Source: an uncultured Planctomycetota bacterium (GTDB lineage Bacteria; Planctomycetota; Planctomycetia; Isosphaerales; Isosphaeraceae). From it: a DNA stretch of 64,000 nucleotides. Under the pieces are notes generated by a model that saw only the letters and a list, made by a program, of their open reading frames with translations, did no database searches and was not told the DNA's origin. The stretch covers positions 320,001-384,000 of the forward strand of contig CAWGMQ010000010.1 of the NCBI GenBank assembly GCA_963823665.1, read 5' to 3'. The stretch's first letter is position 1. Every line of letters begins with the position of its first letter. This document shows, piece after piece, positions 1-64,000 of the stretch. Both the position numbers and the translations under genes were made by a program.

Positions 1-299
1 ATCGGATCGACGACCCGGAAATAGAGCACGGCGTTGACACGGACCGAGACGTTATCCCGGGTGATGATGTCCTGAGGCTCGATGACTCTGGTGATGGTCC
101 GCAAGTCGACGCGCATCATGCGATCGATCGGCCAGAAGACCATGATCAGACCCGGTCCCTTGGGCTCGGGAATGACCCGGCCCAGTCGGAAGACAACCCC
201 GCGCTCGTATTCGTTCAGGACGCGAATGCAGGAAAACAGGTACAGGGCGGCCAATGCGAGGACGCTCCCCAAGGCCATTGCGGTCTCGATGATCAACAT
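1..299 (-). CDS. SPFH/slipin (band 7) family membrane protein, 5' part; runs off the window edge
   Basis: Manual translation from ATG 299: MLIIETAMALGSVLALAALYLFSCIRVLNEYERGVVFRLGR...IITRDNVSVRVNAVLYFRVVDP. GGAGG RBS upstream. Not in the ORF track. Confidence 0.9.
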   Translation of the reverse strand, partial: MLIIETAMALGSVLALAALYLFSCIRVLNEYERGVVFRLGRVIPEPKGPGLIMVFWPIDRMMRVDLRTITRVIEPQDIITRDNVSVRVNAVLYFRVVDP

Positions 300-842
300 G
301 GCTGAACCTCCCAAAAATGGAATCTGATGCGCAATTGCTCGCAAGCGCCGGCCGCTTCGGCGATGTGTTGCGCCCGGGCAGAACTCGATTTGTCCATCGG
401 TTCGTTCCTCGTAAGTGTGATCGTCTTCGGTCCACGCAAAAAAAACCGGCGTGGTCGAAGACCCTGAGGTATTCGACCACGCCGGCTTACTCGTCAACGG
501 GCCCCCCGGCAAAGCCGCAGTGCCCTTTATCTAGTCGCCCGACGAAATCCGCTTATGTTTTGCTGGGATTTGCCCGCTCGCTCACGCAGGCTATCCATAT
601 CGAAGGCCATTGTCCTACCTTGGGGGTAAATAGCAAGGGAGGTTTTTGTATTTCTCACATGAAAAGCTCCAGATTGATTGGTGATTATCGATTCAGTCTC
701 GATCGTGATCGCTCGCACGCACTGGGTGCGGCCGCCGATCAACTAGGCAGACGCGCTCAAAGTCGCAGTGCGAATGTTGCGTCGGTCAACATTCCCGGTG
801 GCGATCCGGTGTCAACGTTTCCGGCCAGCAAAAGGAATAGAC

Positions 843-872
843 TTGCTTTCCTCTCGACGGAGCGCCTACCAT
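843..872 (+). promoter_or_regulatory. candidate sigma70-type promoter
   Basis: TTGCTT (843-848), 18-bp spacer, TACCAT (867-872). Confidence 0.35.
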
Positions 873-996
873 GACGAGTAATGTGCGGGAGTGAGGATGG
901 CACAGCCGCCCGTCGGCTCCCGGGAATGATTTGAATCTGTCGGATGGCTAGACGAAGGGCAGGCCCGGTACTCCGGGTGGCCCGTCGAAGAGTAAG

Positions 997-1044
997 CCGG
1001 CTTGATCGAGGACCTCAGGGTTCTCGATCAAGCCGGTTTTTTTT
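997..1044 (+). terminator. intrinsic terminator
   Basis: CCGGCTTGATCGAG ... CTCGATCAAGCCGG 14-bp perfect stem followed by T8. Confidence 0.8.
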
Positions 1045-1222
1045 CATTACCGCTGACCTGGTACGGTTGAAGGTACAAACTTCTAACGCGATCGAAGAGC
1101 TCGATTCAGAATGGAGAGTACACGCCGCTTCGTCTACAAAAACGCGGAAGGAAGCCGTCAATCGTGGAATGTGTTCCCGGGTATCCGGGAGTTGTTGTCG
1201 AATAAATACGGGAGTACTGTCG

Positions 1223-1582
1223 ATGGTGTTTTCCGACACACCGCCGTTCCAGCCCTTCGGTGAGCACCCCAGAGCGGAACAGGACGCTCGCGCCCCGGTC
1301 CATGCACAGAGCCCGGAAGACCGCCGCCTGGTGGAACGTGTGGAACGCGCACTTCATACGACCGGCCACGGGGCGCTGCGCAGCGTCGCGGTCTCCGTCA
1401 ACGCCGGGATCGTCATCCTCGTGGGTCGAGTCTCCAGTTATTACCTCAAGCAGGTCGCGCAGGCGACCGCACTGGCGGTTGCCGGATCGCACCAGATCCG
1501 CAACAGCGTGGATGTCGTCCGACCGAACTCAAGCCACCAAGCTGTTATTGTGCGCCGTTCGCTGCCAGTTCGGCAGCCATGA
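1223..1582 (+). CDS. BON domain protein
   Basis: VILVGRVSSYYLKQVAQ BON-type motif; ATG 1223 with GGAG upstream. Confidence 0.8.
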   Translation: MVFSDTPPFQPFGEHPRAEQDARAPVHAQSPEDRRLVERVERALHTTGHGALRSVAVSVNAGIVILVGRVSSYYLKQVAQATALAVAGSHQIRNSVDVVRPNSSHQAVIVRRSLPVRQP

Positions 1583-1615
1583 AGAAAAGGCCGCTGCCAT
1601 GAAGGGAAGTGCCTG

Positions 1616-3013
1616 ATGACCGCCTCCCGTTCGGACGCGCTGGTGCTCTTCGGCGTCACGGGCGATCTCGCCCACAAGATGATCTTCCCGGCACTCTATG
1701 CGATGGCGAAACGAGGCACGCTGAAGGTCCCGGTCATCGGAGTCGCCTCCCCGAAGTGGAGTTTGGCGGATCTGCGCGATCGCGTGAAGGACAGCCTGAT
1801 GCAATCGGGCGGGATCGAGAGTCAACGCACCCTGGACCACCTGATGGCCCTGCTGAGTTACGTGAGCGGAGACTATAACGATCGAGGCACGTTCACCGCG
1901 ATCAAGAAGGCGCTGGGAAGCGCTTCGCGGCCGGCGCACTATCTCGCCATCCCACCCTCGCTCTTCAAGACGGTGATCGAAGGGCTCGGTGCCGCTAACC
2001 TGGCCGAGCATGCGCGCGTCATCGTCGAAAAGCCGTTCGGACGCGACCTGGCCTCCGCGCGCGAGCTCAACCGCGTCGCGAGGTCGGTGTTCCCGGAAGA
2101 CTCGATCTTTCGCATCGATCACTTCCTCGGGAAGGAAGCGATCATGAACATCCTCTATTTCCGCTTCGCCAATTCTTTCCTGGAGCCGATCTGGAACCGC
2201 AACTACGTGGCCAGCGTCCAGGTAACCCTCTCTGAGGATTTCGGCGTCAAGGACCGCGGTTCGTTCTACGAAACCGCCGGCTGTCTGCGCGACGTGATCC
2301 AGAACCACCTCTTCCAGATCGTCGCGCTGCTTGCCATGGAGCCGCCGGCCGTCAGGGACTTCGGAGCCGTGCACAGCGAGAAAGCCAAGGTTTTCGAAGC
2401 CACACGCCCCTTGCAGCCCGACGACCTGGTGCGCGGCCAGTACGACGGCTACCGTACGGAGCCAAACGTTGCGGAGAACTCCGACGTCGAGACTTTCTGC
2501 GCGCTGCGGCTTTTTATCGACTCCTGGCGCTGGGAGGGAGTGCCCTGGTACCTGCGCTCCGGCAAATACTTGGCGGAAACGGCAACCGAGGTTCTGGTGG
2601 AGCTGAAGCCGCCGCCGCAGAGGCTTTTCGCCGACTCAGCGCCAACGACCGGTCCGGCCAACTATCTGCGATTCCGGCTTTCACCCAGTTCCGCCATTGC
2701 CCTCGCCGCTCGCGTCAAGAGCGCAGGGAAAGAGTTCGTGGGCGACCAGCGAGAACTCTACCTGCTCGAAGAACAGGCGGGAGAGGAATCGCCCTACGAA
2801 CGGCTTCTGGACGACGCCATGGCCGGCGACGGTGCGCTTTTCACCCGTGAAGTCGCCGTTGAGGCGGCCTGGTCGGTGGTCGAGCCGGTCCTTGAGAGCC
2901 ACCCCGCTGCGCTTCCCTACAAGCGCGGTAGTTGGGGGCCGAAAGAGGCTGATGTTCTGATCGCAGCCGATGGTTGCTGGCAAAACCCCATGCCTGCGGA
3001 GGTTTCCGGATGA
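1616..3013 (+). CDS. zwf: glucose-6-phosphate 1-dehydrogenase
   Basis: GVTGDLA, EKPFG, RIDHFLGKE, RDVIQNH motifs. Confidence 0.97.
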   Translation: MTASRSDALVLFGVTGDLAHKMIFPALYAMAKRGTLKVPVIGVASPKWSLADLRDRVKDSLMQSGGIESQRTLDHLMALLSYVSGDYNDRGTFTAIKKALGSASRPAHYLAIPPSLFKTVIEGLGAANLAEHARVIVEKPFGRDLASARELNRVARSVFPEDSIFRIDHFLGKEAIMNILYFRFANSFLEPIWNRNYVASVQVTLSEDFGVKDRGSFYETAGCLRDVIQNHLFQIVALLAMEPPAVRDFGAVHSEKAKVFEATRPLQPDDLVRGQYDGYRTEPNVAENSDVETFCALRLFIDSWRWEGVPWYLRSGKYLAETATEVLVELKPPPQRLFADSAPTTGPANYLRFRLSPSSAIALAARVKSAGKEFVGDQRELYLLEEQAGEESPYERLLDDAMAGDGALFTREVAVEAAWSVVEPVLESHPAALPYKRGSWGPKEADVLIAADGCWQNPMPAEVSG

Positions 3014-3090
3014 CGCAAGTTGCCCCAGTCGTATTCCTGCTCGATGTCGATAGCGCCCTTCTCGAAAGGCACAGAATTTGCACGTGTTAA
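3010..3090 (+). pseudogene. remnant 5' end of a HAD-family hydrolase
   Basis: MTQVAPVVFLLDVDSALLE resembles HAD motif I (DxD); overlaps the zwf stop (ATGA) and ends after 26 codons. Confidence 0.5.
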
Positions 3091-3240
3091 TATTTAAGTT
3101 TACTGGTCGCGAACCGGAGCAAGAGCGAGGCTGGCGAAGGGCTTGATCAGGCTAACAACAACCTGAGCCCCGGTCCGAGGATCTTTTCACCAGTGAACCA
3201 TCGGTCATTTCACTCACCTTTGACAATGAGGAACAACAGG

Positions 3241-3777
3241 ATGTCAGACAAGAATTCAGTCGTCGCGACTTTCGACTCCCACGACCGGGCCGAGAACGCC
3301 ATCCGGGAGCTTCAAGAGAGCGGCTTCGACATGAAGAAGCTGTCGATTGTCGGTAAGGATTACCACACTGAAGAGAACGTCGTCGGCTACTACAACACTG
3401 GCGACCGGATGAAGTACTGGGGCAAGCTGGGAGCCTTCTGGGGCGGCTTCTGGGGATTGCTGTTCGGCTCCGCGTTCTTCTGGGTGCCGGGCATCGGTCA
3501 GGTGCTCGTCGCGGGGCCGCTCGTCATGTGGATCGTCGGCGCGCTCGAAGGCGCGATCATGACGGGGGGACTCACCGCACTTGGAGCAGGTCTCTACAGC
3601 ATCGGCATCCCGAAGAACAGTGTCCTGCAATACGAGACCAAGGTGAAGAACGGCAAGCTCCTCCTGGTCGCCCACGGAACGGCCGACGAAGTGAAACGCG
3701 CCAAGGACCTCCTGGATCAGACGGAGGCGAATTCGTCGACCATCCATGGCGAACAACTGGCTACCGTCGGCACTTGA
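3241..3777 (+). CDS. general stress protein / DUF1269-like membrane protein
   Basis: AIRELQESGFDMKKLSIVGKDYHTEENVVGYY followed by glycine-rich hydrophobic helices. Confidence 0.8.
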   Translation: MSDKNSVVATFDSHDRAENAIRELQESGFDMKKLSIVGKDYHTEENVVGYYNTGDRMKYWGKLGAFWGGFWGLLFGSAFFWVPGIGQVLVAGPLVMWIVGALEGAIMTGGLTALGAGLYSIGIPKNSVLQYETKVKNGKLLLVAHGTADEVKRAKDLLDQTEANSSTIHGEQLATVGT

Positions 3778-3880
3778 CTCAACATGGCCCGTCTAACGAG
3801 GCTCCGGTCGCTCTCCGGCCGGAACCTTCGCCAGACGTGATGTGCATTTCTGAATCATTTGAACCGAGGATATCACGGCG

Positions 3881-4114
3881 ATGAGAGACCTCTCAATGAC
3901 CCTGCCTGAGCTCGCGCTGCTCGTCGGCACGCGGGCGGCGCTCGGCGTCGGGCTCGGCCTTCTGGTGGCGGACCGCCTGCCCGAGAGCCAACGAAAGGCC
4001 GTCGGGTGGACGCTCCTGCTGGTTGGCGCCGTCACGACCGTCCCGCTCGCGTTCGAGGTGCTCGGGAAGGTCCATGCCTCGACCCCCGTTGGTTTGCCAA
4101 CGGGTGCCGTTTGA
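3881..4114 (+). CDS. small membrane protein
   Basis: 77 aa, two hydrophobic segments, GAGG RBS. Confidence 0.7.
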   Translation: MRDLSMTLPELALLVGTRAALGVGLGLLVADRLPESQRKAVGWTLLLVGAVTTVPLAFEVLGKVHASTPVGLPTGAV

Positions 4115-4229
4115 CCGTCGGGCGGAAGAGCAATCGGCTGGCCCGCTCTTTTGATATACAGCGAACGCAGCGCGAACCGGATAAGTTATCCCGGGATGAT
4201 GACCCGAAGTTTACCGACGGGAGTTGACG

Positions 4230-4883
4230 ATGAAGACAGACGCGGAATTGCAGAAGGACGTCATGGACGAGATCAAATGGGAGCCATGCGCCACGGCAGC
4301 CCAGATCGGCGTTTCGGCCGCGGATGGGGTGGTGACGCTGAATGGCACGGTAGGAACCTACGCCCAAAAATGGGCCGTCGAGAGGGCAGCCCAGAGGGTT
4401 CAGGGCGTCAAGGGCATTGCCGAAGAGATCACGGTGAAGCTGGACGGGATTCATGCCCGGACCGATGCCGAGATCGTCGAGACGGCTCTCACTTCCCTCA
4501 AGTGGCACGTCTGGCTGCCGAATGACATCCAGGCCATCGTGTCCCAGGGATGGGTCACACTGAAAGGCCAAGTGAACTGGGAATATCAGCGCTCCGCCGC
4601 GCACGACTCAGTGTGCTTCTTGCCCGGGGTGAAGGGAGTCACGAACGAGATCAGCCTGAAGCCGAAGGCTCAGCCGACTGCCATCAAAGACGCGATCGAG
4701 AAGGCGCTCGTGCGTAGCGCCGAGGTTGACGCCGGGCATGTGAACGTCGAGACCAACGGCAGTATGGTAACGCTTTCCGGCAGTGTCGGATCCTGGAACG
4801 AGAAGAACGAGGCCGGGATGGCCGCCTGGAGCGCCCCCGGTGTCAACTCCGTACGGAACAACATCGAGATCGCTTGCGTGTGA
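4230..4883 (+). CDS. OsmY-like triple BON domain protein
   Basis: MKTDAELQKDVMDEIKWEP start and three VTLxG BON repeats. Confidence 0.9.
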   Translation: MKTDAELQKDVMDEIKWEPCATAAQIGVSAADGVVTLNGTVGTYAQKWAVERAAQRVQGVKGIAEEITVKLDGIHARTDAEIVETALTSLKWHVWLPNDIQAIVSQGWVTLKGQVNWEYQRSAAHDSVCFLPGVKGVTNEISLKPKAQPTAIKDAIEKALVRSAEVDAGHVNVETNGSMVTLSGSVGSWNEKNEAGMAAWSAPGVNSVRNNIEIACV

Positions 4884-4914
4884 CGGTCTAATCCGTCCGC
4901 TCGTGGTCAAGGGC

Positions 4915-5382
4915 ATGAAAGCGGCGCTCATCATCGCCGCGCTCGCTTTCCTCTCCCTGCTGCTCGTCCACCTGGAGTGGTGGGACACTGCTCTGAGCTG
5001 GCTCGGACACGAATCGATCCATTTGAGCTTTGGTTTTTATGTCTTCTTCTCTTCCCTGCTTTGTTTGGCTTGGTTCATCAGCGTTTTCGTCATTGACCAC
5101 CTGAGTTTCTGGAGGTTCCGGCCGGGACAGGTCACCCACGAGTATCTTGGGGGGATCGTGAATAACAGTTATGAAACCGACAACTTGACGGCCTCGTTGA
5201 ACCGGCAGGACGACTTCTTCCGCCACTGGATTATCGGCGTCGGGTCGGGTGATCTGCATATGCATACGATGGGCGGCCGCGGCGTGGAAATGTACGTGCT
5301 GAATGTCCTGTTTGTCGGCGGCAAGATGTACAAGATTCAGCGATTGATCGCCACCAAGCCCGATGTGCCCCAGCAAGCTTGA
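4915..5382 (+). CDS. hypothetical membrane protein, possibly N-terminally truncated
   Basis: Two TM segments plus a soluble C-terminus; start uncertain. Confidence 0.55.
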   Translation: MKAALIIAALAFLSLLLVHLEWWDTALSWLGHESIHLSFGFYVFFSSLLCLAWFISVFVIDHLSFWRFRPGQVTHEYLGGIVNNSYETDNLTASLNRQDDFFRHWIIGVGSGDLHMHTMGGRGVEMYVLNVLFVGGKMYKIQRLIATKPDVPQQA

Positions 5383-5519
5383 TGTGCGTGAGGCATCCGA
5401 TGCGGCCCCGGACAGAAAGCCTCGTGGATGGACCGGCCCAAGCTGCCTCCGGAGAAGCTGAACGCACTAGAGCGCGAAACATTCCAAACCGCATCGGGCC
5501 CTACAGCAAGAGAGAAAAC

Positions 5520-8493
<2,974 letters not shown>

Positions 8494-8501
<8 letters not shown>

Positions 8502-8823
8502 AGACCAAAGATCGAATATCGCCAACCAAGAGACCCGCTTCAGCCGGCAGGTCGGCGCACAGGCAGCGCGCAAGCTGAAGGCGCGGCGCGAAGCCCCAAA
8601 GAGCGTCTGGTTCGGCCTGGGTATGTCGGGGCTGGTCGGCTGGTCCGTGACGATTCCGACTCTGATCGGCGCTGCGCTCGGTATCTGGGTCGACAAGCGA
8701 TATTCGAGTCAGTATTCCTGGACGCTCATGTTGCTTCTCATGGGCTTGATCATCGGCTGCCTCAATGCTTGGCTTTGGGTCCAATCGGAATACAAGGAGA
8801 TGCAGGAGGATTCGGATGAGTGA
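8494..8823 (+). CDS. atpQ: AtpQ (AtpZ/AtpI family) N-ATPase accessory protein
   Basis: WFGLGMSGLVGWSV..GIWVD, two TM segments, operon position. Confidence 0.85.
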
Positions 8824-9142
8824 CACCCTGGCTCTTGGCCTGGCGCTCTTCGCCGGCGCCTTGCTCGGAGTGTTTTTCTTCGGCGGCCTATGGTGGACCG
8901 TCCAGAAGGGTGTGAAGTCCGAGACGCCCGCGCTCTGGTTCCTCGGCAGCTTGCTGCTGCGAACCAGTCTGGTTCTGGCTGGGTTTTATCTTGCTGCGCA
9001 AGGTCATTGGTCAAGGCTCGCGGCGAGCCTGTTTGGATTCTTGATCGCGCGCTTGATCATCGTGAAGCGGCTCACGCGAGCGCCGGCGGAAGAGCCGGCT
9101 CCATTGGAAGAGGAGACCAGCATTGCGCCTTTCTCCCGATGA
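8816..9142 (+). CDS. atpR: AtpR N-ATPase subunit
   Basis: FFGGLWWTV and SLLLR with intramembrane Arg residues; diagnostic position in N-ATPase operons. Confidence 0.85.
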   Translation: MSDTLALGLALFAGALLGVFFFGGLWWTVQKGVKSETPALWFLGSLLLRTSLVLAGFYLAAQGHWSRLAASLFGFLIARLIIVKRLTRAPAEEPAPLEEETSIAPFSR

Positions 9143-9794
9143 CCTCGTTTTCTGTCGGTACGGCTTTCTCGAGCTCAATCTCACCATCGTCACGACCTGG
9201 GTGCTCATGCTCGTGATGACTGTTGGCTCGTGGCTGATCACGCGCAAGCTCGTGACCGAAGTGCACATCTCGCGCTGGCAAGGCTTCCTTGAAATCGTAG
9301 TCACGACGATCGAGGAACAGGTCAAAGAAGTGGGACTTGAGAATCCTGCCAAGTATCTAGGTTTTCTCGGGACCCTGTTCCTGTTCGTCGCTGTGTCCAA
9401 CCTCTGTGCGATTATCCCGGGATACGATGCACCCACCGGTTCGCTCTCAACCACGTCGGCGCTGGCGATCTCGGTGTTTGTCGCGGTGCCGCTCTTCGGC
9501 ATCGAAGGGCAAGGGTTGGGCGGTTACTTGAAGTCGTACCTGAAGCCAACGTGGATCATGTTGCCGTTTAACTTGATCAGCGAGGTCTCGCGCACGTTTG
9601 CACTCGCCATGCGTCTGTTCGGCAACATCATGAGCGGGACGATGATTGTCGCCATCTTGCTCACGATCACACCTCTCTTTTTCCCGGACTTCATGTACCT
9701 GCTTGGTCTGCTCACGGGCATGGTGCAGGCTTACATTTTCGCCATTCTCGCGAGCGTTTATATCGCGGCCGCCACGCGAACCCACGCAGCATGA
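9123..9794 (+). CDS. atpB: ATPase a subunit
   Basis: LAMRLFGNI, QAYIF; TTG start. Confidence 0.95.
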   Translation: MRLSPDDLVFCRYGFLELNLTIVTTWVLMLVMTVGSWLITRKLVTEVHISRWQGFLEIVVTTIEEQVKEVGLENPAKYLGFLGTLFLFVAVSNLCAIIPGYDAPTGSLSTTSALAISVFVAVPLFGIEGQGLGGYLKSYLKPTWIMLPFNLISEVSRTFALAMRLFGNIMSGTMIVAILLTITPLFFPDFMYLLGLLTGMVQAYIFAILASVYIAAATRTHAA

Positions 9795-9824
9795 ACCAAG
9801 ACCACCAGCAACGAAAGGAAACTT

Positions 9825-10106
9825 ATGGACAGCATGACGATTATCGCGATCGTTTCGATCATTACCGCCGGAGTCACGATCGCACTGGGGAGCATCGCGC
9901 CCGCGGTTGGCGAAGGACGGGCCGTCTCGACGGCCTTGAGCTCGCTGGCTCAACAGCCCGATGCCTCTAGCACCATCACACGAACCTTGTTCGTGGGCCT
10001 GGCGATGATCGAATCCATCGCCATCTACTGCCTCGTGATCTCGATGATTCTGATTTTCGCCAATCCGTTCTGGAACCATGTCATTGAAAAAGCCACAGGA
10101 AAGTAA
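9825..10106 (+). CDS. atpE: ATPase c subunit
   Basis: AQQPDA loop, MIESIAIY carboxylate motif. Confidence 0.96.
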   Translation: MDSMTIIAIVSIITAGVTIALGSIAPAVGEGRAVSTALSSLAQQPDASSTITRTLFVGLAMIESIAIYCLVISMILIFANPFWNHVIEKATGK

Positions 10107-10109
10107 GCG

Positions 10110-11096
10110 ATGCTCATCAACTGGTTCACCGTCGGCGCCCAAGCAATCAATTTCCTCATCCTGGTGTGGTTGCTGAAGCGATTCCTCTACAAACCCATCC
10201 TCCACGCCATCGACGAGCGAGAGAAAGGAATCGCCACCCAACTCGCGGACGTCGAAGCGAAGAAGACTGAAGCCCAAAAGGACCGCGACGACTTTCAGCA
10301 CAAGAATGAGGTCTTCGACCAGGAGCGTGCGGCGCTCCTGAAAAAAGCCACGGATGATGCCAACTCCGAACGTGAGCGGCTCATCGACGAAGCAAAAAAG
10401 GATGCCGATGCCTTGCGTGCCAAGCGCCAGGAGGTGTTGCGCAACGAACAACGCAACCTCAATCAAGAGATCATCCGCTGGACCCAGAAGGAAGTCTTTG
10501 CCATCACGCGCAAGACTCTGGCGGACCTCGCCGGCACGGGCCTCGAGGACCGCATCGGCGACGTATTCGTCCAGCGCGTGCGTGGCTTGACCGGAGAGGC
10601 CAAGGAGCAATTGGCGGCCGCCTTCAGGACGTCAAACCACACGGTGAGCGTGCATAGCGCGTTCGAACTGCCGCCGGCACAAAAAAGCGCGATCGAAAAG
10701 GCGGTGAAGGAAACGTTCGCCTCGGACGCTCAGGTCCAATTCGAGACCGCGCCGGAGCTGGTCAGCGGCATTGAACTCTCCTCGGGCGGACACAAGGTGG
10801 CCTGGAGCATCGCGGATTACCTGACGACGCTGGAAAAGAGCGCCGGCGAACTTCTGCACAATGATGCCAAGCCCGAATCCAAGCCGGACGCAAAGTCCAA
10901 GCCCGAGCCAAAGGCGGAGTCCAAGCCCGAGCCAAAGGCGGAGTCCAAGCCCGCGCCAAAGGCCGAAGCCAAACCCGCGCCAAACGGTGAAGCGAAGTCC
11001 GAACCAAAGGCTGAAGCCACGCCTGAACCAAAGGTTGAAGCCAAGCCCGCGCCGAAGCTTGAACCGGTGCCATCGGCCCAAAAGGCGGACCATTGA
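10110..11096 (+). CDS. atpF: ATPase b subunit with delta-like extension and repeat tail
   Basis: [20 protein letters not shown], coiled coil, [15 protein letters not shown], then PKAESKPE repeats. Confidence 0.93.
10866..11062 (+). repeat. in-frame 24-bp tandem repeat encoding (PKAESKPE)-like units, about 8 degenerate copies
   Basis: AAGCCCGAGCCAAAGGCGGAGTCC and variants. Confidence 0.85.
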
Positions 11097-12652
11097 ACCG
11101 CTCGACCGAAAGCCTGCATGCCGTCTTTGACCACGCGTTCGCGGGGATAAGCCGCACGCGTGAAGCCTTCACGCCGCAACTGACGCCGCGTGAGGTGGGC
11201 ACGATCACGAGCGTCTCCGTCGGCATCGCCAAGGTCTCGGGCCTGCCGGGAGTGGGCTTCGATGAGCTGGTGAAGTTCCCCGGCGATCTGTACGGCATCG
11301 CGTTCAATGTCGATTCGGACCAGATCGGCGTCGTGCTGCTTGGAGAATGCGAGCAGCTTCACGCGGGCGATGAGGTCGAGCGCACCGGCCGCGTGATGGA
11401 CGTGCCTGTGGGCGATGGGTTGATCGGGCGCGTCATCGACCCGCTGGGCGCGCCACTCGACGGCAAAGGACCGGTCGCCTCCAGCGAGCGTTTGCCCATC
11501 GAACGGCCGGCCCCGCCCATCATGGACCGCGCCCTCGTTTCCGTGCCTCTGCAAACCGGCATCATCGTCATCGACGCGCTCATTCCCATCGGACGCGGCC
11601 AGCGCGAGTTGATCCTCGGCGACCGCCAAACCGGCAAGTCTGCCATCGCGATCGACACGATACTGAACCAGCGCGACCAGAATGTGCTGTGCGTCTATTG
11701 CGCCATCGGCCAGCGAGCATCCTCGGTCGCCAAGGTCGTCGCTAAGCTGCGCGACAACGGCGCAATGGATTACACGGTCGTCGTCGTGACCGAAGGCAAC
11801 GACCCGCCCGGGCTCGCCTACATCGCCCCCTACGCCGCTACCAGCATCGCGGAGCATTTCATGGAAGCGGGCCGCGACGTGCTCGTCGTTTACGACGATC
11901 TGACGCACCATGCCCGTGCCTACCGCGAGATATCGCTGCTCTTGCGCCGGCCGCCGGGTCGCGAAGCGTTTCCCGGCGATATCTTTTACATCCACTCGCG
12001 GCTACTGGAGCGTGCCACGCATCTTCGCGACGACCTTCACGGCGGCTCGCTCACCGCGTTGCCCATCATCGAGACCGAGGCGCAGAACATCTCCGCGTAC
12101 ATTCCGACAAATCTCATCTCCATAACGGACGGTCAGATCTACCTGTCGCCGACGTTATTCGAGCTGGGCGTTCTTCCCGCCGTCGATGTCGGCAAGTCCG
12201 TATCACGCGTCGGTGGCAAGGCGCAACGGGCGGCTTACCGGGGGGTGGCGGGCGATCTCAAGCTCGCGTACGCGCAGTTCTCTGAGCTGGAATCCTTCGC
12301 CAAGTTCGGCACCCGGCTTGATGACCACACGCGCAAGATTATCGACCATGGCCAGCGAATCCGGGCCATCCTCATACAACCGGAGCTCGAACCGGCGTCG
12401 GTCCCCGAACAAATCGTCATCCTCGTGGCGCTCACCGCCGGCGTCCTGGACAGTGTGCCGATCGACAAGATGCGTGATGTCGAGGAAGCTCTGAGAAAGG
12501 CGGCCACGGAAATCCCTGCCGAGATTCGCAAACGCTTTTCCTCTAATGACAAGTTGAGCGACGAGGACCGCAAAGCGATCCTGCAAGTCGTTGGCAAAGC
12601 CATCGCGCCCTTCCAGCCAAAACCCGATCCCGAACCCAAGAAGAAGCCATGA
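11093..12652 (+). CDS. atpA: N-type ATPase alpha subunit
   Basis: [20 protein letters not shown]. Confidence 0.97.
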
Positions 12653-13542
12653 GCGATACACTGGCGAGCCTGCGCCGCAAGATCAGCGGAGCGGGAGATC
12701 TGAAATCGGTGGTCCGCTCGATGAAGGCCCTGGCGGCCTCGAGCATCGGGCAATATGAGAAGTCGGTCCTGGCTTTGGCGGACTATGATCGCACTGTGGA
12801 ACTGGGCTTGGCCGTGTGCTTGAGGAATCGGGAGGCCGCCGCTCTGGAAGCCGGGCGCCCGGCAGGCGGTGCGACGATCGTGACCGCCATCGTCTTCGGC
12901 TCGGATCAGGGGCTCGTCGGCCAGTTCAATGATGTGCTGGCAGATTTCGTCGCGAAGGCACTCCATCCTCTACCGGGCGAAAAGAAGGTCTGGGCCGTCG
13001 GCGACCGCATCCACTCGCGGCTGGCGGATGCCGGTCTCAAGCCGGCGGGACTTTTCGCCGTTCCGACGTCCGTGAACGCCATCACGCCGCTTGTCGGCCA
13101 GATTCTCGTTGAAAGTGAAGCACATCACGACAAGGGCGAGATCGTTCAACTTTACCTGTTCCACAACCGCCCCAAGCAGGGGGCGGCCTATGAGCCCGTC
13201 GGTCAACACTTGCTGCCTCTGGATGATCAATGGGGACTCAGGCTGGCCCATCTCCCCTGGCCGACCAAGAACCTGCCCGAGGTGATCGGTGACCGTGAGC
13301 GAACGTTGCAGGCTCTGGTACGGGAATATCTCTTTGTCTCGCTCTTCAAGGCTTGCGCCGAATCGTTGGCAGCCGAAAACGCGAGTCGCCTTGCCGCCAT
13401 GCAGCGAGCGGAGAAAAACATCGACGAGCTGGTGGGAGACCTGAATCAGAGGTTTCGCCGCCTGCGCCAGACCTCCATTGATGAGGAGTTGTTCGACGTC
13501 TTATCCGGCTACGAATCATTGTCCAAAACAAAGAAGCGCTGA
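12649..13542 (+). CDS. atpG: ATPase gamma subunit
   Basis: [35 protein letters not shown]. Confidence 0.95.
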
Positions 13543-13550
13543 GGTGCACG

Positions 13551-14753
13551 ATCACGACAAAAAACACCCTATCTCGCATCCTGACGATCAACGGTGGATC
13601 ATCGAGCCTCAAGTTTGGGCTCTTTGAGAAGACCGATCCATCCGCGCGCCTCCTGTCCGGTCGCGTCGATCGGATCGGGCTGGACCAAGCCCGCTGGGTC
13701 CTGGCCGATCCGCGCGGCGGTTGCGACGAGGATCGCCGGGTCGATGCCCCGGATCAGAAGGCGGCTGTCCGCCTGCTGATCGATTGGCTCGATCGCGCAG
13801 TCGGTTTCACGGAAATCGCCGGCGTCGGACATCGAATCGTTCATGGCGGGAGTCGCTACCATCAGCCCGAACGTGTCACGCCCGAGCTGATCGAGGAACT
13901 GCGAAAGATCAGTCCTTGTGACCCGGATCACTTGCCGGGCGAGATCGAGTTGATCGAGGCGTTCCGAAACCGTGATCCCGACTTGCCCCAGGTTGCGTGC
14001 TTTGATACGGCATTTCATCACGACATGCCCCGCGTGGCCCAGATCGTGCCGATTCCCCGCCGGTTCGAGGCCGCCGGTGTAAGGCGCTATGGCTTCCATG
14101 GCTTGTCGTATGCGTTTCTGATGGAGGAACTGGCCCGGGTCGCCGGCCCGGAGGAAGCCCGGGGCCGCGTCATCCTGGCGCACCTGGGCGCCGGCGCGAG
14201 CCTGGCGGCGGTCCGCGGTGGCCATTCCATCGACACGTCCATGGGATTTACACCCGCCTCCGGGCTGGTCATGGGGACGCGCACGGGCGACCTCGATCCA
14301 GGCCTGGTCCGGTTCCTGTCGCGGACCGCGGGGATGACGGCCGACCAGTTTGACAGTCTCGTGAACCACGAGTCCGGCCTGCTCGGTGTCTCGGAAACCA
14401 GCTCCGATGTGCGCGATCTCCTGGGACGGCAGAATGCCGATGTCCGGGCGGCCGAGGCAATCGAACTGTTTTGTTACCAGGCGAAGAAATGGATCGGCGC
14501 CTTCGCCGCCGCGCTCGGCGGGATAAACACCCTGGTGTTCGCCGGCGGGATTGGTGAGAACGCGCCCGAGATTCGCCGCCGGATCTGCGCCGGACTGGCA
14601 TTTCTGGGGATCGCCCTGGACGAAAACCGAAACGCATCGAGCGCCCTCCTGATTTCGACCGACCAAGGGCCGGTCAAGGTCCGGGTTATCCGCACCGACG
14701 AGGAGTTGATGATCGCCAAAGCCGCGGCTCGTCTCATCGCGCGGCGATCATGA
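13551..14753 (+). CDS. ackA: acetate kinase (no canonical start codon in frame)
   Basis: Frame open from about 13551: RILTINGGSSSLKF, GHRIVHGG, FDTAFH, RRYGFHG, HLGAGAS, GGIGEN. Confidence 0.93.
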   Translation: MTTKNTLSRILTINGGSSSLKFGLFEKTDPSARLLSGRVDRIGLDQARWVLADPRGGCDEDRRVDAPDQKAAVRLLIDWLDRAVGFTEIAGVGHRIVHGGSRYHQPERVTPELIEELRKISPCDPDHLPGEIELIEAFRNRDPDLPQVACFDTAFHHDMPRVAQIVPIPRRFEAAGVRRYGFHGLSYAFLMEELARVAGPEEARGRVILAHLGAGASLAAVRGGHSIDTSMGFTPASGLVMGTRTGDLDPGLVRFLSRTAGMTADQFDSLVNHESGLLGVSETSSDVRDLLGRQNADVRAAEAIELFCYQAKKWIGAFAAALGGINTLVFAGGIGENAPEIRRRICAGLAFLGIALDENRNASSALLISTDQGPVKVRVIRTDEELMIAKAAARLIARRS

Positions 14754-14806
14754 TCTCCTGTTATCCACGAATTCAAACCGATCGAACCCAATGAAGGAGA
14801 CAGCCG

Positions 14807-17266
14807 ATGTCAAGACTCGAAGTCAAGAAGAGCACCGTTGCGCAGGAACGACCCCGCCCGAGCCCGTCACAGACCGGAGTGGCGTCGCGATCGATGGACA
14901 AGCAGGTTCCGCTTGATCCCGAAGAACTCCGCAAGATCAATGCCTACTGGCGGGCGGCCAACTACGTGTCCGTGGGCCAGATCTATCTCTACGACAACCC
15001 TTTGCTCCGCGAGCCGCTCTTACTCTCGCACGTGAAGCCGCTGGTGGTCGGACACTGGGGCACGACGCCTGGCCAAAACTTTATTTATGTGCATTTGAAC
15101 CGAATCATCAAGAAGTATGACCTGGACATGTTCTACGTCGCCGGTCCGGGTCACGGTGGCCCGGCAATCGTGGGCAACGTTTACCTCGAAGGCACGTGGA
15201 GCGAGGTGTATCCGAACGTCACCCAGGACGAAGCCGGGCTGCAAAAGCTGTTCAAGCAGTTCTCGTTTCCCGGTGGGATTTCCAGCCATGTTGCGCCCAC
15301 GACGCCGGGGTCGATTCACGAAGGCGGCGAGCTGGGGTACTCGGTCAGCCATGCCTTCGGGGCCGCGTTCGACAATCCCGGTTTGATCGTCGCGTGCGTC
15401 GTCGGCGACGGTGAAGCGGAGACGGGCCCCCTGGCGACCGCCTGGCAGTCCAACAAGCTGCTCAACCCAATTAGCGACGGAGCCGTGCTGCCGATCCTGC
15501 ACTTGAACGGCTACAAGATCAGCAACCCGACCGTCCTGGCCCGCATCGAGCACGAGGAACTGGAGCAATTCTTCCGAGGCTGCGGCTGGACGCCCTACTT
15601 TGTGGAAGGTGATGAGCCGGAGAAGATGCATCAACTCATGGCCACCGTCTTGGAAAAGGCCGTTGAGGACATCCGACAAATCCAAGAGAACGCGCGGAAC
15701 AAGAACGACGCTTCTCGGCCGCGGTGGCCGATGATCATCCTCAGGTCACCCAAGGGCTGGACAGGACCGAAGGTCGTCGATGGACTGCAAATCGAGGGCA
15801 CCTTCCGGGCGCACCAGGTGCCAATCCTTGTGGATTCCGACCATCCCGATCATGTCAAGGAACTCGAGAGCTGGATGAAGAGCTACAAGGCCGAGGAGCT
15901 CTTCGATGAAAATGGCCGGCTCGTGCCGGAACTCGCCGAGCTGGCGCCGAAGGGCGACCGACGGATGGGCGCCAATCCGCACGCCAACGGCGGACTTCTG
16001 CTCCGCGACCTGCGTATGCCGGATTTCCACGTTCACGCGGTGAATGTGCCAACGCCGGGTGCCGTTCTTGGCCAGGACACGCTCGTACTGGGCAGTTTCC
16101 TGCGCGATGTGGCCAAGCTCAATCAAGATCAGCGTAATTTCCGCATCTTCGGTCCTGATGAGACACTCTCGAATCTCCTGGGCGCGGTTTTTGAGGTCAC
16201 GAATCGTCAGTGGGACGCCCGGGAAGTAAAGAATGATGAATTCCTCGCGCCCGCCGGACGCGTGCTGGACTCGATGCTCAGCGAGCATCAGTGCGAGGGT
16301 TGGCTGGAAGGGTATCTGCTGACCGGGCGGCACGGACTGTTCAACAGCTATGAGGCCTTCATTCGCATCGTCGATTCGATGTTCAGCCAGCACGCCAAAT
16401 GGCTGAAGGTCACGCTCGAGCTGCCCTGGCGCCGGAAGATCGCGTCGCTGAACTATCTGCTCGCCTCCCACGTCTGGCAGCAGGATCACAACGGCTTCAC
16501 GCACCAGGATCCTGGTTTCCTCGACCACGTGATCAACAAGAAGGCCGACATCGTGCGCGTTTACCTGCCGCCCGATGCCAATTGCCTGTTGTCGGTCTTT
16601 GATCACTGCCTCCGCAGCCGGCATTACGTCAACGTGGTCGTGGCCGGCAAACATGCACTCCCGCAGTGGCTAACCATGGACGCCGCAGTCGTGCATTGCA
16701 CGGAAGGAATAGGCATCTGGCAATGGGCCAGCAACGACCAGGACACGGAGCCGGACGTGGTGATGGGCTGTTGCGGAGACACGCCGACGCTGGAGATTCT
16801 GGCCGCCGTTTCCATTCTTCGCCAGTATCTGCCCGATCTGAAGATCCGGGTGATCAATGTCGTCGATCTGATGAAGCTGCAGCCCAAGAGCGAGCACCCG
16901 CACGGACTCCCCGACACGGATTATGATTCGCTTTTCACCAAGGACAAGCACATCATCTTCGGCTTCCACGGATATCCATGGCTGATCCACCGGTTGACCT
17001 ATCGACGGACCAACCGCAACCTCCATGTCCGGGGTTACAAGGAAGAGGGAACCATCACGACCGCCTTTGACATGAGGGTGCAGAACGACCTGGACCGCTT
17101 TCATCTCGTGCAAGACGTGGTCGATAGACTGCCGCATTTGGGTTCGCGCGGCGCCTATCTGAAGCAGCAGATGCGGGACAAGCTCATCGAGCACAAGCAC
17201 TACATCGATCAACATGGACAGGATTTACCGGAGATCCGGAATTGGAAATGGGGCAAGTCCAAATGA
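14807..17266 (+). CDS. xfp: phosphoketolase
   Basis: [42 protein letters not shown]. Confidence 0.97.
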
Positions 17267-18288
17267 ATGCAAAAGAGCTTATCGACACCGCGAGGACGCT
17301 CGTCGCCGGCGACAAGGGCTTGCTGGCGATGGACGAAAGCAATCCAACCTGCAACAAACGATTTGCCAAGTTGGGGATTCCCCAGACCGAGGAGGCCCGG
17401 CGCGCCTATCGCGAGTTGCTTGTGACCACGCCCGGACTCGGTGAGTGGATCAGTGGGGCGATCCTCTACGACGAGACGATCCGCCAGAGGAAGAAGGATG
17501 GCACGCCGTTCATCAAAGTTATCATCGATGCGGGAATCGTTCCCGGCATCAAGGTCGACATCGGTGCCAAGGACATGGCAGGTCACCCGGGAGAGCGAAT
17601 CACCGAGGGTCTGGACGGATTGCGCGTCCGTCTTCGGGAGTACGTTGAGATGGGTGCCCGTTTTGCCAAGTGGCGCGCGGTGATTGCCCTGGGCGATGGC
17701 ATTCCCAGCCGGGGTTGCATCGAGGCCAACGCGCAGGCGCTGGCCCGCTACGCCGCATTGTGCCAGGAAGCGGGACTCGTGCCCGTCGTCGAGCCGGAGG
17801 TGCTCATGGACGGTGAGCATTCCCTGGAGCGGTGCGGCGAGGTAACCGAAGAAGTCCTGCGAACGGTGTTCAATCAGCTTTACACGCAAGGGGTGATGAT
17901 CGAAGGGATGATCCTGAAGCCCAACATGGTGCTACCGGGATTGACCTGCGCCAAGCAAGAAGCGGCGGACGAGGTGGCGGACGCCACGGTGAAGTGTCTT
18001 TTGCGCGCTGTCCCCGCGGCCGTTCCGGGGATCGCGTTCCTGTCAGGCGGTCAATCCTGTGAGCTGGCCTCGGCCCGTTTGACTGCCATGAATGTTCGAT
18101 TCAAGTCGCGACTGCCTTGGGCGCTCTCATTTTCGTTTGGCCGCGCCCTCCAGCAACCGGGCTTGGAGATTTGGCGAGGCGAGGAGGGCCACGTGCCGGC
18201 GGCACAGAAAGCCCTGTGTCATCGAGCCAGGTGCAACCAGGCGGCGCGCCGTGGCAAGTACGATGCCGCGATGGAGACGCGTGGGTAG
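17263..18288 (+). CDS. class I fructose-bisphosphate aldolase
   Basis: [33 protein letters not shown]. Confidence 0.95.
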
Positions 18289-18351
18289 GGGAACTCGCCG
18301 AGTGGGAGATTATCTTCCAAAGGCTCCGTGAGCGCCCAATGGAGACCGGAA

Positions 18352-19136
18352 ATGCGTCAGAAATTCATCGTCGGTAACTGGAAGATGTACACCACTGCCG
18401 CCGTTGCCAGTCGGCTGGCCAAGACGATCGTCGATGGGATGGGCGTGGAGGACCGTGTATCCGTCGCGATCTGTCCCCCTTTCCCTTATCTGGCCCTCGT
18501 GGGGGAGATACTCAAGGGCAGCCGCGTCGCGCTCGGGCGCAGAACCTTTATCCCGAGAAGGAAGGCGCGTTCACCGGCGAGGTCAGCCCGAAGATGCTCC
18601 TCGATGTCGGCTGCAAGTACGTTATTCTCGGACACAGCGAGCGCCGGCACACGCTGGGCGAATCCGATACGTTCATCAACCAGAAGGTACGCGTTGCCCT
18701 TGCCGCTGGCCTCGACGTGATCTACTGCTGCGGCGAGACTCTGGACGAGCGCGAGGCCGGCCACACCGAATCGGTGCTCGGGCGGCAACTCATGCAGGGA
18801 TTGGCCGGCTTGTCAGTCGACACCTTGACGCGCCTGACCGTTGCGTACGAACCGGTGTGGGCAATCGGAAGGCTCGGACACCAAGCAACTCCGCAGCAGG
18901 CCGAGGAGGCGCACGCCGTCATTCGGCGCCGCTTCGGTCTGATGTTCGACGAGAAAGCGGCTCATACGGTTGCCATACAGTACGGCGGAAGCGTCAAGCC
19001 CGAGAACGCCGCCGCACTGCTTGGCCGGCCCGGCGTGGACGGCGCCTTGATTGGCGGCGCCAGCCTCCATGCCGACCAGTTTCTGGCCATCGTCCGGGCT
19101 GGGATCAGTGAGCGGCAAACCGAAGGCAGAAGGTGA
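18352..19136 (+). CDS. tpiA: triosephosphate isomerase, one frameshift near 18537
   Basis: VGNWKM in one frame; GHSERR, AYEPVWAIG, YGGSV, GGASL in the next. One extra G restores GAQN. Confidence 0.92.
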
Positions 19137-21677
19137 AGAAACGAATGAGCAAACAACCACGTGAGAGCCGCACAAATTACGGTCTTCTGCCCACGGAAGT
19201 CGAGGGGTTCGCTCCCTTGGCCGAGCTTGCCCTGGACCTGCGCTGGTCCTGGAATCATTACAGCGATGAAGTGTGGCGGCAGCTTGATCCTGCTCTTTGG
19301 GAACGCACGCGGAACCCCTGGGTTCTTCTCCAGACTGTCTCGCGGGACAAGCTCCAGCACCTGTTAGCCGACACCGTATTCCGCCAGAAGGTGGATTCTC
19401 TTGTGCAAACCAGACGGCAGGCGGCGGAGACACCCGCGTGGTTTCAGCAGACCTACGCGCAATCTCCCCTGACCCGTGTCGCGTATTTCAGCATGGAATT
19501 CATGTTAAGCGAAGCTCTCCCGATCTATTCAGGCGGCCTTGGCAATGTGGCCGGCGATCAGCTCAAGGCCGCCAGTGATCTGGGGGTGCCGGTGGTTGCC
19601 GTGGGGCTGCTGTACCAACAAGGCTATTTTCGCCAGGTGATCGACGAGGACGGAGCTCAGCAGGCCCTTTTCCCGTACAACGATCCCGGACAGTTACCGA
19701 TCACGCCGTTGCGCCAGCCGAACGGGGAGTGGTTGCGGCTAGAACTCGACTTACCTGGTTACCCGGTCTGGCTCCGCGCCTGGCAAGTCCAGGTTGGCAG
19801 AGTCAAGCTTTACCTCCTGGACAGCAACGACCTTGCGAACTTTCCCGCTCACAGAGGCATTACCAGCGAGCTTTACGGGGGCGGGCCGGAGTTGCGGCTG
19901 CAGCAGGAAATGGTGTTGGGAATCGGCGGATGGCGACTGCTCCAAGCGCTCGGCATCCAGCCGGAAGTCTGCCACTTGAATGAAGGGCATGCGGCGTTCG
20001 CCATTCTGGAACGAGCCCGGACCTTCATGAACGAGACCGGGCAGCCTTTTGAAGTCGCGCTGGCCGTCACCCGAGCGGGGAACCTTTTCACCACCCACAC
20101 GGCGGTGGCCGCGGGCTTTGACCGCTTTGCTCCGGCCCTCATCGAGCAATACCTCGGTCGGTACGCCCAGGACGAGCTTGGCATTGCCGTCCACGATTTG
20201 CTGGCCCTCGGCCACCAGAACTCGAACGAATCGTCGGAGAGTTTCAACATGGCCTATCTGGCAATCCGCGGAAGCGGCGCGGTCAACGGCGTGAGTCGCT
20301 TGCACGGGAAGGTAAGCCGGCAACTCTTCGAGCCGCTCTTTCCGCACTGGCCGGAGGACGAAGTGCCGGTCGGCCACGTAACCAACGGAGTTCACATGCC
20401 GAGCTGGGATTCGGCATCAGCCGATGATCTTTGGACGGAAGCCTGTGGAAAGGACCGCTGGCTGGGCACGACGGAAACTCTGGAACGGGACATTCGCCGC
20501 GTCTCCGACGCCAGGCTCTGGCACTTTCGTAACGCCGCCAGCAAGGCCCTCGTTGAATACGCCCGCGAACGATTGTCGCGGCAACTGACCTCATCGGGCG
20601 CGCGCGCGAGGCGATCGACGGGGCGAAACATCTGTTCGATCCCAACTCATTGACACTCGGCTTTGCGCACCGCTTCGCCACCTACAAGAGACCGAACCTG
20701 CTGCTGCACAATCGGGCGCACTTACTGCGGCTTCTGGCTAACCCTGAGCACCCTGTGCAACTCATCATCGCCGGCAAGGCCCATCCGCAGGACCAAGCGG
20801 GGCAGGCATTGATCCATGAATGGATCAATTTCATCCGCCAGCCTGAAGCCCGACCTTACATCATCTTCCTCAGCGACTACGACATGCTGTTAACGGAACA
20901 CCTGGTGCAGGGGGTGGACGTTTGGATCAACACGCCACGGCGACCCTGGGAGGCGAGCGGAACGAGCGGCATGAAGGTGCTCGTCAATGGAGGCATCAAT
21001 CTCTCGGAATTGGATGGCTGGTGGGCCGAAGCATACACGCGTCGGGTGGGGTGGGCGCTGGGGGACGGCCAGGAGCATGGTGACGATCCCGCCTGGGACG
21101 CTGTCGAAGCTGACGCGCTCTACGACCTGCTGGAGCGCGAGGTGATCCCAGAGTTTTACACCCGAGATGAAAACAGCATTCCCACCGCATGGGTCATGCG
21201 GATGCGGGAAAGCATGGCGCGGTTGACACCGCGCTTCTCCGCCAACCGCGCAGTGCGCGAATACACCGAGCAACACTACCTCCCGGCTGCGGCCGCCTAC
21301 CGAGACCGCGCGGCGAACAAAGGCGCGATGGGCAGCCAAATGGTCGATTGGCAGCATGCGTTGGATCGGAATTGGGGCCCGTTGCGCTTCGGAGACTTGA
21401 GGGTCAAAACCAACGCGGAACACCACGTGTTTCAGGTCGAAATCTCGATGAACGATCTTGACCCGAATTCGGTGCGAGTTGAGCTTTATGCGGATGGGAT
21501 CAACGGTGACGATCCCGTACGGGAGGAGATGAAATGCGCGCGACCGCTGCCTGACGCGTCACGCCGCTGCGCCTATCAGGCAACGGTGCCGGCTTCACGT
21601 CCCGCGAGAGACTTCACGGCACGAGTGATACCGGACCGCTCCGGCGTGGCGGTACCACTCGAATCGGCTCGAATATT

Positions 21678-21690
<13 letters not shown>
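19133..21690 (+). CDS. glgP: alpha-glucan (glycogen) phosphorylase, frameshift near 20600
   Basis: YFSMEF, YSGGLG, HLNEGH, RFATYKR, EASGTSGMK spread over two ORFs. Confidence 0.92.
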
Positions 21691-23832
<2,142 letters not shown>

Positions 23833-23873
23833 TCGACGTGTCAATGGTGGCAGACCACGCCGAGGAACACAGC

Positions 23874-24476
23874 ATGAACAAACCACTTCCTGATGTTTAC
23901 CTGGCTCGACACGGCGAGACAGCGTGGTCGCTGTCGGGCCGGCACACGGGACGGACCGATATTCCCCTGACCGAACATGGCGAGGACAACGCACGGAGGC
24001 TGCAGGGACGCCTCGAGGGGACCACGTTCACCGAGGTCCTGGTCAGCCCGCTCCAGAGGGCGCGGCGGACTTGCGAGCTGGCGGGCTTCGGGGCCGTGGC
24101 GTCGGTCATCCCGGATCTGGTCGAATGGGACTATGGCGATTATGAAGGCCGGCTCACCTCCGACATCCGCCATGAGCGGCCGGGCTGGTATCTCTTCCGC
24201 GACGGCTGCCCGGGGGGTGAGTCGCTCGCGGAAGTGGGTGCCCGCGCCGACCGCGTAGTCGCCCGTCTACGGGCGGATGGCGGTCGCATCCTCCTCTTCG
24301 GACACGGCCATTTCTTTCGCATCCTCGCCGCGCGCTGGATGGATCTGCCTGTGGAGGACGCGAGGCACTGGATGCTCAGTACCGCATCGCTGAGCATCGT
24401 GGGCTACGAGCATACCTTGGCCGACCCGGCCATTGTCCTCTGGAACGACGACCACCACGTGAAAGCTGGTGCGTGA
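23874..24476 (+). CDS. histidine phosphatase (phosphoglycerate mutase) family protein
   Basis: RHGET, SPLQRA, EWDYG, GHG. Confidence 0.92.
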   Translation: MNKPLPDVYLARHGETAWSLSGRHTGRTDIPLTEHGEDNARRLQGRLEGTTFTEVLVSPLQRARRTCELAGFGAVASVIPDLVEWDYGDYEGRLTSDIRHERPGWYLFRDGCPGGESLAEVGARADRVVARLRADGGRILLFGHGHFFRILAARWMDLPVEDARHWMLSTASLSIVGYEHTLADPAIVLWNDDHHVKAGA

Positions 24477-24506
24477 ATCGTTCTCATATACTGGGAGAGT
24501 GACCCG

Positions 24507-24722
24507 ATGGGCGATCATCAAAAGAGATGGCATCACAGGGACCACCATGCAAATCCCAAGGAAGGGGAAGATCGCGCTGCGTGGAGAGGAGCTCACAAAG
24601 ACTGGCGTCTCTGGGTCGTCGTGGGTCTGATGCTGCTGGCGATGTTGACCTACGTGATGACGATGGATGAAGCAGTCCGACCTGGAGGAAAGGTGCAGCA
24701 GGCCGTACCGGCAGCCCCCTGA
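24507..24722 (+). CDS. small single-TM protein
   Basis: HKDWRLWVVVGLMLLAMLTYVMTMDE; GGAG RBS. Confidence 0.65.
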   Translation: MGDHQKRWHHRDHHANPKEGEDRAAWRGAHKDWRLWVVVGLMLLAMLTYVMTMDEAVRPGGKVQQAVPAAP

Positions 24723-24832
24723 TCGTGAGCCGGCGAGTTGGGCACGGGAGCCCGCAGCCATTCGGTTCTTCGATCAAGGCCAGCGGGAGACGGCGTGGGA
24801 GTGGATCGAGGAGCCTCTCCATTCAGGGATAC

Positions 24833-25786
24833 TCAGTTCATAACGGGCTCGAGCGGGCCGGCGAGTGCGCGATGGAAGAAGAGGCGGCCGGGGAGAGTGG
24901 GCATGAACGAGCTGGGCACCCAGGGGTCCGGGCCATAGCGCAAGGTCATCCAGAGGCTCGCGCCTTGCCACTGCATTCCGCGATCGAACACTCCTTCCGC
25001 GCCACCGATGATGCGGTCGGCCTGCAGAAAGAGGCCCGGGCCGATGGTGTTGGCGAAGGCGGGGACGAGTGTGGTGCGGCTCTTGAAGCTGGTGAGCGCG
25101 TTCTGCTCGATCGTGAGCGGGTGCAGGCGGGCGCCCAGTCGATGCGTCTGGGACTTCCATTCCTGCACTCCGGCAAACTCATCGGCGAAATGAGGCTCCC
25201 AGAAGGCGATGTGACAAACGCGTCCGATGCCGAAGATGACGTGGAGCCGAGCTCCCTGGGCTTTGAGCTCGGCGATGCGGCCGGCGTAGAGCGGAAGCCG
25301 GGCGGGCGTGGCGAACCAGCGGTTCTCGGGCGGGACGGTGAGCGCACCCAAAGGCCCGTAGAAGGCAGCCTCCATCGCGTTCTGGAATGAGCCGGGATGA
25401 TCGGGAGCAAGGGTGTTGCCGCTCGAGTCGCTCCATTCGTCCATGTTGAATCCAAAAACATGGTCACAAGGCAAGTTCCATTCCTTGAGGAAGTAGACTG
25501 CCCAGCGGTACATACCCATCGGGCCGACCGGGAGAATCATCGCAGCTTTCTGGCCGGCCTCGCGCGCCTGCTTGATCGCCAGTGCGATTTCGTGGCCCAT
25601 CATGACGTCGAAATCGGCGACCGACTCGCAGGCAACCGGCTGGAATGCTGGGTGCCACCAGGGCTGTCGATCGCCTATGGACTCGGGCGGGTAGGAGCAG
25701 CAGCGGTCGATCCGGGCGAGATCCCAGCCGCGCGGGAGAAAGCCCTCCATCATCGAACCGGCGTAGGTGGTGAGGAGATTTATCAT
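24833..25786 (-). CDS. glucosamine-6-phosphate isomerase/deaminase-like protein
   Basis: [25 protein letters not shown]. Confidence 0.8.
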
Positions 25787-26778
25787 TTGATTGTGATCAC
25801 AACCTTTCCCGTCAATGCCCCGGCGCCCTTGAGGGTGTTTTCTTCGAGGAATCGCTGGGCCGTGGCGGCTTCTGCCAGAGGGAAGGTCCGGCCGATCAGT
25901 GGTTTGAGGTTTCCATCTTGAATCATCCGGATCATCCCATTTGCACAATGTCGTTGTTCGTCGGGCGGGGAATTGAACATCGCGAAGCCAAAGATCGCGC
26001 AGTTCCGAGGATAGAACGCGCCCAGCGGCAGAGAAGGTTTGGCGGTGCGGCCGGCCATCAGGATGAGCCGCCCGTGTTTGCGGAGCAGGGGGATGGCCAC
26101 TTCGAGGTTCGGCTCGCGCTGGGTTTCAAACCAGACGTCGACTCCTTCGGGTACGAATTCGCGAAGGCGGGCGGGGACATTATCGGTCTTGTAGTTCAGG
26201 GCGAGATCGGCGCCCTTCGAGCGACATAGCTCGACTTTCTCGGGACTACCCGCGGAAGTCGCCACCTTTGCGCCGGCGGCCTTGGCCATCTGCACGGCGA
26301 CCGAGCCGACGCCACCGGAGCCGCCGGGCACATATAGCGACTCACCGCTCTTCAACTGGCCGAAGCGGAAGAGTCCGAGGTGGGCGGTGATGCCGACCAG
26401 AGCCATGGCCGCGGCTTCGCCTTCGGTGAGCGTTTCGGGAGTCGCGTAAAGCCACTCTTCGTCGACGGCCGCGAACTGGGCGGCCACGCCCTGACGCCCG
26501 AGGAGTCCCTGATTCGAGCCCCAGACGCGGTCGCCGACTCTGAATCGGGCGGCGCCCGGGCCGAGCTTGGCGATGGTGCCGGCAAGGTCGCAGCCGATGA
26601 CGTAGGGGAAGGCGAGCGGCATCGGGATGAGCCCCGAGCGGAGGTAGAGGTCGATGGGGTTCAGCGCCGCCGCATGCACCTCGACGAGCACTTGCCCGGG
26701 GCCGGGCTCAGGTTGGGGCAAGTCGCCGACCTTGATGACCTCGGGCGGACCGGTTTCCTCGATGTAGGCGGCTTTCAT
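25783..26778 (-). CDS. NADPH:quinone oxidoreductase (MDR family)
   Basis: ALNPID, GCDLAG, GGSGGVG. Confidence 0.92.
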
Positions 26779-26793
26779 ACGACAGTTCTCCGG

Positions 26794-27102
26794 TTATTCC
26801 ACGGCGACCTGGATGAGGTCGCCCTCGACTCGCACGGGATAGGTGCCGGTTCGGGTGCGGCCCGACGGGCTGTCGACCGAGCGGCCGTCCTCCAGGCTGA
26901 AGCGCCAGCCGTGCCAGGTGCAGGTGACGGTCTTGTCGAAGACGATGCCGTCGCAGAGGGGTGCGCCCTTGTGCGGGCAGGCGTCGTCAATCGCGTAGTA
27001 GTTTCCCTCGTCGAGAAAGACTGCGATCACGCGTCCTTCGATCTCGACCGGTATTCCTCGGCCCTCGGCGATCTCGCCCACGCGGGCGACAGTGTGATAC
27101 AT
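26794..27102 (-). CDS. Rieske (2Fe-2S) ferredoxin, NirD-like
   Basis: CPH...CTWHGW ligands. Confidence 0.9.
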   Translation of the reverse strand: MYHTVARVGEIAEGRGIPVEIEGRVIAVFLDEGNYYAIDDACPHKGAPLCDGIVFDKTVTCTWHGWRFSLEDGRSVDSPSGRTRTGTYPVRVEGDLIQVAVE

Positions 27103-27200
27103 TACGGGCGCCAAGGCAATGGCCTCCTCCTCACTGGCGATGGCAAGGGCCCCGTGCCCGCTCCCGTGCGCCGCGAACCGAGACCCCAACTATCATACTC

Positions 27201-27788
27201 ATGGAAAAGAACGTCTGCGTATACTGCGGGTCGGCAAGCGGAGTTGACTCGCGGTTTGCCGAGTCGGCGAGAGACGTGGGGCGGGCGATCGCCGAGCACG
27301 GATTCGGCCTGGTTTTTGGCGGCGGCCGGGTGGGGCTGATGGGTATCGTCGCCGATGCGGTGCTCGCGGCAGGAGGAAGGGCGATCGGGGTGATCCCGCA
27401 GCCACTGGCGGTCAAGGAGATTGCACATCGGGCGCTCACCGAGCTGCACGTCGTGCGCGACATGCACGAGCGCAAGGCCATGATGGCCAGCCGGTCAGCA
27501 GCGTTTCTGACCTTGCCCGGGGGAGTCGGAACGTTTGAGGAATTCTTCGAAACCTTGAGCTGGGCGACGCTGGGGCTTCATCACAAACCCATCGGCATCC
27601 TGAACGCGGCCGGCTACTTCGATCCGATGATCGCACTTCTCGACCACGCGGTCGCCCAGAAATTCCTCAAACCCGAGCATCGCCGGCACCTCTTGATCTC
27701 GACGGATGCGGAGCGGTTGGTTGCTGAGGTGATGAGGCATGCGGGAACTCGAAGCCCTGCTCAGAGGATAGATCTGGGGGGGAAGTGA
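27201..27788 (+). CDS. LOG family (TIGR00730-like) nucleotide phosphoribohydrolase
   Basis: VYCGS, GGGRVGLMG, MHERK, PGGVGTFEE. Confidence 0.93.
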   Translation: MEKNVCVYCGSASGVDSRFAESARDVGRAIAEHGFGLVFGGGRVGLMGIVADAVLAAGGRAIGVIPQPLAVKEIAHRALTELHVVRDMHERKAMMASRSAAFLTLPGGVGTFEEFFETLSWATLGLHHKPIGILNAAGYFDPMIALLDHAVAQKFLKPEHRRHLLISTDAERLVAEVMRHAGTRSPAQRIDLGGK

Positions 27789-27837
27789 GTCGATCGCGGC
27801 GTTCATCTCATTGGGCCGCCTTTCCCTATCGGCTAAG

Positions 27838-27857
27838 ATTTAGACGATCTTCTAAAT
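27838..27857. promoter_or_regulatory. palindromic operator, probably for the SdpR-like repressor
   Basis: ATTTAGA-CGATCT-TCTAAAT, about 33 bp upstream of the ArsR gene. Confidence 0.65.
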
Positions 27858-27890
27858 AAATGACGGGCACGAGCGAATTGACCAGGGATG

Positions 27891-28180
27891 ATGGCGATCA
27901 ACGCGGTTTTCAAGGCGCTTGCGGACCCGACCCGGCGTGAGATCCTGCGGCTTTTGTCGCGGGGGAGCTCACGGCCGGCGAGCTGGCGTCGTCGTTTGAT
28001 ATGACGAAGCCGTCGATGTCACATCACTTTGCGGTGCTCAAAGAAGCAGACCTGATCTACAGTCGACGAGATGGCCAGCAAATCTATTACTCGCTCAATA
28101 CGACCGTGCTCGAGGATGTGCTGACCCGGCTCTGGGACCATCTTGGACTCAAGAACTCGAAAGGATCCGGAGAGAAATGA
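27891..28180 (+). CDS. sdpR: ArsR/SdpR family repressor, frameshift in G run at 27961
   Basis: Manual translation: FKALADPTRREIL..GELTAGELASSFDMTKPSMSHHFAVLKEADL..RDGQQIYYSLNTTV. Needs one extra G; stop overlaps the sdpI start. Missing from the ORF track. Confidence 0.85.
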
Positions 28181-28836
28181 CGCGCGTTTACTGGGCCGGC
28201 TCGATCTTGCTCGTGGCGCTTGCGGCGGGGGCCGCGGCGTGGCTGGCGCCCACCTTGCCCGACCAGATTCCGACGCACTGGAATATTCGGAATGAAGTCG
28301 ATGGGTACGGCGCCAAGTGGACGCTGTTCGCCTTGCCTGTGATGATGGCGGCCATGCTCGTGCTCTTCTATTTCCTGCCGGCGCTTTCGCCCAAGCCATT
28401 CTCGGTGGACTCGTTCCGGCCAACCTATCTCTACATCATGCTGCTTGTGGTCGGGCTCTTCGCCTACATACAGGGCGTGTTGCTCTACACGGTGCAGCAA
28501 AGTGTGGCCAAAGGGCACGCCGTGCCGCTCGGTCAGATATTCATCGCGGGGATGTTCCTCTTCTTCGGTTTGCTTGGCAATGTGTTGGGGAAAGTGCGCA
28601 AGAACTTCTATATAGGGATCCGGGTGCCGTGGACGCTGGCGAGCGACCGCGTCTGGAACGACACGCACCGCATGGCAGGCTGGCTGTGGGTCGTTGCCGG
28701 ATTCGCGGGATTCGGGCTGGTGATTCTGGGTGTGCCGATCTACATCCCGATCATTCTGCTCGTCGTCGTCGCATTTATTCCGATCATCTATTCATTTATT
28801 CATTACAAGGCGCTCGAGCGCAAGGGGGCGTTGTGA
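28177..28836 (+). CDS. sdpI: SdpI/YhfL family immunity membrane protein
   Basis: IPTHWN..DGY, NFYIGIRVPWTLASDRVWNDTHR. Confidence 0.9.
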   Translation: MTRVYWAGSILLVALAAGAAAWLAPTLPDQIPTHWNIRNEVDGYGAKWTLFALPVMMAAMLVLFYFLPALSPKPFSVDSFRPTYLYIMLLVVGLFAYIQGVLLYTVQQSVAKGHAVPLGQIFIAGMFLFFGLLGNVLGKVRKNFYIGIRVPWTLASDRVWNDTHRMAGWLWVVAGFAGFGLVILGVPIYIPIILLVVVAFIPIIYSFIHYKALERKGAL

Positions 28837-28859
28837 ACGCCTTGGGAGCGCCTGAAGGG

Positions 28860-31294
28860 TCATCGCCCCTCGTCGACCCAGAGGGCGATCTGGGCGGGGG
28901 ACGGCGTGTTTTCTTCCATCCTGAGCATGGGCGTTGCGCCGGCCAAAGCGTAAGCCGCTTTCGGCCAGCTTGGTTCGATCGCCGCGATGTTCCGATAGAG
29001 CCAGAGCTGCGACGGCGCGGCCAGCGCCGCCGCCGCCTTGACGCCGCCGAACTGCTCCAGGCCGGGGAGATCGATCGTCGAGGGCCATTCATCGGGCTTT
29101 CGCATCTGGGTCATGCCGGAAAGCTCGATGACGGTGCGCGAAAGCCCTTCGAGCATCGGGCGTGCGACCAGGGCCTGGTAGCCGGCGTCGTCCTGCGCGA
29201 TGAGATTCACGAGGTCCACGTCGGGCTGGCTCTTGGCCCAGGCGAGGACCGTCGCCAGGTCTTGCATCTGGTCGGCGGCTGCTACCGGATTATATGTCTC
29301 GAAATGGGTTGAAGTGGGCCGGTGTGGCGCGGGGTTCCTGGGATCGAGCGACTCGCCGACGAACAGCGGGTCAAATGCAACGACCGCGTGGCCACGTGCG
29401 AGCAGCGCCTGCGCAAGCTCATTGGGACGGCCCGAGCCATCGTCGAGAGCCGCCTTTCCGCGGGAATGGACCAGAATCGTCAGGCGATTCTTGAACTGGC
29501 GGGGCACAATCTTCACCACGGGGATTGCGTCGCCGCGCGCCTTACGGCCGACGGTCAAGTGCTCGATCGCGACATCGTCACGCGAGATGGAGCGAACTTC
29601 CTGCTCGACAATCGAATCATACGCCGGCCGATCGATTCCCGTGCGGATCTTCAAGCTGGTTTGCAGAAGCCTGCGCGAGGCTTCCCAGCGCGCGGGGCTT
29701 GTTCCCGGGGCAAGCTCGTCGAGCATCAGGTTCAGGTTGGCGATCAGATCGTTCTCGAGCTGTTCGGGTGTTTTCCGATCCGGCGGCGCGGGGTGGCCGG
29801 GGCCGAAGGTCCAGAGGTCCTCGGGCTTCTCGAGTTTCTGGTCGCCTTCCCTCGTCTTGGCGGCGTCATCGACGCGGAAGAGCCAGTGGCTCATGGCTGC
29901 GTAAACGGCGTTGCGGCTCGTTTGATTGTAATTATGGGGGAAGTCAAAGATCTGGGCACTCACGCGATCGGGGGAGCCGATCAACGAATAAACGCCTCGG
30001 ATCGCGGGAAAGACCCGATCCATCGTGCGCCGGGTCCAGTCGCCGGTGGCGCCGACTAAGACCAGTGGACGGGGAGCGGTCAGTGCGGCGAACTCGATGT
30101 TATCCGTGCCGTGCCGAAGGCCGGCGGCGTTTTCACAGACACACCCGCCCTGGAAGTAATCGGAGACCATGACAACCGGTGCGGAGACGGTCACCCGGTT
30201 GTCCAGGGCAGTGAGCAGAAATGTTTGGGTGCCGCCGCCGGACTCACCGGTGCAGCCGATGCGGGTGGAATCGACATACGGAAGCGAGGTGAGCCAGTCG
30301 AGCGCGCGAATGCTGTTCCAGGTCTGAAGGGTCGGCAGGCTGAGCCCCCAGTGTCTCAGGCGGTCATTCAAGAACTCGTGCGGAAACGGCTTGCTGTCGT
30401 TGTATCCGACCATGTCGTACATGAAGACGGCACAACCGAGCTTCGCCCAGCGAATGCAGCGGGGCTGCACTTCCGCGTTCACGCGGCCGTCGGACCAATG
30501 GCCGTGCGGGCAGAGCATTCCGGGAATCTTGCCGGTGGAGTGCGCCGGCCGGTACAGGTTGCCGCTCAGGGTGAACCCCGGGAAGGTTTCGAGCACGACC
30601 TTCTCGATCGTGTAATCGCCGCGGTCGAGCTTTCCAGTGATCCTGGGGTTGAGCGGGGTCTTGTGAAACATTGGCCAGAGCCCCAATGTAACGAGCATCT
30701 GTTCCCGCAGATGCTGGGCACGGTCGTGCCACGCGGCTGCGGAGGCGGGCGCTTGAAAATCGACCCCTTCGTTGTTGGTCCGGGCACGGGTTCGCCGCGA
30801 GTCGTGACTCGGCTCGATCGAGTCGACGCGGCCGCGGACCAGGTCGAGTGAGGCCGGCGCGGCGGAGTCTTTTCCCGCAGAAACCCAGAGCAGCGTAGGG
30901 GCAGGCGCAGGGCGCCCTTTGTCTTGGGCGCCTCATTCAAGACGAGCACCTTGAGCGGGCGGTCCTTGGCGAGGTTGATTTTACCGAGCGGTTGCCAGCG
31001 CGGCGTGGTGGAATCACCCGTCCGCGGCTCGACCTTGAAAGTGATGGCGCCGGCGACTTCCTGAAGCTGCCAGAAGTCGGTTGCGGGCGCCCAGACCGAC
31101 ACCAGCGCCGTGCCTGAGAATCCCGGATCGACCCCGGCGGCGAGACGTTTGAAATCGCTGGCCGTGTAGATGGCACCTTGGGATGGCTCGACTGCCGCTT
31201 TCGTGACGGCGTAAGGCGCGAGCAGGATGAAGTATGCCGCCGCGGCTGACTTGAGGCCCTGCGATTTGACGCGTGAACGATCGCGGAAATTCAC
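28860..31294 (-). CDS. secreted acetylxylan esterase-like alpha/beta hydrolase, frameshift near 30911
   Basis: Signal-like N-terminus; LCPHGH, GESGGG, GGCVCEN; the two ORFs join with one indel. Confidence 0.8.
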
Positions 31295-31385
31295 GGTTTA
31301 GCTCCGGGGTTGGAGAGTGGCGAGAGCGCGGGGGCGGGGTCATCGGATGGTGACCGGTTTCACCCAATATCCTACAAGCTGTGGA

Positions 31386-32249
31386 TCAAACTGCCAGGCC
31401 GTCGGCGGGATGCACGCATTTCAGCAGCGACTCGATCGACACCGCTCCGGTTGCGGGGAACAGACAATAGCACGGGTGAGGATATGTTCCATCGATGATG
31501 ATCTGGCGGTGGTTTGCCTGGCGAAAGCCTTCGTCGCAAGCTTGATGGCCTGTAATGAAAAAGTCGGCGTCGATCATGGCGGCGAAACGGTCGGCCGTTT
31601 CGGGCGACGTGTCGCGGCCCCAGGTCAGGGCGTAGATGGTGCCCCGCCGCTTCATGGCGGGCTCGGGCCAAAAGTCGGCCTTGAGGAGATCGAGATCGAG
31701 CGTATCGAGGTCGGGTGCGTCGGGAATGGTGTGGCAGACATAGACGCGATTCTGGGTGCGGATAGCCAGCGGCAGCGCGGCGAAGAGGGCCTTGTAGGCA
31801 TCGTAAATCTCCGTAGCAGCAGAGCCGTACGCGGTGGTGACTCCGTGCATGAACTTGGCATTCAATGTTTCGCCGTCCTTGCCGATTGTGCGGCCGGTCA
31901 GCTCGGAGAGCTCGTGATTGCCCAGGATCAGATGCGCGCGGTGGGGGTACTGGCATTTGAGCGCGGCGACGACGTCAAGGACCTGATGCGAGCGGTCTCC
32001 GCCATCTCCGGGGTAGGAGGCGGGCCCGTGAATCAGCTCTTGAAGGACGAGGTGTCGTGTGGGGTGCTTCTCGAGTGCCGCAGTGACGAGTACTTTCTTG
32101 AATGTCGGAATGTTTCCGTGCAGGTCGCCGACGACCATTACATCGGACGCATCTTCGAGGGAAATGATGCCGCCAGATCGGCCCGGGGTGTTGCGAAACA
32201 GGTCGGTCGCGCGGCGGATTGTCGAGAGAACTTTGCGTGGGTCGGGCAT
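31386..32249 (-). CDS. metallophosphoesterase
   Basis: GDLHG, GNHE, TGH. Confidence 0.85.
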   Translation of the reverse strand: MPDPRKVLSTIRRATDLFRNTPGRSGGIISLEDASDVMVVGDLHGNIPTFKKVLVTAALEKHPTRHLVLQELIHGPASYPGDGGDRSHQVLDVVAALKCQYPHRAHLILGNHELSELTGRTIGKDGETLNAKFMHGVTTAYGSAATEIYDAYKALFAALPLAIRTQNRVYVCHTIPDAPDLDTLDLDLLKADFWPEPAMKRRGTIYALTWGRDTSPETADRFAAMIDADFFITGHQACDEGFRQANHRQIIIDGTYPHPCYCLFPATGAVSIESLLKCVHPADGLAV

Positions 32250-32330
32250 GAATTGGGCTCATCAGACGGTTGCGCGGAGCGGCTGCCGGCGATCTGGTGC
32301 GTGGCTTTGCGGGCGGAAAAAAGCTCATCT

Positions 32331-34247
<1,917 letters not shown>

Positions 34248-34451
34248 TTATGGAGATCGCAGGATGCTGCCCGGGAGATGCCCCTTCGCGGAGCGAAGGG
34301 CGACTCTGGGATGAGGATCGTTTAGGGCTCAATTGTCGCAGATCGGCCTCGACAAGGGCAAGCTCTCTGGCTGCAAGGCCCGCACCAGTTGGGATCGAGG
34401 GCCAGCCTTAGATCGGCGATAATAACGATCGAACCCTGAGGGAGGTCCTCG

Positions 34452-35009
34452 ATGGCAACCGCCGAGATGCTCGAACGGATGACGGCCGAGCAATTTCGCC
34501 AGCGACCTGATCCTGGCTATCCCGAAGAACTGGTACGGGGGAGGATCGTCGCCATGTCGGTGCCCGATCGAAGGCATGGTTATGTCTGTGGCAGGACCGT
34601 GCTCATTTTTGGAGGGTTTGTCGACGGGCACCGCCTTGGCCGCGTGATGAGCTACGACTCGAGTGTGGTCATCGATCGCGATCCCGATACGGTCCGCGGA
34701 GCGGATGTTGCCTATTACAGCTACGCCCGGCTCCCGAAGGGCCCGGTGCCGGCGGGATACGGGCCTGAGCTCCCGGAACTCGTGGTTGAGGTTTGCTCGG
34801 AGACTGACCGTTGGCCCGGAATCCTCGAGAAAGTTTCGGAATACTTGAATGCCGGCGTGCTGGTCGTGGTCGTGCTTGATTCCGAACCGCAGGTTGCGCA
34901 CGTCTTCAGCGCGCAGGCGCCGCCACGGACACTTGGAGCGGAGGATGAGCTGACGCTCCCCGGTATCCTGGAAGGCTTCGGTGTTCGGGTGGGGCGGTTC
35001 TTCGAATAG
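34452..35009 (+). CDS. Uma2 family endonuclease-like protein
   Basis: ELVRGRIV, RGADVAY, PELVVEV, EYLNAGV. Confidence 0.9.
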   Translation: MATAEMLERMTAEQFRQRPDPGYPEELVRGRIVAMSVPDRRHGYVCGRTVLIFGGFVDGHRLGRVMSYDSSVVIDRDPDTVRGADVAYYSYARLPKGPVPAGYGPELPELVVEVCSETDRWPGILEKVSEYLNAGVLVVVVLDSEPQVAHVFSAQAPPRTLGAEDELTLPGILEGFGVRVGRFFE

Positions 35010-35013
35010 CACG

Positions 35014-36117
35014 CTACCTTAGCTCGGCGGCAGGATGTGTTGCCCCAGCCATAGAAGCATCCGCTCCATGTTGTCGCGCAGGTAGGCGCAGGGAATGCGT
35101 TCCCTGGGGGTCGCGATCAAGCGTCACGGCAATTCCTCTGGTGGACGCCAGCCATGCGAACGACTCGACCTGGGCGTCGAAGTTGAAGTTGTCGCGTCCG
35201 CCGTAATTCGCGTAGATGGCGAGCTGGCCGGGCTGAAGATCCGACCGGAACAATCTGTCAGCGGGGTTCGTCTGGGCGACCTCGGGAAGGATATCGCCAT
35301 CACCGAACACGGGAGCCATGAACCGCTTGGCGCGTATCCGCATCAAGCCATGATAGTAGCTCCCGATCACAGCGTCGGGATCATAACGCTCATTCCACCG
35401 GTAGGTCGACGGGTCAAAGTCGTCAAAGTAGTATCCCTCGGCGTTGAAGTAGCGGAGGTTGAGCGCACCGGCCAGAGTGGCGACCGCACCGAAGTAGTCG
35501 TGATGGCCGATGGCCATGCTCACGGCGCCATATCCCCCCGCCGAGATTCCGATCAAAGCATGCGCTTCACGTTCGGGGCGGATCGAGAAATTCGCCGTCA
35601 GGAATGGAATCACTTCCTGAATGATGTGGTCTTCGAAGCGGCCGTTGGGGCTATTGATGAACAGGGAATGCTGCTTTTGGTGGAGCGGCGCCGGCGTACC
35701 GAAGATTCCGTCAGGGGCCGCGACGACGACCGGCGGGCACTGACCGGCCAAGATCAGCCGGTCGAGGGTCGTGAGCAGGTCCGAGTGGGTGAAGTAATTC
35801 TCGTCGAAGCCGGCCATGTGAAAGAACAGGACCAGCGGATACGCTCGGTGGGGGTCGTACCCTGGCGGTAAATAGACGCAAAGGTCTCGCCGCATCCCGA
35901 GGATCGGCGAAAAAATGCGGCGGTCGGTGCCGTGCTTGTTCGTGTAATTGACCAGCGTGCCCTGGAGCCGCCTTTCGAGGCGCCGGCTCGACAAATCCCA
36001 AGCTTGAGCTCGTACGGCCGAGACCATCGCGAGTCCGATCCACACCGCAATGACCGGCCGCGCCAACCAAGTGGTCAAGGACGAGCTCCTATCAACAGTG
36101 AGTCGTGCTCTTGGCAT
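35014..36117 (-). CDS. esterase (Fes/antigen 85-like), probable frameshift near 35090
   Basis: VYLPPGY, GISAGG; the alternative frame gives a cleaner C-terminus AYLRDNMERMLLWLGQH. Confidence 0.8.
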   Translation of the reverse strand: MPRARLTVDRSSSLTTWLARPVIAVWIGLAMVSAVRAQAWDLSSRRLERRLQGTLVNYTNKHGTDRRIFSPILGMRRDLCVYLPPGYDPHRAYPLVLFFHMAGFDENYFTHSDLLTTLDRLILAGQCPPVVVAAPDGIFGTPAPLHQKQHSLFINSPNGRFEDHIIQEVIPFLTANFSIRPEREAHALIGISAGGYGAVSMAIGHHDYFGAVATLAGALNLRYFNAEGYYFDDFDPSTYRWNERYDPDAVIGSYYHGLMRIRAKRFMAPVFGDGDILPEVAQTNPADRLFRSDLQPGQLAIYANYGGRDNFNFDAQVESFAWLASTRGIAVTLDRDPQGTHSLRLPARQHGADASMAGATHPAAELR

Positions 36118-36237
36118 TCTCTGTGAGCAATATCGGATGCACCATTGCATGAGAAGCAATTCTCGTCCGGCAAATCGCGTGCTTCCGCGCCGGACGATTC
36201 CGTCGCGACGATCGTCCGACCTGAGCGGATTTTTCCG

Positions 36238-37566
36238 CTATGTTTCGTCGTCGAACGTCCGTTTTTTTCTGAGCAAGTGGTGATAGTGCTGAGCGAAACG
36301 ATGGGCCTCGTCGCGGACGTACTGGAGGAGCCGCAAAGCGAAGGAACGGCGGGAGAGAACGATGGGGTCGGGCCTGCCTTGCACAAAGATCTGCTCTTCG
36401 CGCTTGGCCAGGGCGATCACGGTTGGCGGCACGATCTTGAATGTGTCAAAGGCGGCCAGTGCAGAAGAGAGCTGGCCCTTGCCGCCGTCGATCAGCCAGA
36501 TGTCCGGCAGCGGCTCATCGCGCTCCTGCAGGCTTTTGATCCTTCGGGAGACGACCTCGCGAATCGCCGCAAAGTCGTCGATTCCTTCCACGCTCTTGAT
36601 CTGGTATTTGCGATAGCCCGGCTTGAAGGGCAAGCCGTCAACAAACCGCACCAGCGAGCCGACCATCTCATTGCCGCCCAGGTGGGCGATATCCACGCCG
36701 TCGATGGTGCGCGGCGTGGAATCGAGCTTCAACACGCGCTTCAATCCCTGCAAGCCTTTGCGGGGATCGACGTAAAACACCTCAGGCTGAGCGTGCCTCG
36801 CGAGGTTGCCCCGGAGGCTGAGATTCTCCAGCGACTTGATCTCGTCGCGCAGCCGGGCGGCTTTCTCGAACAGAAGCTGCTTGCTGGCCTCACGCATCTC
36901 GTCAGTCATTTCCTTGAGCAGAGCTTTCTTGTTGCCGTCGAGGAACATCTGGAGCCGGCGGATGCCTGCCCGGTAGCTCTCGCGATCGATCCGCAGGTTA
37001 CACGGGGCCGTGCACTGGCCGATCGACGCCAGCAGGCAGGGCCGGAACCAGCGCCAGCGCGGGTCGTCTTCCTCGATATCCAGCGAGCACGTGCGGAATT
37101 TGAAGACGCGCTGGAGGACCTGAATGGCCCCGCGCAGGGTCTTGGCCCGCGGGAAGGGGCCGTAAAGCTTCACGCCGCGGTCGCACGGCTCGCGGGTGAA
37201 GTTCACGCGGGGAAAGTCTTCGCCGGTCGTGATCTGCAAGTAGGGGAAGGTCTTGTCGTCCTTGAGGACGCGATTGTGCTTGGGCTGGATGTCCTTGACG
37301 AGGCGCGCCTCGTACAAGAGCGCATCGACTTCGCTGTCGGCGCTCAAGAACTCGATGTCGCAGACTTCGGAGATCCAATCGCAGATCCGGCGATCGCCCG
37401 TGGCCGTCTTGTGGAAGTACGAGCTGGCGCGGCTGCGCAGGTTCTTGGCCTTGCCGATATAGATCACCCGTCCCTGGGCATCCTTCATCAAGTAGAGACC
37501 GGGTGTCGTGGGGAACTGCTTCACCTTCTCGGCTGGGGAAACAACCGGCGATGGAGTGTCCGACAT
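36238..37566 (-). CDS. uvrC: short UvrC-like excinuclease
   Basis: GIY-YIG-type PGLYLM..YIGKAKNL, FEKAARLRD, IDGGKGQ, RDEAHRFA; no C-terminal HhH domain. Confidence 0.85.
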   Translation of the reverse strand: MSDTPSPVVSPAEKVKQFPTTPGLYLMKDAQGRVIYIGKAKNLRSRASSYFHKTATGDRRICDWISEVCDIEFLSADSEVDALLYEARLVKDIQPKHNRVLKDDKTFPYLQITTGEDFPRVNFTREPCDRGVKLYGPFPRAKTLRGAIQVLQRVFKFRTCSLDIEEDDPRWRWFRPCLLASIGQCTAPCNLRIDRESYRAGIRRLQMFLDGNKKALLKEMTDEMREASKQLLFEKAARLRDEIKSLENLSLRGNLARHAQPEVFYVDPRKGLQGLKRVLKLDSTPRTIDGVDIAHLGGNEMVGSLVRFVDGLPFKPGYRKYQIKSVEGIDDFAAIREVVSRRIKSLQERDEPLPDIWLIDGGKGQLSSALAAFDTFKIVPPTVIALAKREEQIFVQGRPDPIVLSRRSFALRLLQYVRDEAHRFAQHYHHLLRKKRTFDDET

Positions 37567-38108
37567 ACGGCCCCCCGCGGACTTGAGACAGGTACGACAC
37601 TCTGCGATTGACGTCAAGGTCGCCGCCGAGCGGCACAAGGGACGTACCCACGCGGGGCGCCGGAGCGACCATCGCCGCCGCCGGGATCTCGCGGCCCGGT
37701 AGCGGTTGGTCCAGCCTGGTGGTATTTTTCGCTCAGGCAAGATGATTGGTCAAGGCGTGATGACGTGCACCCAAGCGAGCGCGGCGCACGTCAGCTCTCG
37801 CGAGCGTCCGTGGATGGGTAAATTGGTCAATCGAAGGGTCGCTCGCATCGCCCCCTCGTTCCGATGCTCCGCGTCGAAACGTCCCCGGTGCCGCTCTGCG
37901 GCGACGCAATCGTGGCCATCCACCCTGTCTCCGGCGCCCAACCAGTTCGTTTTGTATATTCGACGCGCAGCCCTTTCGCAGTAAGGATTAAGGGAACGAA
38001 ATCCTCCACGCTCGTTCATCGGAAACGCACCGGCAGATCCGATCCGATGGTCGCCTTTCCTCCGCGAAGGGATTCTGAAGTTATCCAGATTATTGCCCTT
38101 CGCTCCGA

Positions 38109-39706
38109 GGCTGTGATTTTTTCGGCGTTGGGGTTGATTTTGTATAGTGTTCACGTTCTAATACCATGCATGTAGTCCGCCGCATGAGCCCCACGCAGCC
38201 CCGGTGTTGCAGGACGAGCGTCATGACACTTCCTCTCTTTAGCCCAGAAGACTTGCCCGATCAGCCCTCTCCCGCCCAGGCTGCCCAGTCGATGCCAACT
38301 GGCAAGCCGCGGCTGCGGTGTCCCGTACGCGACCAGATCGAGATGCGCTGGGCATCGCTCGATGAATTGCTCGAGGCCGACCATCCGGCCCGGGTCGTCT
38401 GGGCGGCGGTCTGCAAGCTCGATCTGAAGGCCTGGCTCGGCGAGATCAAGGCCGTCGAGCGACATGTCGGCCGAGATGCCACCGACCCGCGCTTGCTGGT
38501 CGGATTGCGGGTTTTCGCCACATTGAAGGGAGTCGGCAGCGCCCGTGAAATCGAACGGCTGTGCGAAAAGAACCAAGGGAGTCTGCCGTACCAGTGGCTG
38601 TGCGGCGGCGTAACCGTCAACCACAGCATGTTGTCCCACTTCCTCGCTTGTGGGGGCGAGAAGTTGAACGAACTGCTCACGCAGATCGTGGGCACCCTGC
38701 TCCATGCGGGGTTGGTGAAAATGGACCGGGTCGCTCAGGACGGAATGAGAGTGCGTGCCAGCGCGGGCAAGAGCTCGTTTCGTCGTCGCGGTAGCCTGGA
38801 GGAGTGCCTGAAAGCGGCGAAGGAGCAGGTTGAGGCGCTGAAGAAACTGGCCGAGGAGGACACAGCAGAGCTGACTCGACGGCAGCGAGCGGCGCGGGAG
38901 CGTGCCGCCAACAAGCGACAGCAACGGATCGAAGAAGCGATGCGGCAGTGCGAGGAGCTGCAACGCGAACGTGACGAGTCCTACGGCCGCAAGGGGCGGG
39001 AAGCGCGTGCTTCGACCACCGACCCCGACGCGAGGATCATGAAGTTTCCAGACGGAGGATTCCGGCCGGGATATAACGTTCAATTCACAACAGACACCGA
39101 AAGCGGTGTGATTGTGGGTGTGGAGGTGACCAACGCAGGGAACGATGGCGAAGAACTTCCGCCCATGCTCGACCAGTTGGAGGAGCGTTACGAACGAATT
39201 CCGGATGAGGCATTGGTTGACGGTGGCTTCACGACCAAGGACTCGATCGATCAGGCGGCCCAACGCGGCTGCATCGTATACGGGCCGATCAGAGACGAGA
39301 AAAAGAAACAGGCAAATGGAGAAGATCCCTACACCGCAAAGAAGGGCGACAGCGAAGCGGTTGCCGCTTGGCGGATCCGAATGGGGACCGAGGCCGCGAA
39401 GCTGATCTACCGGCTGCGAGGCCAAACAGCCGAGTGGGTCAACGCCCAGGCTCGCAATCGAGGATTCTGGTTTATGCCCGTGCGTGGCCAACCGCGTTGC
39501 CGCGCCGTCGCATTGTTGTTTGCAATTGCTCACAAGCTGGTTGTCGCAGGGAGACTGCGCCCAGCGATGGGCAAACTGGCGGAATGAGCGGTACTTTGCA
39601 AAAAAGGGACAAAATAGGAAAGCGCGTTTGCGTCAACGGCTGGGCTATTGGAGAACTGGCGTGAATCGGCGGCACTAACCGAGCGACCAAGCGGTGAATC
39701 ACAGCC
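38109..39706 (+). mobile_element. IS1182-like insertion sequence
   Basis: 10-bp terminal inverted repeats GGCTGTGATT (38109-38118) and AATCACAGCC (39697-39706) around a DDE transposase. Confidence 0.75.
38223..39587 (+). CDS. IS1182 family transposase
   Basis: DHPARVVW, SAREIERLC, QDGMRVRASA, STTDPDARIMK, YNVQ, VDGGF, RGQTAEW. Confidence 0.9.
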   Translation: MTLPLFSPEDLPDQPSPAQAAQSMPTGKPRLRCPVRDQIEMRWASLDELLEADHPARVVWAAVCKLDLKAWLGEIKAVERHVGRDATDPRLLVGLRVFATLKGVGSAREIERLCEKNQGSLPYQWLCGGVTVNHSMLSHFLACGGEKLNELLTQIVGTLLHAGLVKMDRVAQDGMRVRASAGKSSFRRRGSLEECLKAAKEQVEALKKLAEEDTAELTRRQRAARERAANKRQQRIEEAMRQCEELQRERDESYGRKGREARASTTDPDARIMKFPDGGFRPGYNVQFTTDTESGVIVGVEVTNAGNDGEELPPMLDQLEERYERIPDEALVDGGFTTKDSIDQAAQRGCIVYGPIRDEKKKQANGEDPYTAKKGDSEAVAAWRIRMGTEAAKLIYRLRGQTAEWVNAQARNRGFWFMPVRGQPRCRAVALLFAIAHKLVVAGRLRPAMGKLAE

Positions 39707-40461
39707 GACTAGGCCCAACGGCCGAGTTACCGCAACGCGGCCAAAAGATGACAGCCTCTCCGCGAAGTGACCTCCCCGTTCCCGTGCACTCCATCGGAAT
39801 GACAATTGGAATAGGACATCTCGCGACGTGGTAATGGATGAAATGGGATTCGAGCCGCGGACCAACCAGCATGGTTGCCCAGGCTACGGCCAGCTTCACG
39901 ACGCCTCGCCGGGCCATCCGCGCCGACTGAATGCCTCCCCGCACCGTGGGGGAGATTCCGCAGTCTGCGGCGGTGGTGGGGGCGTGCGGGCAGACGGCCG
40001 CGCAGCCCAATGGTGACTCGACCACAATGCCCGCACCCGGCCCGCTGTTATTATTATGCGACAGATTCTTGGCATTAGCCATTTCTCGATCGCACTTGTC
40101 AATTCTCGTGTAAATCGCAAGCTCAATCGCCATAGGTGATTAACTGCTGAAGATTCTCACAATGTTGTGCCCGTTCAATACACTTTGAAACGCCATCCCT
40201 GCCCCCCACCGTGGGGGCCATGCCGCCGCACGTGGCGGTGGGAGGGCGGGCAGGCGTGAGGCCATAGCCTCCGGCAGCGTGACAAACGCGAGCGGATGTG
40301 AGACATCTTCCGCTTCCTCGCAGCATCAACGCGCCTGACAATGCCCGCTGCCGAAGCCTCCAGCGCGTCGCCGACGGCGAATTCCCTTGACCGGGCATTC
40401 GCCGGGCAGATAATGCAAATAGTTGAGCGAAAGCTCAGAACCACGTTCTGTTCGATTTACG

Positions 40462-40826
40462 GGGGGCGAACCAGGATCGACCGGATGTCTGACGCGACTG
40501 GTGGCGTGCCGAGGTTGGTCAGCGGGCCTCGTAAAAAGCAGACCAAAACTTTAAGTGCCAACAGCAATGTTGCACTCCGTCTCGCTGCCTAAAAAACAGC
40601 AACGGCCTCGCGCCGCGTCTTCGCCCGAGAGACGCGGCCGGGGACGCTAATTCGGGATCGCTCGAGCCTAACCGCCGGTTGCGGCTCGGGTTAAATTCAT
40701 GACTGGCTACGCCGAATAGAACCCTGCCGATCGGGGTCTCAAGGCCGACAATCAAACGATCGGATACGCACGTAGAGGCCGTCGTTGATGCTTCTCGGGA
40801 CGCGGGTGCAATTCCCGCCGCCTCCA
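40462..40826 (+). ncRNA. ssrA: tmRNA
   Basis: 5' GGGGGCG pairs with 3' CGCCTCC-A with a G3.U pair; T arm GCGGGTGCAATTCCCGC; tag reading frame ANSNVALRLAA* at 40557-40592. Confidence 0.96.
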
Positions 40827-40833
40827 CTATCTG

Positions 40834-40866
40834 ACCCGGCTTGCGGAATCGCAAGCCGGGTTTTTT
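40834..40866 (+). terminator. intrinsic terminator after ssrA
   Basis: ACCCGGCTTGCG-GAAT-CGCAAGCCGGGT followed by a T run. Confidence 0.85.
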
Positions 40867-40918
40867 CATGGATTTACATCAATGCCATAGGCTGCGAAAA
40901 GACTTACGGAAACGCACT

Positions 40919-40963
40919 GTGTCAGATAACGTGTCAGATAAAGGGCTTGAAGGTGTCAGATAA
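40919..40963 (+). repeat. three direct repeats GTGTCAGATAA, candidate integrase arm-type sites
   Basis: Exact copies at 40919, 40931 and 40953; inverted partial copy TATCTGAC at 40828-40835. Confidence 0.75.
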
Positions 40964-41016
40964 GAGCCGGTAACATGGTCCCGTTTGGTGGACAGAGACC
41001 CAGATGGACCAAAATC

Positions 41017-42714
41017 ATGGCGACACGCAAGCGTGATCTCCGGCCGGATGCCAAAGGGCGTTATCGCCCGTACATCGGGTGGTATCAAGGTATCAACGAC
41101 GACGAAGAAAGGAGGCAGCCTCGGTTCAACCTCGGCACCGATCTGAAAGAAGCCGAGCGACGGCTCACGAGGATCAGGGAGCTTTACGAGGATAACTGCC
41201 GAGCGGTCAATCGGGACGGGTGGTCGACACAGGCGCTTGGATTCGCAAAAGAGATCGCTCGGGGTGACCGGCGTATTGTGTACCCGACATTCTCGGATGT
41301 GATCGACCAGGACTACCCGCTGCTCGAATTCGCCCAGATGCATCACAACATCCGGGACATGTACCCCTCTGTCGAGTTCGTCGCAGATCCGCAACTCTAC
41401 AGCGAGTCGCTTGAACTCAATAAGAAAAATGTCTCCGAGCGTCTGAGATTACTAGAAGGCGAGCTTCGGCAAGAGGGTTTCCTTCCGCCGAACGCTGAAC
41501 TTCCACACGAAATTATCCCCGGCACGCTACACGAAGCCCTCAGCGCCTACATGCAGGATATTCAGAGGCATAACGTTGCTCCGGGAACCAGCGAAACGAC
41601 AAGCTATGGTCTGCGAAGGCTGGAACGGATCGAGACGTTCAGAGAACACCATCCTGACATCGACCTGCATTCACTAAACTACGACGAGTGCAAAGCGATG
41701 GTTGACTACTGGCGTAGCCGTCCTCCTCGGAAAGACGGCAAGCCGTCGAGCCATGCCAACTCCCGGCATAATGTCGGAGAGTTGATGCGGTTCTTTCGCT
41801 GGCTCGACTCGTCTTCGGCGTTTGGCTGGCAGATGCCAAGGACGCTGGAACGAGTGGAACGCAAGGTTCCGAGAACTGATGGCGAGCGGCGGCTCTCGGC
41901 GATCACGAAGGAAATTTATACTGTCCATGAACTTGCAGAAATAAACCGCCACGCCACGCCCGTTGAACGGCTATTGCTCTATCTGGGACTGAATTGTGCG
42001 ATGGGTGCTGCGGAACTTGGGCGACTGGTCCAGTGCGACTTTTTCCTTCGCCAACCCCATGAGCTTGCTGACCGTCTGCACTTTCAATCGACACCCGAAG
42101 ACTCGTTCGCCCGATTCCTACGTCCCAAGACGCAGGTTTTCGGTGAGTGGCTCCTTTGGGCCGAGACCGTGCAGATGGTCGAATGGGGTCTGAACGAATC
42201 CAGACGCCTCAAGTCCGACGTACTCTTCGTGTCTGAACGTGGACAACCCTGGTATCGGGAACGAACTCAGAATCCGCACTCGAAGTTCACAAACGTTTGG
42301 GACAGATTGATTCGTCGAGTGCAAAAGTCGGACTCTGGGTTCCGACGCCTGCCGGTAGGGACATTGCGGGATACGCTTCCTGATCTGCTTCGCCACCGAT
42401 GTACCGACGAGATTGCGTCATTGTCGCTGGCGCACGGCTCCCCGTTCCACGGGGACAGCCTCCTGGAATGCTATGCGGGCAGGCCGTTCGGGCGATTGCA
42501 CACGGCCTTGAGGGAGATTCGTGCCTACTTCGACCCAGTCTTTGCTGCCGCTCCTGCTGATTCGACCGAGGAGGGAAAGCACTATCTGCCGATCGCTGTT
42601 CACGAGAAGGTCCGAGCGTTGATCGCCGAGGGCAAGACCGCACCCCAGATTGCCAGGGAATGCGGTGTCTCAGCGATGACCGTGTATCGAGCGATGGGAC
42701 GTTACGACTACTGA
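41017..42714 (+). CDS. atypical tyrosine recombinase/integrase with C-terminal HTH
   Basis: LGLNCAMGAAE (box I-like), RPKT, GTLRDT, LAHG, ECY; C-terminal APQIARECGVSAMTVYR; next to ssrA. Confidence 0.8.
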   Translation: MATRKRDLRPDAKGRYRPYIGWYQGINDDEERRQPRFNLGTDLKEAERRLTRIRELYEDNCRAVNRDGWSTQALGFAKEIARGDRRIVYPTFSDVIDQDYPLLEFAQMHHNIRDMYPSVEFVADPQLYSESLELNKKNVSERLRLLEGELRQEGFLPPNAELPHEIIPGTLHEALSAYMQDIQRHNVAPGTSETTSYGLRRLERIETFREHHPDIDLHSLNYDECKAMVDYWRSRPPRKDGKPSSHANSRHNVGELMRFFRWLDSSSAFGWQMPRTLERVERKVPRTDGERRLSAITKEIYTVHELAEINRHATPVERLLLYLGLNCAMGAAELGRLVQCDFFLRQPHELADRLHFQSTPEDSFARFLRPKTQVFGEWLLWAETVQMVEWGLNESRRLKSDVLFVSERGQPWYRERTQNPHSKFTNVWDRLIRRVQKSDSGFRRLPVGTLRDTLPDLLRHRCTDEIASLSLAHGSPFHGDSLLECYAGRPFGRLHTALREIRAYFDPVFAAAPADSTEEGKHYLPIAVHEKVRALIAEGKTAPQIARECGVSAMTVYRAMGRYDY

Positions 42715-42798
42715 TTTTCTTTGAAACCGACACCGTCTAGAAGGGCGTTCGACCAATCAACGTGGTTGGTCCTGAAACCCTCTGATAACGGTGTCTCA

Positions 42799-44116
42799 AT
42801 GTCCGAAAACCAATCCGTTTGCTGCGCCTTCTGCTTCAATCACGATGTGCCGCTCTTTGAAGGCGGCTTCGATCCACCCGTCCACATCTGCGCCTTCTGT
42901 GCAACCAGAGCCCTTGCCGAGATCTCTCCCCAACCAGTCCCAGAACCAGCCCCGCCTCCTGAGCGCCCAACCAAAGAGGCACGCCTCGCCTCGATCCCAT
43001 CCCCGAAGTCATTGGTTGCCCATCTCAATCAACACGTTATCGGGCAGGATGTCGCCAAAAGGCGGCTGGCTTTGGGCGTCAGCAACCACTTCAAACGTCT
43101 CGTCGATAACTGGGATCGTGACGATCCCGATCCAATCATCGCCGACGCCGATTTGCACAATGTGCGAATTGAGAAGAGCAACATCCTGCTCATTGGTCCA
43201 TCGGGCAGCGGCAAAACTCACTTGGTGAAGTCTCTGGCTTCCCACCTCAACGTCCCGGTCGCCATCGGTGATGCCACGTCACTGACCGAGGCCGGATACG
43301 TCGGCGAGGACGTGGAGAGCCTGCTCTCCAGATTGATTCTGGCAGCCAACGGCGACCTCAGTGCCGCCCAGGGCGGCATCATTTACCTCGACGAGATCGA
43401 CAAGATCAAGGCAAGCGGTTTTGGCTACAAGGACATGAGGCTCGGCGTCCAACACGGCTTGCTCAAGATTCTCGAAGGGTGTATCGCCACTGTCCCACCC
43501 CTTGGCGGCTACAAACATCCGATGCAGCCGGGCATTCCCTTCGACACGACCAATGTCCTGTTTATTTGCGGCGGGGCGTTTGTGGGGCTGGAGGAAATCA
43601 TCGCCAAGAGGCTCGGAAAGGGTGGTTTCGGATTCGATCAGTTGTCTGAAGATTACCAGGTAGAGGCTGATGGGTTGCTGCGGTTGGTCAAGCCTGAAGA
43701 CTTGGAGGCGTTCGGCTTGATCCCGGAGATCATCGGTCGGCTGCCGGTGATCGCACCGCTGGATGCCTTGGACGTTGAGGATCTGGCCCGCATTCTACAA
43801 TCCACGAAAGGGTCTTTGATCCAGCAGTTCAGAAAGCTCGTCAGGTTTCACGGTGGGGACTTGTCGTTCACCGATACTGCGATCAAAGAGATCGCCAGGA
43901 TTGCCTTGGAGCGTGGTACGGGAGCCAGGGGCGCTTCGATCGGTCGTTGAGGAGGTTCTGGAAGGGGTTTTGTTCGATGTCGAGGCGGGCGTGAGGTACA
44001 TCGTGAACGAACAGACTGTCAGAGGCGGGGAGCCAACGACGCAGAGCATGGCGTTGCCCAGGGCACCATTGAATTCTTTTCTGATCAAGAGGCGAATCTC
44101 TAACAGATTGTCTTGA
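42799..44116 (+). CDS. clpX: ClpX-like AAA+ unfoldase, frameshift near 43930
   Basis: CAFC..CAFC zinc finger, VIGQD, KSNILLIGPSGSGKT, AGYVGEDVE, YLDEIDK, GARxLRS across the shift. Confidence 0.88.
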
Positions 44117-44266
44117 AATAGTTTAAATGCACAATGGCTCGTGGCGTTGTTCCAAATCATCACTTGCACGCCAATCTCTAGATTGTATTCTGCGTGATTA
44201 ATTGACTTCAATGAATGCATTCAGTATTATTCACGGGGACAAGAGAGTTCTTTCAGGAGCGCAGAG

Positions 44267-46462
44267 ATGGACGACACCTCGAAGAAAGATTCGATCGCCT
44301 GCTATCTGGGGGCAGTTCGTGAAGAGGCGGGACTGACCCAAGCCCAGTTGGCTGGGAAGATCGCTTACAGTCCAGCCAGCATTTCCCGAATTGAGTCCGG
44401 TGATAAGGCAGTCACAGCGGAAGAATTGGATGCGATCCTGAAGGCGATTGGCACGCCGAAGGCTCGTCAGCTTATGGAGTTCACCAAACAAAAATGGGAT
44501 GTCCTGGAACGTCCCGACTTTGCTCATCCGAACCGTGATTCCTTATGGTCTGCGAATGTCGGCCTCCGTAAACTGCGAAAACTCCGCAATAACCCAAAAC
44601 TCAAGAACGTCGTCGTGCGTCAAATCGACCTGTACGAAAAGGAAATCCGGCGACTGGCCGGGTTTCTTGAGTCCTGCGCTCACCAGATCGCATTCATCGG
44701 CAGTATCGGTGTCGGCAAGTCCACCGCCATCTGCAAACTGGCTGGGTTGCTCAAGCCAGATGAGTCGAGATTAGAGCGAGAGATTGTCCTGGACACGGGG
44801 GCGGGTGGGACGACGATCTGCCAGGTCCACATTAACCAGGGTCCGCAGTACGGGCTTCGTATTGAGCCCAGGTCGGATGCGAGCATTCGACGAGATGTCG
44901 AGGATTTCGCCGAGTACCTCCTGTATCTAACCCGTGGCCCCTCACCAGTCCCGAAGGCAGACGGAGCCCAAGATGATTCGCCCGGCATCTCAAAAGAGGT
45001 GGAACGGGCAATCCGCAATCTGTCTGGTCTCGTCGAGAAAAAACACAAAGATGAGACGGGCAAAATAATTCGCCACGATCCCGCACGAGAGTTGGCGACT
45101 GAATTCGCTCAGATCGACGAGCTTACGATCGAGATTCTCACGAGGATGGACTTGGTGCGTCGGTCAAAGAGGGACGCCTGGTTTCAACAGGATTGCGGCG
45201 TACCTCCGATGCAGTGGCTACAGAAGATGTTCTCAGATGTGAACAACGGCAGAAGTCCAGAGTTCACCATCCCAGACAAAATCGAAGTGCTATTGCCCGA
45301 GCACGTTTTGTCATCGCCCGACTACTCGTGCGAGATTATCGATACAAGGGGGATCTCACAGGACGCCTACGCTGCTCGCCAAGACTTGGATTCACACTTC
45401 GACGACCCTCGCACTCTGGTGGTGCTCTGCTCCACCTTCCTCCAAGCACCAGAGGTCAATGTCCAGACGCTGCTGAGACGTGCGAAGGAAGGTGGGTTAA
45501 GAGACGTGGAGTCGAAGACCATAGTTCTCGTGCTTCCCCACGATGATGAGGCTTGCAAGGTCAAAGACAACGCAGGCAATTTCGTCGAGACTGATGAAGA
45601 GGGTTACGAGTTGAAGGCTGAAGCGGTAAATCTCGCCCTAACGCAGATGGGGTTCGGTCAGGCGATTGTTCGGTTCTTCAACTCGAAGCAGGATTCTCCC
45701 GAGCCGGTGCTTAAGGCCCTTTTGGCGCAGGTAACCGAGCTTCGCCGCATTTACGCCGCCAGGATCGTCCAATTTGTCCAGGCGGTCGATCTTGTGATCG
45801 AGGACCAAGAGAACGAAGAGGTAAGGCACATCTTCGAGACGGTTGGACACCATCTTTCCGCTTGGGTGGAAAGCCATCGAGAACTGCGCTGGGACGGTCG
45901 GCCTGTCCAGGAATCGCTGATCACTGCAATCGACAACACACCACGTGCTCCCACTGTCTGGGCTTCCGTGAGGCGCAATGGCATCTGGGATAACCTCAAT
46001 TATTACCACCATCTTGGCTTCGGCGCACGTCGCATCGCTGTAGGCGTGGTTGGCAGTAAGATCGAGGATTTGAAGAAAAACCTTCAAGACCTAATGAAAA
46101 ACGATCAGTTTTCGCCCGCCCAAACCTTCGTCGGTGGAGTGCTTGCCCGCTTAGAGAATGAAGTTGACGAGGTCTACAAGCGAATGCAGTTTGTCGGTGC
46201 TGAAGTGTTCAAGACCGACGTCCAGCGGGACTACGACTTCTGGAACAAGTGCAATCGTCGTTGGGGTCAGGGGCGTGGTTTTCGGGATGCCATCCGAGAC
46301 TACACCGCTAGTCAATTCAAGTCGAATTACGAGGACGCTCACCTCCGCATTAAGGAATTGATCGGCCGTGAGTGGGAAAAGCTCGTCAGCCTCCTCAACG
46401 GGATGATTCGGGACGAGGTGAAGCAGCTTGAGGCTGTGTCATCGGGGGCGCTAGAGAACTGA
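44267..46462 (+). CDS. XRE-HTH fused to a dynamin-like GTPase domain
   Basis: AGLTQAQLA..ISRIESG HTH; GSIGVGKST, TT and DTRG GTPase motifs; long helical C-terminus. Confidence 0.7.
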   Translation: MDDTSKKDSIACYLGAVREEAGLTQAQLAGKIAYSPASISRIESGDKAVTAEELDAILKAIGTPKARQLMEFTKQKWDVLERPDFAHPNRDSLWSANVGLRKLRKLRNNPKLKNVVVRQIDLYEKEIRRLAGFLESCAHQIAFIGSIGVGKSTAICKLAGLLKPDESRLEREIVLDTGAGGTTICQVHINQGPQYGLRIEPRSDASIRRDVEDFAEYLLYLTRGPSPVPKADGAQDDSPGISKEVERAIRNLSGLVEKKHKDETGKIIRHDPARELATEFAQIDELTIEILTRMDLVRRSKRDAWFQQDCGVPPMQWLQKMFSDVNNGRSPEFTIPDKIEVLLPEHVLSSPDYSCEIIDTRGISQDAYAARQDLDSHFDDPRTLVVLCSTFLQAPEVNVQTLLRRAKEGGLRDVESKTIVLVLPHDDEACKVKDNAGNFVETDEEGYELKAEAVNLALTQMGFGQAIVRFFNSKQDSPEPVLKALLAQVTELRRIYAARIVQFVQAVDLVIEDQENEEVRHIFETVGHHLSAWVESHRELRWDGRPVQESLITAIDNTPRAPTVWASVRRNGIWDNLNYYHHLGFGARRIAVGVVGSKIEDLKKNLQDLMKNDQFSPAQTFVGGVLARLENEVDEVYKRMQFVGAEVFKTDVQRDYDFWNKCNRRWGQGRGFRDAIRDYTASQFKSNYEDAHLRIKELIGREWEKLVSLLNGMIRDEVKQLEAVSSGALEN

Positions 46463-46578
46463 TCCCCGAACGAAGTGCGAAGCGGTGTGGATCTAGCGAA
46501 CCGCCCATAGCGCTTTGGCTTCAGTAGATGGGAGTTGCTCGTCTCAGCACCTTCGTTTATGAGAAAGCGTCTTAAGAA

Positions 46579-47325
46579 ATGGCTGATGAAGTTCGATGCG
46601 CAAGTTGCAACAGCATGGTTTCCGAAGAGTCTTCGCCTTGTCCGAAGTGTGGCGATACTCACAAGACCATATCAGTCTCCGCAAAAACTGGATTCAGGGT
46701 GTTCAATGAGCTTGGAATGCAAGCCCGAGATGTGGGTGACCGGCTCCGTCGTGAATATCAATCGAGGGCAGATGGAACTAAGGAGGGAATCATCGATCGA
46801 GATCTCTCTGGCCCCGAGGAGATCATCCGCCGTTTTGGTACCCGCTCTGGGCCGCTCCGGAACTTCGATGAGGAGATCAAGTATGTCGAGACGTTCGTCT
46901 CGGCTCTCAACCTGCATTTGGGCCGCTCGTATGAGATTGAGGCCAAGGCAAAGGAGGACTCAGACTTCCCCGATCGCTGGCTGATTGATCAAGCCCTCCC
47001 TGAAGAGTCGCCCGATCGCAGAGTCGGCGTCGAGGTCACTAATCTCGACCAGAATGCCATCGAAGGGCTCAATCGAGACGAGCGATTTGATGCTTCGGGC
47101 TCGATCGAAACGATCGTGGATTCGACCGCCCATGCGGTCCTAAAGAAGTGTAAAATCGAACCGGCAGCCGCATCTCGCACCTATCTGCTTCTGACGTGCC
47201 CTTATCCAATTACGCCGACCATGCACGACGAATTCAGAAAGCACTTCCTGTTCAAGTCACCCAAGAAATACTTCAGGGAGGTCTGGGTTGCGCCCTTCAA
47301 AGAACCGGCCTTCCGAATCCTATAA
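46579..47325 (+). CDS. zinc-ribbon plus putative PD-(D/E)xK-like domain protein
   Basis: CASC..CPKC; DFPD...GVEVT. Confidence 0.55.
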   Translation: MADEVRCASCNSMVSEESSPCPKCGDTHKTISVSAKTGFRVFNELGMQARDVGDRLRREYQSRADGTKEGIIDRDLSGPEEIIRRFGTRSGPLRNFDEEIKYVETFVSALNLHLGRSYEIEAKAKEDSDFPDRWLIDQALPEESPDRRVGVEVTNLDQNAIEGLNRDERFDASGSIETIVDSTAHAVLKKCKIEPAAASRTYLLLTCPYPITPTMHDEFRKHFLFKSPKKYFREVWVAPFKEPAFRIL

Positions 47326-47493
47326 AACTAATCTGGCGGAAGACGGGAGACCGGCCCAGAGCCAGACAATTGGGGCGTGCGCTTGTTCGTCGCAATGACT
47401 GCTGGGCGGACCGGTGGACCGGTGTCTCCCACGGTTCAACGGTGTTATTATGACGTCTGTAGCCGTTTTGATTTGAGCGACGGAAAAAATCGA

Positions 47494-48042
47494 ATGTCAG
47501 ACAGAGATCCAGATGACAACGAAGCCGGCCCAGTCAAAGCTCGGGGAGCATCGCTTCGTGCGTTGGATGTCGGGCTCACGATTAGCGAATCGACAGTCAG
47601 GGACTTGTTTGAGGAACTGCGTCGGCTGATCAGGGAAACGGTAAGAGAAGAGTTTTCACAACAAAACTCAAGGGTCCATGAATCAAAGAATCAGGACGCC
47701 TTGCGAGATCAGCCGAAGCCGCTCCCAGGAGGGATTGAACTGCCAACGACCGAGCAATTGAAGGCAAAGGACCTTCGGATGGCGCTGCTCCTCGGCAAGT
47801 TGCCAGAGGATTCTGGTTTGCTGATCGATATGAACACGACCGCCAAACTCTTGAGCATTACCAGGCGAACGCTCGATCGTATGGTCTCGGCGCACGAGAT
47901 TCCCTCGCCAATCTGCATCACCGGCAGAATGAAACGTTGGCGGCTAACTGAATTACTCGAATGGATTGAGGCGGGTTGCCCGCACCCGAACCATTGGTCG
48001 TATAGCTCGGACTCCGGGGTGCGTAGGAAGGTGAAGAAGTAA
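47494..48042 (+). CDS. AlpA-like HTH protein (possible excisionase/regulator)
   Basis: TAKLLSITRRTLDRMV..IPSP..RWRLTELLEWIEAGCP. Confidence 0.8.
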   Translation: MSDRDPDDNEAGPVKARGASLRALDVGLTISESTVRDLFEELRRLIRETVREEFSQQNSRVHESKNQDALRDQPKPLPGGIELPTTEQLKAKDLRMALLLGKLPEDSGLLIDMNTTAKLLSITRRTLDRMVSAHEIPSPICITGRMKRWRLTELLEWIEAGCPHPNHWSYSSDSGVRRKVKK

Positions 48043-48057
48043 AACGGAAGGAGAGGG

Positions 48058-48367
48058 TTGATTCGTGGGATCTCGCACGTACCGTCACATTCTAAGACCC
48101 TCGGTAGACTGCCTTCGGCAGCAAGGCAAATTCTTGATCGGCACCAAAGGCTTAGCCGAGTTCCTCGGCGTCGAACGGAAGATCATCCAGCAACTCATTT
48201 ACTGCGACCGAATCCCCCTTCCAGTGAGTCTTGGACTTGCGGAATGTCATCGTTGGAGCGTGATCGAGCTACTGGAATGGTTAGAGGCGGGTTGCCCCCG
48301 TCGAACCAAATGGATCGAGGCACGGGGCCAAAGCGGATGGTCTCCCTACTGGCGAACACGACCTTGA
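48058..48367 (+). CDS. second AlpA-like HTH protein, start uncertain
   Basis: LAEFLGVERKII..RIPLP..RWSVIELLEWLEAGCP; the RBS-supported TTG at 48058 is out of frame with the ORF at 48065. Confidence 0.7.
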
Positions 48368-48738
48368 TGACATGGAAGAGTTCCTGCCACCAGACTGCGT
48401 TTTTTTCGGCGGCGGATTTTCCGGACCTCGACTTTCTGGTGATTCTTGTAGCCCCCTGCGGAAAGCTCGGAAGTTTGAAGTAACAAATAAGGAAACCACC
48501 TCGTAACTGTTCCACCCGCCCCCCATCGGTATCCTTTTTTTCACAAATAAACCTGGAATTGTTGCTTCAAAAACTACGGTACAGACCCGCCCTCGTGGTG
48601 CCCTCTCAACTCTCACACATATCTCCTTGGTGTCAATTGGTAGCCTGATTTCCCCGCTCCTTGCTGTCGTCTAGGTGCAGGTGATCCTGCCGCCCGGTCA
48701 ACCTCAAGAATCGACTGAATAATGTTCAGCCGATTGCG

Positions 48739-49344
48739 TTACTCGGCGCTGTGCGTATGGCTCAGTACCCGGTAGATCGTTGGCCGAGAGAGTCCGGTAA
48801 TGCGGGCGATTTTGGCGATCGGCGTCCTCGCCGCTTTCATCTCTTGGATCGCACTGACTTGCTCATCGGTAACCCGCCATCGCCAACCCTTCTCGCTCCC
48901 GCCCCAAGTTTTGCCTTTCCGCCTGGCAACCTCTTGCCCGGCGTGAATCCGCTCTCCCCTGACCTCCGTCTCATACTCAGCGACCGATGCAAGAATTCGG
49001 GCGTGAAGCCGCCCGGCCGGTGATGAAAGAGTGAACCCGTCCTTGAGAGAGACGAGATCGACTTTCCTTTCCTGGAGTTCGTCAAACAACTGGCAAAGCC
49101 CTTGGGTCGTTCTCCCCAAACGATCCAGCCGCCAGACCACGATGCGGCTAAGTCGGCCGGCTCGCAATTCCGCCAGGAGCCGATCCATACCCGGTCTGTT
49201 CATCGTGCGCCCGGTGAACGTGTCTCGGAACCACTCAACGGGACCATCATGAGCTTCCACCCACCGTTCCAGGTCGGGCAACTGGCTGGCGTGGGTCTGA
49301 TCTCGATGGCTGACCCGGACGTAGTTGGCGGTGATCTTGGACAT
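48739..49344 (-). CDS. serine recombinase (resolvase/invertase)
   Basis: YVRVS, RPG, VWRLDRLGR, C-terminal HTH LSRPTIYR. Confidence 0.95.
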   Translation of the reverse strand: MSKITANYVRVSHRDQTHASQLPDLERWVEAHDGPVEWFRDTFTGRTMNRPGMDRLLAELRAGRLSRIVVWRLDRLGRTTQGLCQLFDELQERKVDLVSLKDGFTLSSPAGRLHARILASVAEYETEVRGERIHAGQEVARRKGKTWGGSEKGWRWRVTDEQVSAIQEMKAARTPIAKIARITGLSRPTIYRVLSHTHSAE

Positions 49345-49470
49345 CTATGTGAGACCCGAATTGTAAACTGTCGATTACAAGCGACACGATGCGCCGACTC
49401 TGACTATGAGATCCCGTTTTTTCCAGCGTCTGGACGAGCCGTTTTGGAGTATAGTGAGACGTTACACTTT
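49345..49470. promoter_or_regulatory. candidate res site
   Basis: TTGTAA-N8-TTACAA palindrome at 49361-49380 and two GTGAGAC half-sites directly upstream of the resolvase. Confidence 0.4.
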
Positions 49471-49523
49471 CAGCTTGTCTGAATTGATCGGGCAGGCATC
49501 GCTTCCTGCCCTTGTCGTTGGTG

Positions 49524-49745
49524 TCATTCTGCCGGCGTACCGCTCCAGGTGATGTGACAGTTGTTGATGAACCGGCAGATCCAAGGGCCACCCTTGCCCT
49601 TTTGTAGTGCTTGGAACACCACGTCTCCATCGTGGTAAGCCTTGGCTGTTCCACCAGACTTGTCGTGTTCCACATAGCAGCCTTTGCTTACTGCATCACG
49701 CAGGATCGATTCGACTGCGTTGGTCGTCAAAAGTGCGACTGGCAT
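49524..49745 (-). CDS. hypothetical protein
   Basis: 73 aa MPVALLTT...; stop codon lies inside the junction motif. Confidence 0.6.
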   Translation of the reverse strand: MPVALLTTNAVESILRDAVSKGCYVEHDKSGGTAKAYHDGDVVFQALQKGKGGPWICRFINNCHITWSGTPAE

Positions 49746-49798
49746 AGGTCTTTCTTCTGGTAAGAGGGGCGTCGTTCCCAACGCCCCCTTCACCGGTG

Positions 49799-50050
49799 TC
49801 ACTTTTTATGCGGCTCGAAGCCGTAGTAGAACCGAGGACTGTGTTGGAAGAAGAGACTGCCCTTTTGGTTGTCGGACTTCCTTGTCACCACCACGACTGG
49901 TGCCATGAATCCGATGACGTCGAAGTCATCGGACAACTTGGACGTGTTCCACACTTGCCCGTGCTTGGCTTCCAAGTACTCCCTAGAGCCGGGTTCGGCA
50001 TTGATCTCGGCAACCATTTCCTTGCGGATCGACTCGGTTGAATCGGTCAT
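49799..50050 (-). CDS. hypothetical protein
   Basis: MTDSTESIRK..DFDVIGFMAPVVVV..FQHSPRFY; AAGGA RBS; stop codon in motif. Confidence 0.7.
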   Translation of the reverse strand: MTDSTESIRKEMVAEINAEPGSREYLEAKHGQVWNTSKLSDDFDVIGFMAPVVVVTRKSDNQKGSLFFQHSPRFYYGFEPHKK

Positions 50051-50135
50051 ACGTATTCCTTTCGGGTTGAAGGGCGTTGATCTCACATCGCTCTCGACGG
50101 TGTCAGTTTGAAACGGGACGGAACGGATCGCCGGT

Positions 50136-50438
50136 TCAATATTCCTCGGGCCTCAAAGTCGTCGTGCAATAACGGAGACCGACCTCGTTGACCGCCTCGG
50201 TGATGACCCAGAGGCGCTCCCCCTTTCGGGTCACATACGCCGACAGGATTCGGCTTCCATTGATCAACGCCGCATCGTTGGCCTGGCGATCCTCTTCGTC
50301 GAGGTCGCCCCAATCGCCGGTGACGTGCCTGGCGAGGAACTCGCCCGCCGTTTGACCGGCATTCTGAAGGGCTTCAAGGGCACCAGGCGTGGCGACGATC
50401 CGCCCGATGCTGAATTTCTTGGTCTCATTGGGACTCAC
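50136..50438 (-). CDS. plasmid/ICE-type conserved small protein
   Basis: GRIVATPGAL..RHVTGDWGDL..N..RILSAY..LWVITE..PEEY, a pattern common on mobile elements. Confidence 0.8.
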   Translation of the reverse strand: MSPNETKKFSIGRIVATPGALEALQNAGQTAGEFLARHVTGDWGDLDEEDRQANDAALINGSRILSAYVTRKGERLWVITEAVNEVGLRYCTTTLRPEEY

Positions 50439-50528
50439 TTTGTCTCTCCTGAGTTGGACTTGTCGTTGTTTACGGTTTGAAAGGCGGTGTCGGGTGGGAT
50501 GCTGCTACCACCGCCTACCCGTGACTTG

Positions 50529-50964
50529 TTAGCAGTCGGCGTATTCGCTCTCGTTTGGTTCACCGTGCAAGGATCGGCCTCATCCTCGGCGTCGATCTGT
50601 GACCAATATTCAGCCAGGGTGAGCGCTTCATGGCGGGCTTGGTCTTCGGTCGCAATCCGTCAGTAGTTCACCACGGAAGAGCATGCCGTCGTCGCCCAGG
50701 GCGTAGCCGATCACGAACCGACCATGAGTCAGCCTGAACATCAGGGCGATGGAGCCGTCGTGAAACTGCCGAATGATCTTCGCTGCGACAGGCGAGCATC
50801 GTGCTGCCGTCCCAGCGGGTCAGGCTGATGAACCCATGACGGTGGCGGGTGTAACCCGTTACATTGCGACCATTTATCGATGAGCCGAAGGCGGCGAAGA
50901 CATGACCGTTATGGGTTACGATCCCGATCTCAAGTTGCCCACGCCGTTCGCACTTTGTCTGCAT
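50529..50964 (-). CDS. hypothetical protein with apparent frameshifts; end approximate
   Basis: GGAGG RBS; coding-like sequence continues in shifted frames (IGYALGDDGMLFRGEL, EYWSQIDAEDE). Confidence 0.5.
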
Positions 50965-51012
50965 GGTGATCCTCCCGTTGAGGTGTTGTTGGTTACGGGA
51001 GGATCGGCGGTG

Positions 51013-51949
51013 TCAATTGCTGCGTTGCTTGGCGAGCAGGCGGAAGAACGAAGCCCGGCTCTTGCCGGTGACACGGCACCAAAATGCCTGTTGATCACTT
51101 ACAGAACTTGGGAAATGTTCGATGGCTTGCTCAAGAGTGCGAAGTTCTTGAACCTTGGCGTCGATTCGGCGTGATGTGTCTTCCTTGTGGACCAGGCTCT
51201 TTAGTTGCGTGAGTACCAAGTGTCGCCAGTCGAGAACCCTCTGATCGGGCGTAGAGAACTTTCTTGAAGGACGGTTCCAGCAACCGCATCGAAAGCGCCC
51301 GGTCGTCGCCGTTGCGTTCGATAAAATCGACCACCTCCAGACAATCGCCTGGACTCAAAGATTCAAAGCCCGCCAATGCAATTCGTCGCATCAACTCCAG
51401 AACCTCTTCCCGGCTCGCTTCCAGCGAGAAGATATCGACTCGGGATAACACGGCTTTGAAGGCGTCGTTGCGCTTCGGGACGATATTGGCACAAAATATG
51501 AGCCTGCTCTCGAAGACAAATGAAGCAGGCAAGTCATCCAACTGGCTTGACGAGTAGGTCAAGATGCGGGGAGTACCCCACAATGCCGACCGTAACAGTC
51601 CGAGGTGCGCCATCGAACTGAAGATGCTGTCAACGTCGTCAAAAAAAATCACTTTGCCCTGACGGTTATGGTAGAGGCATGCGTATAAGCTTAGAGGGGT
51701 TATGTGACTGTTCACAAGAATCGGTAATACGCCTTCGTCGGCAAGCGTGCGAACAACAGTCCGTGATTTTCCAAGGCCCCCCGTTGAGCCATACACGAAC
51801 AGCCCCACGCTCATGCCACGTGCCAACAACCGAACGTGGTGCGCCAAGAGGTCCTGGCGTTGCTCAAGGGCGGTTAGCGGTCCCTCGTCTGTGACTAAGT
51901 TGGCGGTATCGTCTTGGATTTGCGTGATCAGGTTCAAAGTGGTCTGCAT
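51013..51949 (-). CDS. P-loop ATPase with C-terminal HTH-like segment, frameshift near 51238
   Basis: GSTGGLGKS Walker A, FFDDVD Walker B; shifted frame ends TGKSRASFFR and stops inside the motif. Confidence 0.75.
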
Positions 51950-52003
51950 GGCGATGGTCCGAGTTAGATTGAAAGGGTGTTCCTCTCAGCCCTTTCGTCG
52001 GTG

Positions 52004-52183
52004 TCAGGCGGCGTGCTGGACTCGCCGGATGATCAACGGGCGACGAACAGTGGTGGGCAATTCCTTTGTCAATTCCCGCCTCTCCCGAACGTGTGAGGGG
52101 ACAGGAACGGAAACGGCGATGGCAGCTTGACGGCGGACAACCAAGGCTTCAGCGGGCGATCCGGGGCGAATCTTGATCAGCAT
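52004..52183 (-). CDS. hypothetical 59-aa protein
   Basis: Manual translation MLIKIRPGSPAEAL..RRVQHAA*; GGAG RBS; stop codon in motif. Confidence 0.5.
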   Translation of the reverse strand: MLIKIRPGSPAEALVVRRQAAIAVSVPVPSHVRERRELTKELPTTVRRPLIIRRVQHAA

Positions 52184-52279
52184 CTCTCTGACTCCAGGGG
52201 TGATTTCCTCACACCCCTTTCGTCGGTGTCGATCGGAGGATTCTGGGGGGCGTTCGTTTCGCCCCCCGTGTCTCCGTTG

Positions 52280-53172
52280 TCACCCAGGCGTTTCACCGAA
52301 AGACTTATCCCAGTACTTGGCCATCTGGTCGTCCGACTTCTTACCCGCCAAGTAATCCAGCACATACGAGGCAAGTTTGTGTCCCGGATCGGCAGGACCG
52401 GTCTTACCTTCCAGGAACGCCCTCAATTGCTTGAGGTTCCTCGTAACGGGTCCACCGTGACCGGTTGCCTCATGGTCCTCCTGACGTTTTTCTTTGATCT
52501 TGGCGGCCGTGACTTTTCCGCCACTGGACGCAACTTCGTCGAATGTCTTGACTTGTTTGTCGGTCGGCACTTTGGTCAATTCCAAAGCAGCCGATACGGG
52601 GGTTTTCCCTTTCGCCACACTTTCTTGGATATGCGTGGGCAACATCACGAGGTTGAGCAGGTTCGAGAGCCACTTCTCAGACCGCTTGAGCCGTCCCGAG
52701 ACTTGCTTGAGGGTTAAACCATAGTCCTCGGTTAGTGACCGAACTGCATGGGCCAACTGAATCGGTTTGGGGTCTTCCCGTTGTATGTTCTCACTAATGT
52801 TGACGAGTGCTGCCTCGGCATCGGAGAGGCGGGAAATCGAGTATTTAATCTTGAAATCGGGACATTCGCCACTCTCGATCAGCCAGAGGGCTGCCCGCAT
52901 ACGTCGAAACCCGCCGATGACTTCCAATCGACGATCAGGAAGGGGACGGACAAGGATCGGATTCAACTGCCCGCTGGTGCCGTCTTCGGTGTCGTTTGAC
53001 CCTTTCTTTGGGAGCATATCCCTGCCAAGTTCGACGAGTGCATCGTCGATCGGCGGTTCTTCGCCACCACGGCTCAGATTCTTCTTCCAGTCGATGACGA
53101 GCGCCTTGGATCGACAAGGAAAATGTCAGAACGTGTAACCTTGTGGTCGCCGGTGTCTGCTGCAAAAGCCAT
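52280..53172 (-). CDS. ParB/Spo0J-like protein, frameshift near 53107
   Basis: GQLNPILVR, GGFRRMRA, SENIQRED, HTH; AGGAG RBS before ATG 53172. Confidence 0.8.
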
Positions 53173-53449
53173 AAATCAGTCTCCTGGGTTGTGGTTGTTT
53201 GTCTCGTTTGTCGTCGGTGTCAGTTTTCTAGTGGATTCGTCGTCGCCTTGGTTCGTTGCTGTGTTGAGCCTGCGGTGTCGAGATCGCCGCTCCCTGGATC
53301 GGAATCGGCGATGACTTTCTGGTCGATTGGCGTTGATTTGCATGGATGACGCTCCGTCCAACATTCGTAATGTGTGTGAATAGTCCGAGGCGGTTTGATG
53401 GCTGTCCCGTTCGCACTTCCTTCGACGGTGTCAGTTGATCTGCCTGGGG

Positions 53450-53743
53450 CTAGGGACGGCGAATTTCACCCGCCGAGGTGTAGCCGTAAATCTTGCGGAG
53501 GAACTCGATGGCCTTTGGATCGAGATGAGCTTGGTCGTTGGCGGTGCCGATGATGGTGCCGTCTCGCAGAAATGTGAGATGCCAACCGGCGTGTTCGTTT
53601 ACCTGGACGGCATCCAGGCTGGGGTCGGCAGCGAAGGCTTCCCTGGCAACCTGGCTCATCAGTTCATTGCCCCACTCTGACGGTCCCAAGTAGATCCAGA
53701 GCTTCTTCGCATAGACGTTTCCATTTCGCTCGATGAGCGCCAT
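53450..53743 (-). CDS. hypothetical protein
   Basis: MALIERNG..., GGAG RBS. Confidence 0.6.
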   Translation of the reverse strand: MALIERNGNVYAKKLWIYLGPSEWGNELMSQVAREAFAADPSLDAVQVNEHAGWHLTFLRDGTIIGTANDQAHLDPKAIEFLRKIYGYTSAGEIRRP

Positions 53744-53830
53744 TACGGGCTCTCCGGTGTTGGTCGAGATCATCAGATTCGTCCAATTTTTGTATTTGTG
53801 GTCGTTGGCTCCGTACGGTGATCGTCGGTG

Positions 53831-54232
53831 TCAGTCCGTGTCCCAATCTGAGAGTTGTCTTGGGTCGATGCCTTCGGCGGGCATCCCCTCGCCGTGGTAT
53901 TTCACCGGGAAAGGCACTTCCGACCGTTCCGCACCGTGGATCAGCAAGTGATCCAGGTCGATAACTCGCCCTGACCCGTCAAAGTGGCGGTCGTTCTCGG
54001 GATAGTCAGAGAGGTCGCTATCGGGGACGTGAAGTTGATGACCGTAAGTTGCGTCATCGCTGAGTTCGTCGATGGCATCGGACATGGAGTCGGCTTCGAC
54101 GATGAGGAATAGCGGCGTGTAAGAACCGCCGAGTTCAAGGAGCCACGTCTTGCCGAACCAGCCATCGGGGTTGAGTACGGGGATGTCGGTGAGGTCATGT
54201 CCGTGGAACTTGCATGAGGCGGCGATCTTCAT
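53831..54232 (-). CDS. acidic hypothetical protein
   Basis: MKIAASC..., GGAG RBS, stop codon in motif. Confidence 0.7.
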   Translation of the reverse strand: MKIAASCKFHGHDLTDIPVLNPDGWFGKTWLLELGGSYTPLFLIVEADSMSDAIDELSDDATYGHQLHVPDSDLSDYPENDRHFDGSGRVIDLDHLLIHGAERSEVPFPVKYHGEGMPAEGIDPRQLSDWDTD

Positions 54233-54284
54233 GGGTTTGCTCCGTCTGGGTGAGTGTTCTTCACACCCACCCCTGCGGTGTCGG

Positions 54285-54896
54285 TTAGCCTCCCTCTTCA
54301 ACCTGCACATATCCCAGGGCATCAAACGCTGCCCTCAGATCGTCTTCTGACGGATACCCGCCCTGATCGTCACGGTTCTCCACACTGCTGGAGCGGTTCT
54401 CGCTCAGCCAGGAATAGACTTCACACTCCCAGCCATCAGGAAGTTCATACTCGTGCTTGACCCGCCATGCGGCATCATTGATGTTTTCGAGGGTCGCTTC
54501 GTATTCACGCCGGGAGTAATCCTCTTCGCTGAGAATCGGGTATCCATCCATTTGTTCGCATAGTTCGTGATAGGTCTTGAACGCTTCCGTAACCTCACCG
54601 TCCCGGTAGACCCTGATGGAAAAACCATCGACGTGACCGACCGCCCAATGACTGTGAGATTCGATCACCACGTCCGGATCGTCTTCGTCCGTGAACGGTT
54701 CCATCGCATCGGCGATGGCATCGGCGTTGGATTGGTCCAGGAGACCGCTGTCACGATTGTGCGTGTAGATGATCGCCCAGTTGTCAGGGTCGTTGAGATC
54801 CCGCTCTCGGTCCCAAACGAAACACTGAAAATGCTGCCAGTTGCCAGCCGCTTCCTTGGCGGCATCTTCGACGGTTAGTTCACCAAGTGCGGTCAT
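54285..54896 (-). CDS. acidic hypothetical protein
   Basis: RDSGLLDQSN..HWAVGHVD..YPILSEEDYS; GGAG RBS before ATG 54896. Confidence 0.7.
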   Translation of the reverse strand: MTALGELTVEDAAKEAAGNWQHFQCFVWDRERDLNDPDNWAIIYTHNRDSGLLDQSNADAIADAMEPFTDEDDPDVVIESHSHWAVGHVDGFSIRVYRDGEVTEAFKTYHELCEQMDGYPILSEEDYSRREYEATLENINDAAWRVKHEYELPDGWECEVYSWLSENRSSSVENRDDQGGYPSEDDLRAAFDALGYVQVEEGG

Positions 54897-54992
54897 CTTG
54901 ATCTCCGTTGGAAGGGGTTTTTTCACGCCCCTTTCGGTGGTGTCGGTCATGCGTGATCAGAGACAACGAAGTCGCAGGCGAGATGCGCTCTG

Positions 54993-55223
54993 CTATTCGA
55001 TTCGCACAAGCCCGTAGTGCACATTCCGGACTCGCTTGTGGTAGTGCCGGGGCACGCTCTTCCAGGACCCGTCTGGGAACTCGATCTTGATTCGTCCATT
55101 GGCGAATACCTCTGTGACAGTCACTCGCTGTTTCCTGGCCTGCGGGGAAGCGGGAAAGTAGAACGCCGAGTCGCCGAGTTCAGGTAATGCAGCGACTTCC
55201 AGGGTCATTTCACCCACGCTCAT
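54993..55223 (-). CDS. small hypothetical protein
   Basis: GGAGG RBS, 76 aa. Confidence 0.55.
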   Translation of the reverse strand: MSVGEMTLEVAALPELGDSAFYFPASPQARKQRVTVTEVFANGRIKIEFPDGSWKSVPRHYHKRVRNVHYGLVRIE

Positions 55224-55507
55224 AACTACCTCCGTTTGAGGGGTAGTTTGCTTTCATGCCCCTCTCGTCGGTGTCGGTTGAGAAGAGACCGAACAGGGAG
55301 CACCGTCGTCGATCCGAGGCGGCTTCGAGCGTTCGCATGGGCAGCAGAATACCGCCCGCCGCTGGCCAGTCGGGAGCGATTCACGCTGCTTCTTGATCGC
55401 AGAAGCCGAGCCGCAACTTGATCGACTTGGGTGTCCCTGTCAGGTTGCCCACGATCGGGACGATTCGCACGGCGGTGTCAGTTGTCGACACTCTGTTCTC
55501 GCAGGGG

Positions 55508-56449
55508 TCATGCCTGGACAAGCTCTTCCGTTTGCTCGGGCACGTCCTCGGGCTTACGTGAGAAATCGAGGATGTAGGAAGCGGCTTTACTGGCTTGTGC
55601 GGAAGCCAAAAATATAAAACGAGGGTCGCCCTTCATGCCTCTGAGCCAAGAGGCGAGGTATGCCGTGTGGTTCGACAAGTCCTCGGAAGACGGGACGTTC
55701 AACTCACGGCAGACATAAACCCCTCCCAGTTCGGCGATCAACTCTCCGAAGCCGTACGAGTTTTCCTTGATCTTCCGGCTCCAATCGAGCCGTGACGGGT
55801 GTTCCGTGGCATGAACACATTCATGGAAAGCAGTGGCGTAGTACTCATTCAGCGACTCGAACGTCGCTTTGGACGGCATCTGGATGCAATCTCGTTTTGA
55901 GTCGTAGAACGCTCGTCCCCCGCCATAACGAAGGCTGATGCCCATGCCACACGTCGCAGCTTCGAGAGCTTCCTCTGCGGGCAGGTAATCAATTGTTAAG
56001 GGTCCGGTGCCTTCGGCCTGCTCGGCACAGAGATGGGCGAGTCCTTCCGTCTGGTCTGCGTTAAAAATCGTATACATTCTGAGTACGAAGAACCGGTCTT
56101 CGGTTTCATCACCGTTCTCGTCTCGGTCGGTCTTCGTGACCGGCGTCCAGAAGCAGATCTGCGTTCCCCAACGCCCAGGTGGCACATGACTTGGACGAGG
56201 CAGCACTCTGCCTTTCAAGTTCTTGATCTGTTGAAAGGTTCCCCACCAGTGGGAGGTAAACCCATGCGTCTGCGAGGCGAGGTCCAGCAAGATAGGATTC
56301 AAGCCCCTGTATGCCCGCTTGCTGATAATGTTGCGTTGAACGGAGTTATTGGATCGCCAAGGTCTTCGCCACGGAGGCAGCGACCCGCTCTCAAGTGCGG
56401 CGATGATCGTGTTGGTGATCTGCTCCCGAATCTGATTCTGGTTCGCCAT
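55508..56449 (-). CDS. ardC: ArdC-like antirestriction / ssDNA-binding protein
   Basis: ITNTIIAALE..PWRRPW, YRGLN, WGTFQQ, IFNADQ, HECVH, ELIAELG. Confidence 0.92.
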   Translation of the reverse strand: MANQNQIREQITNTIIAALESGSLPPWRRPWRSNNSVQRNIISKRAYRGLNPILLDLASQTHGFTSHWWGTFQQIKNLKGRVLPRPSHVPPGRWGTQICFWTPVTKTDRDENGDETEDRFFVLRMYTIFNADQTEGLAHLCAEQAEGTGPLTIDYLPAEEALEAATCGMGISLRYGGGRAFYDSKRDCIQMPSKATFESLNEYYATAFHECVHATEHPSRLDWSRKIKENSYGFGELIAELGGVYVCRELNVPSSEDLSNHTAYLASWLRGMKGDPRFIFLASAQASKAASYILDFSRKPEDVPEQTEELVQA

Positions 56450-56839
56450 GACTGCTCACCTCCGGGTTGGACGTGGTAGGTAACTCACGTCCCCTTCGTC
56501 GGTGTCAGTTCAAAAAAGAGGATGATTCCCTGAGATCGGCGAGAAGTAAGAAAGGGCTTGTCTCACAATGTGTGTGAGACGCTTTCGCTGCGATGGGATC
56601 GCCGGATAGAAACTCTGGCAAGAGAATGAGTTGAGTGGCGATGGTCTAGGTCGCACGTCAATTCAGGTACGCCAACCGGTTCCCTAGATATAGAGAAGGC
56701 GACCGCCGCAGCACGTACGCAAACCGACACCGACGTCATAGACTAGGGGGGAGCGTCGAAGAATCATTCATCCTCAGACGATTTGTAACCGCACCATGTC
56801 CGAGGTGAAAAACGCTAACACCGAGGCAAGCGGCGATCC

Positions 56840-57040
56840 GTGATCATGAGGCATCTGGACAAGTTCTTCCGGACACGGCAGATTGAGAAAGGCTTTTCCC
56901 CTCGTCAACTGGTCGCACTGGCTGGTTCCACAAACTTGAACAAAGGCACCAACCTCATCCAGAAGTTCGAGTCCGGTGGCACGATCGCACCCGAACCGTT
57001 CACCAAGCTGTGCTCAATCCTGGAGGACGTCCGTCGTTGA
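56840..57040 (+). CDS. small XRE-like HTH protein, divergent from ardC
   Basis: KGFSPRQLVALAG..IQKFESGG. Confidence 0.5.
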   Translation: MIMRHLDKFFRTRQIEKGFSPRQLVALAGSTNLNKGTNLIQKFESGGTIAPEPFTKLCSILEDVRR

Positions 57041-57127
57041 CAGAGGCGGCAAGTCGCTGATTCAACGGGTTAGACGATCAGCGTGAATAAGAAGCCAGCC
57101 CTGTCCGCTGGTCTGGCGCAAGTTGCG

Positions 57128-57895
57128 TCACCCGATTTGCTCAATCTGAGAGTCATGCACGCCGAATAATGTCTCATCCTGAAGAGCGGCTCGGACGATT
57201 ATTGCTCGTTCTTCGACGTCCTCATCGGGAATAAGTTGCATCGCCTGAGTGGCCGTCACATACGCCGGCGATGGGTTTAGCCAAACTCGATGCTGCCAAA
57301 TCTCAAGGCCACCAGCCGGATGAACTGCCGCCACGAGCGTGCCTAACTCTTGTCTGTAGTCATGCGGATCAGCAGCGATACCAAAGAGTTGATAGACCAT
57401 GACCTTTCTTTGGACCGGCATTGAGCAGACGGATGCCGTTCGATGGAGCATTTGGTAAACGACTTGATTGACTAATCCTCGGTCAACTTGCCCGGTTGTA
57501 CCTTCTATCAATTGAATCCAATGCTGAAGAACCTGCGGCTTCCGACTGCGGGCGTTCGCTCTAGCCAGCCAAACGCCTACTGTCTCGTACATCGGCTCGG
57601 TGGACTTGCCCTCTACTCCAATGGCCGTTTGGGTCGAACGGTACATAATATCGGTGTAGGAGGGAGTTTCTCCCTGAAATGAATCGACTTGGAACTCGCA
57701 ATGGACGATAAGATCGGTTTCGAGTGGAACACTTAAGTCGTTGAACAGGTTATCGACTCTAGCCTGCTCGCTCCAGTAGAAAAGGAGTGGGACCGTCGAA
57801 CGAGTGATCTTTGCAAACTCTGCGGACGGGTAACGACCGAGTATTCCAGCGAAATCGCAGACGTTCGGTCTACCGTAGTGATATCGCATGATCAT
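57128..57895 (-). CDS. putative PD-(D/E)xK nuclease (DUF6946-like)
   Basis: SYTDIM..GVEGKSTEP, YQMLHRTAS. Confidence 0.65.
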   Translation of the reverse strand: MIMRYHYGRPNVCDFAGILGRYPSAEFAKITRSTVPLLFYWSEQARVDNLFNDLSVPLETDLIVHCEFQVDSFQGETPSYTDIMYRSTQTAIGVEGKSTEPMYETVGVWLARANARSRKPQVLQHWIQLIEGTTGQVDRGLVNQVVYQMLHRTASVCSMPVQRKVMVYQLFGIAADPHDYRQELGTLVAAVHPAGGLEIWQHRVWLNPSPAYVTATQAMQLIPDEDVEERAIIVRAALQDETLFGVHDSQIEQIG

Positions 57896-58268
57896 GTTCT
57901 CGCTTTCGCTACCATGAAGTCCATGATCTCCAGATCAAAGTTGTGCTATTCGGTCTCGATCGTCTCAGTCGGAGCAGGCATTGTAGTTGCCTGCCCCCCG
58001 CATAGAGTTGAAAGACCTCACGATCGGCTTCCTCTAGCACGTCACGCACTTCCCCACATTCGCCCCAAGCAGACTACAGGATGCTTCGACATCAGCTATC
58101 ACACAAAGATAAAAGGTAATGCGTTGTTGCGTGATTATGCGAGGCATCATTAAACTCCGGGAAATGGTGGCAACATGACTCGTCGGAGCTTGCACGATTC
58201 TGTATGCCGAGGAGCCAAAGCCACAGGTGATACGCCCTCGGATATGACACCACCGCTCTTTAACGAGG

Positions 58269-59090
58269 TCAAACAATTGTATCTGGGTGTGCATCAAGCC
58301 AAGTCTTCACGCTGTAAAGCTTGATGCAATAGTCTGGGAATACCATGAGTAGGGCATACATCTCCTCGTGAGATCGAGCAGCAGGCGGATCTTGCGGGTG
58401 ACCTGCCTCATTACGACGATCTCGGATCAGATCGGCAATTTTGTTGATCAGGAGTGGACGCTCCTGAGTGCGCCATTCATCCGGAAGTTGATTCTTATTT
58501 TGCGACAGCCATTCCGTGACGGCTCTTACACGCTCAACCATGTTGCACTTCGGCGCAGTCCGCTTCCCAAAATTCGCACGAGATTGAGTATCCTGAATCG
58601 CCCCGGAGATTGCGGTGCAGACCTCAATGAATAGCATCTCCGACGCTGCCCCAAGCATGACCGCCGAAGCTAAGTAGTTTGAAGATCGGAACGTGGAGAC
58701 TGCCTCCTGCAAGTAACGGTGGATTGTGGGGCTCAATCCCCCAGTCGCTTTCTCAAGGCGTGCGAGGTATCCATCGGGGTCGTAAGGTACGGGATGACGT
58801 TCGCCGACGACCTTCAAGCCGTGATCCGTCAACGACAGAAAAGGCCACCCCGAATCCGAGTTCGGCGTTCCGGGGATCAGGATTCGATCGATGATCAGAT
58901 CCCAAACGACGTGCTTGAGGCGGTTCATGTCCGCTCTTGGAATTTCCCAGTTTGGGTCGTGGGACTTGTTTAACTCCCGCCGTAAGAGGTCGGAGACGTT
59001 ACGAACACAGTCATTCCACTGGCATCGACCCTCGTCCTTGATCGACGCCAGATGGACGAGAAGGAATGAACGCAGTTCTTCAGTCGTCAT
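58269..59090 (-). CDS. putative HEPN-domain protein
   Basis: EAVSTF..YLASAVMLGAASE and RNEAGH (RX4H). Confidence 0.65.
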   Translation of the reverse strand: MTTEELRSFLLVHLASIKDEGRCQWNDCVRNVSDLLRRELNKSHDPNWEIPRADMNRLKHVVWDLIIDRILIPGTPNSDSGWPFLSLTDHGLKVVGERHPVPYDPDGYLARLEKATGGLSPTIHRYLQEAVSTFRSSNYLASAVMLGAASEMLFIEVCTAISGAIQDTQSRANFGKRTAPKCNMVERVRAVTEWLSQNKNQLPDEWRTQERPLLINKIADLIRDRRNEAGHPQDPPAARSHEEMYALLMVFPDYCIKLYSVKTWLDAHPDTIV

Positions 59091-59104
59091 CGATCCTGCA
59101 CACC

Positions 59105-62100
59105 TCAATAGATCTGAATCAACGAATTCTGAGAGGTCACCGAATAGTTGCTCGTACTTCTCGATCCGGCATTTCGTGCTTGTACCAACTGTCCGAGCGC
59201 CTCGCCCAGCTTGACCTTCGCTAGCTCGAAGCGGCGGGTCAGCACATCGGGATAGGTTTCACGAAGGCGGATGTAGTTCGGGTCGTCGGATCTCGGCTGC
59301 ATGTCCGAGACATCGACGAGCTTCAGGGCACCGGCGAAGGGGATTTTGTGGCGTTTGAGGCGACGGATCGCCTGGTCGGAAAAGTCAAGCGGCATGACCT
59401 CACCATCATCAAACAACCCACGGTTCGCAGTTTGGGCAAGCTCGACGTAAGCCGCTTGAAGGAGTAGCTGCCGGATGGTTTCCTTGAGCGAGGCGACGTG
59501 CGCCTTCTGGTTCTGCTCGGCAACCAGGGCGTCTTGGGCACCGTACCGCTCGATCGCTTCGAGGAAGCGTCCCCGTATCTGAGCCAACTGGTCGGCTGAG
59601 AGCTTCGGCGGGGAGGCGTCATCCAGTTGCTTTCGCAGTGAGGTGAGGGAAAGGATGGGCTCGGTTTCACCATCCTTCATTGGTCCGTAATACCCGACCA
59701 AGGGAACTGGCTCTCCCACCTGACACCGTGCCAGCAACCCGTCCGATTCCCTCGCAGTCGGTGGCTCTACAGCTTGCAAGATCTCGTCCAAGAGTTCGGA
59801 GCCGAATGACAGAAGGGTCAGCGTATTGGGGTGATCGTCGAATAACTCGGGATTGAACGTGACCTCTTGGTCCTCTCCGTTCCAGTCCAGCAGGTGCGCC
59901 CTGGGATCGATGGATGCGGACGGAACCGTGAGCCCAGGGCCTTCGATTGAATGAGGGCCCGTTCCATTTCCGTCAGCGTCAGGGGCACGGGCAGATCCGC
60001 AGGGGCTTCCACGGCGTCACCGGAAATTCTGTCGAGCCCAATGCCGGTGGTTTCCCCCTGCCCGACCATGCGGTTGATTTCTTCCACCTGGTCCCGAATC
60101 AGAGCCTCCCGCTGTTCGTCACCAGCCATGACCGCCGACTCGATAGCACGGGCGACCCGACTGAGGATCGGCTGAAGTTCGCCCACGACGTTCTCGAACG
60201 AACCGATTCGGTCGTCGAGGCGCTGGTAGATCGTTGCTTCGACGGTCTGATCGTAAAAGTAGTTGCGGACCCAGACCCGTGAGTAAACCTGTCCGATGCG
60301 GTCGATACGTCCGATCCGCTGCTCGACCCTCATGGGGTTCCAGGGCATGTCGTAATTGATGAGAACGCCGCAAGTCTGGAGGTTGAGACCTTCGGATGCG
60401 GACTCGGTGCAGAGGAGGATCTTGACCTCCGTGTGCTCCCGGAAGGCGTTCTTGATGTTCTCCTTGCTAGTCCCCGACCAGGCTTTGCCATTCCACTGCT
60501 CGCCGCCCCGGCCGCTGTAGCAGGCGACCTGGGCACCGTAAACCTGACGGAGCTTGCCACGCAGGTAGTCCATTGTGTCGGTGTATTGAGTGAACACGAT
60601 CACCGAGTCCCGCCACTTCAAGAACTCGTTGAGCTGCTGGACAAGCCGCTGGAACTTGCTGTCGGTGCCGATAGTTCTCAGCCCGGTAAGAAAGTCCTCG
60701 ACGTACTGGATCTCGCCTTGGAAGAGCTTGCGGGTCTCCGAGGCCGCAAACGCAAAGGTCTCCGTCACGTCCGATTCGAGGTCGTCTTGGTCGGTGTCGT
60801 CGTCGTCGGTCAACGATGTGTCCATGCCTTTCAGGAACTCAAGCCGACGCTCTAGGCTCCGCTGGATGGCGTAAAAGCTACTCGTCAAGCGGCGGCGGTA
60901 GACTGTCATGATGAAGCCGAGTCCTTTCCGCTCGGCTTCATATTTCTGGTAATTATTGCGGATGTACTCTTCGATCTGGTCGTAGAGGGTCTTCTCCTCC
61001 GACCTCATTTCGATCCATTCGGACTTGGGGTCACGGTAGGGAACGCTTTCCTTGAGAAGCCCCTTCTCGTGATAGAGCCGCAGCAGACGCCGGGTGTTGC
61101 GGAAGACGAACCGCTGGAGCGGCGTGTGCGCCCGTGCTACCGCCACCAGGAGCTTGCGTCCGTTAGCGTCGAGCCCCCTGATGGTCGGCTCGGGGTTGGA
61201 CGACCACGGGAGGTTCTTGATTTGATCCCAGATGACCGGTCCCACCGACCGCTCGGCGTCTTCGCAGAAACGATCGTCCCACTGCCCGCCCGTGCCGAAA
61301 AAATCTCGCAACATGGCGAGCAAAAACACCCAATCCATGTCAGCGAAAGGAAGGCGGAACTGCTGGAAATAGCGGACGAAGTTCTCCTCCCCGGCACCCC
61401 AGCGACCGCCCATCCCCAGGAGCTTCAGGAGATCCCAGACCTCAATCGGGTCGATCTGCATCGGGGTCGCCGTCAGTAGTAGCAACCCCTTTGTGCGATC
61501 CTTCAGTCCCGGCTTGGCGTTTGTGCCCTGGAGCAGTTCGAGGAGGCGGTTGGGGCGGTACTGCTCCCGGTTCAGGAAGTCTTTGCGACGGGCGTGGTGC
61601 GCCTCATCGACGACGATCAAGTGCCAGGGTTGAGCCTCGCCCAACTGATCCTGGCGTTCACGCCGCTTCGCTAGGTGACTGGACGCCAGGAACACCGGAT
61701 GGGCGTCCCATGGGTTGGTTCCCGTGGGCACCTTTAGCGCCCTGCCGAATACGTCGTAAAATGCGCTACCGTCGTATCGGGGGATGTTCAGGACGAACTT
61801 CTCGTAGAGTTCCTCCTGCCACTGAACCAGGACGCTCTTCGGAACCAGGATGAGCGCTCGCTTGACCCTCCCCGAGAGAATCAACTGGCGGATCGCCAGA
61901 CCCGCTTCCACAGTCTTTCCCAGACCCACTTCGTCGCACAGCATGAACGAGTGGGGAAACCGTTCGATCACCGCATCGCTCACCTTGATCTGGTGGGGCC
62001 ACGGTTGGACCGTGCTTGTTGCCATTCCGAGACGATGGGCGTTCAGGAGGTGAGGCGCATCACGAAGGAACTGGAAGACGATCCGCTCCTTCTGCGTGGC

Positions 62101-62868
62101 GTCGATCGGCGGTCGAACGGGTGGTGGTTTGACCGGAGCCTCGGGCTCGCCTACCTCTCGGGTGGGCGGCGTCATGGTGCGGTACTTGAGAAGCTCTAGC
62201 TTGACCGCCTCGGGTATCGGTAAGGCGATCCAGTCTTTCTCCTTGCCCTTCCAAAGCTTGTCGAACTTGATCTGGATCTGCCCGAGAAAGGGCTGGCTGG
62301 TGTCCCAAGAACGGAAGACCATGAAGGACTCGTAGTTGTCCTCTAGGGCGGTGGCGGACTCGTTTACACTGCCCGAGAAGCCGACTTGATTTCCCTCGGC
62401 GTCGGTGAAAAGCCCCTCTTTGGGGTGATAGTAGCTTTCCGTCTGAGTGGCGGGCAAGGGCGTCCGATTTTCGTCCGTGGGCAGGACGACCTTGATCTCC
62501 ATCTGACCGGAGCCGACGAGCCACGCCAAGGCTTCAAGGCGTTTCTGGACGAAGGTACTCTCCGGGATCGCCCGGTACGTCCTCACCATGTTCAGCGTCA
62601 GAGTGGCTTCCAGGTCAGCTTCGCCCTTGCGGATCGCCTCAACGTCCTCATCGGAGAGTTGCGCTCCGCACAACAGCCGCATCTTGCCGCCGTTTGCGAT
62701 GAGACGTGTCACACCCGCCGCCGCCACGGCAAGCATGGTGCTGGAGAAGTAGCCTGCGGAGCGGTCGTAGCGGATCGAGGCGGCAAGAGCCGGGATGAAG
62801 AAGGCACCGAGCCGGTCATCACTCGGCCCGTAGGCGATGTGAGGTGGGAGATCCCGGAGGTTCGTCAT
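59105..62868 (-). CDS. PLD-nuclease + SNF2 helicase fusion, frameshift near 59898
   Basis: HPKEG..GSVN (PLD-like), DEVGLGKT, DEAHH, TATP, EGLNLQ, QRIGRIDR; continues into ORF 59105-59791. Confidence 0.9.
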
Positions 62869-62874
62869 CGCAAA

Positions 62875-63426
62875 TTATCCGCTCTCATCAACGGGAATCG
62901 CATCGGAGGTTGGCTTAGCCTTGACCCTTCGCCAGTGCTTGAGTCCGTCAAGAATTCTCAGCAGATTGGACGACGCCCCTGAATCTCCCTGTGCGTAGAG
63001 CACCTTTGCGAGTAGCGGAATGATCTCTTTGAATTCGTCCAGGTCAAAGTCGGACTTCATGTCGTTAATTGCAGCAGCAACCACGAGCCATCCGCCGTGC
63101 CCTTTTCCTGGGGCGGTATGTTCCAAGGTCGGATAGCGGGGAGATTCCGGTGAATCCGGCCGCAATGGCACCCCGCTCAACATGCAGCGAAAGCAGCGAG
63201 CATCGCTATCCCAAGAAGTGCGGAGCACGTCGAACCATTCACGACGAGATGGGATCTCGACGATTCTATCTCGCTTGCTACCTCGCCTCTTGTTGAACGA
63301 ACGAAAGACCAGATTGCCACACGGCTCGCATAGTGCAATCCGGGCACCCTTTCCCTTCCCAACGGAACGGCTGCGCTCTACTTCCGGGGTTGCGCGAATA
63401 GCGCAAGTATTCTGGGACTTTGGCAC
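62875..63426 (-). CDS. putative HNH endonuclease
   Basis: CMLSG..TLEH..INDMK beta-beta-alpha pattern; start uncertain. Confidence 0.55.
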   Translation of the reverse strand: MPKSQNTCAIRATPEVERSRSVGKGKGARIALCEPCGNLVFRSFNKRRGSKRDRIVEIPSRREWFDVLRTSWDSDARCFRCMLSGVPLRPDSPESPRYPTLEHTAPGKGHGGWLVVAAAINDMKSDFDLDEFKEIIPLLAKVLYAQGDSGASSNLLRILDGLKHWRRVKAKPTSDAIPVDESG

Positions 63427-63428
63427 CC

Positions 63429-64000
63429 TTACTCCTCCGACTCTTCGTCCTCGGCGTCTTCGTCAAGTTCCTCGTCGGCAACGTCGCCTTCCTCTTCATC
63501 GACATCGGTCATGCCTGGCAACAAACCAGTCTTTTCGATCTTGGGTATCTCCTCCTCGGGCGGTGCGGGGAGGTCTTCCCAGACCAGCAACCGCAGAGCA
63601 TCGAGAATGGTCATCTCGGGGCGCAGAAACTTACCGTCCTTGCCTCGGGTCGTGGGAATCGCCTGCATCGCCGCCTGCACGAGTGCCTTGATCCGGCTGT
63701 CGTTCCGCAGCCCAAGTCGGTCGATGAAGACTTGGCACGCTTTCGAGCCGTCCTCCTCGTAGACCAGCATCGCCGTATGCAGGGCGTCGATCAGATGCGT
63801 GAATGACTCGGATTCCGGGTCCACCACGCCCTTCTTGCGCCGGGTCGTCGGGAGAGCGATCGTGACGTTCTTGCCTTTCTTCGTGACGAGCCGTTTGTCA
63901 CGGATAAGATGCGCTTCCAAGTCGAGCCCGAGAGCCAAGGCGAGCTTGCGAGCCTCGTCGGCGGGAAATTCCTGGGCACGGAAGGCGTCCCACGCCATGA
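63429..64000 (-). CDS. 3' end of a probable DUF1156-type DNA methyltransferase
   Basis: AWDAFRAQEFPADEARKLA..LIDALH C-terminus recalled from DUF1156 proteins, upstream of a PLD-SNF2 gene; catalytic motifs lie outside the window. Confidence 0.55.
   Translation of the reverse strand, partial: MAWDAFRAQEFPADEARKLALALGLDLEAHLIRDKRLVTKKGKNVTIALPTTRRKKGVVDPESESFTHLIDALHTAMLVYEEDGSKACQVFIDRLGLRNDSRIKALVQAAMQAIPTTRGKDGKFLRPEMTILDALRLLVWEDLPAPPEEEIPKIEKTGLLPGMTDVDEEEGDVADEELDEDAEDEESEE

What the first reader, a model, noticed from the sequence alone, without database searches (positions are those of the whole stretch)
49505..56510. Array of small genes punctuated by a conserved motif plus hairpin at nearly every junction (cassette-like system)
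Seen: 15 intergenic copies, all on the transcribed (minus) strand, of a motif with consensus YGACACCGACGAAAGGGGYGTGAR. Examples: CTGACACCGACGAAGGGGACGTGAG (core 56501), CCGACACCGACGAGAGGGGCATGAA (55270), CCGACACCACCGAAAGGGGCGTGAA (54939), TCGACACCGACGAAAGGGGTGTGAG (52225), CTGACACCGACGAAAGGGCTGAG (52000), CTGACACCGTCGAGAGCGATGTGAG (50099). In five cases the TGA of TGACACC is the upstream gene's stop codon (49524, 49799, 51013, 52004, 53831), and in one a TAA lies 2 nt before the core (54285). The unit is gene, motif, hairpin, RBS, next gene, and the genes are unrelated (ArdC, ParB-like, ATPase, about ten unknowns). Known analogues are integron cassettes (stop overlapping the core site), CUP repeats before ard genes on IncN plasmids and start-associated repeats in phages, but I do not recognise this sequence as any of them. 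Inference: either recombination sites of a non-integron gene-capture/shuffling array, or a per-gene regulatory or RNA-processing signal for an early-expressed anti-defence region.
Basis: partly seen in the sequence, partly recalled or inferred. Interest (0 to 1): 0.88.

Follow-up and report, generated by a model that had tools for sequence, protein, structure and literature searches.

The report
Island-specific switch box before genes
A family of mobile DNA islands in planctomycete bacteria places its own short sequence tag just in front of most of its genes; the tag looks like an on/off switch read by a still unknown protein, and it also makes it easy to add or drop genes, rather than being a new kind of cut-and-paste site.

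Summary
The repeat is real: 17 YGACACC copies on the transcribed strand in 7.4 kb, 15 at gene junctions. Hairpins are optional (6 of 16 beat shuffles). The array is the ardC-led early region of a tmRNA-integrated island. A marker gene finds such arrays in 41 of 401 genomes of the class. Island lineages use different core variants (AGGCACCTGCTA, GACACCCGCTTG, AACACTCGCTAA and others). Six of these share one geometry: core, 11 nt, YRT, start codon about 52 nt on. The site also precedes backbone and divergent genes (clpX-like, integrase). It recurs inside long genes in the island's own variant. Order is mostly fixed, with gains and losses; one insertion switches at the ribosome-binding site, not the core. 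No recombinase is common to the arrays. Best reading: an island-specific, polar regulon box (promoter or operator), with secondary PeSL/CUP-like gene shuffling; not an integron-like att site. The reader protein was not found. A conserved 160-nt rod-like non-coding unit follows ardC.

The parts
56501..56507 (-). Core copy in the ardC leader; YRT (CGT) at +19; hairpin z -3.6; start 58 nt on
55508..56449 (-). ArdC anti-restriction gene (ArdcN + MPTase), first gene of the array
   Evidence: ArdC found in 42 of 57 regions
55276..55480 (-). ORF-less unit: core copy (55474-55480), small hairpin, then a ~160-nt rod conserved across motif lineages
   Evidence: (z -3.6)
54993..55276 (-). Unit: core (55270-55276), leader, 76-aa unknown gene
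54285..54945 (-). Unit: core (54939-54945), leader, 203-aa marker gene of unknown function (2453 homologues; no clear solved fold)
53831..54283 (-). Unit: core (54277-54283), hairpin with GAAGA loop, 133-aa unknown gene whose TGA overlaps the next core
53450..53833 (-). Unit: core (53827-53833) and 97-107-aa unknown gene
53222..53433 (-). Unit without a convincing ORF, cores at 53427-53433 and 53274-53280; part of it is conserved in 4 other arrays
52280..53222 (-). Unit: core (53216-53222) and ParB-like gene, frameshifted near its start here (whole 297-aa ORF in relatives); in-gene core at 52988-52994
52004..52231 (-). Unit: core (52225-52231) and 59-aa unknown gene
51013..52006 (-). Unit: core (52000-52006) and ATPase-like gene (phrog_1250), in two frames here
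49520..51015 (-). Four further units (cores at 51009-51015, 50486-50492, 50099-50105, 49795-49801) with small unknown genes, then the core at 49520-49526
48739..49344 (-). Serine resolvase, an optional passenger (5 of 57 regions; other arrays have a tyrosine recombinase or nothing here)
48500..48635 (-). Terminal copy (48629-48635) followed by a conserved end segment with AATTCCAGG
56725..56731 (+). Sense copy for the divergent small HTH-like ORF (56843-57040); an AT-rich TATnAT-like hexamer lies beside it on the array strand
42728..42748 (+). Core-N11-CGT copy before the clpX-like backbone gene; a copy also precedes clpX-like genes in G196, G344 and G320
40913..40957 (-). Three TTATCTGACAC direct repeats, probable integrase arm sites; their likeness to the core is judged coincidental
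40462..42714 (+). tmRNA (40462-40827) and tyrosine-type integrase with C-terminal HTH (40975-42714): left end of the island

Best explanation
The core is a polar, island-specific DNA box read by a sequence-specific factor, most likely an activator or an unusual sigma-like factor. It marks the start of most island genes. Shown: each leader is core, 11 nt, YRT, an A/C-rich or hairpin stretch, ribosome-binding site, start codon about 52 nt after the core; the box stands in sense orientation before array genes and before backbone genes of the island; island lineages carry different versions. Inferred: on arrival or induction the factor switches on all these genes at once as short transcripts, giving a burst of anti-restriction and other establishment proteins. 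The factor may be supplied by a helper element, since no common regulator was found on the islands. The hairpin would hide the ribosome-binding site or stall read-through RNA. Inferred: because every gene begins with a similar ~50-nt leader, recombination between leaders drops, duplicates or inserts whole leader-gene units, which gives the cassette-like look.
For: YRT starts at exactly +19 in 111 of 153 type-A leaders, 31 of 47 E, 13 of 21 G, 11 of 19 F, 5 of 7 I and 5 of 9 B; median distance to start 52-54 nt. It holds without a hairpin: 15 of 18 unstructured E and 8 of 10 unstructured G leaders. Sense copies precede clpX-like genes in 4 type-A islands, the divergent c32 gene, the G155 integrase and the G334 ParB-methylase gene. 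In 5 genomes the E motif lies almost wholly in island clusters. The 25 non-array matches inspected in G000 (of 28) have no ribosome-binding site behind them, and 24 lie in long open frames. One genome (G065) has two arrays with different motifs, and motif E occurs in three host families. Reversed cores are scarce inside arrays: 3 in 121 kb against 40 in 266 kb of both strands outside. Gains and losses switch at the core or inside the leader. Known parallels: AcaCD boxes on islands activated in trans (PMC4207636, passages); PeSL and CUP recombination (PMC2839356, PMC5371602, passages).
Against: No reader protein was found. The ECF-sigma-like passenger is in at most 14 of 57 regions and was not found in G000. 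The island ECF-kinase pair has nearly the same recognition helix beside E, F and G motifs. An 11-nt spacer is shorter than ECF promoter spacing (recalled). Copies inside genes are enriched in the island's own variant (A 26 observed / 7.2 expected, B 6/0.2, E 10/0.5, G 5/0.3, I 8/1.0, J 19/9.1; D 2/2.4 not enriched), and most lack YRT (3 of 12 have it, read by eye). A pure promoter model does not predict this. The reverse-strand scarcity is weak once composition is allowed for (5-8% of comparable patterns are also absent). Motif tracks gene trees better than host family for ArdC and the marker (11 changes against 15 and 17) but not for AlpA (9 against 8) or c4 (14 against 15); these are neighbour-joining trees without a shuffle control.
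Confidence: 0.47

Rival explanations
1. Stoperator-like silencing: an island-specific repressor binds the asymmetric core in one orientation and blocks elongating RNA polymerase, keeping the toxic early region off in the resident state; fresh hosts lack the repressor and express it briefly.
For: Polar 11-12-bp asymmetric sites in short intergenic gaps, overlapping stop codons, added inside long genes, spaced mostly under 1.1 kb, diverging between lineages like immunity groups. This matches the L5 description in PMC9283540 and PMC6550527 (passages).
Against: It does not explain the fixed YRT at +19 or the fixed 52-nt distance to the start. No repressor common to the islands was found.
Confidence: 0.2
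2. RNA-level signal: core plus hairpin in the transcript acts like a boxA/boxB antitermination site, a processing site or a translational switch.
For: Always on the sense strand. Hairpins centre at +24 to +26, often with GT-GANNA-AC loops, like lambdoid boxB (recalled). A conserved structured non-coding unit follows ardC.
Against: The hairpin is optional (mean z 0.08 in F, -0.35 in B). Neither strand folds better once composition is controlled. Rfam has no match.
Confidence: 0.14
3. Site-specific cassette system: the core is the crossover point of a recombinase that excises and inserts single-gene units.
For: With a shared downstream leader but different upstream unit, identity falls to background just before the core (113 pairs; identical run of 2 nt or less in 106). 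With a shared upstream end it falls after the core (46 pairs) (pairs were chosen on one-sided identity, are not independent, and a few are misclassed). Stop codons overlap the core. A 901-bp insert in L085 is flanked by a 28-bp repeat holding the core. Reversed cores are scarce.
Against: Order is mostly colinear. The c28 insertion duplicates 46 nt of leader and switches at the ribosome-binding site. Copies lie inside genes and before backbone genes. In-array recombinases are optional (tyrosine 27, serine 5 of 57 regions). Integrase arm repeats do not follow the motif.
Confidence: 0.12
4. No reader at all: the core is kept alike by duplication and gene conversion among leaders.
For: Bases +8/+9 are more uniform within arrays than between (0.29 against 0.14; 0 of 2000 permutations). 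Whole leaders and N-termini are duplicated between genes.
Against: Exact 11-12-mers recur inside unrelated coding sequences in the island's own variant and tens of kb from the array.
Confidence: 0.07

Closest known systems
CUP-controlled regulon of IncN plasmids (PMC5371602, passages); Reg576/EGeRS2 and EGeRS1 of pLS20-family plasmids (PMC6294495 abstract; PMC8708921 abstract and part of Discussion)
   Same: Repeated upstream elements in front of ard and other establishment genes; variable gene content; CUP-to-CUP recombination rearranges the region.
   Different: Those are 4-5 long repeats before operons on conjugative plasmids, with canonical promoters or 400-600-bp elements. Here a 7-12-bp core stands before nearly every gene of a chromosomal island and also inside genes, with no -35/-10 consensus and no identified regulator.
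AcaCD boxes of IncA/C plasmids and the islands they activate in trans (PMC4207636, passages)
   Same: An oriented box at a fixed place before genes, also on islands that lack the activator.
   Different: No FlhCD-like activator or helper was identified here; copies are much denser; the sequence varies by island lineage.
PeSLs of T4-like phages (PMC2839356 passages; PMC4122927 first third of text)
   Same: Composite motif plus stem-loop between small unknown genes; recombination between copies gains and loses genes, with crossovers at varied points.
   Different: PeSLs hold strong sigma70 promoters and terminators. Here no sigma70 consensus, no U-tract, optional hairpin.
Stoperators of cluster A mycobacteriophages (PMC9283540, PMC6550527, passages)
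   Same: Many asymmetric ~12-13-bp sites, one orientation to transcription, in short intergenic gaps, diverging between relatives.
   Different: No repressor found; a second fixed element (YRT) and fixed distance to the start codon; not a phage.
Integron attC cassette arrays (features recalled)
   Same: Promoterless-looking single genes, stop codon overlapping a repeated core, variable content.
   Different: No GTTRRRY/RYYYAAC pair, no IntI, largely fixed order, copies inside genes and before backbone genes.

Membership tests
Integron (attC array) | attC with paired R''/R' cores GTTRRRY and RYYYAAC | tested here: not met
   Position profile of 187 leaders shows no such pair; consensus recalled
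Integron (attC array) | Dedicated integron integrase beside the array | tested here: not met
   Island integrase is tmRNA-targeting with arm repeats; in-array recombinases optional
Integron (attC array) | Order reshuffled by insertion at one end | tested here: not met
   Order largely colinear in 25 maps, a few genes moved
CUP / EGeRS establishment regulon | Repeats upstream of ard and other establishment genes | tested here: met
CUP / EGeRS establishment regulon | Element-encoded regulator binding the repeat (ArdK, Reg576) | tested here: inconclusive
   No common DNA-binding gene in 57 regions of up to 20-94 kb; most islands not seen whole
CUP / EGeRS establishment regulon | Located in the leading region of a conjugative element | tested here: inconclusive
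   No transfer genes among the proteins scanned; one relaxase family (PF03432) not found in 5 genomes; other relaxase families and oriT not tested
PeSL | sigma70 -35/-10 promoter consensus in each copy | tested here: not met
   No TATAAT-like column at the expected place
PeSL | Gene gain and loss by exchange between copies | tested here: met
   (comparative only)
PeSL | Mini-circles | not testable with these tools
   Only sparse assembled contigs were available
Stoperator system | Many asymmetric sites oriented with transcription | tested here: met
Stoperator system | Cognate repressor that halts elongation | not testable with these tools
   No candidate found; needs binding and transcription assays
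ECF-sigma promoter | Bipartite -35/-10 with about 16-17-nt spacer | tested here: not met
   Spacer is 11 nt; ECF spacing recalled
Known RNA family | Rfam match for leader or 160-nt unit | tested here: not met

The most novel reading that the evidence does not exclude
A widespread, undescribed family of planctomycete islands runs its genes from a private promoter class (7-12-bp core, 11-nt spacer, YRT) that fits no sigma type I know. It exists as at least eight orthogonal versions, and its reader comes from an unknown helper or an unrecognised fold. The same leaders act as a recombinase-free gene-capture device for anti-defence genes, and the conserved 160-nt rod after ardC is a new non-coding RNA or single-strand DNA signal.
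Probability: 0.25. Interest if true: 0.88.

Novelty: new variant of a known kind. Interest (0 to 1): 0.66.

Why it matters
About a tenth of the sampled genomes of this class carry the marker gene (41 of 401), and most examined copies sit in such arrays. The motif lists, gene by gene, the early and probable anti-defence repertoire of a poorly studied phylum: dozens of small unknown proteins. The natural orthogonal variants give a direct way to find the reader protein and to test how islands tell self from co-resident islands. If the core-N11-YRT unit is a promoter, it is a new geometry; if it is a polar roadblock, stoperator logic extends beyond phages.

Tried and rejected
Integrase arm sites as the motif: the window's arm repeats contain CTGACAC, but G155 has similar arm repeats with motif E, and G344, G061a and G061b have unrelated ones. 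Host regulon: non-array matches are not leaders; a looser leader pattern gave 8 non-array matches against 4 controls, not inspected; the G-type pattern was too loose to tell. ECF-sigma-like passenger as reader: sigma-like by fold (weak, E 0.04) but optional and not found in G000. Island ECF-kinase pair: recognition helix barely varies with motif. Antisense or single-strand DNA folding preference: explained by composition. K-turn and sigma54 readings: considered by eye, not held across copies. Marker and c32 proteins: no informative fold or Atlas hit. Expression and circles: no RNA holder listed; contigs sparse, no joint fixed at a core. Maximum-likelihood trees could not be run; neighbour-joining used. 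First cross-lineage fold of the non-coding unit failed because of 3 false members; they were dropped. Unit calling dropped true copies and was replaced. Literature: searches listed no description of this element. The library lacks most subscription papers and no supplements were read.
Full report
Observation. YGACACC occurs 17 times on the minus strand in 49.4-56.8 kb against 0.16 per kb on that strand elsewhere; the 17-mer search gives 7 matches against 0.34 by chance. Fifteen copies are at junctions. A hairpin beats shuffles in 6 of 16 segments. Further copies lie at 48635 (end of array), 56725 (+) and 42728 (+). Rfam finds only the tmRNA.

Setting. The array is part of an island inserted at tmRNA (40462-40827), with a tyrosine-type integrase, a clpX-like gene, excisionase-like HTH genes and defence-type cargo (DUF499, DUF1156, SNF2-PLD, Mrr). 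Matching arm-like repeats put the right end about 54 kb away, beyond the window. The host is inferred to be a planctomycete: a close homologous array lies in a record titled Isosphaeraceae. Three array genes are frameshifted here relative to relatives; sequencing error and decay cannot be told apart.

Family. The strict pattern hit 6 of 98 genomes of the family and none of the other families sampled. The 203-aa marker gene is in 41 of 401 genomes of the class and 4 of 301 of a phylum sample, gave 68 metagenome loci and has 2453 homologues. Of 57 regions analysed, 51 had the marker called, 42 had ArdC, and 45 of the 51 had an oriented repeat assignable to one of 8 types; one label (L135) is doubtful, and G180 shows a ninth type. 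Variants include AGGCACCTGCTA, GGCACCCCCTAG, GACACCCGCTTG, GACACCGCCCAA, GGACACCT, CGGACCA, TGTACC and AACACTCGCTAA. One variant spans three host families and one genome holds two variants. On neighbour-joining trees the motif needs 11 changes for ArdC and for the marker (minimum 7), host family 15 and 17; AlpA and c4 show no such advantage.

Anatomy. The six types tested share core, 11 nt, YRT at +19, and a start codon at a median of 52-54 nt. YRT persists in unstructured leaders. Hairpins are real in type A (87 of 167 against 76 of 835 shuffles), often with GANNA loops, and show no strand preference; they are weak in B and F.

Not confined to junctions. Copies inside coding sequences are enriched only for the island's own variant (homologous genes are not independent and a few counts may be junction copies). 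In one search, 25 in-gene matches against 8.5 expected included about 7 read-through artefacts. In type B the in-gene copy follows the array's own one-base variant, though the amino-acid change involved also occurs without the motif in L137. Sense copies precede the clpX-like gene in 4 type-A islands, the divergent c32 gene, the G155 integrase and the G334 ParB-methylase gene, up to 40 kb from the array. The motif is not a host regulon. Reversed copies are scarce in arrays, a weak signal after correction.

Gene flux. Order is mostly colinear with gains and losses. Homology usually switches at the core, but the c28 insertion duplicates a 46-nt leader and switches at the ribosome-binding site. 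Tyrosine recombinase (27 of 57) and resolvase (5 of 57) are optional. Integrase arm repeats do not follow the motif. This fits exchange between similar leaders, as for PeSLs (PMC2839356, passages) and CUPs (PMC5371602, passages), better than a dedicated att site. No circles could be sought.

Non-coding unit. The ORF-less unit after ardC (55276-55480) folds as a rod (z -3.6). In 21 non-redundant copies from types A, E and G and unlabelled loci (mean identity 64%, 3 false members dropped), mean z is -4.9 on the sense strand and -4.2 on the antisense strand, the ends pair in 18 of 21, and 13 of 25 consensus pairs show two or more Watson-Crick types. Whether it acts as RNA or as single-stranded DNA is open.

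Mechanism and verdict. Shown: a polar, lineage-specific box with fixed geometry across the island. Inferred: it is read by a specific factor to switch establishment genes on together (0.47), or to silence them like stoperators (0.2; PMC9283540, PMC6550527, passages). RNA-level (0.14), site-specific recombination (0.12) and neutral homogenisation (0.07) are less likely. AcaCD-type activation in trans (PMC4207636, passages) and helper-dependent islands (10.64898/2026.01.13.699239, abstract) are precedents, not evidence. It works like CUP/EGeRS establishment regulons (PMC8708921, abstract and part of Discussion; PMC6294495, abstract) but fails or leaves open the membership tests. Ten literature searches listed no description of it. 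New variant of a known kind; interest 0.66.

Noticed in passing
window 55276-55480 (-); L282, L300, L304, L122: Conserved ~160-nt rod-like non-coding unit right after ardC across motif lineages; no Rfam match.
   Followed up: partly
G000:C10 about 422.4 kb (L089 18377-18760): A second, slightly different full tmRNA gene with the same tag lies about 7 kb beyond the island's right end.
   Followed up: partly
L319 (Streptomyces phage Joe, right end): Early genes, one a distant relative of the marker, are preceded by a repeated GGCAGACAC + GGTTCGAGTCC hairpin and by TGTGACAGTG repeats; no Rfam match.
   Followed up: partly
L116 16380-16940; L154 14075-14560: Array-borne ECF-sigma-like gene exists in a full form and in a form lacking region 4; L085 has both in tandem.
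   Followed up: partly
L279 71-6757: A Hen1/Pnkp RNA-repair gene block without the motif sits inside the G061b array.
   Followed up: no
L134 11151-13785 and 22 other regions: A RuvB-like ATPase, AlpA-like HTH, tyrosine recombinase three-gene module is common in non-A arrays.
   Followed up: no
window 56540-56690 (-) and 49350-49465 (-): GTCTCA/TGAGAC repeats and an AT-rich TATA-like patch upstream of ardC, and similar repeats before the resolvase; possible res sites or origin.
   Followed up: no
window 59818-63998 and L088 2583-9229: PLD-SNF2, DUF1156, DUF499 defence-type locus with an ISL3 insertion.
   Followed up: no
L335, L337, L339-L341: ECF sigma plus Ser/Thr kinase pair recurs beside E, F, G and D arrays.
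   Followed up: partly
L083 4402-4517 (-): 99-bp tandem duplication that includes the reverse core upstream of ardC.
   Followed up: no
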